Shown: one piece after another, positions 1-64,000 of the stretch
How positions within the stretch are numbered: position 1 is the stretch's first letter
Layout: each line of letters starts with the position of its first letter
Assembly (NCBI GenBank): GCA_045563055.1
Contig: JBJKUR010000009.1
Coordinates: 19,454 to 83,453 of the forward strand
Origin: Alphaproteobacteria bacterium
GTDB lineage: Bacteria > Pseudomonadota > Alphaproteobacteria > Methylaequorales > Methylaequoraceae
Reading direction: 5' to 3'
Length of the DNA stretch: 64,000 nucleotides
Translations under genes and position numbers: made by a program
Notes under the pieces: model-generated
What the model was told of the DNA's origin: nothing
Databases searched by the model: none
What the model saw: the letters and a program-made list of their open reading frames with translations, nothing else

Positions 1-524
1 TGGGAGATATATTTTCACAAACTGTCCTTGGGATACAAAAACCAAGAATTGGACTCCTGAATGTAGGCTCTGAGATAATTAAAGGAAATACTGTTGTTAA
101 ACAAACCCACAATGATTTAAGTAAGATTACAAAAAAGATAAACTTTTATGGATTTGTTGAGGGCAACGATATTAATAAAGGTGTGGTAGATGTGGTTGTG
201 ACTGATGGTTTTTCTGGAAATATAGCCTTGAAGACAGCTGAGGGAGTAGCTGAATTAATTTTCACTTTCCTCAAAAATTCCTACAAAAGTTCAATTATTT
301 CCAAAATTGGATACATATTATCAAAACCAGCGCTCAATAGATTTAAAACAAGAATTGATCCAAGAAAGTATAATGGTGCAGTTCTTTTGGGTCTTAATGG
401 AATTGTTGTAAAAAGTCATGGTGGTACAGATGCATTTGGTTTTTGTAATGCAATAGGTGTTGCAGTCTCTTTAATCCAAAACTCATATATTAGTCAAATT
501 GAAAAAAAATTAAAACTAGATTAG
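1..524 (+). CDS. plsX: Phosphate acyltransferase PlsX, C-terminal part; the gene starts upstream of the window.
   Basis: Frame-3 translation from position 3 (GDIFSQTVLGIQKPRIGLLNVGSEII...VVTDGFSGNIALKTAEG) matches the conserved PlsX C-terminal region. Followed directly by fabH, as in most bacteria. Confidence 0.8.
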   Translation, partial: GDIFSQTVLGIQKPRIGLLNVGSEIIKGNTVVKQTHNDLSKITKKINFYGFVEGNDINKGVVDVVVTDGFSGNIALKTAEGVAELIFTFLKNSYKSSIISKIGYILSKPALNRFKTRIDPRKYNGAVLLGLNGIVVKSHGGTDAFGFCNAIGVAVSLIQNSYISQIEKKLKLD

Positions 525-527
525 CAG

Positions 528-1487
528 ATGCTATTAAATTCAAAAATTTTAGGCCATGGACATTTTCTCCCAAAAAAAATTTTAACAAATGATGACTTTT
601 TAAATTTTATAGATACATCTGATGAATGGATTTTCTCAAGAACAGGAATTAAACAAAGGCATGTTGCAGCTAAAAATGAATTAACTTCAAACCTTGCAAT
701 TAATGCAGCAAAGAGTGCTCTAGACTCTGCTAAATTAAAACCCAGTCAGATAGACTGTATAATCTTAGCTACAACAACACCTGATGATACATTTCCCTCA
801 ACAGCTACCAAAGTACAAAACAAATTAAATATGAATCATATTGCAGCTTTTGACATTCAAGCTGTTTGTTCTGGTTTTGTCTATTCACTTCACATAGCAG
901 ATTGTTTGATAAAATGCAGAAAAGCTAAGAATGTGATGGTCATTGGTGCTGAGACTTTGTCAAAAATTGTTGACTGGAAAGATAGAAGAACCTGTGTGTT
1001 ATTTGGTGATGGTGCAGGAGCAGTAATTCTAGGACCATCTGAAAAAAATGATGGAATCCTCGCTACTAAATTATATTCTGACGGATCATGGCATGATAGT
1101 TTGTTCAGTGACGGAGGACCCTCTTCTAATCAAAGGGTAGGTCATATAAGAATGAATGGACAAGATATTTTCAAGCAAGCAGTAAATAAATTAACTGAAG
1201 CTACACTTGCTGCACTTAAAGATTGTAAGTTAAGTATAACGGATATTAATTGGTTTGTTCCGCATCAAGCGAATCAGAGAATAATATCGAGCACATCTAA
1301 AAAACTTGGTATCCCGGAAGAAAAAACAATAAGCACTGTTAAATTTCATGCAAATACTTCAGCTGCATCCATCCCCTTAGCTCTGTCATCTTCGTTAGAA
1401 AAGGGCGTAATACAAAAAGATAATGTGCTAGCACTATGCGCAATTGGGGGCGGATTAACTTGGGGTAGTTGTATTTTAAAAATATGA
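528..1487 (+). CDS. fabH: 3-oxoacyl-ACP synthase III (FabH)
   Basis: 319 aa. Active-site Cys region AAFDIQAVCSGFVYSL and the C-terminal motifs (HQANQRII, ALCAIGGGLTWGS) are typical of KAS III. Sits immediately after plsX. Confidence 0.9.
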   Translation: MLLNSKILGHGHFLPKKILTNDDFLNFIDTSDEWIFSRTGIKQRHVAAKNELTSNLAINAAKSALDSAKLKPSQIDCIILATTTPDDTFPSTATKVQNKLNMNHIAAFDIQAVCSGFVYSLHIADCLIKCRKAKNVMVIGAETLSKIVDWKDRRTCVLFGDGAGAVILGPSEKNDGILATKLYSDGSWHDSLFSDGGPSSNQRVGHIRMNGQDIFKQAVNKLTEATLAALKDCKLSITDINWFVPHQANQRIISSTSKKLGIPEEKTISTVKFHANTSAASIPLALSSSLEKGVIQKDNVLALCAIGGGLTWGSCILKI

Positions 1488-1503
1488 GCTATATAATTCA
1501 AAA

Positions 1504-1819
1504 ATGACAAAGAGAGGTTTTAACAAAAGCAATTGTTGTTGATCATCTCAATGAAAGCATTGGGTTATCAAAAAGGGAGTGTCAATACTTTTTCGAGAGC
1601 TTCGTTGAAATAGTAACATCACAATTAAAAACACATAAAGATGTAAAGATCGTTAATTTTGGAATCTTTAAAGTAAAAAATAAGAAAGCTAGGATAGGAA
1701 GAAACCCAAAAACAAAAGTGGAAGTTACTATTAATGAAAGAAATGTAATTAAATTTAAACCTTCTAATTTTTTATTAAATTTCATTAATTCAAATATATC
1801 CGAGAAAGATGAAGTCTAA
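1504..1819 (+). CDS. ihfA: Integration host factor alpha subunit (HU/IHF family). Apparent 1-nt frameshift near the N-terminus.
   Basis: From 1508 one frame reads ...LTKAIVVDHLNESIGLSKRECQYFFESFVEIV...FGIFKVKNKKARIGRNPKTKVEVTINERNVIKFKPS, a clear IHF/HU fold with the GRNPKT arm. The only ATG (1504, reads MTKRGFNK) is in the -1 frame. An extra A in the AAAA run at 1524-1527 would reconcile the two frames. Confidence 0.6.
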
Positions 1820-2120
1820 TAGCACCTTTAAGAAAATAGGTTTGATTTCTAAGGAATTAAATATTCCAATTCACGTTATAAGATTCTGGGAGCAAAAGTT
1901 CTCTATATTAAAACCGACAAAAAAGCCAAACGGAACAAGATATTATTCCGTAGATCAACAAAAAATTTTAGAAGAGATCAAAGATCTTCTTTATGAAAAG
2001 AAATATTCAATTGATGGAGCAAATCAAGTCTTAAAAAAAAGAATAAAGAACACAGGTGAAAAGGAAATTTTGATAACCGAAATAGAGAATTTAATTAAGG
2101 AAATTAAGTTTAAATGTTAA
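1809..2120 (+). CDS. MerR-family HTH transcriptional regulator (small protein)
   Basis: 103 aa. N-terminal helix-turn-helix resembles MerR-type regulators (FKKIGLISKELNIPIHVIRFWEQKFSILKPTKKPNGTRYYS). Overlaps the ihfA stop, matching the common alphaproteobacterial ihfA-merR arrangement. Confidence 0.55.
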   Translation: MKSNSTFKKIGLISKELNIPIHVIRFWEQKFSILKPTKKPNGTRYYSVDQQKILEEIKDLLYEKKYSIDGANQVLKKRIKNTGEKEILITEIENLIKEIKFKC

Positions 2121-2122
2121 CT

Positions 2123-2200
2123 CGGGGTGTGGCGCAGTCTGGTTAGCGTGTCCGTCTGGGGGACGGGAGGTCGCTGGTTCAAATCCAGTCACCCCGACCA
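2123..2200 (+). tRNA. tRNA-Pro (anticodon GGG)
   Basis: Cloverleaf folded by hand. Acceptor stem CGGGGTG/CACCCCG, anticodon loop CTGGGGG, T-loop GGTTCAAATCC, encoded CCA. Confidence 0.85.
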
Positions 2201-2209
2201 TGTAGGATT

Positions 2210-2524
2210 ATGAAAGAAAAATTACGATTATTCTATAGCACATGTGATGATATTTCTGCTGCTAGGAACATTGCAAAAGAATTATTAAAAAATGAAAAAA
2301 TTATTTGTATAAATATTATCAAAAGTGTTGAAAGCATTTATAAAGAATCAGACAAGATGAAATCTTGTGAAGAAAATGTTCTAATTATCAAAACTTTTTT
2401 AGATAAAATAAAAATAGAACACATTATAAAAAAAAAACATCCTTATGAAATACCTTTCGTAATTGAATTAAAAACTGGGAATGTGAATCATGAATATTAT
2501 AAATGGGCAGACAAAAAAACATAA
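2210..2524 (+). CDS. cutA: Divalent-cation tolerance protein CutA
   Basis: 104 aa with the CutA1 signature (KKHPYEIPFVIELKTGNVNHEYYKWA). Confidence 0.65.
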   Translation: MKEKLRLFYSTCDDISAARNIAKELLKNEKIICINIIKSVESIYKESDKMKSCEENVLIIKTFLDKIKIEHIIKKKHPYEIPFVIELKTGNVNHEYYKWADKKT

Positions 2525-2575
2525 AACTTTGTTTTATGTTGACAGTCCTTTTTTTTAAGATATTTTGCTTATGAT

Positions 2576-3037
2576 ATGTTAACTTACGCCTTAAAACAAA
2601 AAGATATCAAGAAAAAATGGTATATTATTGATGCATCTAATCTTGTTTTAGGCAGACTTGCCGCAAAGATAGCCTCCTTGCTGAGGGGAAAGCACAAAAC
2701 GGACTTTACGCCTCATCTTGATTGTGGAGATAACATAATAATTATAAATGCAAAAAATGTCATTTTGACTGGAAATAAGGCTAAAGAAAAAAAGTACTAC
2801 AGGCATACCGGCTATCCTGGAGGACTCAAGGAGCTTTACTTTAAAGATGTGATAAGTGGAAATAAGCCAGAATTAGCAATAAGAAAAGCAGTTGAGCGTA
2901 TGGTATCTTCCAATGCATTATCGAAAAAACAGTTATCAAACCTTAGAATTTTTAAAGACGATAACCATAATCTAGATGCTCAAAAACCAGAAATTATTGA
3001 TTTTGCTAGCCTCAACAGGAAAAATAAGGGACAATAA
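2576..3037 (+). CDS. rplM: 50S ribosomal protein L13
   Basis: 153 aa. [27 protein letters not shown]...TPHLDCGD matches the L13 N-terminus. Followed by rpsI. Confidence 0.9.
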
Positions 3038-3501
3038 TGTCAGAAGATAAAACTGAAAAGAAAAATTCAACGCCTATTGTTGATCAAGATGATTTAAGTC
3101 CTAAAGTCGACGAGCATGGAAGGGCTTACGCAACGGGAAGAAGAAAAACCTCCGTTTCTAGAGTTTGGATAAAATATGGTGGCAGTAAAATATCTGTAAA
3201 TGGTAAGGAAAGTAAAGAATACTTCAAAAGAAAAATATATAGCACAATTTTAGAGGAACCTCTTTTTAAAACCGACAACCTAGATAAACTTGAAATAATG
3301 TCAACCGTTGCTGGAGGAGGTCTATCTGGACAAGCTGGTGCACTTAGACACGGAATTAGTAGAGCTCTAGTACATCTTGATCCATCTTTAAGAAAGAAAT
3401 TAAAAAAAGCTGGATTTTTAACAAGAGATGCCAGGAAAGTTGAAAGAAAGAAATTCGGTAAACACAAAGCAAGAAGAAGTCCTCAATTTTCTAAAAGATA
3501 A
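3037..3501 (+). CDS. rpsI: 30S ribosomal protein S9
   Basis: 154 aa. [11 protein letters not shown]...[19 protein letters not shown]...[10 protein letters not shown] is the canonical S9 sequence with its C-terminal KR. Confidence 0.9.
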
Positions 3502-3504
3502 TTC

Positions 3505-4520
3505 ATGTCCATAAACGTATGTATCTTTGGAGTATCTGGTTACACTGGATCAAAACTTCTATACTATCTAGATAAACATCCAAATGTAAACGTTGCAGGT
3601 GCTCTCGGTGATAGTTCAGCAGGGAAAACATCTAGGAGAGGTCTTTCCAAATCTTCAAAACTGTTCAGACATCAAAATTACAGACTTTAAAAAATTTAAT
3701 TTCAACAAAATCGATTTGATATTTAGTTGCTTGCCACATGGAAAGTTTCAAGAAAGTGTTATTAAAATGCTAAATCCTAAGATAGCTATTATCGATTTAT
3801 CAGGGGATTTTAGATTAGATTCAAAAAAGGACTACGAAAATTTTTATAATTGTATTCATAAATCTATGAAATTACAGAATAAATTTGCATATGGATTAAC
3901 CGAAGTTAATAGAGAAAATATTAAGAAGTCAAAGTTTATTGCAAACCCTGGATGTTACCCAACGTCTATTCTTATTCCAATCATACCTTTACTCAAAGAA
4001 AAATCACTTAAAATTGATGACTTTATTATAGATTCTAAATCTGGGGTGAGCGGTGCGGGTAAAAAGGCTATCACACAAAATCTTTTTTCTGAATTAAGCG
4101 GTAATTTTTTTGCTTATGGAATAAATAAACATAAACACTATCCTGAAATCAAGCAGGAAATAGATACAATTAACAATAAAGTAAGCTTAACTTTTACACC
4201 TCACCTTCTACCTGTAATTTCAGGAATTCAATCTACCATTTATTTCGAGAAGAAAAAAAAGTTAAGTGAATATAAAAACGTTTTGAAAGAATTTTACCAA
4301 AATGAATACTTTATTAAGATTCTTAAAGATTCTGATATCCCAACTTTAAATAATGTTAAAAGATTCAAACTACTTGCATATGAATATCTTTTCCGATCAA
4401 TCCAAAAAGAGAGTGATAATCGTAAGTTGTATTGACAATCTTGTCAAAGGTGCTGCTGGTCAAGCTATTCAAAATATGAACTTAATGTTTGATTTTAATG
4501 AGCAAGAGTCACTAACATGA
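3505..4520 (+). CDS. argC: N-acetyl-gamma-glutamyl-phosphate reductase (ArgC). The reading frame is broken twice by single-base insertions in homopolymers.
   Basis: Three frame segments align in order to ArgC. Segment 1: [19 protein letters not shown]...SSAGK. Segment 2: [10 protein letters not shown]...[14 protein letters not shown]...AYEYLF. Segment 3: [42 protein letters not shown]. The shifts sit at the A4 run 3625-3628 and the T4 run 4389-4392. Removing one base at each restores a single ArgC ORF ending at TGA 4518-4520. Confidence 0.75.
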
Positions 4521-5059
4521 CGAAGAAGATATTAAATTATAGAGAATTTTCTCCAAAAATAGACGAATCAGTCTTCGTTGCTGATGGAGTAGTTATTGTG
4601 GGTAATGTGGTAATTGAAGAAAAATCTAGTGTATGGTTTAATTCAGTAATTAGAGCAGATGTAAATTATGTAAACATTGGAAAAAAGTGTAATATTCAAG
4701 ATGGCACAGTAATTCATGTTTCTTCTTACGGATTCTCAGCAAAGGGTGAAAAAGGAAATCCAACAATAATTTCTGATAATGTAACGATTGGACACAACGC
4801 TACAATCCATGCATGTGAAATAGGCCAGAACTCTTTGATAGGAATGGGAGCAGTAATTTTAGATCAGGCAAAAATCGAGGATTTTTGTTTGATTGCTGCT
4901 GGTGCTCTTGTAACCCCAGGAACAATAGTTAAAAGCAGAGAGTTATGGGCTGGTAGTCCAGCGAAGTTTATTAGGAAAATATCTGATAAAGAAGAAAAGT
5001 TACTGACTAATACACCAGAAGTATATTTCAACTTAAGTAAAGAATTTTTAAAAAAATAG
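4517..5059 (+). CDS. Gamma-carbonic-anhydrase-like hexapeptide-repeat protein (YrdA/PaaY family)
   Basis: 180 aa with left-handed beta-helix hexapeptide repeats ([40 protein letters not shown]). The ATGA start overlaps the argC stop. Confidence 0.7.
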
Positions 5060-5110
5060 TTTGAGATTCAGAAATATTAACTATACTTCAGTATTGAGGG
5101 AAAATATAAA

Positions 5111-5871
5111 GTGATAAATAGAAAATCCTTAACAATTTCGACTTTACTGATATTTCTTTGCGTCAGCTGTATATCTGTTGACGGCCTAGTTGGGAATTCT
5201 GATACCGTTGAACGAAGATGCAGTTGACGAAATTGGGCAACTACTATCAGATATTCAACAAGAAGAGGATGAAATGTTTGAAAGTCCAGAGGATTCCCTT
5301 AACAATCTAAGTGATAGTGATGAAAAACTCCCTCCATCTCCGACAAAAGAATATGATAGTGTTCTTTTAGAAAATGAAAACGAAGTTGAGGAAATTGTTG
5401 CAGTACAAGAAGAAAGCTACAACTAAAGATGAAATTAACAACCAAGAAATTAATCAGAATAAATTTAGAGAATTTCAAAGTGAAATAGCAAAACTTAGTA
5501 TTAATGATAAGTTGCAATATAGAGTCGCAACAATAAACTTTTACAGTGGTTCCAGTATAGTTGATAACATAGGACTAAAAAAAATAAAGAAAATATCCAA
5601 AATTGCTAAAGAGAGAAATGCAAAAATTAAGGTAGTTGGACATGCAAGTAAAAGAACTAGAGATATGCCATTAGCTAAACATAAGCTTGTTAATTTTAAT
5701 ATTTCAGATAAAAGGGCTCAGTCAGTCGCAAATGTTTTTATTAAGCAATATAATATTCCAAGTAGCTCCTTAATCACTGAAGCTGTTTCAGATACAAAGC
5801 CTCTTTTCAAAGAAAATATGCCTGCTGGAACTAAAGCAAATCAGAGAACTGAAATTTTCCTAATTTATTGA
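5111..5871 (+). CDS. OmpA-family (Pal-like) lipoprotein, apparently one gene split across three frames by two +1 shifts.
   Basis: GTG 5111 follows RBS GAGGG and opens a signal/lipoprotein-like peptide (VINRKSLTISTLLIFLCVSCISVDG). Frame 0 (5190-5426) is an acidic linker. Frame +1 (5374-5871) is an OmpA-like C-terminal domain (INFYSGSS...IKVVGHASKRT...LSDKRAQSVANVF...NQRTEIFL). Each transition is +1, the same pattern seen in argC. Confidence 0.45.
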
Positions 5872-5880
5872 TCTAAGTAA

Positions 5881-7167
5881 GTGAAAATCAAAGTTATTAA
5901 GATAGCAATTGCTGGGGTTGGAACAGTCGGAAGCGGTCTTCTAGATTTATTAAAGAAATTTAAAAAAACAAATTATAAAATCAAAATCACCCACATCGCA
6001 GCTAGAAGAAATTTTAATAAACTTAATAAATCTTTTCCAAATTCCAAGGTTTTTAAAGATGCTAAATCTCTCTTGGATGAATATGATTATGATGTTTTAG
6101 TTGAGCTTATTGGTGGTGAGGGTGGAATTGCAAAAAAAATTATATTTGATGCTTTAAAAAAAAAGAAACACGTTGTTACAGCAAATAAAGCTTTAGTATC
6201 AAAATATTGGCAGCAAATTGTAAAGTTAACGCAAACAAATGGTTGCACATTGAAATATGAAGCTGCGGTTGCCGGAGGAATCCCGATAATCAAAGTTATT
6301 GGGGAGTTTTTAATTTCTAATAAAATTAAGAAAATATATGGTATTCTAAATGGGACATCGAATTATATTCTTAGTAAAATGCTTTCATCGAATGGCGAGT
6401 TTAAAAATATATTAAAAGAGGCTCAAAGATTGGGTTACGCTGAATCTAACCCTAAATTTGATATCGATGGAACTGATACAGCTCAAAAATTGTCAATTTT
6501 GTCTTCTATAGCTTTTAACTCCAATAACAAAGTGCAAAAAATTCAAAATGAAGGTATTGAATCAATAAATTTGGTTGATCTAAAGATCGCAAATTCATTG
6601 GGATATAAAATAAAACTTTTGGGGCTAACGGAACAAAACAATAAAAAAATTAAAAATTATGTTTATCCATGTTTACTCTCAAAAGACTCATTTATAGCTA
6701 ATATTGATGGTGTATATAATGGGGTGGTTGTAGAATCTAATTTTTGTAATAAAAGTTGTTTTGTAGGAGAGGGTGCCGGAGCTAACCCGACAGCCACATC
6801 TGTTCTTAGCGATATAATTTTTCTTATAGAAATGGACAATCAAATTACGATGCCCAAAACTTTAATAAATAACTATGAGTTTGTTGATTTGAAGTCTAGG
6901 TATGGAAGCTATTATCTTAGATTTACTACAGATGATAAATCGGGAGTAATCTCTGGAATCGCTAATGAATTTAAGAGATTTAATATTTCAATGAAATCCA
7001 TGCTCCAAAAAGAAACTCATCAATCAAATTCTAAAGATGCAACGATTGTTATAACAACACATAATTGTTACGAAAAAAATATGATGGATGCTCTCTCAAA
7101 AATTAATACTCTTGGATTTATCAGAGAGAAAACAGTTTATATAAGAATAGAAAATTTAAATAATTGA
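5881..7167 (+). CDS. hom: Homoserine dehydrogenase
   Basis: 428 aa. NAD-binding N-terminus (IAGVGTVGSG), catalytic-domain motifs (GEGAGANPTA) and a C-terminal ACT-like domain. Confidence 0.85.
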   Translation: MKIKVIKIAIAGVGTVGSGLLDLLKKFKKTNYKIKITHIAARRNFNKLNKSFPNSKVFKDAKSLLDEYDYDVLVELIGGEGGIAKKIIFDALKKKKHVVTANKALVSKYWQQIVKLTQTNGCTLKYEAAVAGGIPIIKVIGEFLISNKIKKIYGILNGTSNYILSKMLSSNGEFKNILKEAQRLGYAESNPKFDIDGTDTAQKLSILSSIAFNSNNKVQKIQNEGIESINLVDLKIANSLGYKIKLLGLTEQNNKKIKNYVYPCLLSKDSFIANIDGVYNGVVVESNFCNKSCFVGEGAGANPTATSVLSDIIFLIEMDNQITMPKTLINNYEFVDLKSRYGSYYLRFTTDDKSGVISGIANEFKRFNISMKSMLQKETHQSNSKDATIVITTHNCYEKNMMDALSKINTLGFIREKTVYIRIENLNN

Positions 7168-8349
7168 AAGAGTGTCAGGGATTTTTTTTCCAATTAGTGG
7201 TTTGCAATAGCTTAGAAACCTCTTTGTTACAAAGAATTTTTTTCGATCATAAAATTCATCAGGCATAACTTTGGTTTTTCCAGCTATTGCCTCTAACTTG
7301 TTTATAATAAAACTTGTTCTATAAATACTGCCAAAACTCTTTCTTTCTTTAATTCCAATTGAAAAAGAAGTTTTTAATTTATTTGAATAATTTACAGCTT
7401 TAAGACCAATCTGCAGTGCTTCTTTCTGATCAACCTCTGAACTTGATCCAAGAAATGATCTCTGAGAATAACCCAGTGTATCTGCTCTCACTCTAGATAT
7501 TTGTAATTTTTGTTTAACTGCATTAGCTAAGTAATCCCCCAACATGCCGCTTCCTGACAGTTGAATATTACCATGTGCATCATACTCATTTATTTTTTTG
7601 AGCTTTTCGGTAAACAATTTGTTTTTTTTATTTTTTATTCCCTCTGAAACTGCTATCACACATCTTCCATAGCTGTTGTAAACATTTTTTATGCTCTCTA
7701 AAAAATCATTTAAACTAACGGAATGTTCTGGGATAAAAATTAAATGTGGACCGTCATTTTGCTTTGATTTTAATAAAGCTGAAGATGCAGCAAGAAATCC
7801 TGCATGTCTTCCCATTACTACTCCGATATATACCCCAGGAAGAGATTTAACATCGTAATTGATTCCTGAAAAAAGTTGTGCGACATATTTTGCTGCCGAA
7901 CCAAACCCTGGTGTATGATCATTTAAAACTAAATCATTGTCTATAGTTTTGGGGACATGAATACATTGAAGGTCATAGTTTTTATTATAAGCAAATTCTG
8001 AAATTATTCTTAAGCTATCAGATGAGTCATTGCCACCGATGTAATAAAATTTGTTGATCTTTTTTTCCTTTAACACGCTAAAAATTTCACGACAGTACTC
8101 TTTATCTGGTTTGTCTCTTGTGGAACCCAAAGCTGCCCCAGGAGTTGTTTTTAATAATTGCAGTTCAGAAGAGGAAAATTTGCTTAATGACATGAATTTA
8201 TTATTAATTATTCCACTAACACCGTTAAATGCACCCAAAACTTTTGATTTTTTCTTTGTTTCATTAATTATGATGCCAACCAAAGATTGATTGATTACAT
8301 TGGTTGGCCCACCACCCTGAGCGATTAATATATTATTACTAATGGACAT
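7156..8349 (-). CDS. pfp: 6-phosphofructokinase family protein (PfkA/Pfp type, possibly PPi-dependent)
   Basis: 397 aa. N-terminal LIAQGGGPTNVIN, YYIGGNDSSDS and PKTIDNDL motifs define the PFK fold. Its length is typical of alphaproteobacterial Pfp. Confidence 0.65.
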   Translation of the reverse strand: MSISNNILIAQGGGPTNVINQSLVGIIINETKKKSKVLGAFNGVSGIINNKFMSLSKFSSSELQLLKTTPGAALGSTRDKPDKEYCREIFSVLKEKKINKFYYIGGNDSSDSLRIISEFAYNKNYDLQCIHVPKTIDNDLVLNDHTPGFGSAAKYVAQLFSGINYDVKSLPGVYIGVVMGRHAGFLAASSALLKSKQNDGPHLIFIPEHSVSLNDFLESIKNVYNSYGRCVIAVSEGIKNKKNKLFTEKLKKINEYDAHGNIQLSGSGMLGDYLANAVKQKLQISRVRADTLGYSQRSFLGSSSEVDQKEALQIGLKAVNYSNKLKTSFSIGIKERKSFGSIYRTSFIINKLEAIAGKTKVMPDEFYDRKKFFVTKRFLSYCKPLIGKKIPDTLSII

Positions 8350-8370
8350 TTTTTATGTTAAATTTTATTT

Positions 8371-10140
8371 ATGAAACCAAATCATAATTTAATTCAAGTA
8401 GATCAAAAACACAATGATGAAATTCATAATTACTCGTTGAAAGGAGTGCTTTGGAAACAAAATAAACTTGATACAACAAAGTATAATGAAATTAAAGATA
8501 ATTTAAATTTGGACTCTCATGTTGCACGATTAGCTGCTGTTAGGAGCATAAAAAGCACCGATTTTTTAAACTATATAAACCCTAAAATAAAAAACATTCT
8601 TCCAGATCCTTTTGTATTAGACGATATGGAGAAAGCTACTAATAAGATTGTTCATCATATAAAAAATAAAAAAAAAATTGGAATTCTTGGAGATTATGAT
8701 GTCGATGGTGCAAGTGCTACAGCCCTTTTATGTAATTATCTTAGTGATATTGATGTTGATTTTGAATTTTACATTCCTGATAGGATTAGAGAAGGATATG
8801 GTCCAAATGTTAATGCTTTAATAAATTTAAAGAATAAAGGTTGTGAATTAATTTTAACTCTTGACTGTGGAACTTCTGCAGTAAATTGTATTAAGGAAAT
8901 TAATAAAGAGAACGTAGATATAATTATTGTTGATCATCATCTTCAATCAGATGTGTTACCTGATGCATTTGCAATAATTAACCCCCAAAAAAAAAAGGAT
9001 ATTTCAAATTTAAATAACCTATGTGCTACTGGTGTGGTCTTTTTTTTAATAGTTTCAATAAATCGGGAGTTAAGAAAAGATGACTATTATAAGTTTAAAT
9101 TACCTAATTTAGTAAAATACCTGGACTTAGTAGCTTTAGCAACTATCTGTGATTTAGTTAAACTAGACACAATTAATAGAGCTTTTGTAAAGCAAGGACT
9201 CAAGGTTTTAAATAAACTTAAAAACACTGGTATTGCAGCATTGGTTGAATGTTCTTCAGTTAACCAACTTTTAAACGAGTATCATTTAGGCTTTGTACTT
9301 GGACCAAGAATTAATGCTGGAGGGCGAGTAGGGGATTCAAAACTAGGGGTAAACTTGTTGACATCAAAAAATAAGACAATTTCATTAATTTTATCAAACA
9401 AACTTTGTAGTTTTAATGACACAAGAAGAGCTATAGAAACGAAAGTTCTATCAGAAGCCATGAATCAAATTAATGAAAATTCAGAAGATATAATATGTGT
9501 TCACGGTAAAGACTGGCACCCAGGAGTATTAGGTATAGTTGCAGCAAAAATTACAGAAAAATATCGTAGGCCATCCATTGTGATTTCAGAGGACTCTGAT
9601 AATTGTTCTGCATCATGCAGGTCAGTAAAGAGTTTTGATATTGGAGCCTTTATAATTGATTCTGTAAATAGTGGCATTTTAATTTCAGGAGGTGGTCATA
9701 AAATGGCAGGAGGTTTTTGTATTAAAAAGTCAAAGATAAAACTTTTTAAAGACTCTATGAAAGAGAAGTTTAAAAAAAATAAATTAGATTTAATCAGATC
9801 ATTTGAATTTGAAATACCCTTGTCGAGTGTAACAAATAAGTTTTATAATCAGCTTCAAGAATTTGCACCATTCGGAATGGGAAATCCAAAACCAAAATTT
9901 TTACTCAAGAATTGTCACATAAAATATCCAAAGATAGTTGGTGATAAGCATGTTTCTTTTTTCTTAGCAGACGACTATGGTAATAAAATTAAATGTATAT
10001 ATTTTAATTCAACTGGGACAGACATGGGAAGCTTTATTGAGTCTGAGCGTTCATTTTTTGGTATAGTTGTTTCTTTACTTTTAAATTTGTGGGGAGGCAA
10101 TGAAAGTGTAGAAATTTTAGTCGAGGATATTATAGCTTAG
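8371..10140 (+). CDS. recJ: Single-stranded-DNA-specific exonuclease RecJ
   Basis: 589 aa. DHH motifs (GDYDVDGASAT, IIVDHH) and DHHA1 (GGGHKMAGG). Confidence 0.85.
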   Translation: MKPNHNLIQVDQKHNDEIHNYSLKGVLWKQNKLDTTKYNEIKDNLNLDSHVARLAAVRSIKSTDFLNYINPKIKNILPDPFVLDDMEKATNKIVHHIKNKKKIGILGDYDVDGASATALLCNYLSDIDVDFEFYIPDRIREGYGPNVNALINLKNKGCELILTLDCGTSAVNCIKEINKENVDIIIVDHHLQSDVLPDAFAIINPQKKKDISNLNNLCATGVVFFLIVSINRELRKDDYYKFKLPNLVKYLDLVALATICDLVKLDTINRAFVKQGLKVLNKLKNTGIAALVECSSVNQLLNEYHLGFVLGPRINAGGRVGDSKLGVNLLTSKNKTISLILSNKLCSFNDTRRAIETKVLSEAMNQINENSEDIICVHGKDWHPGVLGIVAAKITEKYRRPSIVISEDSDNCSASCRSVKSFDIGAFIIDSVNSGILISGGGHKMAGGFCIKKSKIKLFKDSMKEKFKKNKLDLIRSFEFEIPLSSVTNKFYNQLQEFAPFGMGNPKPKFLLKNCHIKYPKIVGDKHVSFFLADDYGNKIKCIYFNSTGTDMGSFIESERSFFGIVVSLLLNLWGGNESVEILVEDIIA

Positions 10141-10481
10141 TCAACAATTCTCATTTGCGTGTAATAAATCCTGCAATCATTTCCGTCTGTTGATATCAGA
10201 CAATTTAGATATTCGGAAAGTCTAGCATTAGAGCATCCAGCTTCTTTGTATAGAGGAATACCCTGAAAGTTTTGTTCGAAATTCTTTTTAAATTGTTCTA
10301 AAGCGGAAGCCTTGAGATTTGGTGAACTTTGAAATTGATTTTTGATTTTTGAAACTGCTGCTTCGTACGGAAAGATTATTTCATATCCTCTTAGATTGCA
10401 AAGGTGATTTGGAGCTTCTTTACCTGTGACACTATCATACGAAAGTGATATTAAAAAAGACAAAATTAAAAACTTAAACAT
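10137..10481 (-). CDS. Hypothetical secreted protein (signal peptide, 4 Cys)
   Basis: 114 aa. N-terminal hydrophobic signal MFKFLILSFLISLSYD. No family recognised. Confidence 0.35.
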   Translation of the reverse strand: MFKFLILSFLISLSYDSVTGKEAPNHLCNLRGYEIIFPYEAAVSKIKNQFQSSPNLKASALEQFKKNFEQNFQGIPLYKEAGCSNARLSEYLNCLISTDGNDCRIYYTQMRIVD

Positions 10482-10553
10482 TACAAAAACAATTTACATA
10501 TAATTTAAAAACATTATATATATATTCATATTTGTAATTTGCAAGCTATAATT

Positions 10554-10629
10554 GTCCCCTTCGTCTAGTGGTTCAGGACACCGCCCTTTCACGGCGGCAA
10601 CACGGGTTCGAATCCCGTAGGGGACGCCA
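10554..10629 (+). tRNA. tRNA-Glu (anticodon TTC)
   Basis: Acceptor GTCCCCT/AGGGGAC, anticodon loop CTTTCAC, T-loop GGTTCGAATCC, encoded CCA. Confidence 0.85.
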
Positions 10630-10657
10630 ATTCATAAGCCAATATTTTTAAGAGTTT

Positions 10658-11377
10658 TCAGTCTTCTAGTACAAAATTAACAGGAATGTGGATAGAGTCT
10701 TTAATAAATTTTTTTCCGGATTTAGCTGGAGTGAATCTCCATTCTTTAAGTGTACTTAAACTTACATTATCCAGCACCTTGAATCCACTTGATTTCAGAA
10801 CTTTAATATAAGTAACATTTCCAGTTTTATCTATATCTGCTTGAATTACAACTCTTCCTTCCCAGCCCCTCTTTCTTGCGATTAAAGGATATTTTGGATG
10901 TGGATTGTTGTGTGAACCGATTTTATATTCTGCTCTAGATTGAGTTATAAGATTTTTTTTTTTTTTAATTTGATAGTTAGGGCTAGATTTTTTTAAAACA
11001 ACGTTCTCTTCTTTATTCGACATTTTCTTAGGAGTGATTAATTTATTTTTTACGTAATTTGATTTTTCACTATCTTTATATTTATGGATTTCAGACGAAT
11101 TTTGAGTGCTTTTAATTAAATTAATATTATCTATTTTATTTAATTTTCTTACTTCCAATATATTTTGCAATTTTGTTTTTTTTTGCTTAAAGCTTAAACT
11201 TTCATTTAATTTATTTAGATTGATATCTTCAGAATATTTTTCAATTTTTACCTCTATAATAGAAGACTTTGAAGAAATAAAATTTTGTGAAAAATTTGTA
11301 ATAAATGCCAATACCAAAGAGTGCAGTCCTAGAGAAAAAAAAATGCAAATATTAAAATTATTATTGTTCTTTAACAT
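10658..11377 (-). CDS. tonB: TonB-like energy-transducer protein
   Basis: 239 aa. N-terminal membrane anchor and a lysine-rich linker. C-terminal TonB domain (YPLIARKRGWEGRVVIQADIDKTGNV...VLKSSGFKVLDNVSLSTLKEWRFTPA). Confidence 0.65.
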   Translation of the reverse strand: MLKNNNNFNICIFFSLGLHSLVLAFITNFSQNFISSKSSIIEVKIEKYSEDINLNKLNESLSFKQKKTKLQNILEVRKLNKIDNINLIKSTQNSSEIHKYKDSEKSNYVKNKLITPKKMSNKEENVVLKKSSPNYQIKKKKNLITQSRAEYKIGSHNNPHPKYPLIARKRGWEGRVVIQADIDKTGNVTYIKVLKSSGFKVLDNVSLSTLKEWRFTPAKSGKKFIKDSIHIPVNFVLED

Positions 11378-11383
11378 AAATTA

Positions 11384-13396
11384 TCAAAACCTTTTTGATA
11401 TCTTACCAAAGAGAGTGAATTCTGGCATTGGATAAACACTAGCAGAATTGTAGGTGCTAGCACTCCCAACTCCATATCTGTAATATTTTTTATTTGTTAC
11501 ATTGTACCCAACTAAGGAGTAATCAAAACCATATAAATTCCCCTTGATTCCAATATTAGTCAAAACAAATTCAGGGTTTTTTATTTGAAAGTTTTTTGTA
11601 TCATTTATCAATCTTGATGATCCTCTATAATTAACATTAGCAAACAGCGTTAAACCATCTAATAAATCAAAGTCGATATTAAATTTATTGATCATGCTCG
11701 GGATTCCTGGAATTTCCTTGCCTTTGTAATTTGGGCCTTCTCTTAACTTTGCTTTTATAACATCAAAAGCGTTTGAAATAGTAATTTTATCAATTGGTTT
11801 GAAGGTCAACAATGATTCATATCCATATCTTTTTGTTGCTGGTAAATTTTTATTTAAGAAATCAACAGCATCAAAAATAATCTCTCCACGAATTCTCATA
11901 TAATAAAAGTTATTTGAGATCGAAAAACTCCTGTAATTAATTTTATGTCCTATTTCAAAGTCATTTGAAACTTGTGAGTTCATTTTAAAATCATGAGGAA
12001 CGGAAAAGCCCTGCGCTCCAACTCTTTCGTCTACATTTGGATATCTAAATGTTTTGGATACTCTTCCAAAGACGGTGCCGTATTCATTAAAGTTATTCTC
12101 AATACCTAAATGATAAGCATATAGAGGTTCAAATGTTAAAGAGTCTTCAAAATCTTTTCCAGCTCCACTCGCAGGACCAACTGAATCGGATGCTTTAAGC
12201 CAATTCCCTTGATATCGTGCGCCTGCACCAATTTTAAGAGTATTTGTAATTAGTAAATCTGTATTAAAGTAAAACCCAAGATTACTATCAGAGAATTTAT
12301 ATGTTTGTTTTGTTGGGAAACCATCTGATGCCATTCTATCAGAATTATAATATGTGTATTGTGAGTCAACTCCAGAAATAAATTTCAAAGATTTCCCATA
12401 AAATTTGTTTGATATTTTTATTTTGGGATTTAAAGATACCGAATAAAGTTTGGTATCTGTTACCCCCGAGGTAAAAAACCCTTCTGAATGATTAAATCTG
12501 TAGCTTCCATCAACAATTAACTGTGTATTAGGTTCCAATTCGTGTACAAGGCTGTAGAAGGCTTTGGCACCATCACTTGTTGCAAAATCCGCAAGTGTAG
12601 TCGATCTTCTTCTATCTATTTTGTAGTAATCGGTTGACGTATCAGGCCAACCATTTATTGCAACAACACCAGGCAACCCCATAAACTGTTTATCACCCGT
12701 GATATTTAAATGCAATAAAGTGTTAGTATTTATTTGTGAGTTCACCTCTAGATTAGCATTTTGTTGTCTTAGTTCATTATTTCTCCTATAACCATCTGCT
12801 TTTGAATAATTAGCGTTACCGGATACTGAAAAATTTTCAAAAACTTTAGAACCAGAGAAAGCTGCCTCAAATTGACCAAATGATCCAAATGCGGTTGAAA
12901 CTTCATAAGAATCATCGTCTTTTATAAATTGGTCTGTAATTATGTTTACTGCACCTGAAGTTGCATTACTTCCATATAATACACCAGCACTACCTCCTTT
13001 TATTATTTCGATTCTTTTTATGCTACTTACTGGCATTGTTGTAAAGTCTACAAAACTAGCATCAATATTTGATAATCTTTGTCCGTTTAAAAGAATTAGA
13101 GTATTTGACTTTGCTGTATCAGCAAAACCTCGAATATCGATACTTTCTTTTGCTCCAAAACCTGTTCCATATAATGATTTAAACTCAATGCCTGGTAATC
13201 TGGAAATAATCTGAACAAGTGAATCGTTTGGATATTGTTTAATGTATTCTTCATTAAGCACATGAGTAACTGCTCCAGTTAATTGTTCATCTAAAAGTTT
13301 TGATGATGTTACAGTAATTTCTTTAAAATTTTCATCAGCATAACTGTTAAAAAAATAAAATAAGAATGTTATAGTGTAGATTAAACGAAAATTCAT
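11384..13396 (-). CDS. btuB: TonB-dependent outer-membrane receptor, probably a BtuB-like cobalamin/corrinoid transporter given the upstream riboswitch
   Basis: 670 aa. Signal peptide, plug domain with TonB box, and a beta-barrel ending in a C-terminal aromatic residue (…GKISKRF). Preceded by a cobalamin riboswitch. Confidence 0.75.
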   Translation of the reverse strand: MNFRLIYTITFLFYFFNSYADENFKEITVTSSKLLDEQLTGAVTHVLNEEYIKQYPNDSLVQIISRLPGIEFKSLYGTGFGAKESIDIRGFADTAKSNTLILLNGQRLSNIDASFVDFTTMPVSSIKRIEIIKGGSAGVLYGSNATSGAVNIITDQFIKDDDSYEVSTAFGSFGQFEAAFSGSKVFENFSVSGNANYSKADGYRRNNELRQQNANLEVNSQINTNTLLHLNITGDKQFMGLPGVVAINGWPDTSTDYYKIDRRRSTTLADFATSDGAKAFYSLVHELEPNTQLIVDGSYRFNHSEGFFTSGVTDTKLYSVSLNPKIKISNKFYGKSLKFISGVDSQYTYYNSDRMASDGFPTKQTYKFSDSNLGFYFNTDLLITNTLKIGAGARYQGNWLKASDSVGPASGAGKDFEDSLTFEPLYAYHLGIENNFNEYGTVFGRVSKTFRYPNVDERVGAQGFSVPHDFKMNSQVSNDFEIGHKINYRSFSISNNFYYMRIRGEIIFDAVDFLNKNLPATKRYGYESLLTFKPIDKITISNAFDVIKAKLREGPNYKGKEIPGIPSMINKFNIDFDLLDGLTLFANVNYRGSSRLINDTKNFQIKNPEFVLTNIGIKGNLYGFDYSLVGYNVTNKKYYRYGVGSASTYNSASVYPMPEFTLFGKISKRF

Positions 13397-13439
13397 TTTC
13401 CCGCTCCTAATTGCTTCTCAAATACTTCTATGTGAGTAT

Positions 13440-13702
13440 TAAGAAAAGTTAATGTATTAGTGGGGATTTAAAACCCACCGAGGTTAATCACGTCACCTCA
13501 ATGGAAATTAACCATAATCAGAAGACCTACCCGCAGCCTGATTGAATGACGCTTACTTAGCAGGTTTCCTGACTCATCGCTTAGATGTTGAACCGCCTTC
13601 CCAATTTATAACCAGTGGCGTAATGGCCCAACGAACAATTTACAGTAGCGGGGGCTGTGCTAGACTTTAACTAGTTTCCCTTTTAACCCTTGCGGGCACT
13701 AA
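13440..13702 (-). promoter_or_regulatory. Cobalamin (AdoCbl) riboswitch in the 5' leader of the TonB-dependent receptor gene
   Basis: The minus strand reads TAGTGCCCGCAAGGGTTAAAAGGGAA...CCCGCTACTGTAA...CGCCACTGG... and the B12 box GAGTCAGGAAACCTGC (plus-strand 13560-13575). Each matches a conserved cobalamin-riboswitch element. The region is GC-rich and structured in an AT-rich genome and ends in RBS AGGAG before the ATG at 13396. Confidence 0.6.
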
Positions 13703-13759
13703 ATAATATATTTATATTATTTTCAATACAAGAAATGTCAAATTATTACTAAATTAAAA

Positions 13760-14305
13760 ATGGATATATTTAAGGTTGATTTAAACAAAGAGAAACCAGA
13801 CGATTATTTAGATATTTTCCTGGGAATGGGTTGTTTTTGGGGTGCAGAAAGAAAATTCTGGAAGCTCAATGGTTTATATACAACCGCCGTAGGTTATGCT
13901 GGCGGAAAAATCAAAAACCCAAATTATGAAAGTGTATGCACAGGAGAAACAGGGCATGCAGAAGTTGTTCGAATTATTTATAATGCCAATAAAGCCAATT
14001 TAGACGATATTATGAAAATTTTTTGGGAATCACACGATCCAACTCAACTCAACAGACAAGGGAACGATATTGGTTCACAATATAGATCGATAATTCTTAC
14101 TGCTAATGAATGTGAACTTGGAGAGTTAAAAACATCAAAGAAAAAATTTCAAGTTAAATTGGAGAAAGAAGATCTTGGAGTAATTAGAACAGAGATCAAA
14201 TTATTAGATAAATTTTACCTTGCTGAGGATTACCACCAAAAGTATCTGCACAAAAATCCCAATGGTTATTGTGGCTTACAAGGAACAGGAGTAAATTATT
14301 GTTAG
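13760..14305 (+). CDS. msrA: Peptide methionine sulfoxide reductase MsrA
   Basis: 181 aa with the catalytic motif GMGCFWGAE and EDYHQKYL near the C-terminus. Confidence 0.85.
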   Translation: MDIFKVDLNKEKPDDYLDIFLGMGCFWGAERKFWKLNGLYTTAVGYAGGKIKNPNYESVCTGETGHAEVVRIIYNANKANLDDIMKIFWESHDPTQLNRQGNDIGSQYRSIILTANECELGELKTSKKKFQVKLEKEDLGVIRTEIKLLDKFYLAEDYHQKYLHKNPNGYCGLQGTGVNYC

Positions 14306-14904
14306 AAAAAGAACTGTCCTAAACCTAATGTAAAAATTATTAGACCACCTATCGAGTGAATAAAAACACAGGTCATGAAAGACTTTTCGTTATATGCGTA
14401 TGAAAAAATGGGAGACACTAATGCTGTTATGAAGATAGCGTGAGGGTTGTGAAAGACAATATGTCCAAAAGAAAAAACAACCATATTTGAAATCATCATT
14501 GTTTTTTTACTGTTATTAAAAACAAATCTGTATCTGTGATAGAAAAAGACTCTGTAAATGAATTCTTGAGGAATTACTGATAAAAAAGGATAAAGAAAAA
14601 TTACAATCAACCAAAGTTTGAAGTTTTTTTTAGGCAAATCAAATAACAAATTAGGTTCAAATGCTAGAGTGTAAATAAAACCTGAAACTAAGAAAAGTAA
14701 TGATAAATAAAAACTGAATTTCCAATCTATATTTTTTTTTAGATTTGCAAATTTAAAGTTTTTGTCTTTTTTTAAAATGTAAATGGAAATGAGAAAAATG
14801 ACATACAGGAAAAGAAAAACCAATTGTGAAGAAATTAGAAACGATAAGAAAATGGGTGTTAAAAAAAAAATTAAAAAAAATTCTGTTTTTAGGGAACTAG
14901 CCAT
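14302..14904 (-). CDS. CPBP-family intramembrane metalloprotease (CAAX protease / Abi family)
   Basis: 200 aa, multi-TM, with the EExxxR-like motif (QEFIYRVFF), FxxxH (FSFGHIVFH) and a downstream H (FIHSIGG). Confidence 0.55.
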   Translation of the reverse strand: MASSLKTEFFLIFFLTPIFLSFLISSQLVFLFLYVIFLISIYILKKDKNFKFANLKKNIDWKFSFYLSLLFLVSGFIYTLAFEPNLLFDLPKKNFKLWLIVIFLYPFLSVIPQEFIYRVFFYHRYRFVFNNSKKTMMISNMVVFSFGHIVFHNPHAIFITALVSPIFSYAYNEKSFMTCVFIHSIGGLIIFTLGLGQFFF

Positions 14905-15506
14905 TTACCCCTAACACTTAACTGAGGTTCACCTCTTTCAACATTAAATATAGCTCTACGATGACCTTGACTTGCAAGGTACAACCACTCTATCTCGTTA
15001 ATAGATATTTGTATTACACAAAAGTTTTTTAATCCATCCTCTGATTGTTTACTTGATGGTGCTTCTAAAGTGAAATCATCTGGAAATCCAGATGTTGGTT
15101 TTTTTGAAATCACACCTGGTTTGTCTTTGGATAAATAACATCTTCTTGACCAATTGCCCAATTTATTCCATGAGTCTTTCAATGATTTTTGAATATTTGC
15201 TGTTCCCCTGACCCGAAGTTGTATTTTTTTTTGATCATCGTAGAATACCAAACATGCATTGGCATTTTTTTGCAGCTCAATAATTTTTTGTGCTCTTAAA
15301 TCACTATGAATATTGATGATTAATTTTTCAATGTTAAAACCTCTTAGAACAACTGTTCGAGCATCAGGTTTGTTGTTAATAGTTACAGTGTTTAGTACGG
15401 TGTTATGAAAGTTAGATTTTCTTTTTTTTACACCTTGAATAAGAAGAGAAAATATCTCTTTTTTTGTTTCCTCCAGTGAATTATAAAATCTTGGTATTTC
15501 CTTCAT
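14889..15506 (-). CDS. Pyridoxamine 5'-phosphate oxidase family protein (PdxH-like)
   Basis: 205 aa. RTVVLRGFN...ACLVFYDDQKKIQLRVRG resembles the PNPOx FMN-binding split barrel. Confidence 0.5.
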   Translation of the reverse strand: MKEIPRFYNSLEETKKEIFSLLIQGVKKRKSNFHNTVLNTVTINNKPDARTVVLRGFNIEKLIINIHSDLRAQKIIELQKNANACLVFYDDQKKIQLRVRGTANIQKSLKDSWNKLGNWSRRCYLSKDKPGVISKKPTSGFPDDFTLEAPSSKQSEDGLKNFCVIQISINEIEWLYLASQGHRRAIFNVERGEPQLSVRGKWLVP

Positions 15507-16219
15507 TTTTTCAAAAAATTAAAAAGCACAATAGATACAGAGTTTGATACATTTAGACTGTCTATTAATTTATCCTTAATTGGCAAGTTTATTTTTGCTA
15601 AATAATCACATTTTTTTTTTATTAGTGATCTAATGCCCTTGTTCTCAGAGCCAAATATAATGACTTTTTTCATATCTTTTGGAATAGATTCTAAATCATT
15701 ATTAGATTCTAAATCCAATCCCAAAATCCAAAAATTCATGTTTTTTAAAGTTTCTATTGTTCTACTAAGGTTTGTAACTTCAATTAATTTTACTTTTTCG
15801 TATGCTCCACTTGCTGATTTAACCAGAAAAGGGTTTATTTCAAAAGAATTATCTCTATTAAAAATAATACTCTTGATACCAAATAAATAAGCGGATCTAA
15901 GAATTGCCCCAACGTTTTGTGAATCGTTTAAGGAGTCAAGAATTAAGATGGTATCTTCAGTAGCGTCGATGGATTGTAATTTGAATTTCTCTAGTGGACT
16001 ACACTTAAGTAAAACTCCTTGATGAAAATTATTTTTCGTTTCCATATCTATCAGTTTTCTTGAGATAATTTTGAGTTCTTTTATTTCTTTCAAATTTATA
16101 TTCTTTTTATTTTTTTCATAAAATTCCTTTGTACATTTTAGTGAAAAAATAACTCTTTCTTTATTTGATAAAGCAGCAAGTGCTGCATGATGACCAATAA
16201 TGGTTTGAACTTCATTCAT
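15503..16219 (-). CDS. rlmB: SpoU/TrmH-family RNA 2'-O-methyltransferase (RlmB-like)
   Basis: 238 aa. SPOUT motifs (ILDSLNDSQNVGAILRSAYLFG, VIIFGSENKGI, LNVSNSVSIVLF). Confidence 0.65.
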   Translation of the reverse strand: MNEVQTIIGHHAALAALSNKERVIFSLKCTKEFYEKNKKNINLKEIKELKIISRKLIDMETKNNFHQGVLLKCSPLEKFKLQSIDATEDTILILDSLNDSQNVGAILRSAYLFGIKSIIFNRDNSFEINPFLVKSASGAYEKVKLIEVTNLSRTIETLKNMNFWILGLDLESNNDLESIPKDMKKVIIFGSENKGIRSLIKKKCDYLAKINLPIKDKLIDSLNVSNSVSIVLFNFLKK

Positions 16220-16288
16220 AATAACAATTATAATTTAATTTTTTTTTCTTTACATTTAATAGATTTTAAAAGTATACAATCATCATAT

Positions 16289-16374
16289 GGAGGGATGGTA
16301 GAGTGGTCAAATACATCAGACTGTAAATCTGACGACGTAAGTCTACGTAGGTTCGAATCCTACTCCCTCCACCA
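16289..16374 (+). tRNA. tRNA-Tyr (anticodon GTA), with long variable arm
   Basis: Acceptor GGAGGGA/TCCCTCC, anticodon stem-loop TCAGA-CTGTAAA-TCTGA, long extra arm, encoded CCA. Confidence 0.85.
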
Positions 16375-16381
16375 CGTTAGT

Positions 16382-16699
16382 TTATATATACTCCAAAATC
16401 TTATTAGGCGGTCTACATATTATATATTCCTCTCTATTGTAAAAAATCGGTCTTTGTAATTCCTCTTGATTACAATGAAGAAGCCTGATTAATTCTTTAA
16501 AGCTATGATTATCAACTTTTTTTCTGAAAAGATCGACTTTATTCGAATTAAAATTAAAAAATAAATGTTTTATCTCTTCAAGTGAAAGAGGTTCTTTCAT
16601 GTATTCTCTGATCTTAAAATCTATATTATTTTTTTCAAGTATTTGTAGACAAGCTCTGGATTTTGAACAATTATTATTATGATAGAGTGTAAATATCAT
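16382..16699 (-). CDS. ArsC/Spx-family (glutaredoxin-like) protein
   Basis: 105 aa with the N-terminal CxxS/C motif context (MIFTLYHNNNCSKSRACLQILEKNNIDF) typical of the ArsC/YffB family. Confidence 0.5.
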   Translation of the reverse strand: MIFTLYHNNNCSKSRACLQILEKNNIDFKIREYMKEPLSLEEIKHLFFNFNSNKVDLFRKKVDNHSFKELIRLLHCNQEELQRPIFYNREEYIICRPPNKILEYI

Positions 16700-16756
16700 T
16701 TGGGGTTGTATTTATTTAAAGTTTATCACATTATAAGCAAAAAAAAAAATTATTAA

Positions 16757-16830
16757 GCGGGTGTAGCTTAGTGGTAAAGCCCCAGCCTTCCAAGCTGGTT
16801 ACGAGGGTTCGATTCCCTTCACCCGCTCCA
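16757..16830 (+). tRNA. tRNA-Gly (anticodon TCC)
   Basis: Acceptor GCGGGTG/CACCCGC, anticodon stem-loop CCAGC-CTTCCAA-GCTGG, encoded CCA. Confidence 0.85.
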
Positions 16831-16837
16831 AATTTTT

Positions 16838-16913
16838 AGGGGTGTAGCTCAGTTGGTAGAGCGACGGTCTCCAAAACCGTAGGTCGTGAGTTCGAGTCTC
16901 TCCGCCCCTGCCA
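16838..16913 (+). tRNA. tRNA-Trp (anticodon CCA)
   Basis: Acceptor AGGGGTG/CGCCCCT, anticodon loop CTCCAAA, T-loop GTTCGAGTC, encoded CCA. tRNA-Trp normally precedes secE-nusG. Confidence 0.85.
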
Positions 16914-16917
16914 TCTT

Positions 16918-17634
16918 CTACTGAATGATACTCTCTACAAACTTTGGAAGAGTTATAGTTGCAGGACCTTTGTATACTTCAGTGAAAAGACAACTCTTGT
17001 GAGTGGTTTCCAAATTAAACTCATATAATTTTACATCTTTTAGAAGCTGAGTAATTAAGTCAATAAATCCAGCCGCAGGGTAAACATTATTGGATGTTCC
17101 TATGGAGATAAAAACTTCGACTTGTTCGATAAATTTATAAATACAATCCAAGAATTTTGGTTGTTCTCCAAACCAGACTACATCCACTCTAACCATCCCT
17201 GAATTATGACAATTTTTACACTTGTATTTTGTGCTTAGGTCAAAATCTAGCTTAGTACTATTTTTACAATACATACAGTATGCCTCATACAGTGACCCAT
17301 GCATATGCCTTATTTGTTTTGACCCAGCCTCCTCATGAAGTTTGTCTACATTCTGTGTAACTAATAAGAATTTTTTTCTGCATTTTTGTTCAAGTTTTGC
17401 TAAAGCAAAGTGCGCTTCGTTTGGTTTAATATTTTTTTCCGTAATATCTCTTCTTCTTTGATTATAAAAACTATTTACTAAGTCTGGATTTCTTTGAAAT
17501 GCTTCTACTGTGCAGACATCCTCTATTTTGTAATTCTCCCACAAACCATTTTTCTCCCTAAAAGTACTTATTCCACTTTCTTTTGAAATTCCTGCACCAG
17601 TTAGTACTAAAATATTTTTATCAAGAATGTTCAT
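16918..17634 (-). CDS. cobB: NAD-dependent protein deacylase (sirtuin, CobB)
   Basis: 238 aa. GAGISKESGISTFR, QNVDKLHEEAG, and the zinc ribbon CKNCHNSGMVRVDVVWFGE. Confidence 0.8.
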   Translation of the reverse strand: MNILDKNILVLTGAGISKESGISTFREKNGLWENYKIEDVCTVEAFQRNPDLVNSFYNQRRRDITEKNIKPNEAHFALAKLEQKCRKKFLLVTQNVDKLHEEAGSKQIRHMHGSLYEAYCMYCKNSTKLDFDLSTKYKCKNCHNSGMVRVDVVWFGEQPKFLDCIYKFIEQVEVFISIGTSNNVYPAAGFIDLITQLLKDVKLYEFNLETTHKSCLFTEVYKGPATITLPKFVESIIQ

Positions 17635-17705
17635 TGAAATTAATTACCTATTTGATTTTAATAGAGAGTATGTTAAATAATACCAAAAATATTTATTGAA
17701 TTACA

Positions 17706-17888
17706 ATGCAAAAAATAATCACATTATACAAAGAAGTAAAACAAGAAGCCTTGAAGATCACATGGCCTACTAAACCAGAAGTAATTACTACCACTATCAT
17801 GGTTTTTATATTTGTAATGTTGGCTTCTATATTCTTTCTGATAATTGATAAGATTATTTCTTTCATTGTAGAATTTCTTTTATTTTAA
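17706..17888 (+). CDS. secE: Preprotein translocase subunit SecE
   Basis: 60 aa single-TM protein (EVKQEALKITWPTKPEV…) immediately upstream of nusG. Confidence 0.8.
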   Translation: MQKIITLYKEVKQEALKITWPTKPEVITTTIMVFIFVMLASIFFLIIDKIISFIVEFLLF

Positions 17889-17894
17889 ATCATT

Positions 17895-18425
17895 ATGCTG
17901 CATTGGTACATACTTCAAGTTTACTCTGGAAATGAGCAAAAGATTGAAAAAGAGCTTTTAGCACAAGTTGCCAAAAAAGGTCTGGCAAATAACATTAAAA
18001 AAATTCTTATTCCTTCGGAAGAGGTGATTGAGATGAAAAAAGGTAAAAAAGTCAGTTCAGAACGAAAGTTTTTCCCTGGATACATGCTTATTCAAATGGA
18101 AATGGATGACGAAATCTGGCACATTGTAAGAGGATTACCAAAAGTTTATGGTTTTTTAGGAGGAAAAAAAGGAGAGCCAATACCTGTTTCGCAAAACGAA
18201 ATTGATTCAATTTTAAATCAAATGAAGGATGGGCTTGAAAAACCAAAACCATCTGTAAGTTTTGAAATTGGCGAACAAGTTAGGGTGTCTGATGGGCCAT
18301 TCTCTTCTTTCAATGGAATGGTTGAAGAGGTTGATGAAGAAAAGGCAAGACTAAAAGTAAGTGTCTCTATTTTTGGAAGATCAACCCCAGTAAACCTTGA
18401 ATATTCTCAGGTTGAAAAAATATAA
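17895..18425 (+). CDS. nusG: Transcription termination/antitermination factor NusG
   Basis: 176 aa. WYILQVYSGNEQKIEKEL N-terminus and the KOW region GEQVRVSDGPFSSFNGMVEEVD. Confidence 0.9.
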   Translation: MLHWYILQVYSGNEQKIEKELLAQVAKKGLANNIKKILIPSEEVIEMKKGKKVSSERKFFPGYMLIQMEMDDEIWHIVRGLPKVYGFLGGKKGEPIPVSQNEIDSILNQMKDGLEKPKPSVSFEIGEQVRVSDGPFSSFNGMVEEVDEEKARLKVSVSIFGRSTPVNLEYSQVEKI

Positions 18426-18440
18426 TTATTAGGAGTTTAA

Positions 18441-18866
18441 ATGGCAAAAAAAATTGATGGATTTATAAAATTACAAATTCCCGCTGGACAAGCGAACCCC
18501 TCTCCCCCGGTTGGTCCAGCATTAGGCCAAAAAGGGGTTAATATTATGGAGTTTTGCAAAGCTTTTAATGCTTCAACTCAAAAGTTAGAACAAGGAATGC
18601 CAATTCCAGTTGTGATCACGGTATTTCAGGATAAGAGTTTTACTTTTGAAACAAAGTCTCCCCCAGTTTCGTTTTTTATAAAAAAAGCCTTAAAATTAAA
18701 AAAGGCTTCTCAGACACCTGGCAAAGAAGTTATTGCATCTATATCTAAAAGCGATATAAAGAAAATTGCAGAAGATAAAATGAGTGACTTAAACACTGAT
18801 AATGCTGAATCTGCACAAAAAATGGTCGCAGGGACCGCCAGATCAATGGGGATTAAAGTCGAATGA
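18441..18866 (+). CDS. rplK: 50S ribosomal protein L11
   Basis: 141 aa. [32 protein letters not shown]. Confidence 0.9.
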
Positions 18867-19555
18867 CAAAAAATACAAAGAAAAATAAAATAATTAATGA
18901 AGAATTAAAAAATAAAGAGATTTTCAAGCTGGATGATGCTATCAGCATTTCAAAAAAATTTACCTCCAAAAAGTTTGATGAATCCCTAGATATATCTATC
19001 ATACTGGGCATTGACGCAAAAAAATCAGATCAACAAATACGTGGTGTCCTAAGTCTACCTAAGATGCCTGAAAAAAAAGTAAAAGTTGCTGTTTTTGCAG
19101 ACGGAGATGATATAAAGAAATCTAAAGATGCTGGGGCTGAAATTGTAGGTAATGATGATCTGATTGAGTTGGTCAAGAAAGGTCAAATCAATTTTGATAA
19201 ATGTATTTCAACCCCGAAAATGATGGTTAAAGTTAGTTCTTTAGGTCAGATTTTAGGCCCAAAAGGGCTTATGCCTAACCCTAAACTTGGAACAGTTACC
19301 AACGAAGTTGAAGATGCTATTAAAAAAATTAAATCTGGACAAATTGAGTTTAAAACAGATAAAGCTGGAATTATTCATGCATCCGTTGGTAAATTAAGTT
19401 TTTCAGAAACTGAACTAAAAAGAAATATTTTGTTTTTTTTAGAGGAAATTAAGAAGAAAAAACCAGAAACCTCGAAAGGAATTTTTGTAAAAAAATTTTT
19501 TATTAACTCAACTATGGGTCCGGGGTTGCAAGTTGATTCAACAAGTGTTATGTAA
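18863..19555 (+). CDS. rplA: 50S ribosomal protein L1
   Basis: 230 aa. L1 fold motifs ([25 protein letters not shown]). Confidence 0.9.
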
Positions 19556-19668
19556 ATATAAATTTTATTCTGTCTAAGACCTCAGGTTGTAAATTTTTAG
19601 CGTAAACTTTCCTGAGTAGATGGGTATAGTTAGCTTTACTCAGACAGATTGAAGAAGGGAAAAAGCTG

Positions 19669-20187
19669 GTGCAAAGAGCTGATAAAAAACAATTTGTTAA
19701 GGAATTCAACTTAGCCTTAAAAGATTCTGAATTTCTATTAGTTGCAAATTACAAGGGTCTAAATGTTTCTGAAATTTCATCTTTGAGGAATGACATAAAA
19801 AATTCTTCTAAATCAAATTTTAGGGTGGCTAAAAACACTCTTGCAAAAAAAGCACTAAAAGATACCAACTTTGATGTTGTTGAAAAACTTTTTGTAGGTC
19901 CTACATCAGTTGCTTATTCTGATGATCCTGTTTCTACATCTAAAATTGCAGTTAAATTTGCTGAAAATAATGTAAATTTTAAAATTTTAGGTGGAGTTAT
20001 GGGTGATAAAGAATTATCAGTTGAAGAAATAAATGAGCTAGCTTCTTTACCTTCAATGGATGAAGTAAGAGCGAAGATAGTAGGGCTACTTGTTAGTGCC
20101 CAAAGAAACCTACTTTCAACCTTAACAGCCTCTCAATCTAGCATAGTTAGAATAATTGATACTAAATTTAATAGTCAACAATCATAA
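19669..20187 (+). CDS. rplJ: 50S ribosomal protein L10
   Basis: 172 aa. The long 5' leader (19556-19668) is the usual L10 autoregulatory region. Confidence 0.85.
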   Translation: MQRADKKQFVKEFNLALKDSEFLLVANYKGLNVSEISSLRNDIKNSSKSNFRVAKNTLAKKALKDTNFDVVEKLFVGPTSVAYSDDPVSTSKIAVKFAENNVNFKILGGVMGDKELSVEEINELASLPSMDEVRAKIVGLLVSAQRNLLSTLTASQSSIVRIIDTKFNSQQS

Positions 20188-20200
20188 TTAGGAGTAAAAC

Positions 20201-20578
20201 ATGGCCGACGTTCAAAAAATTGCTGAAGATCTCTCAACATTAACTGTACTTGAGGCTTCAGAGCTTACAAAGATTTTAGAAGAAAAATGGGGTGTATCCG
20301 CTGCTGCACCAGTTGCAGTTGCTGCACCAGCTGGAGGAGCTCCAGCAGAAGCTGCTGGCGAAGAAAAGACAGAATTTGAAATTCATTTAGCTACCTCTGG
20401 AGATAAAAAAATAAATGTTATCAAGGAGGTAAGGACCATAACTGGCTTGGGTCTCAAAGAAGCGAAGGATTTGGTCGAGGGTGCTCCAAGTAAACTTAAA
20501 GATGGTGTTAATAAGGAAGATGCTGAAAAGTTCAAGAAACAGCTTGAAGAAGCTGGTGCAACTGTAGAACTTAAGTAG
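20201..20578 (+). CDS. rplL: 50S ribosomal protein L7/L12
   Basis: 125 aa. Ala/Pro hinge [23 protein letters not shown] and the C-terminal domain [27 protein letters not shown]. Confidence 0.9.
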
Positions 20579-20585
20579 CATCACT

Positions 20586-23500
20586 ATGAAAAAATCTTTT
20601 ACCGACAAACATAATATAAGAAAAAGCTTTGGAAAGATTCCCGATCTAGTCCAGATGCCAAATTTACTGGAAATTCAAAGAAATTCTTACGATCTTTTTC
20701 TCCAAAGAAATATAGAACCTAAAGATAGAGAGGATATCGGTTTACAAGCAGTATTTAATAAAGTTTTCCCAATAAGTGATTTCTCAGGTGTTGCTGAACT
20801 CAGATTTGTAAAATATGAACTAGAAGACCCAAAGTATGATGTTGAAGAATGTATTCAACGAGGAGGAACTTATGGATCATTACTAAAAGTGACTCTAAAT
20901 TTAATTATAAGGGAAATAGATGAAGAAACTGGTATTTCATCAGTAAAAGATATTAAAGAACAAGATGTTTATTTAGGTGATATGCCATTAATGACATCAC
21001 GTGGTACATTTGTATTTAACGGAACAACAAGGGTGGTTGTCTCTCAAATGCATAGGTCTCCTGGAGTATTTTTTGACCATGATAAAGGTAAAAGTCATTC
21101 AAGTGGAAAGTTTTTATTTGCTTCAAGACTTATACCCTACAATGGTTCATGGATAGACTTTGAATTTGATCCAAAAGATTTAATGTATGTAAGAATAGAT
21201 AAAAGAAGAAAACTATTAGCGTCTTCACTTTTACTGGCGTTAGATAACGAAAATTCTATAAAATATAGGGATAGTTGTGAAAAAAAAGGCCTGGAACTTG
21301 ATTATAACAAAATGAATGGAATGACTCATGAAGAACTCTTCTCTTACTTTTATAAATTTAAAAAAATTACTAAAAAGAAAGATGGGTGGGAAATTGTTTA
21401 TAACAAATCTGACTATACCGGTACAAAGCTAGAATACGATATTGTAGATTCAGAAACTGGAAAGTTATACGCTAATTCCGGCGAGAAATTTAATATTGCA
21501 GTTCAAAAAAAAATAGATGAGAACTCTGTTAAAAAGATTTTTTTAACTAACGATAATATCAAACAAAAATTTCTTGCCAAAGATATATTTGACCCTAAAA
21601 CAGGTATCATTTTCTTTGAGGCTGGAGAAGAGATTGACGATAATGTTTTAAACCACTTAGCTGATAAAAATATAAATGAGATTGAAATATTAGATTTAAA
21701 CTCAAATCAACAAGGCGCTTACATTAGAAATACATTTTTTGCTGATAAAAATAAAAACAGAAATGATGCGATAACAGAAATTTATAAAATCTTAAGACCT
21801 GGAGAACCTCCAACTGTAGAAGCTGCTGACAAGTTATTTAGGAGTCTTTTTTTCGATAGAGAAAGATACGATCTATCTCCTGTTGGAAGGTTGAAAATAA
21901 ATACTAGGCTAAATTTGGATACAGATTTAGATAAAAGAGTTCTAGAAAATAATGATATAATTCAAATTATTCGTTATTTGGCAGGATTAAAAGATGGAAA
22001 TGGTCATATTGATGATATCGATCATCTTGGGAATAGAAGAGTTAGATCAGTCGGAGAGCTCCTAGAAAATCAGTATACGATTGGAGTTATAAGAATGGAA
22101 AGGGCAATTAAAGAGAGAATGACTAATGCGCCTGACATTGAAACTGTAATGCCAAATGACCTGGTAAATCCTAAGCCTGCATCCGCTTCCATAAGAGAAT
22201 TTTTTGGACAAAGTCAATTATCTCAGTTTATGGATCAAACAAATCCATTATCCGAGATTACTCACAAAAGAAGACTATCTGCTTTAGGCCCTGGAGGTTT
22301 ATCAAGAGAAAGAGCTGGATTTGAAGTTAGAGATGTACACCCATCTCATTATGGGAGGATATGTCCTATTGAAACTCCTGAGGGACCAAATATTGGCTTG
22401 ATTAATTCCTTGGCCACATATTCTAAAGTCAATAGTTATGGTTTTATAGAAACTCCATATAGAAAAGTTGAAAATTCAAAAGTTACATCAGAAATTGTAT
22501 ATCTGTCGGCCATGGAGGAGGAAAAATATGCAATTGCACAAGCCAATGAACCATTAAAGAGTGGTGGTTCCTTTGAAAGATCACTTATCTCATGCAGAAA
22601 AAGTGGCGACTTTCTAATGTTAGACCCAAAAAATGTTGATTTCATTGATGTTTCCCCAAAACAATTAGTCTCAGTTGCGGCTGCACTTATTCCATTTTTG
22701 GAAAATGACGATGCTAACAGAGCACTAATGGGATCAAATATGATGCGTCAAGCTGTTCCGTTATTAAAAAGTCAGTCTCCATTTGTAGGAACAGGAATGG
22801 AGTCTGTGGTAGCCAGAGATTCGGGAGTAGTTGTTGCTGCAAAAAGATCTGGTTATGTAAATCAGGTTGATTCTTCTAGAATTGTGATTAGTGCAATTCA
22901 GAAAAGTGACAATGATACAGGAGTTGATATTTATAGATTAAGTAAGTTTCAAAGATCTAATCAAGACACTTGTATTAATCAAACACCTTTAGTTAGAGAA
23001 GGAGATTATGTTGAAAAAGGGGATATAATCGCCGATGGTCCTGCATCAAAGATTGGTGAATTAGCACTTGGAAAAAATGTTACAGTTGCCTTCATGCCTT
23101 GGAATGGTTACAACTACGAGGATTCTATTCTTATTTCAGAAAAACTTGTTGTTGATGATGTTTTTACATCTATTCACATCCAAGAATTTGAAGTGTTGGC
23201 TAGAGACACTAAGTTAGGTCAAGAGGATATCACAAGGGATATACCTAATATTGGAGAAGAGTCTTTAACCAACCTGGATGAGGCAGGAATTGTTCACATT
23301 GGTGCAAAAGTAAACCCCGGTGATATACTTGTTGGAAAAGTAACTCCAAAAGGTGAATCTCCAATGACACCCGAGGAAAAACTTTTAAGAGCTATATTTG
23401 GTGAGAAAGCTGCCGATGTAAAGGATACATCATTACGTCTACCGCCAGGTGTTTCCGGAACGGTTGTTGAAGTAAGGGTTTTTTCTAGAAGAGGTATAGA

Positions 23501-24755
23501 TAAAGATGAACGTTCTTTATCTAATGAAAGAATGCAAATAGAACAACTTCATATTGATATGGAGGATGAAAAATTTATTTTAGAGTCAAGCTTTGAAAAA
23601 AATCTTAAATCTATTTTCTTAAACCAAGATCATGACAATGGATTAGATAAAAAGATTAAAAAGTTAACTAAAGAAATTTTAGATGAAACGAAACTGCTTA
23701 AATTGAAAAATATAACTGTTAAATCTGATGCAGTAATGAAAAAGGTTGAAGCCCTAAATGAAGCATTTGAAAATAGCTTAAATCTCCTAAACAAGACATT
23801 TCAGTCAAAAGTTGATAAAGTTCAAGCTGGTGACGAACTCATGCCTGGAGTCATGAAACTTGTCAAAGTTTTTGTTGCAGTCAAAAGACAACTTGCACCC
23901 GGTGATAAGATGGCAGGTCGACATGGAAATAAAGGAGTTATATCAAGAATTATTCCTGTCGAAGATATGCCTTATATGGAGGATGGGACACCTGTTGATA
24001 TTGTTTTAAATCCATTGGGAGTTCCATCAAGAATGAATGTTGGTCAAATTTTAGAGACTCATTTGGGTGCTGCCTCTGTGGACTTAGGGAAAAAATTTTA
24101 CAATCTTGCGATTGATGCACAAAATGATAAATCAAACATAGATAAGATCAAAAAGTTATTTAATAGCGTTTATGGATCTGAGATTTATGAGGCTAGAATT
24201 TCACAACTAAAAGATGATGAAATAGTTAAAAGGGCACTTCAACTTACTAACGGTGTACCATTTGCCACGCCTGTTTTTGATGGTGCAAAGGAATTAGATA
24301 TTAATGATTATTTTACAATGGCATCAAGTAATACAAGTGGACAAAAGAAGCTTGTTGACGGAAGAACAGGTAATTACTTTGACAGAGAAATTACAGTTGG
24401 TCAAATTTATATGTTAAAACTTAATCACCTTGTTGATGATAAAATTCATGCGAGATCGATTGGACCCTACAGCCTTGTTACTCAACAACCTTTAGGAGGT
24501 AAAGCACAATTTGGTGGCCAAAGATTTGGTGAAATGGAAGTTTGGGCATTAGAAGCATATGGGGCTTCTTATACTCTTCAGGAAATGCTAACTGTCAAGT
24601 CAGATGATGTTTCAGGAAGAACAAAAGCCTATGAAACAATAGTTCGAGGTGATGACATCATTGAGTCTGGTATACCAGAATCTTTTAATGTACTGATCAT
24701 GGAGTTAAAATCTTTAGGCCTTAACGTCGAACTTTTAGAAAGAAATGTTAGTTAG
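20586..24755 (+). CDS. rpoB: DNA-directed RNA polymerase beta subunit
   Basis: 1389 aa. Conserved beta-subunit blocks throughout ([17 protein letters not shown], the rifampicin-region [34 protein letters not shown]). Confidence 0.95.
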
Positions 24756-24763
24756 GAGAAATT

Positions 24764-27700
24764 ATGAATGAATTAGTTAAACTTATTGAAAAACCAAGTT
24801 TAGTAAACTTTGATCAACTGAGAATTTCAATTGCTAGTCCTGACGAGATAGTTTCCTGGTCTCATGGGGAAATTAAGAAACCAGAAACAATCAATTACAG
24901 AACATTTAAGCCAGAAAGAAGTGGACTTTTTTGTGCAAGAATATTTGGACCGATAAAAGACTACGAATGTGTGTGCGGAAAATATAAAAGGATGAAATTT
25001 AAAGGTATAATTTGCGAAAAATGTGGAGTTGAGGTTACACTTACTAAAGTAAGAAGAGAGAGAATGGGTCACATTCCTCTGGCTGCACCTGTAGCTCATA
25101 TTTGGTTTCTCAAGTCTTTGCCAAGTCGAATTGGTCTTCTTTTAGATCTGGCTCTTAAAGATTTAGAAAAAGTTCTTTATTTTGAGAGTTTTATTGTCAC
25201 AGAGCCTGGAATGGTTAAATCTCTAAAGAAATTTCAAATTTTATCAGATGAAGAAAACACCAGTTTGAAAGAGGAATTCGGTGATAGTTTTCAAACGATG
25301 ATAGGCGCTGAAGCTATTCAAAAGTTATTGTCTGAGATTAACCTTGAAGAAGAACAAAAAGTTGTTAGGGAAGAGTTAGCATCAACTTCTTCTGAAACGA
25401 AAAAAAAGAAGTTAGTTAAAAGACTAAAGTTGGTAGAGGCTTTTTTATCTTCAAAACTCAAGCCAGAATGGATGATTTTAAATGTGGTTCCTGTAATACC
25501 GCCAGAGTTGAGACCATTGGTTCCTCTAGATGGTGGAAGGTTTGCCACCTCAGATTTAAATGATCTTTATCGTCGAGTAATTAATAGAAATAATAGATTG
25601 CAAAGACTACTAACACTTAAAGCTCCTGATATAATTGTGAGAAATGAGAAAAGGATGTTACAAGAAGCTTGTGATGCATTGTTCGATAATGGTAGACGCG
25701 GGAGAGTAATCACAGGAACCAATAAAAGACCTCTGAAATCTCTATCTGATATGCTCAAAGGAAAACAGGGCAGATTTAGACAGAATTTGTTGGGTAAAAG
25801 AGTGGATTACTCAGGCAGATCGGTGATTGTTGTTGGACCTGAATTGAAACTCCATCAATGCGGAATTCCAAAAAAAATGGCCATTGAACTATTTAAACCA
25901 TTTATTTACTCAAAATTAGAGAAATATAATCTTGCTACTACCGTAAAAGCTGCAAAAAAAATGGTTGAAAAAGAAAGACCGGAAGTTTGGGATATATTGG
26001 CAGAAGTAATAAGAGAGCACCCAGTTTTACTTAATAGGGCACCAACTTTACATAGATTAGGGATACAAGCTTTCGAACCTATACTTATTGAAGGCAAAGC
26101 TATTCAATTACATCCATTAGTTTGCACAGCATTTAATGCAGACTTTGATGGAGATCAAATGGCTGTTCATGTTCCATTATCCCTAGAGTCACAACTAGAG
26201 GCCAGAGTTTTGATGATGTCTACAAATAATATTTTATCTCCAGCTAACGGAAAACCAATCATTGTTCCCTCACAAGATATGATTCTCGGCCTATACTACT
26301 TGAGTTTAATAAGTCATGGTGAAATTGGAGAAGGTATGATTTTCTCATCCATTGAGGAGTTGCTTGCAGCAATAGATCAAAAAAATGTTTCCCTACATTC
26401 CAAAATTAAATGTAGATTTCAAACCGTTAATGAAAACTTTGAACCAATGACGCAAACTGTATCAACAACTCCGGGAAGAATGTTGATTAGCGAAATACTT
26501 CCAAGACATCCAAAAGTAAGTTTTAATATAATTAACAAGGTATTAACAAAAAAAGAGATAAGCAATGCCATCGATTTGGTTTACAGACATTGTGGTCAAA
26601 AGAAAACAGTAATATTTGCAGACAAATTAATGGAGATTGGTTTTAGAGAGGCTTGTAAAGCGGGTATATCATTTGGAAAAGATGACTTATTAATCCCATC
26701 AACAAAAACCAGCTTATTAGAGGAAACCGAAACTAAAGTTAAATCATACGAAAAACAATACTCCGAGGGGTTGATTACTAAAGGTGAAAAATACAATAAA
26801 GTTGTTGATGCTTGGGCAAAATGTTCTGACTCAGTTGCCGATGAGATGATGAAAATCCTTGTTCCAAAAGAAAAAGATAAAGTAGAAAATTATAATTCGG
26901 TTTACATGATGGCTGATTCTGGAGCAAGAGGTTCTGCGGCACAATTGAAACAACTTTCAGGCATGAGAGGGCTGATGGCCAAACCTTCTGGAGAAATAAT
27001 TGAAACTCCTATTGTATCTAATTTTAAAGAGGGGCTTACTGTTCTGGAATATTTTAACTCTAGCCATGGTGCAAGAAAGGGGTTGGCTGATACAGCTCTA
27101 AAAACAGCTAACTCAGGCTACTTAACTCGAAGATTGGTTGATGTTGCGCAAGATTCAATCATTACAGTTCCTGATTGCTTTACTACAAAATATATAACTT
27201 TGAGTACGTTAGTCGAAGGTGGAGAGGTTATAGACCCTATATCAGAGAGGGTCTTAGGAAGAACTCTCGCTGAAGATTTAATCGATGGTGATAATAAAGT
27301 AATTGCGAAAACTGGTGACATGGTGTCTGAGGAACACTTAGGTTTAATTGATAAAATGGGTTTTGAGCAGATTAAAGTCAGATCTGTTCTTACTTGTGAA
27401 GCTGAATTCGGAGTTTGTGCTAAATGTTATGGTAGAGATCTTGCCAGGGGCACACCAGTAAATGTTGGTGAAGCCGTAGGAGTTATAGCTGCGCAATCCA
27501 TTGGTGAGCCGGGAACTCAACTTACCATGAGAACTTTCCATATTGGTGGAGCTGCGCAAAAAGGTACAGAGGTATCTAACATTGAATCCAAATTTAATGG
27601 AACCACGAAATATCTTAATTTAAAATCTGCAATTGATAGCGCTGGTAATAATATTAACATGTCAAGAAATGCATCACTTCTAATATTAGATGATAAGAAA

Positions 27701-28912
27701 AAAGAAAAAGCCAAGCACAGACTGCCGTTTGGATGTAAAATTAATTTCAATGATGGAGTTAAAGTCCAATCTAATGACATTATTGCGGAGTGGGATCCTT
27801 TCACGCTTCCAATATTGGCTCAAATTAACGGGATAGTTAAATTTAAAGACTTAGAGGATGGGGTCACTACTCGAGAAATAGTTGATGAATCAACTGGTCT
27901 CTCAAGTAATATTGTTACTGACTGGAAACAGCAAACACAGAACCAGGAGCTTGTACCCAGAATTGAAATTCATGATAGAAAAGATGATGGGAAAGCATTG
28001 GTTTTGGAAAATGGTAGTGCCGCAAACTATGAGCTTACTGTTGATTCAATTATAAGTGTTAATAATGATGAACCTATAAAGCAGGGTGATGTTATAGCCA
28101 GAGTGCCAAAAGAATCAAGCAAAACAAAGGATATTACTGGAGGACTTCCGAGGGTTGCAGAATTATTTGAAGCAAGGAGACCAAAAGATCATGCAATTAT
28201 TGCTGAGGTATCTGGAAAAATTCAGTTTGGTAAAGATTATAAAATGAAGAGAAAAATTTCTATTGTTCCTGATGATAAAAACCACGAATCGGTTGAATAT
28301 GTTATTTCAAAATTAAAACATTTGACTGTTCAAGAAGGAGATTATGTTGAAATTGGTGATATTCTAGTTGATGGCAGCTCGGTTCCTCATGATATTTTGA
28401 GAGTAAAAGGAGTTGAGGCATTATCTACTTACCTAACAAAAGAAGTTCAAGATGTGTATAGGCTTCAAGGGGTAAAAATAAATGATAAGCATATTGAAGT
28501 AATTGTAAGACAGATGATGCAGAAAGTTGAAGTTACTAATCCTGGAGAAACAACAATGTTAGCTGGAGAACAAGTAAGTAGAAAAGAATTTATTGAACAA
28601 AACGCAAAAGCGGAACAAGATGGAAGAAAACCTGCTAAAGGTCATCAAATCTTGTTGGGCATTACAAAAGCTTCGCTTCAAACGGACAGTTTTGTATCTG
28701 CTGCATCGTTTCAAGAAACAACCAGAGTTTTAACAGAAGCTTCCGTATCGGGAAAAGTTGACAGTTTAATGGGCCTTAAAGAGAATGTGATTGTAGGAAG
28801 ATTAGTACCATGTGGAACAGGGTCGTTTATGTCACAAGTCAAACTTGAGGCAAATAAAAAAGATAAACAGTTGCTGAGTAAAGCAACTGAAAGTCAAGAA
28901 AACTCTTCATAA
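24764..28912 (+). CDS. rpoC: DNA-directed RNA polymerase beta' subunit
   Basis: 1382 aa. Zn-finger [23 protein letters not shown] and the catalytic [14 protein letters not shown]. Confidence 0.95.
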
Positions 28913-29026
28913 AGTTTTTTTTATTTCTAATGTTGACACCTCATAGAGATGTGTTAGTTTTCAACCGATAATTGGTAGTGATTTAAACAATCAAACACAA
29001 TTTCACAATTAGAATTAAGGAAAATT

Positions 29027-29398
29027 ATGCCGACTATTAACCAGTTAATTAGATCACCTAGATCTAAACAATTAAAGAGAAATAAGGTTCCAGCGCTAGA
29101 AAGTTGTCCGCAGAAAAGGGGTGTTTGCACAAGAGTGTATACCACGACCCCCAAAAAGCCCAACTCAGCCTTAAGGAAAGTTGCTAGAGTCAAGCTAACT
29201 AATGGTTTTGAAGTCACAAGTTATATTCCTGGTGAAGGACACAATTTACAGGAGCACTCTGTGGTATTAATCAGAGGTGGAAGGGTTAAAGACTTGCCAG
29301 GTGTTCGTTATCATGTTTTAAGGGGTATCCTTGATACAGAAGGCGTAAAAAATAGAAAACAAAGAAGATCAAAATACGGTGCAAAGAGACCAAAGTAG
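29027..29398 (+). CDS. rpsL: 30S ribosomal protein S12
   Basis: 123 aa. PTINQLIR...[24 protein letters not shown]. Confidence 0.95.
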
Positions 29399-29407
29399 GT
29401 AATTTAA

Positions 29408-29884
<477 letters not shown>

Positions 29885-29888
29885 GTTA

Positions 29889-31970
29889 ATGACTAGAAAA
29901 ACTGATTTAAATGATTATAGGAATATTGGTATTATGGCCCACATTGATGCTGGAAAAACAACTACCACAGAGAGAATTCTTTATTACACCGGAGTTTCTC
30001 ACAAAATCGGTGAGGTTCATGATGGTGCAGCAACAATGGACTGGATGGAGCAAGAACAAGAAAGAGGAATTACCATAACCTCTGCTGCTACAACTTGTTT
30101 TTGGAATGATAAAAGGATCAATATTATTGATACTCCTGGACACGTTGATTTCACAATTGAAGTCGAGAGGTCACTCAGAGTTTTAGATGGAAGTGTTTGT
30201 GTTTTTGACTCTGTTGCGGGAGTTGAACCTCAATCCGAAACAGTTTGGAGACAGGCTGATAAATACGGAGTACCTAGAATGTGTTTCGTTAATAAGATGG
30301 ACAGAATAGGAGCAAATTTTTACAGGTGCCTAGACATGATTGTCGATAGACTTGGGGCTAACCCATTGGTTTTACAACTTCCACTGGGTTCAGAGGCTGA
30401 CTTTAAAGGAGTTGTTGATCTGATAAGAATGGAAGCTATCGTTTGGCAAGAGGAAACACTTGGAGCTAAATTTACTTACGAAGAGATTCCTTCGCAAATG
30501 ATCGAAGAAGCCAACAAATATAAAGAAAAACTTATTGAAACAATTGTTGAGTTAGATGACGATATAATGGAAAAATATTTAGACGGAACTGCTCCATCAA
30601 TTGAACAAGTTAAATCGTTAATCAGAAAAGGAACCATAGAAAGTAAATTTGTTCCTGTTCTGTGCGGCAGTGCCTTTAAGAATAAGGGTGTCCAGCCTAT
30701 GTTGGATGCTGTTATAGACTTTCTTCCCTCACCACTTGATGTTCCAGCTATTAAAGGTGTTAAATACCAAAATGAGGAAGAACAAGTTACAAGAAAAAGT
30801 TCAGATGAGGAGCCATTTTCAGCACTTGCTTTTAAAATAATGAATGACCCTTTTGTCGGATCTTTGACTTTCATGAGAGTATATTCTGGAAAAATTGAGG
30901 CAGGTAGCTCGGTTTTAAACTCTGTAAAAGATAAGAGGGAAAGATTTGGTAGAATGCTTCAAATGCACTCTAATTCTAGAGAAGATATTAAAACTGCTTA
31001 TGCTGGGGATATCATTGCAGTTGCTGGTCTCAAAGATACAACAACCGGAGATACATTGTGTGAGCCTGATAACGCTGTGATTTTGGAGAGAATGGAATTC
31101 CCAGACCCAGTAATCGAGGTGGCAGTTGAACCTAAAACAAAGGCAGACCAGGAAAAAATGGGAGTAGCTCTTCAAAGGTTAGCTGCAGAAGATCCATCTT
31201 TTAAAGTTAGTGTAGATCATGAGTCCGGGCAAACTGTGATGAAGGGTATGGGTGAACTTCATCTGGAGATTTTAGTAGACAGAATGTTAAGAGAATTCAA
31301 AGTTGATGCAACGGTAGGAGCGCCGCAGGTTGCTTATAGAGAAACTATAACCCGACCTACTACCGTTGACTATACCCATAAAAAACAATCTGGTGGTGCA
31401 GGACAATTTGCAAAAGTAGTAATGGATTTTGAACCTTTAGAAAAAGGAGGCGGTTTTGTTTTTGAGAGTAAAATTGTAGGAGGAAGAGTTCCTAAAGAAT
31501 ATATCCCCGGGGTCGAAAAAGGGCTTAAGGCATCTACGGAAACTGGTTTTCTAGCTGGATTTCCAGTAATTGATTTTAAATGTACCCTTAAAGATGGTGC
31601 TTTTCATGACGTCGATTCCAGTGTAATGGCATTTGAAATCGCTGCAAGAGCAGCTTTTAGAGAGGCTATGCCAAAGGCAAAAGCTGTTTTACTTGAGCCT
31701 ATGATGAAAGTTGAGGTGGTCACTCCAGAAGAATACATGGGGGATATCATCGGAGATCTAAATTCTAGAAGAGGCCAAGTTTCAGGCATGGAGCAAAGAG
31801 GAGTTAATCATGTGGTAAATGGGATGGTTCCGTTAGCGAATATGTTTGGATATGTTAATAATTTACGCTCTATGAGCCAGGGTAGAGCAAGTTATACAAT
31901 GACTTTTGATCATTATGAAGAAGTACCTCATAATGTAGCAGAAGAAGTAAAAGAAAAAGTTTCTGGTTAA
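29889..31970 (+). CDS. fusA: Elongation factor G
   Basis: True start is ATG 29889 ([29 protein letters not shown]). The six-frame ORF runs upstream to 29796 only because there is no in-frame stop and it overlaps rpsG. Confidence 0.9.
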
Positions 31971-31993
31971 TTTTTAATGAAGGAGTAAGTAAA

Positions 31994-33184
31994 ATGGCTA
32001 AAGAAAAATTTGATAGAAGTAAACCACACTGTAATATAGGAACGATTGGTCACGTGGATCATGGTAAAACCACTCTAACTGCTGCAATTACAAAAGTATT
32101 GGCAGAAACTGGAGGTGCAACAGCCATGGATTATTCGCAGATTGACAAAGCACCTGAGGAAAAAGAGAGAGGAATAACGATCTCCACAGCCCATGTTGAG
32201 TATCAAACTGAAAAACGTCATTACGCCCATGTGGATTGTCCGGGTCACGCTGATTACGTTAAAAATATGATAACAGGAGCTGCTCAAATGGATGGTGCAA
32301 TTTTAGTTGTTTCAGCTGCAGATGGACCAATGCCTCAAACAAAAGAACATATACTATTGGCAAGACAAGTTGGAGTTCCTTCCATTGTAGTTTTTATGAA
32401 CAAGGTCGATCAAGTTGATGACCCTGAATTACTTGATCTTGTAGAAATGGAAGTAAGAGAATTACTTTCAAAATATGAATTTGATGGTGACAATATACCA
32501 ATAGTAAAAGGTTCAGCTTTAGCAGCAATTGAAGATTCTAACGAGGATACAGGAAAAAAAGCAATACTTGAGTTGATGCAGAAAGTTGATGAGCATATCC
32601 CACAACCTGCTAGACCATTAGACCAAGATTTTCTAATGCCTATTGAAGATGTTTTTTCTATTTCCGGAAGAGGAACAGTTGTAACTGGTAGAGTTGAAAG
32701 AGGTGTTGTCAATGTTAATGACGAAATAGAAATCACAGGTATTAAAGATACACAAAAAACTGTATGCACCGGAGTGGAAATGTTTAGAAAATTGTTAGAT
32801 AGAGGAGAAGCTGGAGATAATGTTGGTGTTTTACTTCGAGGCACTAAAAGAGAAGAAGTTGAAAGAGGACAAGTATTGGCAAAACCTGGGTCAATCAAAC
32901 CACATAAAAAGTTTAAAGCCGAGGCATATGTTCTTAATAAAGACGAGGGAGGTAGGCACACACCTTTCTTCAAAAATTATAGGCCACAGTTTTATTTCAG
33001 AACTACCGATGTGACTGGCACGATAGAGCTACCCTCTGGCACTGAAATGGTCATGCCGGGTGATAATGTCTCTGTAACAGTCGAGTTGCTTACACCAATA
33101 GCAATGGATAAAGGTCTAAAGTTTGCAATCAGAGAAGGCGGGAGAACAGTCGGAGCTGGTGTTGTTGCGGAAATAATTGAGTAG
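31994..33184 (+). CDS. tuf: Elongation factor Tu
   Basis: 396 aa. [31 protein letters not shown]. Confidence 0.95.
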
Positions 33185-33207
33185 ATTTAAATAATAGGAA
33201 ATTAGGA

Positions 33208-33516
33208 ATGGCTAACCAAAATATTAGAATCAGGCTAAAAGCTTTCGATCATAGAGTTTTAGACCAAACAACCCTAGAGATTGTAAATACAGCTAAAAGA
33301 ACTGGGGCAAATATTAAGGGCCCTATTCCTCTTCCAACGGTTATAGAAAAGTTTACTGTTCTTAAATCCCCTCATGTAGATAAGAAGGCAAGAGATCAGT
33401 TAGAGATGCGGACTCATAAAAGGATGATGGATATAACTGAATGGACACCGCAAACAGTGGATGCGCTTCAAAAGTTGGAGTTAGCAGCCGGCGTGGATAT
33501 AGAAATAAAGTTATAG
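33208..33516 (+). CDS. rpsJ: 30S ribosomal protein S10
   Basis: 102 aa. [14 protein letters not shown]…GPIPLPT. Confidence 0.95.
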
Positions 33517-33526
33517 GTATTTTGTT

Positions 33527-34372
33527 ATGAGAATCGGTTTACTTGCAGAAAAAATTGGAATGTCTAGATTTTTTGATAAAGAAAAAATAAATCATTCAGT
33601 AACAATCTTAAAGGTTAGGGATTGTAAAGTGGTTTCAGTCAATAAAATTGAAAAAAATGGTTATAACTCTATAACACTTTCACATGGGATAAATGATAAA
33701 AAGATAGGAAAACCTTTTAAAGGTTTTCTCAAGAAAAATAACCTTAAGGCCTTTTCCAATTCTCAAGAATTTAGAGTAACAGACTCTGAAAGCTTCAAGA
33801 TTGGAGATAAGGTTGGTGTTAATAATTTTATGGTAGGTCAATTTGTAGATGTTTCATCAAACTCAATCGGAAAGGGTTTTGCCGGTGGTATGAAACGTCA
33901 TAATTTTGCAGGAAATAGAGCAACTCATGGTGTTTCTATATCTCATAGGTCTCACGGTTCAACAGGGCAGTGCCAAGATCCTGGTAAAGTATTTAAGGGA
34001 AAAAAAATGGCAGGAAGACTTGGTAATAAAAAAGTAACAGTACAAAATCTAAAAATTCTTGAACTTGACATTGAGAATGAATTGCTAGTTATTAAAGGCG
34101 CTATCCCTGGTCATAAAGGGTCTGTTATCAGTATTGTTGATTCAGTTAAAAAAAATCAAGATATAAAACTTAATCAGGATTCAGAGTCTTCTCCAGTGGA
34201 AACCGTTTCTGAAAAAAATGATATTGCAGAAAAATCTCCAGTAGTTAAAGAAAAATCTGAACCAGTGGAATCTAAAACTGAACAAAAAACTCAACCAGCA
34301 GATGCTAAAACAGAAGAAAAACCTTCGGTAGATCAAGCTAATCCTCAAGAAAATTTAAAAGATAAAGAATAA
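33527..34372 (+). CDS. rplC: 50S ribosomal protein L3, with an approximately 70-aa low-complexity C-terminal extension
   Basis: 281 aa. The L3 core ends near IKGAIPGHKGSVISIV. The in-frame tail (KSEPVESKTEQKTQPADAKTEEKPS…) ends one nt before the rplD ATG. Confidence 0.85.
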   Translation: MRIGLLAEKIGMSRFFDKEKINHSVTILKVRDCKVVSVNKIEKNGYNSITLSHGINDKKIGKPFKGFLKKNNLKAFSNSQEFRVTDSESFKIGDKVGVNNFMVGQFVDVSSNSIGKGFAGGMKRHNFAGNRATHGVSISHRSHGSTGQCQDPGKVFKGKKMAGRLGNKKVTVQNLKILELDIENELLVIKGAIPGHKGSVISIVDSVKKNQDIKLNQDSESSPVETVSEKNDIAEKSPVVKEKSEPVESKTEQKTQPADAKTEEKPSVDQANPQENLKDKE

Positions 34373-34373
34373 G

Positions 34374-34997
34374 ATGAAAGAAAAAATAAATAGTATGGAT
34401 AATAAAGAACTCAAAGAAATAGATCTTGATAAGTCCGTTTTTGGTATTGATATTGATGAAAAAATCATTCATAGAATGATAAGGTATCAACTTGCTAAAA
34501 GAAGAAGTGGGAATCATAAAACTAAGGGTATATCTGAAATTTCTGGTACCACTAAAAAACCCTTTAAACAAAAAGGAACGGGTAGTGCGCGTCAAGGTAG
34601 TAAAAGGTCACCCCAAATGAGAGGTGGCGCAGTCATTTTTGGGCCTCAAGTAAGGTCTCATGAACATAAATTACCAAAAAAGATTAAAAAATTAGCTTTA
34701 AAAATGGCATTGTCGCAAAAGTTAAAAGAGGGAAAACTAAAAATACTTAATGAATTAAAAATTTCCAAACCAAAAACAAGCTTATTCAAAAATAAATTGA
34801 ACAACCTAAAAATAGACTCCGCCCTCTTCATTGATGGCTCAAACCTTGATAAAAACTTTGTTTTGGCATCAAAGAATGTTCCTAAGGTCGATATCTTGCC
34901 TGTTGTTGGGATAAACGTTTATGACATATTTAAAAGAGATTTTTTGATATTTTCTGAAGATGCTATTTATTCTATACAAGAAAGGCTTGTTAAATGA
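34374..34997 (+). CDS. rplD: 50S ribosomal protein L4
   Basis: 207 aa. [30 protein letters not shown]. The true start may be the internal Met at about 34395. Confidence 0.9.
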
Positions 34998-35299
34998 AAA
35001 ATATTTCATCAGAAAAAGCTTATGAAGTTATTAGAAATCCATTGGTATCCGAAAAAGGTACATTTGTTTCTCAATTTAATTTTTATGTATTTAGAGTAGC
35101 AAAAAGTTCAACCAAGTTGGAAATAAAACAAGCAGTAGAAAAACTTTTTAATGTTAAGGTTGTTTCAGTTAATACATTGAACCAAAAGGGGAAAGTAAAA
35201 AGGTTTAGAAACATAAAGGGTAAACGTTCAGATTTTAAAAAAGCCTTCGTCAAGTTGGAAGAAGGAAACACAATAGATACAACTGTTGAGGTGAAGTAA
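34994..35299 (+). CDS. rplW: 50S ribosomal protein L23
   Basis: 101 aa. [14 protein letters not shown]…[21 protein letters not shown]. Confidence 0.9.
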
Positions 35300-35301
35300 A
35301 A

Positions 35302-36126
35302 ATGGGATTAAAACAATTCAAACCAAATACAGCTGGACAAAGGGGTCTTGTTTTAACTGACAAAAGTGACCTTTATAAAGGATCCCCTTTTAAAAAACTC
35401 ACTAAGGGGTTGACAAAAAGTGGTGGTAGAAATAACTTTGGCCATCTGACCTCAAGACGACAAGGTGGAGGTCATAAAAAAAAATACAGAATAATAGATT
35501 TCAAAAGAAATATTTTAGACAAAACTGCTATTGTTGAAAGGATTGAATATGATCCGAACAGAACATCACATATCGCTCTAATTAAATACGATGATGACAT
35601 TTATTCTTACATCATATGTCCTCAAAATTTAAAAGTTGGAGATAAGGTCATTTCATCAGATAAAGCTGAAATAAAAGTTGGAAATTGCATGCAACTTAAA
35701 AACATCCCAACAGACACATTAATCCATAATGTAGAAATGAAACCAGGAAAAGGTGCTCAATTAAATAGATCCGCAGGAACTTACAGCCAATTAATTGGCA
35801 AAGACGCCGAGTATGCTCAAATAAAACTATCGTCAGGTGAAATCAGGGTTGTAAGAATAGAGTGTAGGGCAACAATCGGAATGGTTTCAAATGCAGACAA
35901 CAAAAATATTAAACTTGGCAAAGCTGGACGTAAAAGATGGATGGGTATTAGACCAGTTGTACGTGGAGTGGCAATGAATCCTGTGGATCATCCACATGGT
36001 GGAGGCGAAGGTAGAACATCTGGAGGGAGAAACCCAGTTTCTAGAAAGGGCTTTTCAGCTAAAGGAAAGAAAACAAGAAATAACAAACGAACAGATAAAT
36101 ACATTCTAAGAAGGGGTAAAAAATAA
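35302..36126 (+). CDS. rplB: 50S ribosomal protein L2
   Basis: 274 aa. [19 protein letters not shown]…[11 protein letters not shown]. Confidence 0.95.
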
Positions 36127-36398
36127 TGTCTAGATCAGTTTGGAAAGGACCCTTCGTTGATATGTATTTAATTAAAAAGGCTGAGACCGTAAAAAACTCT
36201 GGAAGAAATGATGTTATTAAAACTTGGTCAAGGAGGTCAACAATACTTCCTGAATTTGTTGGGTTAACTTTTGGGGTACATAATGGAAAAAAACACATTC
36301 CTGTAACTGTAAGTGAAAATATGGTTGGTCATAAATTCGGAGAATTTTCTCCAACAAGAACCTACAAAGGTCATAACGCAGACAAGAAAACGTCATAA
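36126..36398 (+). CDS. rpsS: 30S ribosomal protein S19
   Basis: 90 aa. [11 protein letters not shown]…[16 protein letters not shown]. Confidence 0.95.
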
Positions 36399-36415
36399 AT
36401 AATAAAGGTAACAAA

Positions 36416-36844
36416 ATGGCAGATAAAACAAATAACGAAGAAAATACTGTGGTGCAAGCAATTGGAAAGTCAATTAAATCAAGTCCAAGAAAAGCAAACG
36501 TGACGCTTAGTCTTATAAGAGGACTCAGGGTTGATAAGGCTATTAATAATTTGGTCTTTTGTAGAAAAAGAATTTCCAACGAAATCCTCAAAATTTTAAA
36601 GTCTGCAATCTCAAACGCTGAAAATAATCATCAGTTGGATATTGATAAGTTGATTGTGAAAGAGGCAAGTGTAGGGAAATCAATGGTTCTTAAAAGATTT
36701 AGACCTAGAGCAAGAGGGAGAGCTGGAAAAATTTTAAAACCTTTTTCTAGAATTAGGATCCTTGTTCAAGAGAAAAACGAAGACGATAAAAAAAAGTTAA
36801 ATGAAAATAAAAAAATAAAGGTGGATGATGGGACAAAAAACTAA
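36416..36844 (+). CDS. rplV: 50S ribosomal protein L22 (with a short K-rich C-terminal tail)
   Basis: 142 aa. [22 protein letters not shown]…. Confidence 0.9.
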
Positions 36845-37520
36845 CCCAATTGGTTTGCGATTAGGAATAATTAAGTCCTGGGAATCAAGATGGTTCTCAG
36901 AAAAAAGCTATTCGGAATTATTGCAGGAGGATATTAATCTAAGAAAATTTTTACAAAAAAAATTAAGTTCCGCTGGTATATCAAAAATTGTAATCGAAAG
37001 ACCAGCCAAACTGGCAAATATAATATTATATACATCAAGACCAGGAGTAATAATTGGAAAGAAGGGCTCTGATATTGAAAAATTAAAAAAATCAGTATCA
37101 AAAATGGTGAGTGGTGATGTTAATATAAATATAGTGGAAATTAAAAAACCTGAATTGGACTCCCAGTTGGTAGCTGATAATATCGCTCAACAATTGGAGA
37201 AAAGAGTCGCATTCCGTAGGGCTATGAAAAGAGCGGTTCAATCAGCTATGCGGCTTGGAGCTGAGGGAATTAGAGTAAACTGTAGTGGAAGATTGGGTGG
37301 TGCGGAAATTGCCAGAACCGAGTGGTATAGAGAGGGAAGGGTCCCTTTGCATACATTAAGAGCAGATGTCGATTATGGTGTCTCAAGAGCAAATACAACT
37401 TACGGAATTTGTGGAGTTAAAGTCTGGATATTTAAAGGTGAAAAGTTTGATAGAGATGTTAACACTACTGAAAACGATAATAAGATTTCTAATGAAGAGA
37501 TTAAGAAAGTAGAAAAATAA
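36828..37520 (+). CDS. rpsC: 30S ribosomal protein S3
   Basis: [23 protein letters not shown]. The second ATG (36828) matches the canonical S3 N-terminus. The ORF track starts one codon earlier. Confidence 0.9.
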
Positions 37521-37521
37521 A

Positions 37522-37935
37522 ATGTTACAACCCAAAAAACCAAAATTTAGAAAACAATTTAAAGGAAGAATGCACGGACTTTCGAAAGGTGGAAATTTTC
37601 TTAATTTTGGTTCTTTCGGATTAAAAGCTCTTACACCAGCTAGAATTACATCTAGACAGATCGAGTCTGCTAGACGTTGCATTTCTAGGCATCTAAAAAG
37701 ATCAGGCAGGGTTTGGATAAGAATCTTTCCGGACGTTCCAATTTCTAAAAAGCCAGCTGAAGTTAGACAAGGTAAAGGAAAGGGTGCAGTGGAGTTTTGG
37801 GCTGCAAAAGTCAAACCAGGTAAGATCCTTTTTGAGATTGACGGTGTTTCAAAGAATCTTGCTGAAGAGGCTTTTGGACTAGCATCAGCTAAACTTCCTA
37901 ATAAAACAAAATTTGTTACAAGGTTAGGTGCATAA
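37522..37935 (+). CDS. rplP: 50S ribosomal protein L16
   Basis: 137 aa. [16 protein letters not shown]…. Confidence 0.95.
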
Positions 37936-38138
37936 TGGAAAAGTTTTCAGATTTGGTAAAGTTAGATACTAAAACTTTAAAAGAAAAAGTCGGCTTGTTA
38001 AGAAAAGAGTCTCTTAACTTAAGGTTCCAAAAAAGTTCTGGTCAGTTAGAAAAAACCGCAAGAATAAATATTGTAAGGAAGCAAATTGCTAGATTAAAAA
38101 CCGCATTGAATATTCTTAAAGAAAAGGAGAAATCGTAA
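37935..38138 (+). CDS. rpmC: 50S ribosomal protein L29
   Basis: 67 aa coiled-coil protein in the expected S10-operon position. Confidence 0.85.
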
Positions 38139-38140
38139 TT

Positions 38141-38368
38141 ATGCCAAAACGAATTCTAAGAGGTGTTGTCGTATCCGATAAAGCTGATAAAACTATTACA
38201 GTAAAAGTTAACCGTAAAGTTAAGCATCCTGTTTATAAAAAGTATATTAACAGATCCAAAAAGTATTCTGTTCACGACGAGACAAATAAGTGTAAGCTCG
38301 GTGAAATCGTTTCAATACAAGAAAATAAACCTATTTCAAAGACAAAGAAATGGATAGTAATTAACTAG
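38141..38368 (+). CDS. rpsQ: 30S ribosomal protein S17
   Basis: 75 aa. [18 protein letters not shown]. Confidence 0.9.
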
Positions 38369-38375
38369 AGGTAAT

Positions 38376-38744
38376 ATGATACAAATGCAATCAAATCTGC
38401 TAGTTGCAGACAATTCTGGAGCCAAAAAAGTTCAGTGTATTAAGGTTTTGGGTGGATCAAAAAGAAGGTTTGCATCAGTTGGTGATGTCATTGTCATCAC
38501 AGTAAAAGATGCTATCCCTAGAGGTAAGGTGAAAAAAGGTGAAATACACAAAGCAGTTATTGTAAGAACTGCTAAAGAAGTTTATAGATCAGATGGATCC
38601 TCAATAAGATTTGACAGAAACGCAGCTGTTCTTATTAATAATAATGGTGAACCTCTTGGAACTAGAATTTTCGGCCCTGTCACCAGAGAGTTAAGAGCAA
38701 AGAAGTATATGAAAATCATCTCTTTAGCTCCGGAGGTTCTTTAG
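38376..38744 (+). CDS. rplN: 50S ribosomal protein L14
   Basis: 122 aa. [27 protein letters not shown]. Confidence 0.95.
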
Positions 38745-38746
38745 CA

Positions 38747-39071
38747 ATGGCATCTAAAATTAAAAAAGGAGATAATGTCTTCATTCTTACCGGGAAAGAC
38801 AAAGGGAAAACAGGAAAGGTTCTTAAAGTCATTAAAAATTCAACTATTCAAGACAAAGTAATTGTAGAAGGTGTAAATATTGTAAAAAAACATACCAAAC
38901 AATCAGCCTAGTCAAAAAGGGGGTATAGAGAGTGTAGAGATGCCTATTTACATAAGTAATTTATCGATAGTTGACCCCAAGACTTCTAAGCCATCAAGAA
39001 TTGGATTTAAGATTTTAAAAGATGGGAAAAAAGTAAGATTTGCAAAGAAATCTGGAGAAACTCTGAGTTAA
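38747..39071 (+). CDS. rplX: 50S ribosomal protein L24, with an apparent +1 frameshift between about 38885 and 38911
   Basis: The N-terminal 54 codons ([25 protein letters not shown]…[15 protein letters not shown]) end at TAG 38909. The L24 C-terminus ([55 protein letters not shown]) continues in the +1 frame to TAA 39069-39071, 8 nt before rplE. The six-frame track missed this gene entirely. Confidence 0.75.
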
Positions 39072-39078
39072 CAAGATT

Positions 39079-39618
39079 ATGGCAAGATTAGCAGAAAAAT
39101 ATAACACTCAAATTAAAGACCATTTAAAAAATAAGCTTGGTTTAAAAAATATTTTTGAAGTTCCAAAAATAGAAAAAATAACAGTCAATATTGGTGTCGG
39201 AGAAGCCGTTTCTGATTCTAAAATAATAAACAAGGCTATAGAAGACTTAACATTGATTACTGGTCAAAAACCAGTTGTAACTAAAGCTAAGAAATCTATA
39301 GCCGGATTTAAACTCAGACAAGGCCTTAGCATTGGATGTAAGGTAACGTTAAGAAAAAAAAGAATGTATGAATTTTTAGATAGGCTTGTTTTTATAGCTT
39401 TGCCAAGAGTCAGAGATTTTAAAGGTTTATCAAAAAAATCATTTGATGGTTCAGGAAATTATTCAATCGGGATTAAAGAGCAAATAATTTTTCCAGAAAT
39501 TAATTATGATAAAATTGACAAAGTTAGAGGTATGGATATCACAATCGTAACATCTACTTCTAATGAGGAACATTCATACGAGTTGTTAAAAAGTTTTAAT
39601 TTACCATTTAAAGATTAA
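39079..39618 (+). CDS. rplE: 50S ribosomal protein L5
   Basis: 179 aa. Confidence 0.95.
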
Positions 39619-39630
39619 GGAGAAATACAT

Positions 39631-39936
39631 ATGTCAAAGTTAAGTATCATTGAAAGAAATAAAAAAAGAATAAAGCTTTATAATAAATACAAAAATAAAC
39701 ATAAGAAGCTTTTAAAGCTAGCTAACAATAAAAAGGTTAGCCCGGATGAGCAATTTAAAGCTAGACTTCAATTATCTAAAATACCAAGAAATGCATCAAA
39801 AGTTAGAATTAGAAATAGGTGTGCGCTAACAGGAAGAGCAAGAGGTGTCTATAGGAAGTTTAAATTATCTAGAATTGCTTTTAGGGAATTGGCTTCAATT
39901 GGTCAAATTCCAGGAATAACGAAGTCAAGCTGGTAG
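39631..39936 (+). CDS. rpsN: 30S ribosomal protein S14
   Basis: 101 aa, long non-zinc form. [26 protein letters not shown]. Confidence 0.9.
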
Positions 39937-39957
39937 AAATTAGAAAGGAATTAAGAT

Positions 39958-40356
39958 ATGAGTTTGTCAGACCCACTCGGTGATATGTTAACAAGGATCA
40001 GAAATGGTCAGCTTCGTAAGAAGGAGGTTGTATTAATGCCCGCATCCAGGTTTAGAGGTAATGTCCTTGATGTTTTACACAGAGAAGGCTATATAAGGGG
40101 ATTCAAGCAAATTGAGCTGGATAATCAAAAAAACAACTTCCAAATAGAACTTAAATATGTTGATGGAGAACCTGTTATTAAGGAAATTTCCAGGGTATCT
40201 ACACCAGGAAGACGTGTTTATTCAAAAATAGGAGACCTACAAAGAAACTTTGACGGTTTAGGAATATCAATATTATCCACCTCTAAGGGTGTTTTGTCTG
40301 ATAGTGAAGCTAGAGACGAAAACGTTGGTGGTGAAATTTTATGTAAGGTATTTTAG
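39958..40356 (+). CDS. rpsH: 30S ribosomal protein S8
   Basis: 132 aa. DPLGDMLTRIRNG. Confidence 0.95.
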   Translation: MSLSDPLGDMLTRIRNGQLRKKEVVLMPASRFRGNVLDVLHREGYIRGFKQIELDNQKNNFQIELKYVDGEPVIKEISRVSTPGRRVYSKIGDLQRNFDGLGISILSTSKGVLSDSEARDENVGGEILCKVF

Positions 40357-40366
40357 GAGAAATTAA

Positions 40367-40900
40367 ATGTCTAGAAGTGGAAGAGTCCCAATAAATATTC
40401 CAGAAAACACTGAAGTAAAAATTGAAAACAACATTATTACAGCTAAAGGAAAGTTGGGTGAGCTATCTTTTGATTTTAAATCAGATGCAAAAGTAGAAAT
40501 TAAAGAAAATTCTATTCATATAACAAAGCTCGGAAGTTCAATTTTTAGTCAAAAAATGTGGGGTACAGTTCGCTCCAGAGTAAATAATATAGTAGATGGA
40601 GTTTCAAAGGGTTATTCTAAAGAACTTGAATTAAATGGTGTTGGTTATAAGGCAACACAAAAAGGAAAGGTTTTGGAATTACTACTTGGATACTCTCATC
40701 CAATAAATTTTGATATTCCAGATGATCTCCAAATTGAAGTTCCCAAACCAACTCAAATAAAAATATCTGGAATCGACAAACAAAGAGTAGGGCAAGTGGC
40801 TGCAAATATAAGATCTTTTAGAAAACCTGAGCCATATAAAGGGAAAGGTGTGAAATATAAAGAAGAAATTATCAGAAGGAAAGAGGGTAAGAAAAAATAA
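40367..40900 (+). CDS. rplF: 50S ribosomal protein L6
   Basis: 177 aa. Confidence 0.95.
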   Translation: MSRSGRVPINIPENTEVKIENNIITAKGKLGELSFDFKSDAKVEIKENSIHITKLGSSIFSQKMWGTVRSRVNNIVDGVSKGYSKELELNGVGYKATQKGKVLELLLGYSHPINFDIPDDLQIEVPKPTQIKISGIDKQRVGQVAANIRSFRKPEPYKGKGVKYKEEIIRRKEGKKK

Positions 40901-41250
40901 TGTCTAAAACAAATCCTATTATTAAAAGAAGAAAACGTATAAGAGCAAAGATTAAGTCTAAATTAAATCTCAGACTATCAGCTTTTAGATCTTCAAAGCA
41001 CATATATATACAAGTTATTGATGATAAAACTGGTAAAACTTTAATCGCAGCTTCTTCACATGACAAGGTTTTTAAAGATCAGAAATTCAAACCAAAAGAA
41101 ATTGCTTTTAAAGTTGGAGAAAAACTTGGAGAAATGATAAAAGAAAAGAAATTTAAAGAAAGCTTCACATTTGATAGAAGTGGTTACCTATATCATGGAA
41201 GAGTAAAGGAGCTAGCAATGGGGATAAGATCAAAAGGTATAAAATTTTAG
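40900..41250 (+). CDS. rplR: 50S ribosomal protein L18
   Basis: 116 aa. Confidence 0.9.
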
Positions 41251-41258
41251 GAATTGAG

Positions 41259-42110
41259 ATGGTAGACAAAATAGAAAAAAATAATAAAAAAACGAATGAT
41301 ACTGACCAATCTAATATTGAAAATAAGATTGCCAAAGAAAAATCAAATGAAATAAAGAAAGACACAGAAGTTAAGACCCCCCAGGTTGCTCAAACAATTT
41401 CTGATGAAAAAAAACAATCGGAAGAAAAATTAAAGCTTAATAAAGAAAATGGTCAAGCTTCTAATAACAGTCAGACAAAAACTTTAACTTCTAATAAAAG
41501 TAAACAAAAAAAAACTAACGATAATGAGAAAAAGACATCAGAAGTAAAAAGAAGTCAAAGTGAAACTGGTGATAAATTTAATGATCAAAATGAGTTTATT
41601 GAAAAATTGGTAAGTATAAATAGAGTTGCAAAAGTTGTTAAGGGTGGAAGAAGATTTAGTTTTGCTGCATTGGTTGTCGTAGGAGATGGAAATGGGATGG
41701 TAGGACATGGAAAAGGAAAAGCAAAGGAAGTTCCTGAAGCCATAAAAAAAGCCACTGAGGAAGCGAAGAATAAAATGATTAGAGTTCCGCTGAGGCAAGG
41801 TAGGACATTGCATCACGATATAAAAGGAAGATTTGATTCTGGTAAAGTCTATTTAAGAAGTGCTCCTTCAGGCACAGGAGTCATAGCTGGAGGACCAATG
41901 AGAGCTGTTTTTGAAGCTCTTGGTATTCAAGACATTGTGGCTAAATCCGTTGGAACTTCTAATCCTCACAATATGGTTAGAGCCACTTTTGAGGCGCTAA
42001 AAGTTGCATCTTCACCAAAAATTATTGCTATGAGAAGAGGTCTGAAAATTAATGACATAACAAAACGTAGAAAAAATTCTCAACAAGGTAACGATAATGT
42101 CAAAAATTAA
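41259..42110 (+). CDS. rpsE: 30S ribosomal protein S5, with an approximately 110-aa K/E/N-rich N-terminal extension
   Basis: 283 aa. The S5 core starts near [30 protein letters not shown]. The extension is in frame from an ATG 8 nt after rplR and preceded by AGGA, with no internal start candidate. Confidence 0.85.
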
Positions 42111-42279
42111 AATTAAACAAACCAAAAGTCCAATTGGCAGAAATGCAAACCAGAGACAAATTTTAATTAGTCTCGGTCTTAATAAGATTAATAGGGAGAG
42201 GGTTTTAGTTGATAATCCTGCAGTTCAAGGAATGATTGATAAGGTAAAACATTTAATAATTGTAGAGCAGGTGAAATAG
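42097..42279 (+). CDS. rpmD: 50S ribosomal protein L30
   Basis: 60 aa. [25 protein letters not shown]. Confidence 0.9.
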
Positions 42280-42280
42280 C

Positions 42281-42907
42281 ATGAAGCTTAATGAAATTAA
42301 AAATGAAACTAAAAATAAGTCGAGAAAGCGTATTGCGAGGGGAATAGGCTCTGGGAAAGGAAAAACTGGAGGTAGAGGGATCAAAGGGCAGAAGTCTAGA
42401 ACTGGTGTGTCAATAAATGGTTTTGAAGGTGGTCAAATGCCTTTGCATATGAGAATGCCAAAGCATGGGTTTAAATCTAGAAAGAGGCAAAAAAAAACTA
42501 TTTTAAAAACAGACTTTTTAAATAATTTGATAGAAAAAAAAGTTATTAAAGAAAGTACTAAATTGACTATTGACGATTTGATTAACCACTCAAATTCAAA
42601 ACAGAATGTTTTTATTAAACTTCTATTAGGCCAAAAGCTTACCAAAGTATTTAATATCGAATCCCATGCCGTATCGGAGTCAGCCAAGAAAGAAATTGAA
42701 AGAGCTGGTGGATCTGTAAGTATTGTGAAATTTAAGAAAAAAAACAAAGAATTAACAGATAAAAATGTTACGCAAGTCAAAAAAGAAACTACAAATGATT
42801 CTGAAATAAAAGAGAAAAAAACTAAGGCTAAAAAAAAAGTTGGAGACGAACAAAAGAAAGTCCCCAAGAAAAAAACAAATAAAGCACCAAGTAAAAAGGA
42901 AAGCTAA
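42281..42907 (+). CDS. rplO: 50S ribosomal protein L15 (with an approximately 55-aa lysine-rich C-terminal tail)
   Basis: 208 aa. [12 protein letters not shown]…[14 protein letters not shown]. Confidence 0.9.
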
Positions 42908-42912
42908 TATCA

Positions 42913-44253
42913 ATGGCATCTGTTTCAGAACAAATATCATCAAGAATTAATTTCGGATCTATAACCAAAGCCGATGATTTAAAAAAAAGAATTCTCTTTA
43001 CTTTATTGGCATTGATTGTCTACAGAATTGGTTCATATATCCCAATTCCTGGGATTGATCCAGTTGCACTTGAAAAAGTTTTTGAAAGGAATGTTGGAGG
43101 AATACTTGGAATGTTTGACATGTTTGCAGGCGGAGCACTTGGAAGGATGACAATTTTCGCTCTTAATATAATGCCATATATTTCAGCAAGTATTATTATG
43201 CAACTTCTAACAGTAATATCTCCGCAGCTTGAACAGTTAAAAAAAGAAGGTGAATTGGGTAGAAAAAAAATCAATCAATACGCTAGGTATGGGACTGTAT
43301 TTTTGGCAACAGTTCAAGGTTATGGGGTCGCAGTTGGTGTGGAAAATATGTCAAATAGTCAGGGCTTACAAGCAGTGATGGATCCTGGCATGTTTTTTAG
43401 ATTCGTAACTGTAATTACTTTAGTTGCTGGAACTCTTTTTCTTGTATGGTTAGGAGAACAAATCACTCAGCGAGGGATTGGTAATGGTATTTCTCTAATA
43501 ATTTTCACCGGTATTGTAGCTCAACTTCCTCTAGCATTAAGTTCCACCTTTGAGTTAGGAAGGACTGGAGCATTATCTACTTTATTTATTGTATTTCTTT
43601 TAGTTATGGCTGTGGCTGTTATTGCTTTCATGGTTTTTGTTGAAAGAGCTCAAAGAAGAATAACAATTCAATATCCAAAAAGACAACCTGGTGCTGGAAA
43701 CAGAGTAGCTGAATCTTCTCATTTACCTTTAAAAATCAATACTGCAGGTGTAATTCCTCCTATATTTGCAAGTTCACTATTACTTTTACCAATAACTTTC
43801 GTAAGTTTTAACGCTGGTGCAGGTCCTGAGTGGCTAAATACAATAAGCCTTTTTCTCAGTAGGGGACACCCTGTATATTTAACTGTCTACATATCAATGA
43901 TAATATTCTTTGCATTCTTCTATACAGCCATTGTTTTTAACCCTAAAGACACTGCCGACAACTTAAAGAAATATGGTGGGTTTGTTCCTGGAATTAGACC
44001 AGGAGAAAATACTGCAAATTACCTGGACTTTATTTTAACAAGATTAACTGTTTTAGGTGCTACTTACCTTGCATTAATATGCCTATTACCAGAACTACTT
44101 ATTTCAAAATACAAAGTTCCGTTTTACTTTGGTGGAACAAGCTTGTTGATTGTTGTCAGTGTGACAATGGATACTGTCAATCAAATACAGTCATATTTGC
44201 TTGCTCATCAATATGAAGGGCTGATTAGGAAGTCAAATCTCAGAAGAAGATGA
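42913..44253 (+). CDS. secY: Preprotein translocase subunit SecY
   Basis: 446 aa, 10 TM segments, with canonical SecY motifs. Confidence 0.95.
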   Translation: MASVSEQISSRINFGSITKADDLKKRILFTLLALIVYRIGSYIPIPGIDPVALEKVFERNVGGILGMFDMFAGGALGRMTIFALNIMPYISASIIMQLLTVISPQLEQLKKEGELGRKKINQYARYGTVFLATVQGYGVAVGVENMSNSQGLQAVMDPGMFFRFVTVITLVAGTLFLVWLGEQITQRGIGNGISLIIFTGIVAQLPLALSSTFELGRTGALSTLFIVFLLVMAVAVIAFMVFVERAQRRITIQYPKRQPGAGNRVAESSHLPLKINTAGVIPPIFASSLLLLPITFVSFNAGAGPEWLNTISLFLSRGHPVYLTVYISMIIFFAFFYTAIVFNPKDTADNLKKYGGFVPGIRPGENTANYLDFILTRLTVLGATYLALICLLPELLISKYKVPFYFGGTSLLIVVSVTMDTVNQIQSYLLAHQYEGLIRKSNLRRR

Positions 44254-44825
44254 AACGAATAGTATTACTAGGTCCACCAGGTTGTGGTAAAGGAACTCAA
44301 TCAAATCTTCTTGTAAAAAATAATGGTTTTATACAACTATCTACAGGTGATTTGTTGAGGGAAGAAACGTCTAATAAAAGCTCTGAATTGGGTCAAAAGA
44401 TAAACAAATTAATGGAAATTGGAGAGCTTGTTCCTGATGAAATAGTTATTAGTATGGTAGTTGAGAAAGTTAAAAAACATCAAGATAAGAGCATAATTTT
44501 TGACGGCTTTCCTAGAAATTTAAATCAAGCTAAAGTCTTGGATGAATCGCTAAAAAGCATCTCTTCAGAACTTGATCATGTCATTCTTTTTGAGGTTGAT
44601 TTTGACATTTTAAGAGAGAGGATAAAAAAAAGAATTGAAGAGTCAAATAATCAGTCAGTAAGAAAAGACGATAATTCAGAGACATTATTAAAAAGAATTG
44701 AAGTTTATAAAGTTTCTACTTTACCAATAGTTAATTACTATCATGAAAAAAATTTATTAAATAAAATAAACGGGATGGAAGATATTGAAAAAGTTAATTT
44801 TAAAATTTTAAAGATTATTAGTTAG
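44250..44825 (+). CDS. adk: Adenylate kinase
   Basis: 191 aa. P-loop GPPGCGKGTQ. Short-lid form. Confidence 0.9.
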   Translation: MKRIVLLGPPGCGKGTQSNLLVKNNGFIQLSTGDLLREETSNKSSELGQKINKLMEIGELVPDEIVISMVVEKVKKHQDKSIIFDGFPRNLNQAKVLDESLKSISSELDHVILFEVDFDILRERIKKRIEESNNQSVRKDDNSETLLKRIEVYKVSTLPIVNYYHEKNLLNKINGMEDIEKVNFKILKIIS

Positions 44826-44829
44826 CGTG

Positions 44830-44857
44830 TTGACTTAAAATCAAAAGAAAATATAAT
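44830..44857 (+). promoter_or_regulatory. Sigma-70-type promoter for the rpsM-rpsK-rpoA-rplQ (alpha) operon
   Basis: TTGACT, a 16-nt spacer, then TATAAT (44852-44857), about 30 nt upstream of rpsM. Confidence 0.5.
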
Positions 44858-44886
44858 CCAGTTTTGTATTTATTGAGAGTATCTAA

Positions 44887-45261
44887 ATGGCTAGAATAGC
44901 AGGTGTTAATGTCCCAGGTAATAAAAGGTTAGAGATATCTTTGACTTATATATATGGAATAGGTCCAAAGTTTGCTAAAGACATATGTGAATCCGTCAAA
45001 ATAAGCTCTAGTAAAATAGTGAACGAACTTAATGAGGATGAAATAATCAAGATAAGAGAATTCATAGACAAAAATTTTTTAGTCGAGGGTGACTTGAGAA
45101 GGGAAATTTCAGTAAGAATTAAAAGGCTTACAGACCTAGGTTGTTACAGAGGTCTCAGACATAGAAAAAAACTTCCAGTTCGAGGTCAAAGAACTCATAC
45201 AAATGCAAGAACTAGAAAAGGTAAAGCAGTTCCAATCGCTGGTAAGAAGAAGGCAGTTTAA
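44887..45261 (+). CDS. rpsM: 30S ribosomal protein S13
   Basis: 124 aa. [14 protein letters not shown]. Confidence 0.95.
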
Positions 45262-45266
45262 TTAAG

Positions 45267-45656
45267 ATGGTAAACAAAAATTCAAAAACCAAAAAAAAAG
45301 TTAAAAAAAACATTGCCTCAGGAATAGCTCATATAAATTCAACATTTAATAACACTATTGTAACAATAACCGATAATACTGGTAATACAATTTCCTGGTC
45401 ATCATCAGGAAATAAGGGATTTAAAGGATCTAGGAAATCAACACCTTTTGCGGCACAGTTAGCTGCAGAGGAAGCTGGAAAGAAAGCTATGGAGCACGGT
45501 ATGAAACATGTAGAAGTTGTAATCAAAGGGCCTGGAAATGGAAGAGAATCTGCAATTAGAGCTTTGGGAGCTACGGGACTTAGCATTACTGTAATAAAAG
45601 ATATTACGCCTATCCCTCATAACGGTTGTAGGCCGTCAAAAAGAAGAAGAGTATAG
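45267..45656 (+). CDS. rpsK: 30S ribosomal protein S11
   Basis: 129 aa. Confidence 0.95.
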
Positions 45657-45684
45657 TGCAAATTTTTAACAGAAGGAAATATTA

Positions 45685-46698
45685 GTGATAAATAAAAACT
45701 GGAAAGAACTTATCAAACCGAAAAAAATAGAATTTACTAGGCATAAAGATAATTCAACATCTGCAGAATTAATTGCTGAACCGTTGGAAAGTGGTTATGG
45801 CCAAACCCTCGGAAATATGTTGAGGAGAGTAATGTTATCTTCAATTAGAGGAGCTGCAATAACTTCAATTCAAATAGAAGGCATTACCCATGAGTTTTCA
45901 GCTATCCCAGGAGTAATTGAGGATGTAACAGATATAATTCTTAATATTAAACAATTGGCACTTAAATTAAATGACGTGGAGTCTACTAAAATTTACATTA
46001 AGGCAGATGGCCCGAAAGAAATTAAAGCAGGTGATATTGAGTGTGGATCTCATGTTGAGGTTTTAAATAAAGAACTCCACCTTTTAACACTTGATTCAAA
46101 AGCAAAAATTAATATAACCCTTAACGTTGAAGAGGGTAAAGGGTATGTTCCAGCTTTAAAACAAAAGAACGAAGCTCCATTAGGAACTATCTTTATAGAC
46201 TCTTTTTTTTCACCAGTTAGAAGAGTTTCGTTTAGGGTTGAAAATTCAAGAGTTGGCCAGGTTACAGACTATGATAAACTTATAATGAATATAGAAACCA
46301 ATGGATCAGTAATACCTGAGGATTCGGTAGCCTATGCAGCTAGAATCATTGATGAACAACTAAAAATGTTTATAAACTTCGAAGAACCCGTCGAGGAAGT
46401 TGTAGCCCCAGCAACAGAAGAGCCTGCTTTAAACGTTAATCTTCTAAGAAAGGTCGAGGAACTTGAGCTATCTGTTAGATCAGCTAACTGTCTTAAAAAC
46501 GATGAGATAATATATATAGGTGATCTTGTTCAAAAAACTGAATCTGAGATGCTAAGAACACCAAACTTTGGAAGAAAATCTCTAAATGAAATTAAAGAGA
46601 TACTTTCTACAATGAATCTTGAGTTAGGAATGAAAATAGAGGGCTGGCCGCCTGAAAATATTGAAGAGATCAGACGCAAACTCGATGACCCATATTAA
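45685..46698 (+). CDS. rpoA: DNA-directed RNA polymerase alpha subunit
   Basis: 337 aa. GTG start after RBS GAAGGA. NTD and CTD motifs. Confidence 0.9.
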
Positions 46699-46712
46699 TA
46701 AAAGAGAAAAAA

Positions 46713-47246
46713 ATGAGACATAATTATTCAGGAAGAAAATTAAATAGAAAAACAAGCCATAGGATTGCTTTGTTAAAAAATTTAAGTAAGTCATTAATTC
46801 TTCACGAACAAATCGAAACAACTTTACCAAAAGCTAAGGATTTGAGACCTTTCGTTGAAAAAATTCTAACTATTGGTAAAAAAAATAATCTTGCCTCAAG
46901 AAGAAGAGTCTACTCATATTTAGGTGATAAAAAAATTGTTGATAAAGTTTTTGATGAGCTAGCCAAACGTTATCAAAAAAGAAGTGGTGGATACATAAGA
47001 ATTCTTAAATCGGGTTTCAGATATGGTGATTCGGCTCCTAAAGCTGTAATCGAACTTGTTGAGAGAAATACTAATGCTAAAGGTGCTGAGGATAAATTGA
47101 GATTAAAAGATAGTGTATCTCAAGAATCAGATAAAAAGGAATCACAGGCTCAAATGGAAAATAAACCTTTAGAAACCAATAAACCATCTGCCTCTGCAAA
47201 AACAGATAAGTCGTCACAAAAGAAGGATTCTGAAACTAAAACGTAA
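46713..47246 (+). CDS. rplQ: 50S ribosomal protein L17 (with a charged C-terminal tail)
   Basis: 177 aa. MRHNYSGRKLNRKTSHR. Confidence 0.9.
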   Translation: MRHNYSGRKLNRKTSHRIALLKNLSKSLILHEQIETTLPKAKDLRPFVEKILTIGKKNNLASRRRVYSYLGDKKIVDKVFDELAKRYQKRSGGYIRILKSGFRYGDSAPKAVIELVERNTNAKGAEDKLRLKDSVSQESDKKESQAQMENKPLETNKPSASAKTDKSSQKKDSETKT

Positions 47247-47274
47247 TAATCTAGATTGATCGTCAATTATCCTA

Positions 47275-48231
47275 ATGTGTATCGAAGAAAATAAAAACGA
47301 GTGGATAGTCAAAGATGATTTCAACAAGGAAAGAATCGATTATTGGCTTAAAAAAAATATTCCAAATATTTCTTATCCAATATTGTGTAAATTTATTAGA
47401 AAAGGAATTGTCAGGATAAATGGAAAAAGAACAAAAAATTCTCACATATTAAATACTGGAGATATAGTAAAGTTTTCTAGACAAATTAATATTGATAGTC
47501 CAAAAATTATAAAGGGAAACTACGATAAAAAATTTTCAGGATTTATTCAAAGCCTTATTTTATATAAAAACGAAGAAATAATAGCACTTAACAAACCATC
47601 CGGTCTTGCTGTTCAAGGAGGAAGTAAGGTTAAGTTAAACTTAGACCTAATGCTGGATTCATTAAAATTTAAACTAAAAGAGAGGCCAAGGCTAGTTCAT
47701 AGGTTGGATAAACAAACTTCGGGATTAATGATAATAGCAAGGACACTTAAAGCATCAAAATTTTATGCCGATCTATTTAAAAAAAGATTAATAGAGAAAA
47801 AATATTTGGCAATTGTTTCAGGAAAAATAAAAGAAAAAAATGGTAATATTACATCTCAAATATATATAAATGATAAAGCCTTTAATGCTTCAACTTTTTT
47901 TAAAGTTTTAGACATCAAACAAAACTTCACTTTTTTAATTTTAAAACCGATTACAGGTAGGAAACATCAGATAAGAAATCATTTAAATAGTATCGGCAAC
48001 CCTATATACGGCGAGACTAAATTTAAAAATTTTAATAATTTTAAATTAAATAATAATTTTCACTTACATTCTTATTCTTTAAATTTTAAAGATTCATTAA
48101 ATCAAAGTAAAAAAATTCTCTCTCCAATTCCCGATTATTTTTTAAATACTTTAAAGAAATATAATTTTGATAGCACTCTTAAAGATTACAATCTTGAGTT
48201 AAATGAAATGAATAATTCTGTAAGAAATTAA
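47275..48231 (+). CDS. RluA-family pseudouridine synthase (RluC/RluD-like) with N-terminal S4 domain
   Basis: 318 aa. Catalytic motif HRLDKQTSGLMIIART. Confidence 0.75.
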   Translation: MCIEENKNEWIVKDDFNKERIDYWLKKNIPNISYPILCKFIRKGIVRINGKRTKNSHILNTGDIVKFSRQINIDSPKIIKGNYDKKFSGFIQSLILYKNEEIIALNKPSGLAVQGGSKVKLNLDLMLDSLKFKLKERPRLVHRLDKQTSGLMIIARTLKASKFYADLFKKRLIEKKYLAIVSGKIKEKNGNITSQIYINDKAFNASTFFKVLDIKQNFTFLILKPITGRKHQIRNHLNSIGNPIYGETKFKNFNNFKLNNNFHLHSYSLNFKDSLNQSKKILSPIPDYFLNTLKKYNFDSTLKDYNLELNEMNNSVRN

Positions 48232-48234
48232 CAA

Positions 48235-48897
48235 ATGATTGAAGTAAAGGAAATTAAAGATAAATTTTATTTTTACAGAAAAGATAAAATAATTACTACA
48301 CCTAATAACAGTATGTTAGTAGTTAAAAATAAAAATCATGCTAAAAGTATTTTAGATGCTTTAAAAAAACCAAAAAACAATAATAACTCAAGTTCAATTT
48401 TAAACCTTACTTTTTTTTCTTGTAACCTTGATGAAAAGGAAAAAATTTTGATAATAAACAAAATTTTAGAAATTTTGAGATGTGACTCCATTCTTTATAG
48501 ATGTTTTAACGATAAGAAATTATTAGATTTGATGAATAAAAACCTAAATTTTCATATTAACAAATTCAGTAAAAAATTTAATACCAAAATCAAGTTTTTA
48601 GATACAATCTTATCAACATTTAATGAAGAAAATCATAATTTTAGGGAATTTTTAAAAAAAATTGATAAATTTCGTTTAACAGTCTTATATAAATCAGGTA
48701 TGCATACAAAATCATCCATTCTTAGTTATTTTTTTATGAATGGTGAGATTGATTATAAAGCTTTGTATAAATTATCTAACCTAGAGTATATTTATCAACA
48801 AAGAGTATGGGGAAAAATAGACGAACATAAAATAATTGAGAAAGATAGTAAGATTGTATTAAAAAATCTTTCTTTTTTTTTAAACAATTTAGATTAA
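48235..48897 (+). CDS. Hypothetical protein, possibly an ATP12-family F1-ATPase assembly chaperone
   Basis: 220 aa. Weak N-terminal resemblance (KDKFYFYRKDKIITTPNNSMLVVKN) to ATP12 proteins, which often neighbour RluA genes in alphaproteobacteria. Not secure. Confidence 0.3.
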   Translation: MIEVKEIKDKFYFYRKDKIITTPNNSMLVVKNKNHAKSILDALKKPKNNNNSSSILNLTFFSCNLDEKEKILIINKILEILRCDSILYRCFNDKKLLDLMNKNLNFHINKFSKKFNTKIKFLDTILSTFNEENHNFREFLKKIDKFRLTVLYKSGMHTKSSILSYFFMNGEIDYKALYKLSNLEYIYQQRVWGKIDEHKIIEKDSKIVLKNLSFFLNNLD

Positions 48898-48932
48898 TTA
48901 GTTTATAACTAAAATATAAAAAACTAAATATT

Positions 48933-50465
48933 ATGCGTGAGATTTTAAAGAAACTTGATTTTAAAAGAAACCAAGCAGTGCTTGGTGGTGGAAAAAACAG
49001 ACAGGAAAGTCAACATAAGAAAGGAAAGTTAACTTCAAGGGAGAGGATAGAAATACTTCTTGATGAAGGTACTTTTGAAGAATGGGATATGTTTGTTGAG
49101 CATAGGTGCTCAGAGTTTGATATGGATAAGCAAAAAATACCTGGAGATGGGGTTGTAACTGGATATGGAACAATAAATGGAAGGTTAACTTTTGTTTTTA
49201 GTCAAGATTTTACAGTTTTCGGAGGATCACTATCAGAATCTCATGCAGAAAAAATTTCAAAAATAATGGATAAAGCTTTACAAGTTGGTGCTCCAGTGAT
49301 TGGTTTGAATGATTCTGGTGGAGCAAGAATACAAGAGGGTGTTGCATCACTAGCTGGTTATGCAGAAGTTTTTCAGAGGAATGTTTTATCATCCGGAGTT
49401 ATCCCACAGATTTCAGTTATTATGGGCCCTTGTGCTGGTGGAGCTGTTTATAGCCCAGCAATGACTGATTTTATTTTCATGGTGAAAGATACATCTTATA
49501 TGTTTGTAACAGGTCCTGACGTTTTAAAAACTGTAACTCATGAAGAAGTTAGTCATGAGGAGTTAGGTGGCGCTTCTACTCACACAAAAAAATCTGGTGT
49601 AGCAGACTTAGCATTTGAAAATGATGTGGAGGCCCTATTTCAACTAAGAAGATTTATGGGTTTTCTTCCTTCTTCAAATAAAGAGATGCCGCCAATGAGA
49701 AAATGTGAAGATCCTAGTGATAGACTTGAGTTATCATTGGATACATTGATTCCCGAAAATCCAAATAAACCTTATGATATGAAAGAGTTAATAACAAAAG
49801 TTGTTGATGATCGAGATTTTTTTGAAACGCAACCTGATTATGCAGCAAATATAATTACAGGTTTTGCAAGAATGTCTGGATCTCCAGTCGGAATTGTTGC
49901 CAATCAACCAATTGTATTGGCAGGATGTCTTGATAATAATTCTTCAAGAAAAGCAGCGCGATTCGTTAGATTTTGTGATTGTTTTAATATACCGATTGTA
50001 ACATTTGTAGATGTACCAGGTTTCCTTCCTGGCACATCGCAAGAATATAATGGAATAATAAAGCATGGTGCAAAACTTCTATTTGCATTTGCAGAAGCCA
50101 CAGTTCCTAAGATTACAATCATTACTCGCAAGGCTTATGGTGGAGCATACGATGTAATGAGTTCTAAGCACTTAAGAGGTGATGTTAATTACGCATGGCC
50201 ACAAGCTGAAATTGCAGTAATGGGTCCCAAAGGTGCTGTTGAAATAATTTTTAGAGGAGAAATAGGCGATAAAGAAAAAATTGAAAAGAAAACGAATGAA
50301 TATAGAGAAAGACTTGTAAACCCATTTATAGCAGGAAGTAGAGGATTTATAGATGATGTGATCATGCCAAATACAACTAGAAAGAGAATTTGTAGATCAT
50401 TGGAGATGCTGAAAAATAAAAAACTCAATAACCCTTGGAAAAAACACGATAACATCCCACTTTAG
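48933..50465 (+). CDS. pccB: Propionyl-CoA carboxylase beta subunit (carboxyltransferase)
   Basis: 510 aa. Carboxyltransferase N and C domains ([34 protein letters not shown]). Confidence 0.85.
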
Positions 50466-50467
50466 AT

Positions 50468-52456
50468 ATGTTTAAAAAGATTTTAGTTGCGAATAGAGGA
50501 GAGATAGCCTGCAGGATAATTAAAACTGCAAGGAAGATGGGTATAAAGACTGTGTCAATATGTTCTGACCCAGATTTGAATTCTCCCCATGTGAACCAAG
50601 CAGACGAATATGTAAATATTGGAGGTAATACTTCAACAGAAAGTTATTTAGTAATTGATAAAATTATTTCTGCTATTAAAAAAACAAACGCAGACGCTGT
50701 TCATCCAGGATATGGTTTCCTCTCAGAAAATGTAAACTTCCGTGACGAAGTTCAAAAAGCTGGAAAGATATTTATTGGTCCACCAAGCGAAGCAATTTCA
50801 TCGATGGGTGATAAGATAGAATCAAAAAAAATTGCTAAAGCTGCAGGAGTATCTGTAGTTCCAGGTGGTTTAGATATTGTTCCAAACCTTAAAGAGGCTT
50901 TGAATCAAGCAAAGATAATTGGTTACCCATTAATGGTTAAAGCTTCTGCTGGTGGAGGAGGAAAGGGAATGAGAATTGCCCGTAACGAAAATGAATTAAA
51001 AGATAACTTTAACTCAGCAATTAATGAGGCTAAATCTAGCTTTGGAGACGATAGAGTTTTCATTGAAAAGTTTATAGAGTTTCCCAGGCATATTGAAGTA
51101 CAGATTCTTGGCGATCAATTTGGAAACTTTGTTCACTTAGGAGAAAGAGAATGTACCATTCAAAGAAGACATCAAAAAGTAATAGAGGAGGCTCCAAGTA
51201 TTTTCGTTGATAAAAAACTTCGAGAAAATATGGTGACTCAATCTATTCAGTTATCTAAGGCTGTTGGTTATTACTCAGCTGGAACTATCGAGTTTGTCGT
51301 GGATAAAGACAAAAATTTTTACTTTCTTGAAATGAACACAAGATTACAAGTTGAACATCCAGTAACAGAATTAATAACAGGGATTGATTTAGTCGAACAG
51401 ATGATAAAGGTGGCATCGGGAGAAAAATTATCTCTTTTACAAGATCAAATAAATTTCACTGGTTCTGCAATTGAGTGTAGAATTTATGCTGAAGATTCTT
51501 CAAAAAACTTTTTACCATCAATTGGAAGACTTACTAGATACATTGAGCCCGAAGGAAAAAATACCAGAGTTGACTCTGGAGTCGTTGAGGGATCCGAAAT
51601 AAGTATGTTCTATGATCCTATGATTTCAAAGTTATGTACTTATTCAAAAAATAGAAAAGAAACTATTTTAGAAATGATTAATGCATTAGATAAATATTTT
51701 ATTGAGGGTGTTAAAACAAATAAAGATTTTCTTTCGAATATTTTACAAAAGCTTCAATTTTCAAAAGGAGATTTCTCAACATCATTTATTTCCGATAACT
51801 ATCCAAGTGGATACGATCCATTTCAAACTGAAACAAGCGAGAAAACAAAATTATATGCAGTCGCGGCTTTTGTTAATTATAAATATTTACTCAGAGCAGC
51901 CTCAATTTCCAATCAACTTAAAGGGTTTAATAAAACTGTTGATAATAATTGGTGTGTAATTGATGGTGAACAAATGCATGAGGTTTCTATTTCATTTAAC
52001 AATTTTAATAAAAGTTATGATATTTATTTAAATAAAAAGTATATAAGTTTAAAAAGTAATTGGAAAATCGGATACCCACTTTTTTCAGCAATTATAGATA
52101 ACAAACTACTTTACTATAGTATTAAAAGAAATGGTCCAAAATTCATTATAAATCATAAAGGTGCATTACATGACATAATTGTTTTATCAAAAAGACATTC
52201 AGATCTTAATAAAATGATGATTCCCAGGAAAAAAGAGGATAAATCAAAGTTCCTCATGGCTCCAATGCCTGGATTATTAGTGTCAATTCTTGTAAAAGAA
52301 AATCAGATTATTGAAGAAAATCAACCTCTCGCAGTAATCGAAGCTATGAAAATGGAGAATATTATAAAGTCGGAAAAAAAGACCAAAATTAAAAAGATTA
52401 ATTGTAGCGAGGGAGATAGTTTAGAGGTAGATCAAATAATCCTTGAATTTGAATAG
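50468..52456 (+). CDS. pccA: Propionyl-CoA carboxylase alpha subunit (biotin carboxylase plus BCCP)
   Basis: 662 aa. ATP-grasp biotin carboxylase and the C-terminal biotinyl motif EAMKMEN. Confidence 0.85.
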   Translation: MFKKILVANRGEIACRIIKTARKMGIKTVSICSDPDLNSPHVNQADEYVNIGGNTSTESYLVIDKIISAIKKTNADAVHPGYGFLSENVNFRDEVQKAGKIFIGPPSEAISSMGDKIESKKIAKAAGVSVVPGGLDIVPNLKEALNQAKIIGYPLMVKASAGGGGKGMRIARNENELKDNFNSAINEAKSSFGDDRVFIEKFIEFPRHIEVQILGDQFGNFVHLGERECTIQRRHQKVIEEAPSIFVDKKLRENMVTQSIQLSKAVGYYSAGTIEFVVDKDKNFYFLEMNTRLQVEHPVTELITGIDLVEQMIKVASGEKLSLLQDQINFTGSAIECRIYAEDSSKNFLPSIGRLTRYIEPEGKNTRVDSGVVEGSEISMFYDPMISKLCTYSKNRKETILEMINALDKYFIEGVKTNKDFLSNILQKLQFSKGDFSTSFISDNYPSGYDPFQTETSEKTKLYAVAAFVNYKYLLRAASISNQLKGFNKTVDNNWCVIDGEQMHEVSISFNNFNKSYDIYLNKKYISLKSNWKIGYPLFSAIIDNKLLYYSIKRNGPKFIINHKGALHDIIVLSKRHSDLNKMMIPRKKEDKSKFLMAPMPGLLVSILVKENQIIEENQPLAVIEAMKMENIIKSEKKTKIKKINCSEGDSLEVDQIILEFE

Positions 52457-52463
52457 AATAAGA

Positions 52464-52551
52464 GCGGTCGTGGCGGAACTGGTAGACGCGCAACGTTGAG
52501 GTCGTTGTAGGCCTAAAGCCTGTGGAAGTTCGAGTCTTCTCGACCGCACCA
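52464..52551 (+). tRNA. tRNA-Leu (anticodon GAG), class II with long variable arm
   Basis: Acceptor GCGGTCG/CGACCGC, anticodon stem-loop CAACG-TTGAGGT-CGTTG, encoded CCA. Confidence 0.85.
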
Positions 52552-52564
52552 AAAATTTAATCCT

Positions 52565-53818
52565 ATGAAATATATTTATAAGCATGGAAATCAATATTGG
52601 TACCAACGTGCTATTCCTCAAGAAATTTCCGATGTAATCGGGAAAAAATCAATAAAAATTTGTCTTAAGACAAATAAAATACCAATAGCAATAAAAAGAG
52701 CAAAGTTACAGGCACTTGAACATAAGAAAATGTTTAAAGACATTATAGATTCAAAGAAAAAAACTCTCTCAAAAATTTTTAAATTTAAAAAGATAAATAT
52801 TAGTAAATATGACTTGGAGTTTTCAGATGATAATGAAGAGATATTGAACAAGCTATTATTTAATAAAAGTGAACTTTTGAAACATCTTAATAAGATATCT
52901 CCTCAACAAGACAAAAGTTTTATAGATAAGATTGCAGTAGATATTAGTGATTTACCCTTAACCCTGAGTGAATCCTTAAATGAATATTTAAAAATTAAGA
53001 AAATTATGAGTAAAAAAAGGATAACGTCGATTAGGCAATCAATTAAGATAATGATAAAGCTTTGTAAAGATAAGCAAATAATAAATTATAACAAGTTAGA
53101 TGCAAAAATATTTAGAGACTATTTCATAAATTTAAATAAAATATCAACTGGAAAGAGAAATCAATCCAATATTCAAAATTTATTTTCTGAGATTTTTAAT
53201 AAATATCAAATTGAAAAAGGCAATCCATTTTCTAATTTAGATTGGCCTAGATATTATTCTAATAAGAAAATAAAAAGCTTTTCAAAAAGCGAATTAATGC
53301 AAATTAAAAAATTCTGTCTAGAAAAAAATGAACTTTCCAACTTAATTTGCGGTTTAATATTTGATACTGGGTGTTCGTTTAATGAGATTATTGGACTAGA
53401 AAATGAAGATTTGATCTTAACCAAATATAACCCACATATTGTCATAAGAACAAATTCAATTAGAAAAATAAATAACATATACAAGAAACGGACGATACCT
53501 TTGGTTGGACTCTCACTTGAATGTTTTAAAAAACTAGAGAGATCCAAAGATAGGAAAGAGTTACTTGGAAGTTATTTTAATAAGGATTTACAAAATCCTA
53601 AATCCTTTGAAAATTATTTAAATAACATATTAAAAACAAAAACTAATGGCAAAACATTCATTTCATTTGGTATGTCAATTATTGAAAGGTTAAAAGAGGC
53701 AGGTTGTCCTGAAAATATTATTTCGGAAATTATTGGACAGTCTAAAAAACCATCGTTCTATGAAAGTGAGTTAAATCTAGATATAAAAACTAGTTGGATG
53801 AAACAAATTATCATATAA
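52565..53818 (+). mobile_element. Phage-integrase-like (tyrosine recombinase family) gene 13 nt downstream of tRNA-Leu. Catalytic residues possibly degenerate.
   Basis: 417 aa. The N-terminal arm-type domain follows the xYWYQRAIPxxI…GKKSIKICLKT pattern common to tRNA-associated integrases. C-terminal blocks resemble box I/II (GLIFDTGCSFNEIIGL; SIIERLKEAGCPENIISEIIGQ…SFYE), but the canonical Arg/His/Arg positions look substituted. Confidence 0.55.
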
Positions 53819-53869
53819 AGGATAAAATAATAATGAAATAAATATTATGATTTTAAAGAATCAGAAAAG

Positions 53870-54085
53870 TTGCAATATTTCAAATTAAATACCATTGTTA
53901 TTATTAAATTTAACTTTTGGCTCCCTTTTGGTGTTTTCATACTAATTGTTTTAACAAGATTATGTTTTGATCCAGCCTATGCTTCCAGAAACTTTGCTAA
54001 AACGTTAACTGATATTTTGGGATACTTTATCTTTTTGACATTAGCATCAACTTACTTGATCTTAAAACTTAGTCTATCTCAGTAA
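53870..54085 (+). CDS. Hypothetical small membrane protein (2 TM)
   Basis: 71 aa hydrophobic ORF. No homology recognised, so it may be spurious. Confidence 0.2.
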   Translation: MQYFKLNTIVIIKFNFWLPFGVFILIVLTRLCFDPAYASRNFAKTLTDILGYFIFLTLASTYLILKLSLSQ

Positions 54086-54524
54086 CTGTAATCTTGACTC
54101 TAGAACCGAAGAGTGTTTTATCAAATATTTGGATTGATGCAAACCTTTGATCATTTTGGTAATTTAAAAGGCTACTCTCTGAGCTAATTTCTGAGATTTT
54201 TTTCCACCCAAACTTCGGAAGTTCATTTCTAAAAAAATCAAAAACATCAATCTGATTTTCACTTGTATCAAAAACTAGTCGTCCAGACCATCCAATTTTC
54301 CTAGATATTATTATTGAATCTTCTCTGATTAATGATGATTTAATTGGAATGGGTATATCATCAAACTGTGAAAAATTGAGTTCAAGACTTGGGTCTCCTT
54401 CTGGTCCCTTAACTGGAACAAGATCATCGCCAGCACAGGATATTAAGAAGTAAAAAGGAACAATTAAGACTAATAAATTTTTAAAAGACATATTATATTT
54501 TATAAATATTACTTTATTTTTCAA
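54069..54524 (-). CDS. Hypothetical lipoprotein
   Basis: Signal peptide with a lipobox-like LISC, probably starting at the internal Met MSFKNLLVLIVPFYFLISCAG. No family recognised. Confidence 0.4.
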   Translation of the reverse strand: MKNKVIFIKYNMSFKNLLVLIVPFYFLISCAGDDLVPVKGPEGDPSLELNFSQFDDIPIPIKSSLIREDSIIISRKIGWSGRLVFDTSENQIDVFDFFRNELPKFGWKKISEISSESSLLNYQNDQRFASIQIFDKTLFGSRVKITVTEID

Positions 54525-54546
54525 TATTTATTATTAAATTATTAAT

Positions 54547-55080
54547 ATGAGATTTATTATAACAATACTATTACTTATGTTTTCAAACTCTTATGCAAGC
54601 GACAAAAATTTTCATGACTTCAGCATTGAATCAATATCTGGAGAAACCATTAAATTTTCTGACTTTAAGTCTAATGTAGTTCTTTTAGTTAATACAGCTT
54701 CTAAATGTGGGTTTACTCCTCAGTATTCAGGCCTTCAGAAAATCTATGACCGTTATAAAGATGATGGATTGGTTGTTCTTGGTATTCCAACTAATGACTT
54801 TAATCAAGAACTCTCTAAAAATAAAGATGTAAAAGATTTCTGTGAAATTCGTTATGGAGTAAAATTTCCAATTTCCTCAATACAAAATATAAAAGGAGAA
54901 AGCGCTCATCCTGTTTATAAGTGGATTAGAGAAAATGTTTCTGTAATTGGTCAGCCAAGATGGAATTTTCATAAATATTTAATTGGAAAAGATGGCGATA
55001 TAATAAATTGGTTTTCTTCGATGACTAGTCCTACTTCGGAAGGATTGGTTAATCAAATTGAGACTGCTTTATATGATTAA
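54547..55080 (+). CDS. Glutathione peroxidase family protein (periplasmic, BtuE-like)
   Basis: 177 aa. Signal peptide, then the GPx motif VLLVNTASKCGFTPQY and LGIPTNDFNQE. Confidence 0.8.
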   Translation: MRFIITILLLMFSNSYASDKNFHDFSIESISGETIKFSDFKSNVVLLVNTASKCGFTPQYSGLQKIYDRYKDDGLVVLGIPTNDFNQELSKNKDVKDFCEIRYGVKFPISSIQNIKGESAHPVYKWIRENVSVIGQPRWNFHKYLIGKDGDIINWFSSMTSPTSEGLVNQIETALYD

Positions 55081-55635
55081 ATGCTTCTAGATGCTTCAGA
55101 TGTCAGTTTGCTTTTGATAGATGTTCAGGAAAAGCTTTTTAACAAAATTCACAATAATCAATCTATCCTTAAAAACATTCTTGTAATATTGGAATCATCT
55201 TCAAAGTTAGGGTTGCCAATTATTTACACAGAACAATATCCAAAAGGGCTTGGACATACAATATTTCAGTTGCAAAATAGTTTAGAGAGATCTCAAATGT
55301 ATACAAAAAAATTTGAAAAAACATCATTTTCTTGTTTTCCTTCTAAAGAAAATAAAAACAAAAATAAATATATTAAAACTCAACAAGTGTTAGTTGCTGG
55401 TATAGAAACTCATATTTGTGTTTTACAAACTGCAATTGATTTGCAATCCTCAGGTTTCAAGGTTTTTATACTTGAAGATTGTGTTGGTTCTAGAGAAGAA
55501 AAGTCTAAGTGTCTTGCTTTAAAAAGGGCAAGATCTGCTGGCATCTCGATTGTAAATACAGAAATGGCTTTATTTGAACTCTTAAGAGATTCAAAACACA
55601 AATATTTTAAGAACTTATCAAGTTTAATAAAATAA
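55081..55635 (+). CDS. Isochorismatase-family cysteine hydrolase
   Basis: 184 aa. LLIDVQEKLF, and the conserved Cys in VAGIETHICVLQTAIDL. Confidence 0.7.
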   Translation: MLLDASDVSLLLIDVQEKLFNKIHNNQSILKNILVILESSSKLGLPIIYTEQYPKGLGHTIFQLQNSLERSQMYTKKFEKTSFSCFPSKENKNKNKYIKTQQVLVAGIETHICVLQTAIDLQSSGFKVFILEDCVGSREEKSKCLALKRARSAGISIVNTEMALFELLRDSKHKYFKNLSSLIK

Positions 55636-55652
55636 TATTTTATTAGTTAAAC

Positions 55653-57062
55653 CTAAACTGAATAATACATTTTAAACTCTACTGGGTGAGGAGTGTGCTC
55701 GAGTTGAAGAACTTCGTCCATCTTCAAAGCTATATATGAATCTATCAGGTTGTCGGTAAAAACATTGCCAGCTTTTAGGAAATCTCTATCTTTGTCCAAA
55801 GCGTCGAGTGCTTCCCTTAGACTCCCACAAACTGTTGGAACTCCTTTAAGCTCATCCTCTGATAGAGCATATAAATCTTTATCCATGGCTTCACCAGGGT
55901 GGATTTTGTTTTTTATTCCATCTATTCCAGCCATGAGCATTGATGCAAATGTAAAATAAGGATTGCCTGAGGCATCACCAAATCTAACTTCGAACCTTGC
56001 TGCTTTAGGACTGCTGACATAAGGGACTCTGCATGCAGCCGACCTATTTCTAAATGAATAAGCTAATAGTACAGGTGCTTCAAAACCAGGAATAAGTCTT
56101 TTATAACTATTAGTTGTTGCATTAGAAAATGCATTTATTGCTTTTGCGTGTTTGATAATACCACCAATGTAGTATAAGCATTCATCTGATAAACCATTGT
56201 ATCCACTTCCTGCAAATACTGATTTATTTCCCTTCCATACTGATTGGTGTACATGCATACCAGAACCATTGTCATTATAGAGTGGCTTTGGCATGAAAGT
56301 GGCTGTTTTTCCATAAGCTTGTGCAACCATGTGCACGCAATATTTATATTTCTGAAGATCATCAGCGCTCTTGATTAATGGACCAAATTTCATCCCGAGC
56401 TCATGTTGAGAGGGAGCAACTTCATGATGATGTTTTTCCATTTCCAATCCCATCTCTGACATTGTTGAAACCATTTCGGCTCTAATATCTGTAGCAGAAT
56501 CAACAGGAGGTACAGGAAAATAACCACCTTTATCTTTAGGTCTATGTCCCATATTACCACCTTCCATATCAACACCAGTATTATAAGCACCCTCTTCAGA
56601 ATCAATACTGTAAAATGTATACTCTTGATTAGTAGCCCATTTGACATCATCAAAGATGAAGAATTCTGCTTCAGGACCGAAAAAAGCTGTATCACCAATC
56701 CCAGATTCTTTTAAATATTCTTCTGCTTTTTTACCGGTGCTTCTTGGATCTAATTCGTATGGTTTTCCATCATCAGGTTCTATTACATCGCAAAATAAAA
56801 CAAGTTGGGGTTGTGCAGTAAATGGATCCATAACAGCAGTTGATGGATCGGGTTTTAGAATCATATCAGCTTTATCGATACTTTTCCAACCAGCAATAGA
56901 TGAACCATCAAACATTATTCCGTCTTTAAAGGTACTTTCATCTATGGTTTCCACTGTTTGCGCAGTGTGTTGCCATTTCCCTTTAGTATCAGTGAATCTT
57001 AAATCTACGAACTTAACTTCTTTATCTTTAATAAGTTTTAAAACTTTAGCTACGTCACTCAT
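55653..57062 (-). CDS. glnA: Glutamine synthetase type I
   Basis: 469 aa. FDGSSIAGW, the adenylylation-loop region NLYDLPEE absent or altered, and GS catalytic motifs ([16 protein letters not shown]). Confidence 0.9.
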
Positions 57063-57080
57063 ATTCCCTCCATTTCATGA

Positions 57081-57425
<345 letters not shown>

Positions 57426-57430
57426 CTAGA

Positions 57431-57446
57431 AGCAAAAAACGTGCCA
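57431..57446 (-). promoter_or_regulatory. Sigma-54-like -24/-12 element (TGGCACG-N4-TTGCT) immediately upstream of glnB. Significance uncertain.
   Basis: Minus-strand sequence TGGCACGTTTTTTGCT fits TGGCAC-N5-TTGCW exactly, but its -12 element lies only about 12 nt from the glnB ATG. Confidence 0.25.
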
Positions 57447-57534
57447 AAGCTAATTATTGTTGTAAATGCTGGCTTTATCATTATTGATCCCGATACATTT
57501 GATTAATTTTTAATCACCATTGTCTAATTTCTAT

Positions 57535-58704
57535 TCATTCATTCATAAATATATTCAAATGATATACAAATTTTTTTAAATTATCAATTGTATTAGCATA
57601 AGATATTCTTAAAAATCCTTCACCTTTGTCTCCAAAAGATGAGCCTGGAACAGTCGCGATAAATTTATTTTCCAGTAAATATCTAGATATTTCAATCGAT
57701 GAAAGATTTTCTTTAATAACCTTTGGAAAAACATAGAAAGCTCCACCTGGTTTTTTACATTCAACATTTTTAATATTATTTAACTCTTTAACCAAGAAAT
57801 CTCGTCTAACTTTAAATTCCTCAATCATCTTATTTACAGAATCCTGTGAACCTGTTAGTGCCTCTATTCCAGCAAATTGAGCCGCAGAATTTACGCATGA
57901 ATGACAATTAATTGCTAATTTTTCCGCAAAACTAAAAATTTTCTTTGGAAAGATACCATAACCTAAGCGCCAACCTGTCATGGAATAGGTTTTCGACCAA
58001 CCATCAAGAACAATAACTCTATCCTTAATATTATTGTAACTCAAAAGCGAATGGTGTGAATGATTATCAAATAAAATTCTACTGTAGATCTCGTCGGAAA
58101 GGACATATACATTTGGAAATTTTTCAAGACCCACCGCTAGTTTTGTTAATTCCTCTTGTGGAACTACCCCACCAGTCGGGTTTGCGGGTGAGTTTAAAAT
58201 TATGAGTTTAGTTTTGTCATTAATTAGCGATAAGAGTTCCTCTGCTTGAAATGAAAAGTTATTTTCCATCCTATGCGGCAAACAAACTGCTTTTGCTCCG
58301 GTGTAATCAATCATTGATTTATAGGCTATAAAACCGGGGTCCGGTGTAATGATTTCCGAGCCAACTTCTCCAAACATTAACATGGTGTAGAAAATAATTG
58401 ATTTTCCACCGGGTGTTATTAAAATTTGATTAGGATCAACACTAATCTTATTTCTATTCAAAAAATCATCTGCTACAGCTTTTCTCAATTCATATATACC
58501 ATTTGATGATGTGTACCCATGGTGTCCATCTTTAAGAGCTTTAATTGCTGCATTTACAACATTCGTTGGAGTTGGAAAGTCTGGCTGTCCAATACCTAGA
58601 TTGATAACCTCTTTCCCCTGTCGAGCAAGCTCTTGACTTCTAGCTAGTATTGAAAATGCACTATCACTTCCAATGTCGTACATTGATTTATTTAGACCAT
58701 CCAT
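57535..58704 (-). CDS. Pyridoxal-phosphate-dependent aminotransferase, class I/II (aspartate-aminotransferase-like)
   Basis: 389 aa. PLP-lysine context SKTYSMTGWRLGY. GQPDFPTP N-terminal motif. Confidence 0.75.
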   Translation of the reverse strand: MDGLNKSMYDIGSDSAFSILARSQELARQGKEVINLGIGQPDFPTPTNVVNAAIKALKDGHHGYTSSNGIYELRKAVADDFLNRNKISVDPNQILITPGGKSIIFYTMLMFGEVGSEIITPDPGFIAYKSMIDYTGAKAVCLPHRMENNFSFQAEELLSLINDKTKLIILNSPANPTGGVVPQEELTKLAVGLEKFPNVYVLSDEIYSRILFDNHSHHSLLSYNNIKDRVIVLDGWSKTYSMTGWRLGYGIFPKKIFSFAEKLAINCHSCVNSAAQFAGIEALTGSQDSVNKMIEEFKVRRDFLVKELNNIKNVECKKPGGAFYVFPKVIKENLSSIEISRYLLENKFIATVPGSSFGDKGEGFLRISYANTIDNLKKFVYHLNIFMNE

Positions 58705-58848
58705 AAGCGAAATATATAGATGTTGTCTTTAGAATGCAAATTTCAATAATGAAATATTTGTGGGTTTTCTTATTTAATTAATTATTTGAATTACTTCGAT
58801 AAATCTTTAATAATAACTATCAGAAGTATTTAATTAAAGAGGATATTT

Positions 58849-59187
58849 ATGTCCAGTAGTACAATCCCTATTGGTGAGGATTCAACCATATCAATTGAAG
58901 ATTTAGCAGACCTTGCTGGAGATGTTGCTATGGAAATATATAAGACTGAACTTAAAAAAGGATCCTCTCCAGTAAATTCCGTGAAACTTGCAATTGAAGG
59001 TGCAACCAATGTAATGTTGGATTATGGCTGTCCAACTGAAGTTTGTGACAGCTTGTCTAATGCAGCTATTAATGGCTTTAAAAATTATATGGCCAAAAAT
59101 CGAAATTGCGACCCAATGGAAGCATTTGATGCTGCTGGTGACTGTGTTAATGAGGCCTTAGATGCAGTCTACGTTACTAAAAATTAA
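58849..59187 (+). CDS. Hypothetical small acidic Cys-containing protein
   Basis: 112 aa, 4 Cys (CPTEVC … CDP … GDC). No family recognised. Confidence 0.3.
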   Translation: MSSSTIPIGEDSTISIEDLADLAGDVAMEIYKTELKKGSSPVNSVKLAIEGATNVMLDYGCPTEVCDSLSNAAINGFKNYMAKNRNCDPMEAFDAAGDCVNEALDAVYVTKN

Positions 59188-59351
59188 TAAAGTAAGACAA
59201 TAAATAATTTTATAAACTGAGGTAACACTACTAATTTTTAAATTTAAAATATTAATAAAAACTAGATTTAACTAAACTATAATTTAAAATTTTTAAAATA
59301 TAAAAAGTTGTAAATAATTTTAATTATTATTAACTTATATTTCTTTAATAT

Positions 59352-59429
59352 GGTGGTTGTAGCTCAGTTGGTTAGAGCGCTGGTTTGTGGTACCGGAGGC
59401 CGGGGGTTCAAATCCCCTCAGCCACCCCA
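59352..59429 (+). tRNA. tRNA-His (anticodon GTG), with encoded G-1 and CCA
   Basis: Acceptor GTGGTTG/CAGCCAC, extra 5' G pairing with discriminator C73 (a His-tRNA hallmark), anticodon loop TTGTGGT. Confidence 0.85.
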
Positions 59430-59473
59430 TTTAATTTCCTTTTATTTATAATTTTAAGCATTAAATATTAGAA

Positions 59474-60490
59474 ATGCTAAGTATAAATGGTCTAAGTTCA
59501 GCGTTTCCTAAAAATAGAGTCTATCAAGAAGACATTAAAGATATAGGCAGAAAGTTATTTTCATCAAAAATAAATTTTAAAAAAATGGAAAAAGTTTATG
59601 ATAACTCTGGAGTAAAAACAAGATATCTTACCGAACAACTTAATTGGTACCTAAATGAACATAATTGGTCTGAAAGAAACTATTTATTTAAAAAAAATGC
59701 CGTTTCTCTATTAAAAAAATCAATAGAAGAAACAATTCTAAAGACAAATACAACTCCAGAAAAAATAGGTGGTATAATTCTTGTTAATAGTACTGGTATT
59801 TCTACACCAAGTATTGATGCTGAAATTTTTAATTTGTTTAACTTTAATAATGAAATTGTTCGCCTACCAATCTTTGGATACGGATGTGCTGGTGGTGTTT
59901 TGGGATTAAACAGAGCTGTAGAGATTTTTAAAAGTGTAAGAAAATCTATTCTTGTTTGTAATGTTGAGCTGTGTAGCCTTACATTTAGACCTCAAATCTT
60001 TAGTAAAGAAAATATAGTTAGTACAGCTCTATTTGGTGATGGATGTGTATCTTATTTGGTAGAGGAGGGCGGAGATTGCAACTTATTAGAATCAAAAGAG
60101 TATACTTGGAAAAATTCTTTGTCTTTAATGGGGTGGGGTGTAGAAGACGATGGATTATCAGTAATTTTTGACAAAATCATTCCAGAATTTATAACAAAAA
60201 GATTACCATACGTTTTAAGTAATTTTCCGTTAAAAAATTTAAATGGTTACGTTCTTCATTCTGGAGGAATGAGAATTATTGAAGCTTATAAAAAAATTTT
60301 GAATAATAATAAGACTATTCAAGAGTCCGAGGAAATTCTTTCTAATTTTGGAAATGTTTCATCTGTTTCAGTTTTACTAGTATTAATGCAAATGATAAAA
60401 AAAAAATATAGTGGTACATTCTTAATGAGTGCACTTGGACCTGGTTTTACCGCAGGTTTATCAGGGGTTAAAATAGGTTCTAATGGTTGA
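59474..60490 (+). CDS. Type III polyketide synthase, BpsA/SrsA-like alkylpyrone/alkylresorcinol synthase
   Basis: 338 aa. Cys-His-Asn triad in context (IFGYGCAGGVLGL; LHSGGMRII; NFGNVSSVSVLLVL). Strong block similarity to Bacillus BpsA (STGISTPSIDAE, VELCSLTFRPQ, ALFGDGCVSYL, LMGWGVEDDGLSVIF, ALGPGFTAG). Confidence 0.8.
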   Translation: MLSINGLSSAFPKNRVYQEDIKDIGRKLFSSKINFKKMEKVYDNSGVKTRYLTEQLNWYLNEHNWSERNYLFKKNAVSLLKKSIEETILKTNTTPEKIGGIILVNSTGISTPSIDAEIFNLFNFNNEIVRLPIFGYGCAGGVLGLNRAVEIFKSVRKSILVCNVELCSLTFRPQIFSKENIVSTALFGDGCVSYLVEEGGDCNLLESKEYTWKNSLSLMGWGVEDDGLSVIFDKIIPEFITKRLPYVLSNFPLKNLNGYVLHSGGMRIIEAYKKILNNNKTIQESEEILSNFGNVSSVSVLLVLMQMIKKKYSGTFLMSALGPGFTAGLSGVKIGSNG

Positions 60491-60977
60491 TACCTATTTA
60501 ATGATTTATGTTGTTTTTAGTAGATTATTTGAACTTGTTTTGAGTAAAAAAAATACAAAAAGATTGCTTGAAGCTGGTGCTGAGGAATATTATCCGTTTC
60601 ATTATAAATTTATTGTTTTGTTTCATGTTATTTTTGTTTCATTTTTTTTAGTCAAATCTTTTTTTAACGCAAATGTTAATATTCAATATCTATATTTTTT
60701 TTTTTTTCTTCAACTTTTTAGATATTTCATTATCTATCAGCTTGGAAAATTCTGGACTACAAGAATATTAGTGATAAATAAACCATTAGTAAAAACATGG
60801 ATATTTAAATATTTGAGGCATCCAAACTATTTAGTTGTGTTTTCAGAAATAATATTAATTTGTTTATTTTTTAACGATTTTTATTCGTTAATTATTTTCT
60901 GTACCATCAATTCTATTTTAATTAGTATCAGAATACATTACGAAGAAAAAGCAAACAAATTTAGACAAGAATTATAA
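60483..60977 (+). CDS. ICMT / phospholipid-methyltransferase-family membrane methyltransferase (BpsB/YpbQ-like), translationally coupled to the PKS
   Basis: 164 aa, about 5 TM. C-terminal family motif YLRHPNYLVVFSEI…IRIHYEEKANKFRQE. Its ATG overlaps the PKS stop by 8 nt. Confidence 0.7.
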   Translation: MVDTYLMIYVVFSRLFELVLSKKNTKRLLEAGAEEYYPFHYKFIVLFHVIFVSFFLVKSFFNANVNIQYLYFFFFLQLFRYFIIYQLGKFWTTRILVINKPLVKTWIFKYLRHPNYLVVFSEIILICLFFNDFYSLIIFCTINSILISIRIHYEEKANKFRQEL

Positions 60978-60983
60978 TGTTAA

Positions 60984-61033
60984 GTTTGTGGTTCCGGATG
61001 TCGGGGGTTCAAATCCCCTCAGCCACCCCATTT
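60984..61033 (+). repeat. 50-nt direct repeat of the 3' half of tRNA-His (att-like site) bounding the PKS-MT insert
   Basis: AGTTTGTGGTTCCGGATGTCGGGGGTTCAAATCCCCTCAGCCACCCCATTT matches tRNA-His 59383-59432 (anticodon loop through CCA+TTT) at 47 of 50 positions. Confidence 0.8.
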
Positions 61034-61048
61034 CTATTATAATTTTTA

Positions 61049-61459
61049 TTATTTTGAAATATTTTTTAAAACTCCAAGGTAACTTTTCACTAACTTTTTC
61101 CCTGTCTGGTTGGACTTTTTCCATATAGGTAATGTTTCTTTAAGTTTATTATAACCATTATTCGTTAATTTAAGAAGGTTTCCGTTGGCACTCCTTTTAA
61201 CAATTCTGATTAATTTATTTTTTATTAAAATAGATGAATTTCTTCTTACAGTAGATTTTTCTAAATTTAATAATTCTGCTATCTTTGACGTTTCAATTTG
61301 ATTGTAAATATTTAATAGTGCTAAAATAGGTATCTGCGTTGAATTCACACCATAAGACTTTAGTGATGTATTGTAACTATTAGTTAGTTCCCTTGCCATT
61401 TTTCTAAGATTAAAACAAGTGCATTGTTCTAGTTCTTTAACTTTAATAAGTTTCTTCAT
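61049..61459 (-). CDS. MarR-family winged-helix transcriptional regulator
   Basis: 136 aa. wHTH region IPILALLNIYNQIETSKIAELLNLEKSTVRRNSSILIKNKLI. Confidence 0.6.
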   Translation of the reverse strand: MKKLIKVKELEQCTCFNLRKMARELTNSYNTSLKSYGVNSTQIPILALLNIYNQIETSKIAELLNLEKSTVRRNSSILIKNKLIRIVKRSANGNLLKLTNNGYNKLKETLPIWKKSNQTGKKLVKSYLGVLKNISK

Positions 61460-61510
61460 GGTATTTAATATATTACTTTACAAATTATTAAAAAAGAATA
61501 ATTATTAAAG

Positions 61511-61532
61511 TGTATATACGCGGGTATATACA
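61511..61532. promoter_or_regulatory. Perfect 9-bp inverted repeat (TGTATATAC-GCGG-GTATATACA), a putative operator in the divergent MarR / hydrolase intergenic region
   Basis: Seen directly in sequence. Lies between divergently transcribed genes, the typical position for a MarR autoregulatory operator. Confidence 0.5.
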
Positions 61533-61571
61533 TTACAAATACTTATATAATTATTTTTTGAAAGTGGTTAA

Positions 61572-62399
61572 ATGAAAATTGAAAAATTTAATTTGGATGA
61601 TGGAACTTATATTAGAATCAAAAAAATTGGAAAAGGAAAACCTATCTTATTACTTCATACATTTAGAAATAGATTAGAATACTCTGATAAGCTTGGTGAA
61701 TTGTTAAAAAATAAATTCACTGTATATTCAATTGATCTTCCAGGGTTTGGCGATTCCCCAATCAATATAAAAACAAACTATAATCTTGATTTTTTTACTA
61801 AATCGATAGTTAGTTTTATACAAAAATCAAAAATTAAAAATTTGACTATAGCTGGAGAATCAATTGGAGCAAATCTAGCAGCAAGTGTATCTGATGCACT
61901 TCCAAGAATTGTCACAAAAATATTCATGTTTAATCCATACGATTATGATTCCTTCTTCGGTGAGGGTATTCAGAGAGGTAATTTTTTTGCAAAATTTATT
62001 TTATTTCATGTAAGTATCCCTTTCATTGGTAATTTATTTGCTAGTTTAGAGAATAAATTTATACTAAAAAATATTATGAATGGTGGGTTTTTCGATAAAA
62101 CCAAACTACCTGATGAATATTTGGATTTATTGTGTTCTTCATTAAATAAAAAAGGATATGTTTATCATTTTAGAAAGGTACTATCACAATTTAATAAAAA
62201 TAATGGAATTAGAGATCTATACAAAAGAGTAACAGTGCCAGTAAAACTTTTTTATGGAAGTTATGATTGGGCCACAGAATCTGATAAATTACAAACACAA
62301 AGTTTGTTAAAGTTAGACAAATTTGAAACGATAGATAAATCAGCCCATTTTTCATTTTTGGAAAACACAAAGGAGGTTGCGGATATTATTAAAACTTAA
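61572..62399 (+). CDS. Alpha/beta-fold hydrolase
   Basis: 275 aa. Nucleophile elbow GESIG and HTFRNRLEYSD oxyanion region. Confidence 0.7.
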   Translation: MKIEKFNLDDGTYIRIKKIGKGKPILLLHTFRNRLEYSDKLGELLKNKFTVYSIDLPGFGDSPINIKTNYNLDFFTKSIVSFIQKSKIKNLTIAGESIGANLAASVSDALPRIVTKIFMFNPYDYDSFFGEGIQRGNFFAKFILFHVSIPFIGNLFASLENKFILKNIMNGGFFDKTKLPDEYLDLLCSSLNKKGYVYHFRKVLSQFNKNNGIRDLYKRVTVPVKLFYGSYDWATESDKLQTQSLLKLDKFETIDKSAHFSFLENTKEVADIIKT

Positions 62400-62467
62400 A
62401 TAATAATTCATGTAAAATATAAAGCTTAATAAACAATAAGATACAATTTTAAAAAGGAGTAATCAGT

Positions 62468-63199
62468 ATGAATAAAGTAGCATTTATTTCAGGAGCTAAT
62501 AGAGGTATAGGGTTTGAAACCGCTAAAAAGTTATCTGAAACAGGAGTCAAAGTAATTTTAGGTTCTAGAGATTTAAATAAAGGTAAAGAAGCATTAAATA
62601 AATTATCTAACCTTGGAATAGAAGCCGATTTAGTCCAATACAACGCATTTGAACAAGATGCACCTGAGAAAGTTTACAATTATATTTCAGATAAATACAA
62701 AAAATTAGATATTCTTATAAATAATGCTGGCGTTCTTTTAACAGGGAATTTATTTGTTACGAATAGTTCCACAGTAAGTGAAAAGGACATTAAAGATACA
62801 TTTCAAACAAATCTTTTTTCAGTTATTTCTCTAACTCAAAAATTACTTCCACTAATTAAAAAGTCAGATGCTGGAAGAATTGTTAATGTTTCCACAATTT
62901 TAAGTTCTTTAACGCTTCATTCAGCTAAAGACTCTCCAATTTCTCCAGCAAAAGAATTTGCATATAATGCATCCAAGACCGCATTAAATGCCTTTACAAT
63001 TCACCTGGCGAATGAATTAAAAGATACAAAAATCAAGGTTAACTCTGGTCATCCAGGCTGGGTAAAAACAGATTTAGGCGGTCCTAATGCACCTATGGAG
63101 GTAAAAGACAGTTTTAAAACATCATTACGTTTAGCTACCTTGGACTCTGACGGGCCCAGTGGAGGACTTTTCCACGAAGACGATGTTATACCATGGTAG
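62468..63199 (+). CDS. Short-chain dehydrogenase/reductase (SDR)
   Basis: 243 aa. Cofactor motif ISGANRGIGFETA, catalytic YNASK, NNAG. Confidence 0.8.
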   Translation: MNKVAFISGANRGIGFETAKKLSETGVKVILGSRDLNKGKEALNKLSNLGIEADLVQYNAFEQDAPEKVYNYISDKYKKLDILINNAGVLLTGNLFVTNSSTVSEKDIKDTFQTNLFSVISLTQKLLPLIKKSDAGRIVNVSTILSSLTLHSAKDSPISPAKEFAYNASKTALNAFTIHLANELKDTKIKVNSGHPGWVKTDLGGPNAPMEVKDSFKTSLRLATLDSDGPSGGLFHEDDVIPW

Positions 63200-63292
63200 A
63201 AAAATATTTTTCTTAATTTATATAATTAGAGATAATTACGGGTGGTACTGAATGAATAAGTAAAAGGGGTTTATCACCCCTTTTAAAATTAT

Positions 63293-63532
63293 TTATTTCT
63301 TTAGAATTGCAAGTGCTCTATCAAATATTTTTTCTGCATTATCAAGCTCACCAATTTGAAGTTTTTTTTCTCCTTTTGATCTCAATTCAGAAACTTTAGC
63401 AAATGTTTGAGTGTTAATACTTTTATTTGAGAAAAGTTTAGTATCAACTTCTGCCATTTTTTGATATGGACAAGCATTTACATCTAAGCTTAAGAACAAT
63501 ATGAAGCTGAATAGAAATGTAATTTTTTTCAT
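63293..63532 (-). CDS. Small secreted hypothetical protein
   Basis: 79 aa. Signal peptide MKKITFLFSFILFLSLDVNA. Confidence 0.35.
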   Translation of the reverse strand: MKKITFLFSFILFLSLDVNACPYQKMAEVDTKLFSNKSINTQTFAKVSELRSKGEKKLQIGELDNAEKIFDRALAILKK

Positions 63533-63751
63533 AATATCTCCTGTAATTGTTTATTAGATAATTACTTTCATTCAAATGTCAATTTTTAGTTAATATTTTT
63601 TTCTATCTAATAATAATTTTAGAATTCTTTTGATATGAATATTTGTTGAAACTATGGATTTATGAAAAGATTTAATTACCCAAATAATCTTAGAAAAAAA
63701 TTATCAAATAAATTTTTGCCATTTTTTTTTCTATCATTTATCATTAAAAAG

Positions 63752-64000
63752 ATGAAATTATTAATTTTTTCAGATATTGATGGGACATTTCTCAATCACT
63801 CAAACTATTCCTATGGTAATCTTAAAAAATATTTGGATAGGATTAAAAATAATTCTTATATAATTTTCAACACCAGCAAAACTTTCAGCGAAGTATTTAA
63901 TTTAAGTAAAAAGCTTGAACTAAAGTTCCCTTTTATTGTTGAAAATGGTGCTTGTATATTTTTTCCTAAAAATTGGTTGAAATTAAAAATACCTTCAGAA
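63752..64000 (+). CDS. HAD-IIB family hydrolase (mannosyl-3-phosphoglycerate-phosphatase-like), N-terminal part; continues beyond the window
   Basis: Motif I FSDIDGTFL, and IFNTSKT. Confidence 0.6.
   Translation, partial: MKLLIFSDIDGTFLNHSNYSYGNLKKYLDRIKNNSYIIFNTSKTFSEVFNLSKKLELKFPFIVENGACIFFPKNWLKLKIPSE

Follow-up and report, generated by a model that had tools for sequence, protein, structure and literature searches.

Two-gene units in which a type III polyketide synthase (PKS) gene is followed by a gene for an ICMT-family methyltransferase are known as BpsA/BpsB in Bacillus subtilis, SrsA/SrsB in Streptomyces griseus and DquA/DquB in Sporomusaceae, and the locus described here is built in the same way. 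In these systems the synthase and the ICMT-like methyltransferase yield alkylpyrone or alkylresorcinol methyl ethers, BpsB and DquB acting as the O-methyltransferase partners (PMC9827899). The same study names the residue that separates resorcinol from pyrone formation and the one that separates CoA from ACP starters. In a Mediterranean SAR11 Ia genomospecies, a partial tRNA repeat of >90% identity inside an island marks cassette insertion (Microbiome 2025, PMC11796062). In the tycheposon islands of Prochlorococcus, successive integrations push older elements inward (bioRxiv 10.1101/2020.12.28.424599). Temperate pelagiphages carry tyrosine integrases, and their attP exactly duplicates a portion of a host tRNA gene; phages reportedly use about half of the SAR11 tRNA genes for attachment (bioRxiv 10.1101/410191; PMC8477408). 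Operons of the BpsA/BpsB-like type and islands made of cassettes bounded by partial tRNA genes are thus both already described, and our finding extends known biology; it adds no new kind.

The window, by which we mean the whole stretch of 64,000 nucleotides that was analyzed, comes from a streamlined, AT-rich, SAR11-like marine alphaproteobacterium, possibly of the HIMB59/AEGEAN-169 type. Its GlnA has its best named relatives in Rhodospirillales (70-72%), and Pelagibacter does not appear among the names. The features relevant to the present analysis are the following.

52565-53818: DUF6538 integrase-like ORF, directly after tRNA-Leu
59353..59429, plus strand: complete tRNA-His(GTG) gene with encoded CCA, the attL-like left boundary (ARAGORN; Rfam RF00005, 65.4 bits)
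59383-59429, plus strand: left repeat copy, the 3' 47 nt of tRNA-His, allele A with variable loop AGGCC
59430..61030 (equivalently 59383-60983), plus strand: 1,601-bp segment that the window has and the empty-site contigs lack
59430..59473, plus strand: 44-nt leader (TTTAATTTCCTTTTATTTATAATTTTAAGCATTAAATATTAGAA) that precedes the PKS start codon, left edge of the insert
59474-60490, plus strand: type III polyketide synthase, 338 aa, with Cys138/His262/Asn294 and with Pfam and PDB matches
60483-60977, plus strand: ICMT-family integral-membrane methyltransferase, 164 aa (PF04140, 4.5e-18)
60984-61033, plus strand: attR-like fragment that repeats the tRNA-His 3' half, anticodon loop through CCA, followed by TTT
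61049..61459, minus strand: MarR-like regulator (Pfam match weak); the right flank starts with this gene, which lies outside the insert
61572-62399: hydrolase, in the same island module as the MarR and SDR genes
62468-63199: SDR, in the same island module as the MarR and hydrolase genes

A first-pass annotation of this DNA had described a complete tRNA-His(GTG) gene followed by a 50-nt copy of its 3' half with 47 identical positions. ARAGORN and Rfam agree on the gene, and in a repeat search of the window the pair 59383-59432 and 60984-61033 ranked first among direct repeats; its copies are spaced 1601 nt apart and agree at 47/50 positions, including all of the last 31 nt. Within the window the 28-nt core has exactly two occurrences, and none of 100 dinucleotide shuffles contained a match, so that the repeat is non-random both on alignment and against shuffles. 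The fragment differs from the resident tRNA-His by its variable-loop allele ATGTC and one private A>T change, and it is identical at 46/47 positions to the tRNA-His 3' half of the related locus L014; the resident gene is identical to the tRNA-His of two contigs with an empty site, L146 and L147. On the left side, the PKS leader begins exactly where tRNA-His ends. This leader is missing from the empty site and is conserved without a preceding tRNA in L094, L098, L102, L129 and others. On the right side, the fragment begins 6 nt past the ICMT stop codon, and this occupied junction recurs in the independent samples L128 and L149. Only two ORFs lie between the repeats and neither encodes a recombinase, in agreement with the earlier description of the insert as lacking an integrase. 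A promoter and terminator scan was uninformative: it gave 13 promoter-like sites where 16 were expected, and it found no terminator.

The same annotation read this geometry as the attL/attR-like trace of site-specific insertion at tRNA-His, a reading to be checked by an empty site at which the tRNA is followed directly by the MarR/hydrolase genes. Such a site is present in L146 and L147, which come from two different Tara assemblies (k = 127 is named in L147). In both, a complete tRNA-His ending in ...CAGCCACCCCA is directly joined to TTTCTATTATAATTTTTATT... of the MarR flank. The match to the window tRNA-His without the insert covers 58/58 nt in L146 and 81/81 nt in L147, the MarR/hydrolase flank is 99.6% identical over ~1,026 nt, and the MarR-like protein is 100% identical between the empty-site and occupied-site contigs. 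The missing 1,601 bp comprise the leader, the PKS gene, the ICMT gene, the 6-nt spacer and one copy of the repeat. Near-identical genomes in which tRNA-His is joined to the right flank thus show that the segment is a precise insertion/deletion polymorphism bounded by att-like repeats, and the repeat together with the empty site supports the site-specific reading. In a further relative, L018, tRNA-His is followed directly by the SDR gene.

Left-flank contigs from many samples (99-100% identical) all end inside tRNA-His, as is expected at a polymorphic repeat. The junction between tRNA-His and the PKS leader is seen in this MAG contig only, and independent unitigs end inside the repeat. A chimeric contig joined through the repeated tRNA-His, or collapsed assemblies behind the “empty site” contigs, would fit the MAG origin of the window and the many independent contigs and unitigs that end inside the repeat. 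We nevertheless regard an assembly artefact as extremely improbable, because the identical stretch of 31 nt is shorter than normal reads and than the k = 127 of L147, and because allele-specific bases lie within ~40 nt of each junction. Moreover, three independent data sets contain the occupied right junction and two contain the empty one, and loci from SAGs (L129, L014, L015 and L008-type) show similarly bracketed cassettes.

To place the insert among its relatives, we analyzed the surroundings of tRNA-His and of the PKS-ICMT pair. A relative search based on the aminotransferase gave six useful relatives (L014-L019), the rest belonging to distant phyla, and cassette homologues of 57-100% identity were abundant in AT-rich marine contigs. 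In the relatives the pair always lies within the same tRNA-His island, with at least 10 different neighbors on the left and at least 9 on the right. The region downstream of tRNA-His is an array of modules of one to three genes in shuffled order and not strictly co-oriented, and some of these modules are separated by tRNA-His fragments, either intact or decayed. For example, the MarR-hydrolase-SDR block follows PKS-ICMT in the window, L008, L097 and L100 and precedes it in L131 and L099. Cargos other than the PKS-ICMT pair are bracketed as well: in L008 tRNA-His is followed by a Methyltransf_23 gene and then a fragment, and in L015 and L019 by a 3.4-kb transglutaminase/Alpha-E/ATP-grasp trio and then a fragment. 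The order in L099 is SDR, fragment, PKS-ICMT, fragment. At the fixed offset of +6 past the ICMT stop codon, a fragment was found in the window (46/47), L128 (45/47), L129 (31/47) and L095 (28/47), where the background probability of at least 28/47 identity is 3.6e-5 per position, and in L094 (nhmmer E 8e-5). Significant tRNA-His fragments at other module boundaries were found in L095, L098, L101 and L130. A possible decayed fragment after the SDR gene of the window (~63240-63290), seen by eye, was not significant with nhmmer.

The PKS is 93% identical between the window and L129 and 75–76% identical to that of L014, whereas the adjacent aminotransferases of window, L129 and L014 are 80%, 78% and 82% identical among themselves; the divergence of the two proteins across these three loci is incongruent. 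The cassette has a GC content of 0.22-0.29 and a GC3 of 0.17-0.18, values similar to those of the other flexible genes of the host, and a foreign origin by composition was rejected on these grounds. The first-pass annotation had presented the cassette as horizontally acquired and unexpected. The insertion itself stands, but its foreign or unusual character for the lineage does not, given the abundant homologues, the host-like GC content and the shared island: the cassette belongs to the clade's own flexible gene pool.

The fact that every PKS-ICMT context falls in one island, between aminotransferase/tRNA-His and the AAA-VWA region, also speaks for a different explanation, in which the fragments are old prophage scars and the observed states arise by RecA-dependent deletion and by replacement of island segments through shared flanking genes (the “flexible genomic island” model). 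Homologous recombination is the mechanism favored for another island in a study of HIMB59 (PMC10734472). A crossover within the 31 identical nucleotides shared by the two copies would give exactly the empty site, and no integrase lies nearby. In most relatives the PKS-ICMT pair has no detectable flanking fragment, so that much of the shuffling may be homologous. This model leaves unexplained, however, why a fragment with the allele of a phage attP should lie 6 nt past the ICMT stop codon, why all fragments should start at the base where the identity block of that attP starts, and why different cargos should each be precisely bracketed by tRNA and fragment. In addition, 31 nt is short for efficient RecA recombination. 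Overall, we consider homologous recombination in place of an integrase unlikely.

The attP sequence in question was found in three viral contigs (L124-L126). Each contains a 47-nt attP that is identical at 46/47 positions to the window fragment and at 47/47 positions to the tRNA-His 3' half of L014, and each lacks a complete tRNA gene. The attP is located ~430 nt from a gene for a tyrosine integrase of 378 aa (PF00589, 6.7e-10; phrog_1, 1.2e-38). The contigs also encode an endolysin, ERF, a CI-like repressor and a tail fibre homologous to those of Pelagibacter phages. All tRNA-His fragments begin at the same base as the identity block of this attP. Among the matches listed, the integrase is 25-26% identical to those of deposited phages, and all are below 60%, so that it was assigned to no named phage family; a search for further viral relatives returned only the same three contigs. 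Neither a PKS homologue nor either of the two cassette junction sequences was found in viral contigs. The link between phage and cassette is drawn through the identity of the att sequences, which makes the viral integrase a candidate for the trans-acting enzyme. The suggestion in the first-pass annotation of an integrase-less unit mobilized in trans has accordingly fared differently in its two parts: the lack of an integrase is borne out, and the supply in trans gains a candidate in a phage attP with its tyrosine integrase.

That annotation had also pointed to a degenerate-looking integrase gene at tRNA-Leu as the nearest one. An integrase-like ORF is indeed present there. PF00589 was not detected in it, it had no PDB match even with a profile of three sequences, and a weak alignment places Ser at the position of the first catalytic Arg. 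No tRNA-Leu fragment was found within the window. This ORF was rejected as the recombinase for the tRNA-His site, as no link between the two was found.

The existence of temperate phages that target the tRNA-His site, together with an attL/attR geometry that encloses no integrase, would also be expected if a larger prophage or integrative element with PKS-ICMT cargo had integrated at tRNA-His and then lost its integrase and the rest of its genes. We regard such a remnant as very unlikely. The sequences beside the tRNA end and beside the fragment, namely the PKS leader and the ICMT stop codon with its 6 nt, show no likeness to the arms of the phage; the tight right border at +6 recurs in at least five different contexts and the same PKS leader in many; no PKS homologue was found in viral contigs; and the GC and GC3 values of the cassette fit the flexible genes of the host.

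Taken together, we conclude that the PKS-ICMT unit is probably an integrase-less cargo cassette at a tRNA-His attachment site, served by a tyrosine integrase acting in trans. No integrase, excisionase or circular junction was found in the window or in any cassette-bearing locus examined. Among the features by which integrated islands are recognized, we found an intact tRNA with a direct repeat, an unoccupied site and a cognate integrase/attP pair, and no integrase of the island's own. A tRNA-His-specific tyrosine integrase supplied in trans would have made the insertion, and the best candidate class is that of the temperate phage represented by the three viral contigs, with its attP of 46/47 identity to the fragment. 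Because the tRNA of the empty site is allele A and the fragment is of the phage-like allele, the crossover is placed where the two copies agree, in the T-arm/acceptor part, and the cassette would have brought the left portion of the fragment with it. The state seen in the window may have arisen when a circular cassette integrated, or when modules upstream were excised between copies of the att site.

A more far-reaching possibility, which we put forward only tentatively and with more doubt than confidence, is that the stretch following tRNA-His serves this clade as a platform for cassettes, similar to an integron but with no integrase of its own. Its small cargo modules, including PKS-ICMT, would each carry a portable phage attP and would be inserted, excised and reshuffled by the integrases of infecting temperate phages. 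If this were so, phage infection would drive the exchange of adaptive cassettes of one to three genes among abundant streamlined ocean bacteria. The exchanged traits would include the synthesis of methylated membrane lipids of a phenolic or quinone-like kind, to which the frequently neighboring COQ7-like hydroxylase module may contribute.

We then considered the two proteins of the cassette. The first-pass annotation had described a two-gene operon with an 8-nt overlap as the only cargo, and the ORF list and the Pfam matches agree with this: the PKS and ICMT ORFs lie on the same strand and overlap by 8 nt. It had also named the chalcone-synthase domains PF00195 and PF02797 and the ICMT domain PF04140, all three of which were matched. 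The PKS matches PF00195 (2.4e-15), PF08392 (1.9e-10) and PF02797 (2.9e-07), all above the gathering scores. In the PDB it matched 98 type III PKS sequences, the best being the alpha-pyrone synthase Pks11 of M. tuberculosis (2e-32), followed by THNS, CylI, Steely1 and Pks18. The intact Cys-His-Asn triad reported previously aligns with that of Pks11: the motifs GYGC138AGG, LH262SGG and FGN294VSS correspond to GLGCVAG, SHPGG and IGNLSS, and the column of Cys138 is the residue mutated in the C138S crystal entry 4jat. The top PDB relatives comprise long-chain pyrone and resorcinol synthases (Pks11, CylI and Pks18) but THNS as well. PGAP names the protein “type III polyketide synthase”, JGI names homologues of 77-79% identity “alkylresorcinol/alkylpyrone synthase”, and NCBIfam named none of the PKS, the ICMT protein and the tRNA-Leu integrase-like ORF at equivalog level, its match to the PKS being a sub-threshold one to DpgA only. 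The protein is predicted to be a long-chain alkylpyrone/alkylresorcinol-type synthase. Each of the three results that could have spoken against the first-pass reading, those on the repeat, the triad and the empty site, was examined, and none did.

The ICMT protein contains hydrophobic stretches and the motifs RHPNY (residue 112) and EE (154-155), and its weak PDB match to structure 4a2n spans RHPxY and EE. The gene lies directly downstream of the PKS gene in all 46 related loci with sequence at this position (46/46), and in several relatives a COQ7-like di-iron hydroxylase gene adjoins the pair. The ICMT protein is predicted to be a BpsB/SrsB-like O-methyltransferase partner of the synthase. 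Judging from family membership only, the PKS would form alkylpyrones or alkylresorcinols from malonyl-CoA and a long-chain acyl starter, the membrane methyltransferase would O-methylate them, and phenolic lipids of the membrane would result, as in the BpsA/BpsB and SrsA/SrsB systems; the proposed chemistry is thus an extrapolation from homology.

The phenolic-lipid operon, predicted to yield alkylpyrone/alkylresorcinol methyl ethers, appears to be a common and tightly linked flexible trait of abundant marine alphaproteobacteria, and we found no paper describing it as such. If the products are made, they would bear on membrane properties, on resistance to stress or phage and on the origin of such lipids in seawater. 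The locus offers a natural set of att sites, with attB in the empty site, attL and attR in the window, and candidate attP and integrase in the viral contigs. For a clade that is nearly devoid of mobile elements and lacks genetic tools, this set opens the mechanism of gene flow in its flexible islands to experiment, and it could also furnish a site-specific integration system for SAR11/HIMB59-type bacteria.

In comparison with the described operons, the likeness to BpsA and SrsA is drawn from gene order, protein families, the catalytic triad, PDB relatives and database names. Unlike the hosts of BpsA/BpsB-type systems, the host of the window, a planktonic alphaproteobacterium with a streamlined genome, produces neither spores nor cysts, and unlike those operons the pair belongs to the flexible genome, as a module between att repeats derived from a tRNA. 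Where the SrsA/SrsB system has an SrsC-type flavoprotein, the gene that adjoins the pair in several relatives is the COQ7-like hydroxylase.

Among att-bounded systems, integron cassettes resemble the one in the window in being promoter-poor units of one or two genes, each with a recombination site at its 3' side, arrayed beside a primary attachment site. However, the repeat in the window is a tRNA 3' half and not a folded attC site, and the array is not strictly co-oriented. An integron cassette array was rejected as a description of the locus, since the window region contains no IntI gene, attI or attC and its repeats are tRNA-His 3' halves. The CIMEs of streptococcal ICE families have functional att flanks and no integrase, and they arise and move through accretion with an element that uses the same site and encodes an integrase; their helper is a conjugative element, and they are larger than the cassette of the window. 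The likeness lies in the att-flanked island without an integrase, and no CIME-like tandem of helper and cassette was observed here.

The viral contigs share the pelagiphage architecture, with a tyrosine integrase, an attP made of part of a tRNA gene and a Pelagibacter-phage-like tail fibre. In the accessible passages of the pelagiphage papers tRNA-His is not mentioned as a target (bioRxiv 10.1101/410191; PMC8477408), and what is integrated in the window is a two-gene cassette and not a phage. Tycheposon islands share the architecture of the window island, namely the tRNA anchor, the partial tRNA copies between elements, the degenerate remnants, the scattered partial tRNAs and the adaptive cargo. 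Tycheposons nevertheless carry their own tyrosine recombinase and replication genes, neither of which was found in the cassette or in the related loci examined, and the modules of the window island differ from them in being one to three genes long. A tycheposon was rejected on account of this missing recombinase and replication module in the insert and the related islands; the resemblance is one of architecture only. The tRNA-linked islands of SAR11 share with the window the streamlined marine alphaproteobacterial host, the small island beside a tRNA gene, the partial tRNA repeat and the lack of canonical mobile-element genes; their description, in the text available, names neither tRNA-His nor a PKS cassette (PMC11796062). 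Beyond that description, the window adds an empty-site allele, a matching phage attP with its integrase, and allele evidence for the place of the crossover.

A repeat search identified 59383-59432 and 60984-61033 as the strongest direct repeat of the region, with a spacing of 1601 nt. The copies, the first of which lies in tRNA-His, are identical at 47 of 50 positions, including all of the final 31 nt. The window contains exactly two copies of the 28-nt repeat core, and no match turned up in any of 100 shuffles. The tRNA-His gene and 3'-half repeat described in the first-pass annotation are borne out. Only two ORFs, overlapping by 8 nt, lie between the copies.

Features of the insert and its borders
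59353-59429, tRNA-His(GTG), called by ARAGORN; Rfam concurs
59474-60490, type III PKS gene, 338 aa; PF00195, PF08392, PF02797
60483-60977, ICMT-family methyltransferase gene, 164 aa; PF04140 ICMT
60984-61033, fragment (copy of the tRNA-His 3' half)
61049-61459, minus strand, MarR-like gene, followed by hydrolase and SDR genes

The ORF map and Pfam matches confirmed the PKS and ICMT genes as the sole cargo. Among solved structures, M. tuberculosis Pks11 (2e-32) is closest to the PKS; THNS, CylI, Steely1 and Pks18 come next. In the alignment, Cys138, His262 and Asn294 fall at the positions of the catalytic triad, the Cys column being the one altered in the C138S entry, so the triad is intact, as had been claimed. 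The RHPNY and EE motifs are present in the ICMT protein, whose alignment with the ICMT structure 4a2n is weak. Every feature that the first-pass annotation described was present in the window, and its overall reading of the locus is supported. The linkage of the two genes is strict, as they were adjacent in 46 of 46 related loci with room for both. Bacillaceae, Sporomusaceae and Streptomyces have established two-gene loci in which a type III PKS is paired with an ICMT-like methyltransferase (PMC9827899); a literature search turned up no publication describing a type III PKS from SAR11 or HIMB59. We infer the product chemistry of the pair. A gene for a COQ7-like di-iron hydroxylase stands directly beside it, either divergently upstream or downstream, in at least eight loci from several PKS lineages (L094 2015-2533; L129 7652-8170; L002 9507-10019; L098, L101, L102, L119, L120). 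By analogy with SrsC, this protein could be a functional partner of the pair, a candidate for hydroxylating the phenolic lipid on the way to a quinone.

Both empty and occupied alleles of the site were found. Contigs encoding a protein exactly equal to the MarR-like protein of the window were searched for the empty site, which yielded L146 and L147, from different Tara assemblies. In each, the MarR/hydrolase flank matches the window at 99.6% identity over about 1,026 nt and abuts a complete tRNA-His, which agrees with that of the window at 58/58 nt (L146) or 81/81 nt (L147). The junction reads ...CAGCCACCCCA|TTTCTATTATAATTTTTATT..., and the TTTCTATTATAA that follows the fragment in the window is the same sequence as at this junction. 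Thus, empty variants with tRNA-His joined directly to the MarR flank exist in relatives, in genomes of the same population from which precisely the 1,601-bp segment is missing and in which one repeat copy remains. Two further contigs, L128 and L149, independently show the right junction in its occupied form (ICMT, 6 nt, fragment, MarR flank). Left-flank contigs from many samples share 99-100% identity with the window, and every one ends within the tRNA, the pattern to be expected when a population splits at a repeat; the junction between the complete tRNA-His and the PKS leader occurs in this MAG contig only.

We searched viral contigs for the exact tRNA-His 3' end and recovered three contigs from three metagenomes, belonging to an uncultured temperate podovirus-like phage (IMG/VR; L124 5600-5646, L125 5200-6817, L126 689-2306). 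None of the three carries a complete tRNA gene. Each has a 47-nt block (GTTTGTGGTACCGGATGTC...CCCCA) between the lysis genes and a tyrosine integrase gene (378 aa; PF00589 6.7e-10, phrog_1 1.2e-38) about 430 nt from the block; the integrase and this attP block are identical across the three metagenomes. The contigs also encode an endolysin, an ERF recombinase, a CI-like repressor and a tail fibre 35-39% identical to Pelagibacter phage proteins; no close relative of the integrase was found among deposited phages. The block matches the tRNA-His 3' half of the related locus L014 at 47/47 positions and the window fragment at 46/47, and every chromosomal fragment starts at the base where the block starts. 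The available text of pelagiphage papers establishes integration into SAR11 tRNAs (bioRxiv 10.1101/410191; PMC8477408) and does not name tRNA-His as a phage target.

We infer both the direction of the PKS-ICMT insertion/deletion event and that it was made by an integrase, this phage's in particular. The tRNA-His of the window and that of the empty site carry variable-loop allele A (AGGCC), and the window fragment carries the phage-like allele (ATGTC) with one private change, common to L128 and L129. Exchange in the anticodon loop would give an allele-A fragment or a phage-like empty site; neither was seen, which places the exchange elsewhere, presumably in the identical T-arm/acceptor stretch, with the left part of the fragment brought by the cassette. 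An integrase and a homologous crossover within the 31 identical nt would account equally well for this position.

A profile search for further fragments gave significant copies at gene borders in L095 (2e-10), L098 (2.5e-8), L101 (4e-6) and L094 (8e-5), two in L130 (3e-12, 2e-9), and several weaker copies. We also scored the match at a fixed position, 6 nt past the ICMT stop, where the background P(>=28/47) is 3.6e-5 per position.

Fragment match at +6 nt after the ICMT stop
Window, 46/47
L128, 45/47
L129, 31/47
L095, 28/47
L094, nhmmer E 8e-5
L099, copy begins, contig then ends

In these loci the PKS is 85-100% identical to that of the window and the downstream gene is different in each; loci with a more distant PKS have no fragment at +6. 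Thus, one repeat copy is inherited with the 3' end of the cassette, and a conserved 44-nt leader marks its 5' end. After the SDR stop, window 63235-63295 holds a GGGG-TTTATCA-CCCC-TTTT hairpin with GGGTGGTACTGAATG just before it. By eye it looks like a tRNA-His fragment that has decayed and gained an insertion, and it may have been reused as a terminator; nhmmer gave no significant match there. L099 has an intact fragment after its orthologous SDR gene. On a 1.46-Mb contig (L001), a pseudo-tRNA-His at 1245-1321, 6.7 kb upstream of PKS-ICMT, has an intact 3' half of the phage-like allele and a decayed 5' half, with no ARAGORN call.

Other cargo occupies the same site in relatives. In L008-L012, tRNA-His is followed by a Methyltransf_23 gene and a 50-nt fragment, and PKS-ICMT lies 3.5 kb further on, immediately ahead of MarR-hydrolase-SDR, with no fragment there. 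In L008 (1791-3068), tRNA-His and the fragment (49/50 identical) bracket this single gene (350 aa), and PKS-ICMT sits deeper in the island. A 3.4-kb transglutaminase/Alpha-E/ATP-grasp trio lies between tRNA-His and the fragment in L015 and L019, with PKS-ICMT later, and the SDR gene directly follows tRNA-His in L018. A map of about 30 loci showed a common pool of modules in highly variable order downstream of tRNA-His: PKS-ICMT, MarR-hydrolase-SDR, photolyase, COQ7-like, periplasmic binding protein, SIP, the ATP-grasp trio, AAA-VWA, cNMP-binding, DoxX genes and small ORFs. At least 10 different neighbours occur to the left of PKS-ICMT and at least 9 to its right; photolyase is a frequent immediate PKS neighbour (L095, L097, L113, L130). 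The order in L099 is SDR, fragment, PKS-ICMT, fragment. MarR-hydrolase-SDR precedes PKS-ICMT in L131 (7647-11294), opposite to the window (59474-63199), so both orders exist among genomes.

The cassette had been described as horizontally acquired. Its GC (0.29 and 0.22) and GC3 (0.17-0.18) resemble those of adjacent flexible genes, and PKS homologues (57-100% identity) are abundant in marine metagenomes and in MAGs with an Alphaproteobacteria or Rickettsiales label. The cassette is not foreign DNA. Identity of the PKS is 93% between the window and L129 and 75-76% to L014, and the adjacent aminotransferases of the three differ by similar amounts (80%, 78% and 82% identity). This mismatch in divergence suggests exchange of the cassette within the clade. 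Among named relatives of GlnA, Rhodospirillales rank best (70-72%), and Pelagibacter names are absent. The window also carries a phosphofructokinase gene (7156-8349) and, at 11384-13718, a TonB-dependent receptor gene (Plug domain) preceded by a cobalamin riboswitch (99 bits), both unusual for SAR11 subclade Ia; pfk is reported in AEGEAN-169/HIMB59 and missing from dominant SAR11 Ia (PMC10308909). Together, these features hint at a HIMB59/AEGEAN-169-type host.

Within 52464-53818, immediately after tRNA-Leu(GAG), lies a 417-aa integrase-like ORF (52565-53818; DUF6538 N-terminus, phrog_1 integrase 1.8e-16) in which PF00589 was not detected. In a weak alignment TGCS replaces the integrase TGLR, so the protein may lack the first catalytic Arg. 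L014 and L015 have homologues (50% identity) at this position, and L016-L018 have none; the window has no tRNA-Leu fragment. The ORF may encode a recombinase that is domesticated or atypical. At 48000-48900, GC falls to 20% over a 220-aa ORF (48235-48897) without a Pfam match, between a pseudouridine synthase gene and propionyl-CoA carboxylase genes.

Arrays with partial tRNAs between elements are reported in the tycheposon islands of Prochlorococcus (bioRxiv 10.1101/2020.12.28.424599). The cassette is neither a tycheposon nor an integron, because the defining genes of both are absent. The operon type and the island type are already known kinds, of which this cassette is a well-documented further case.
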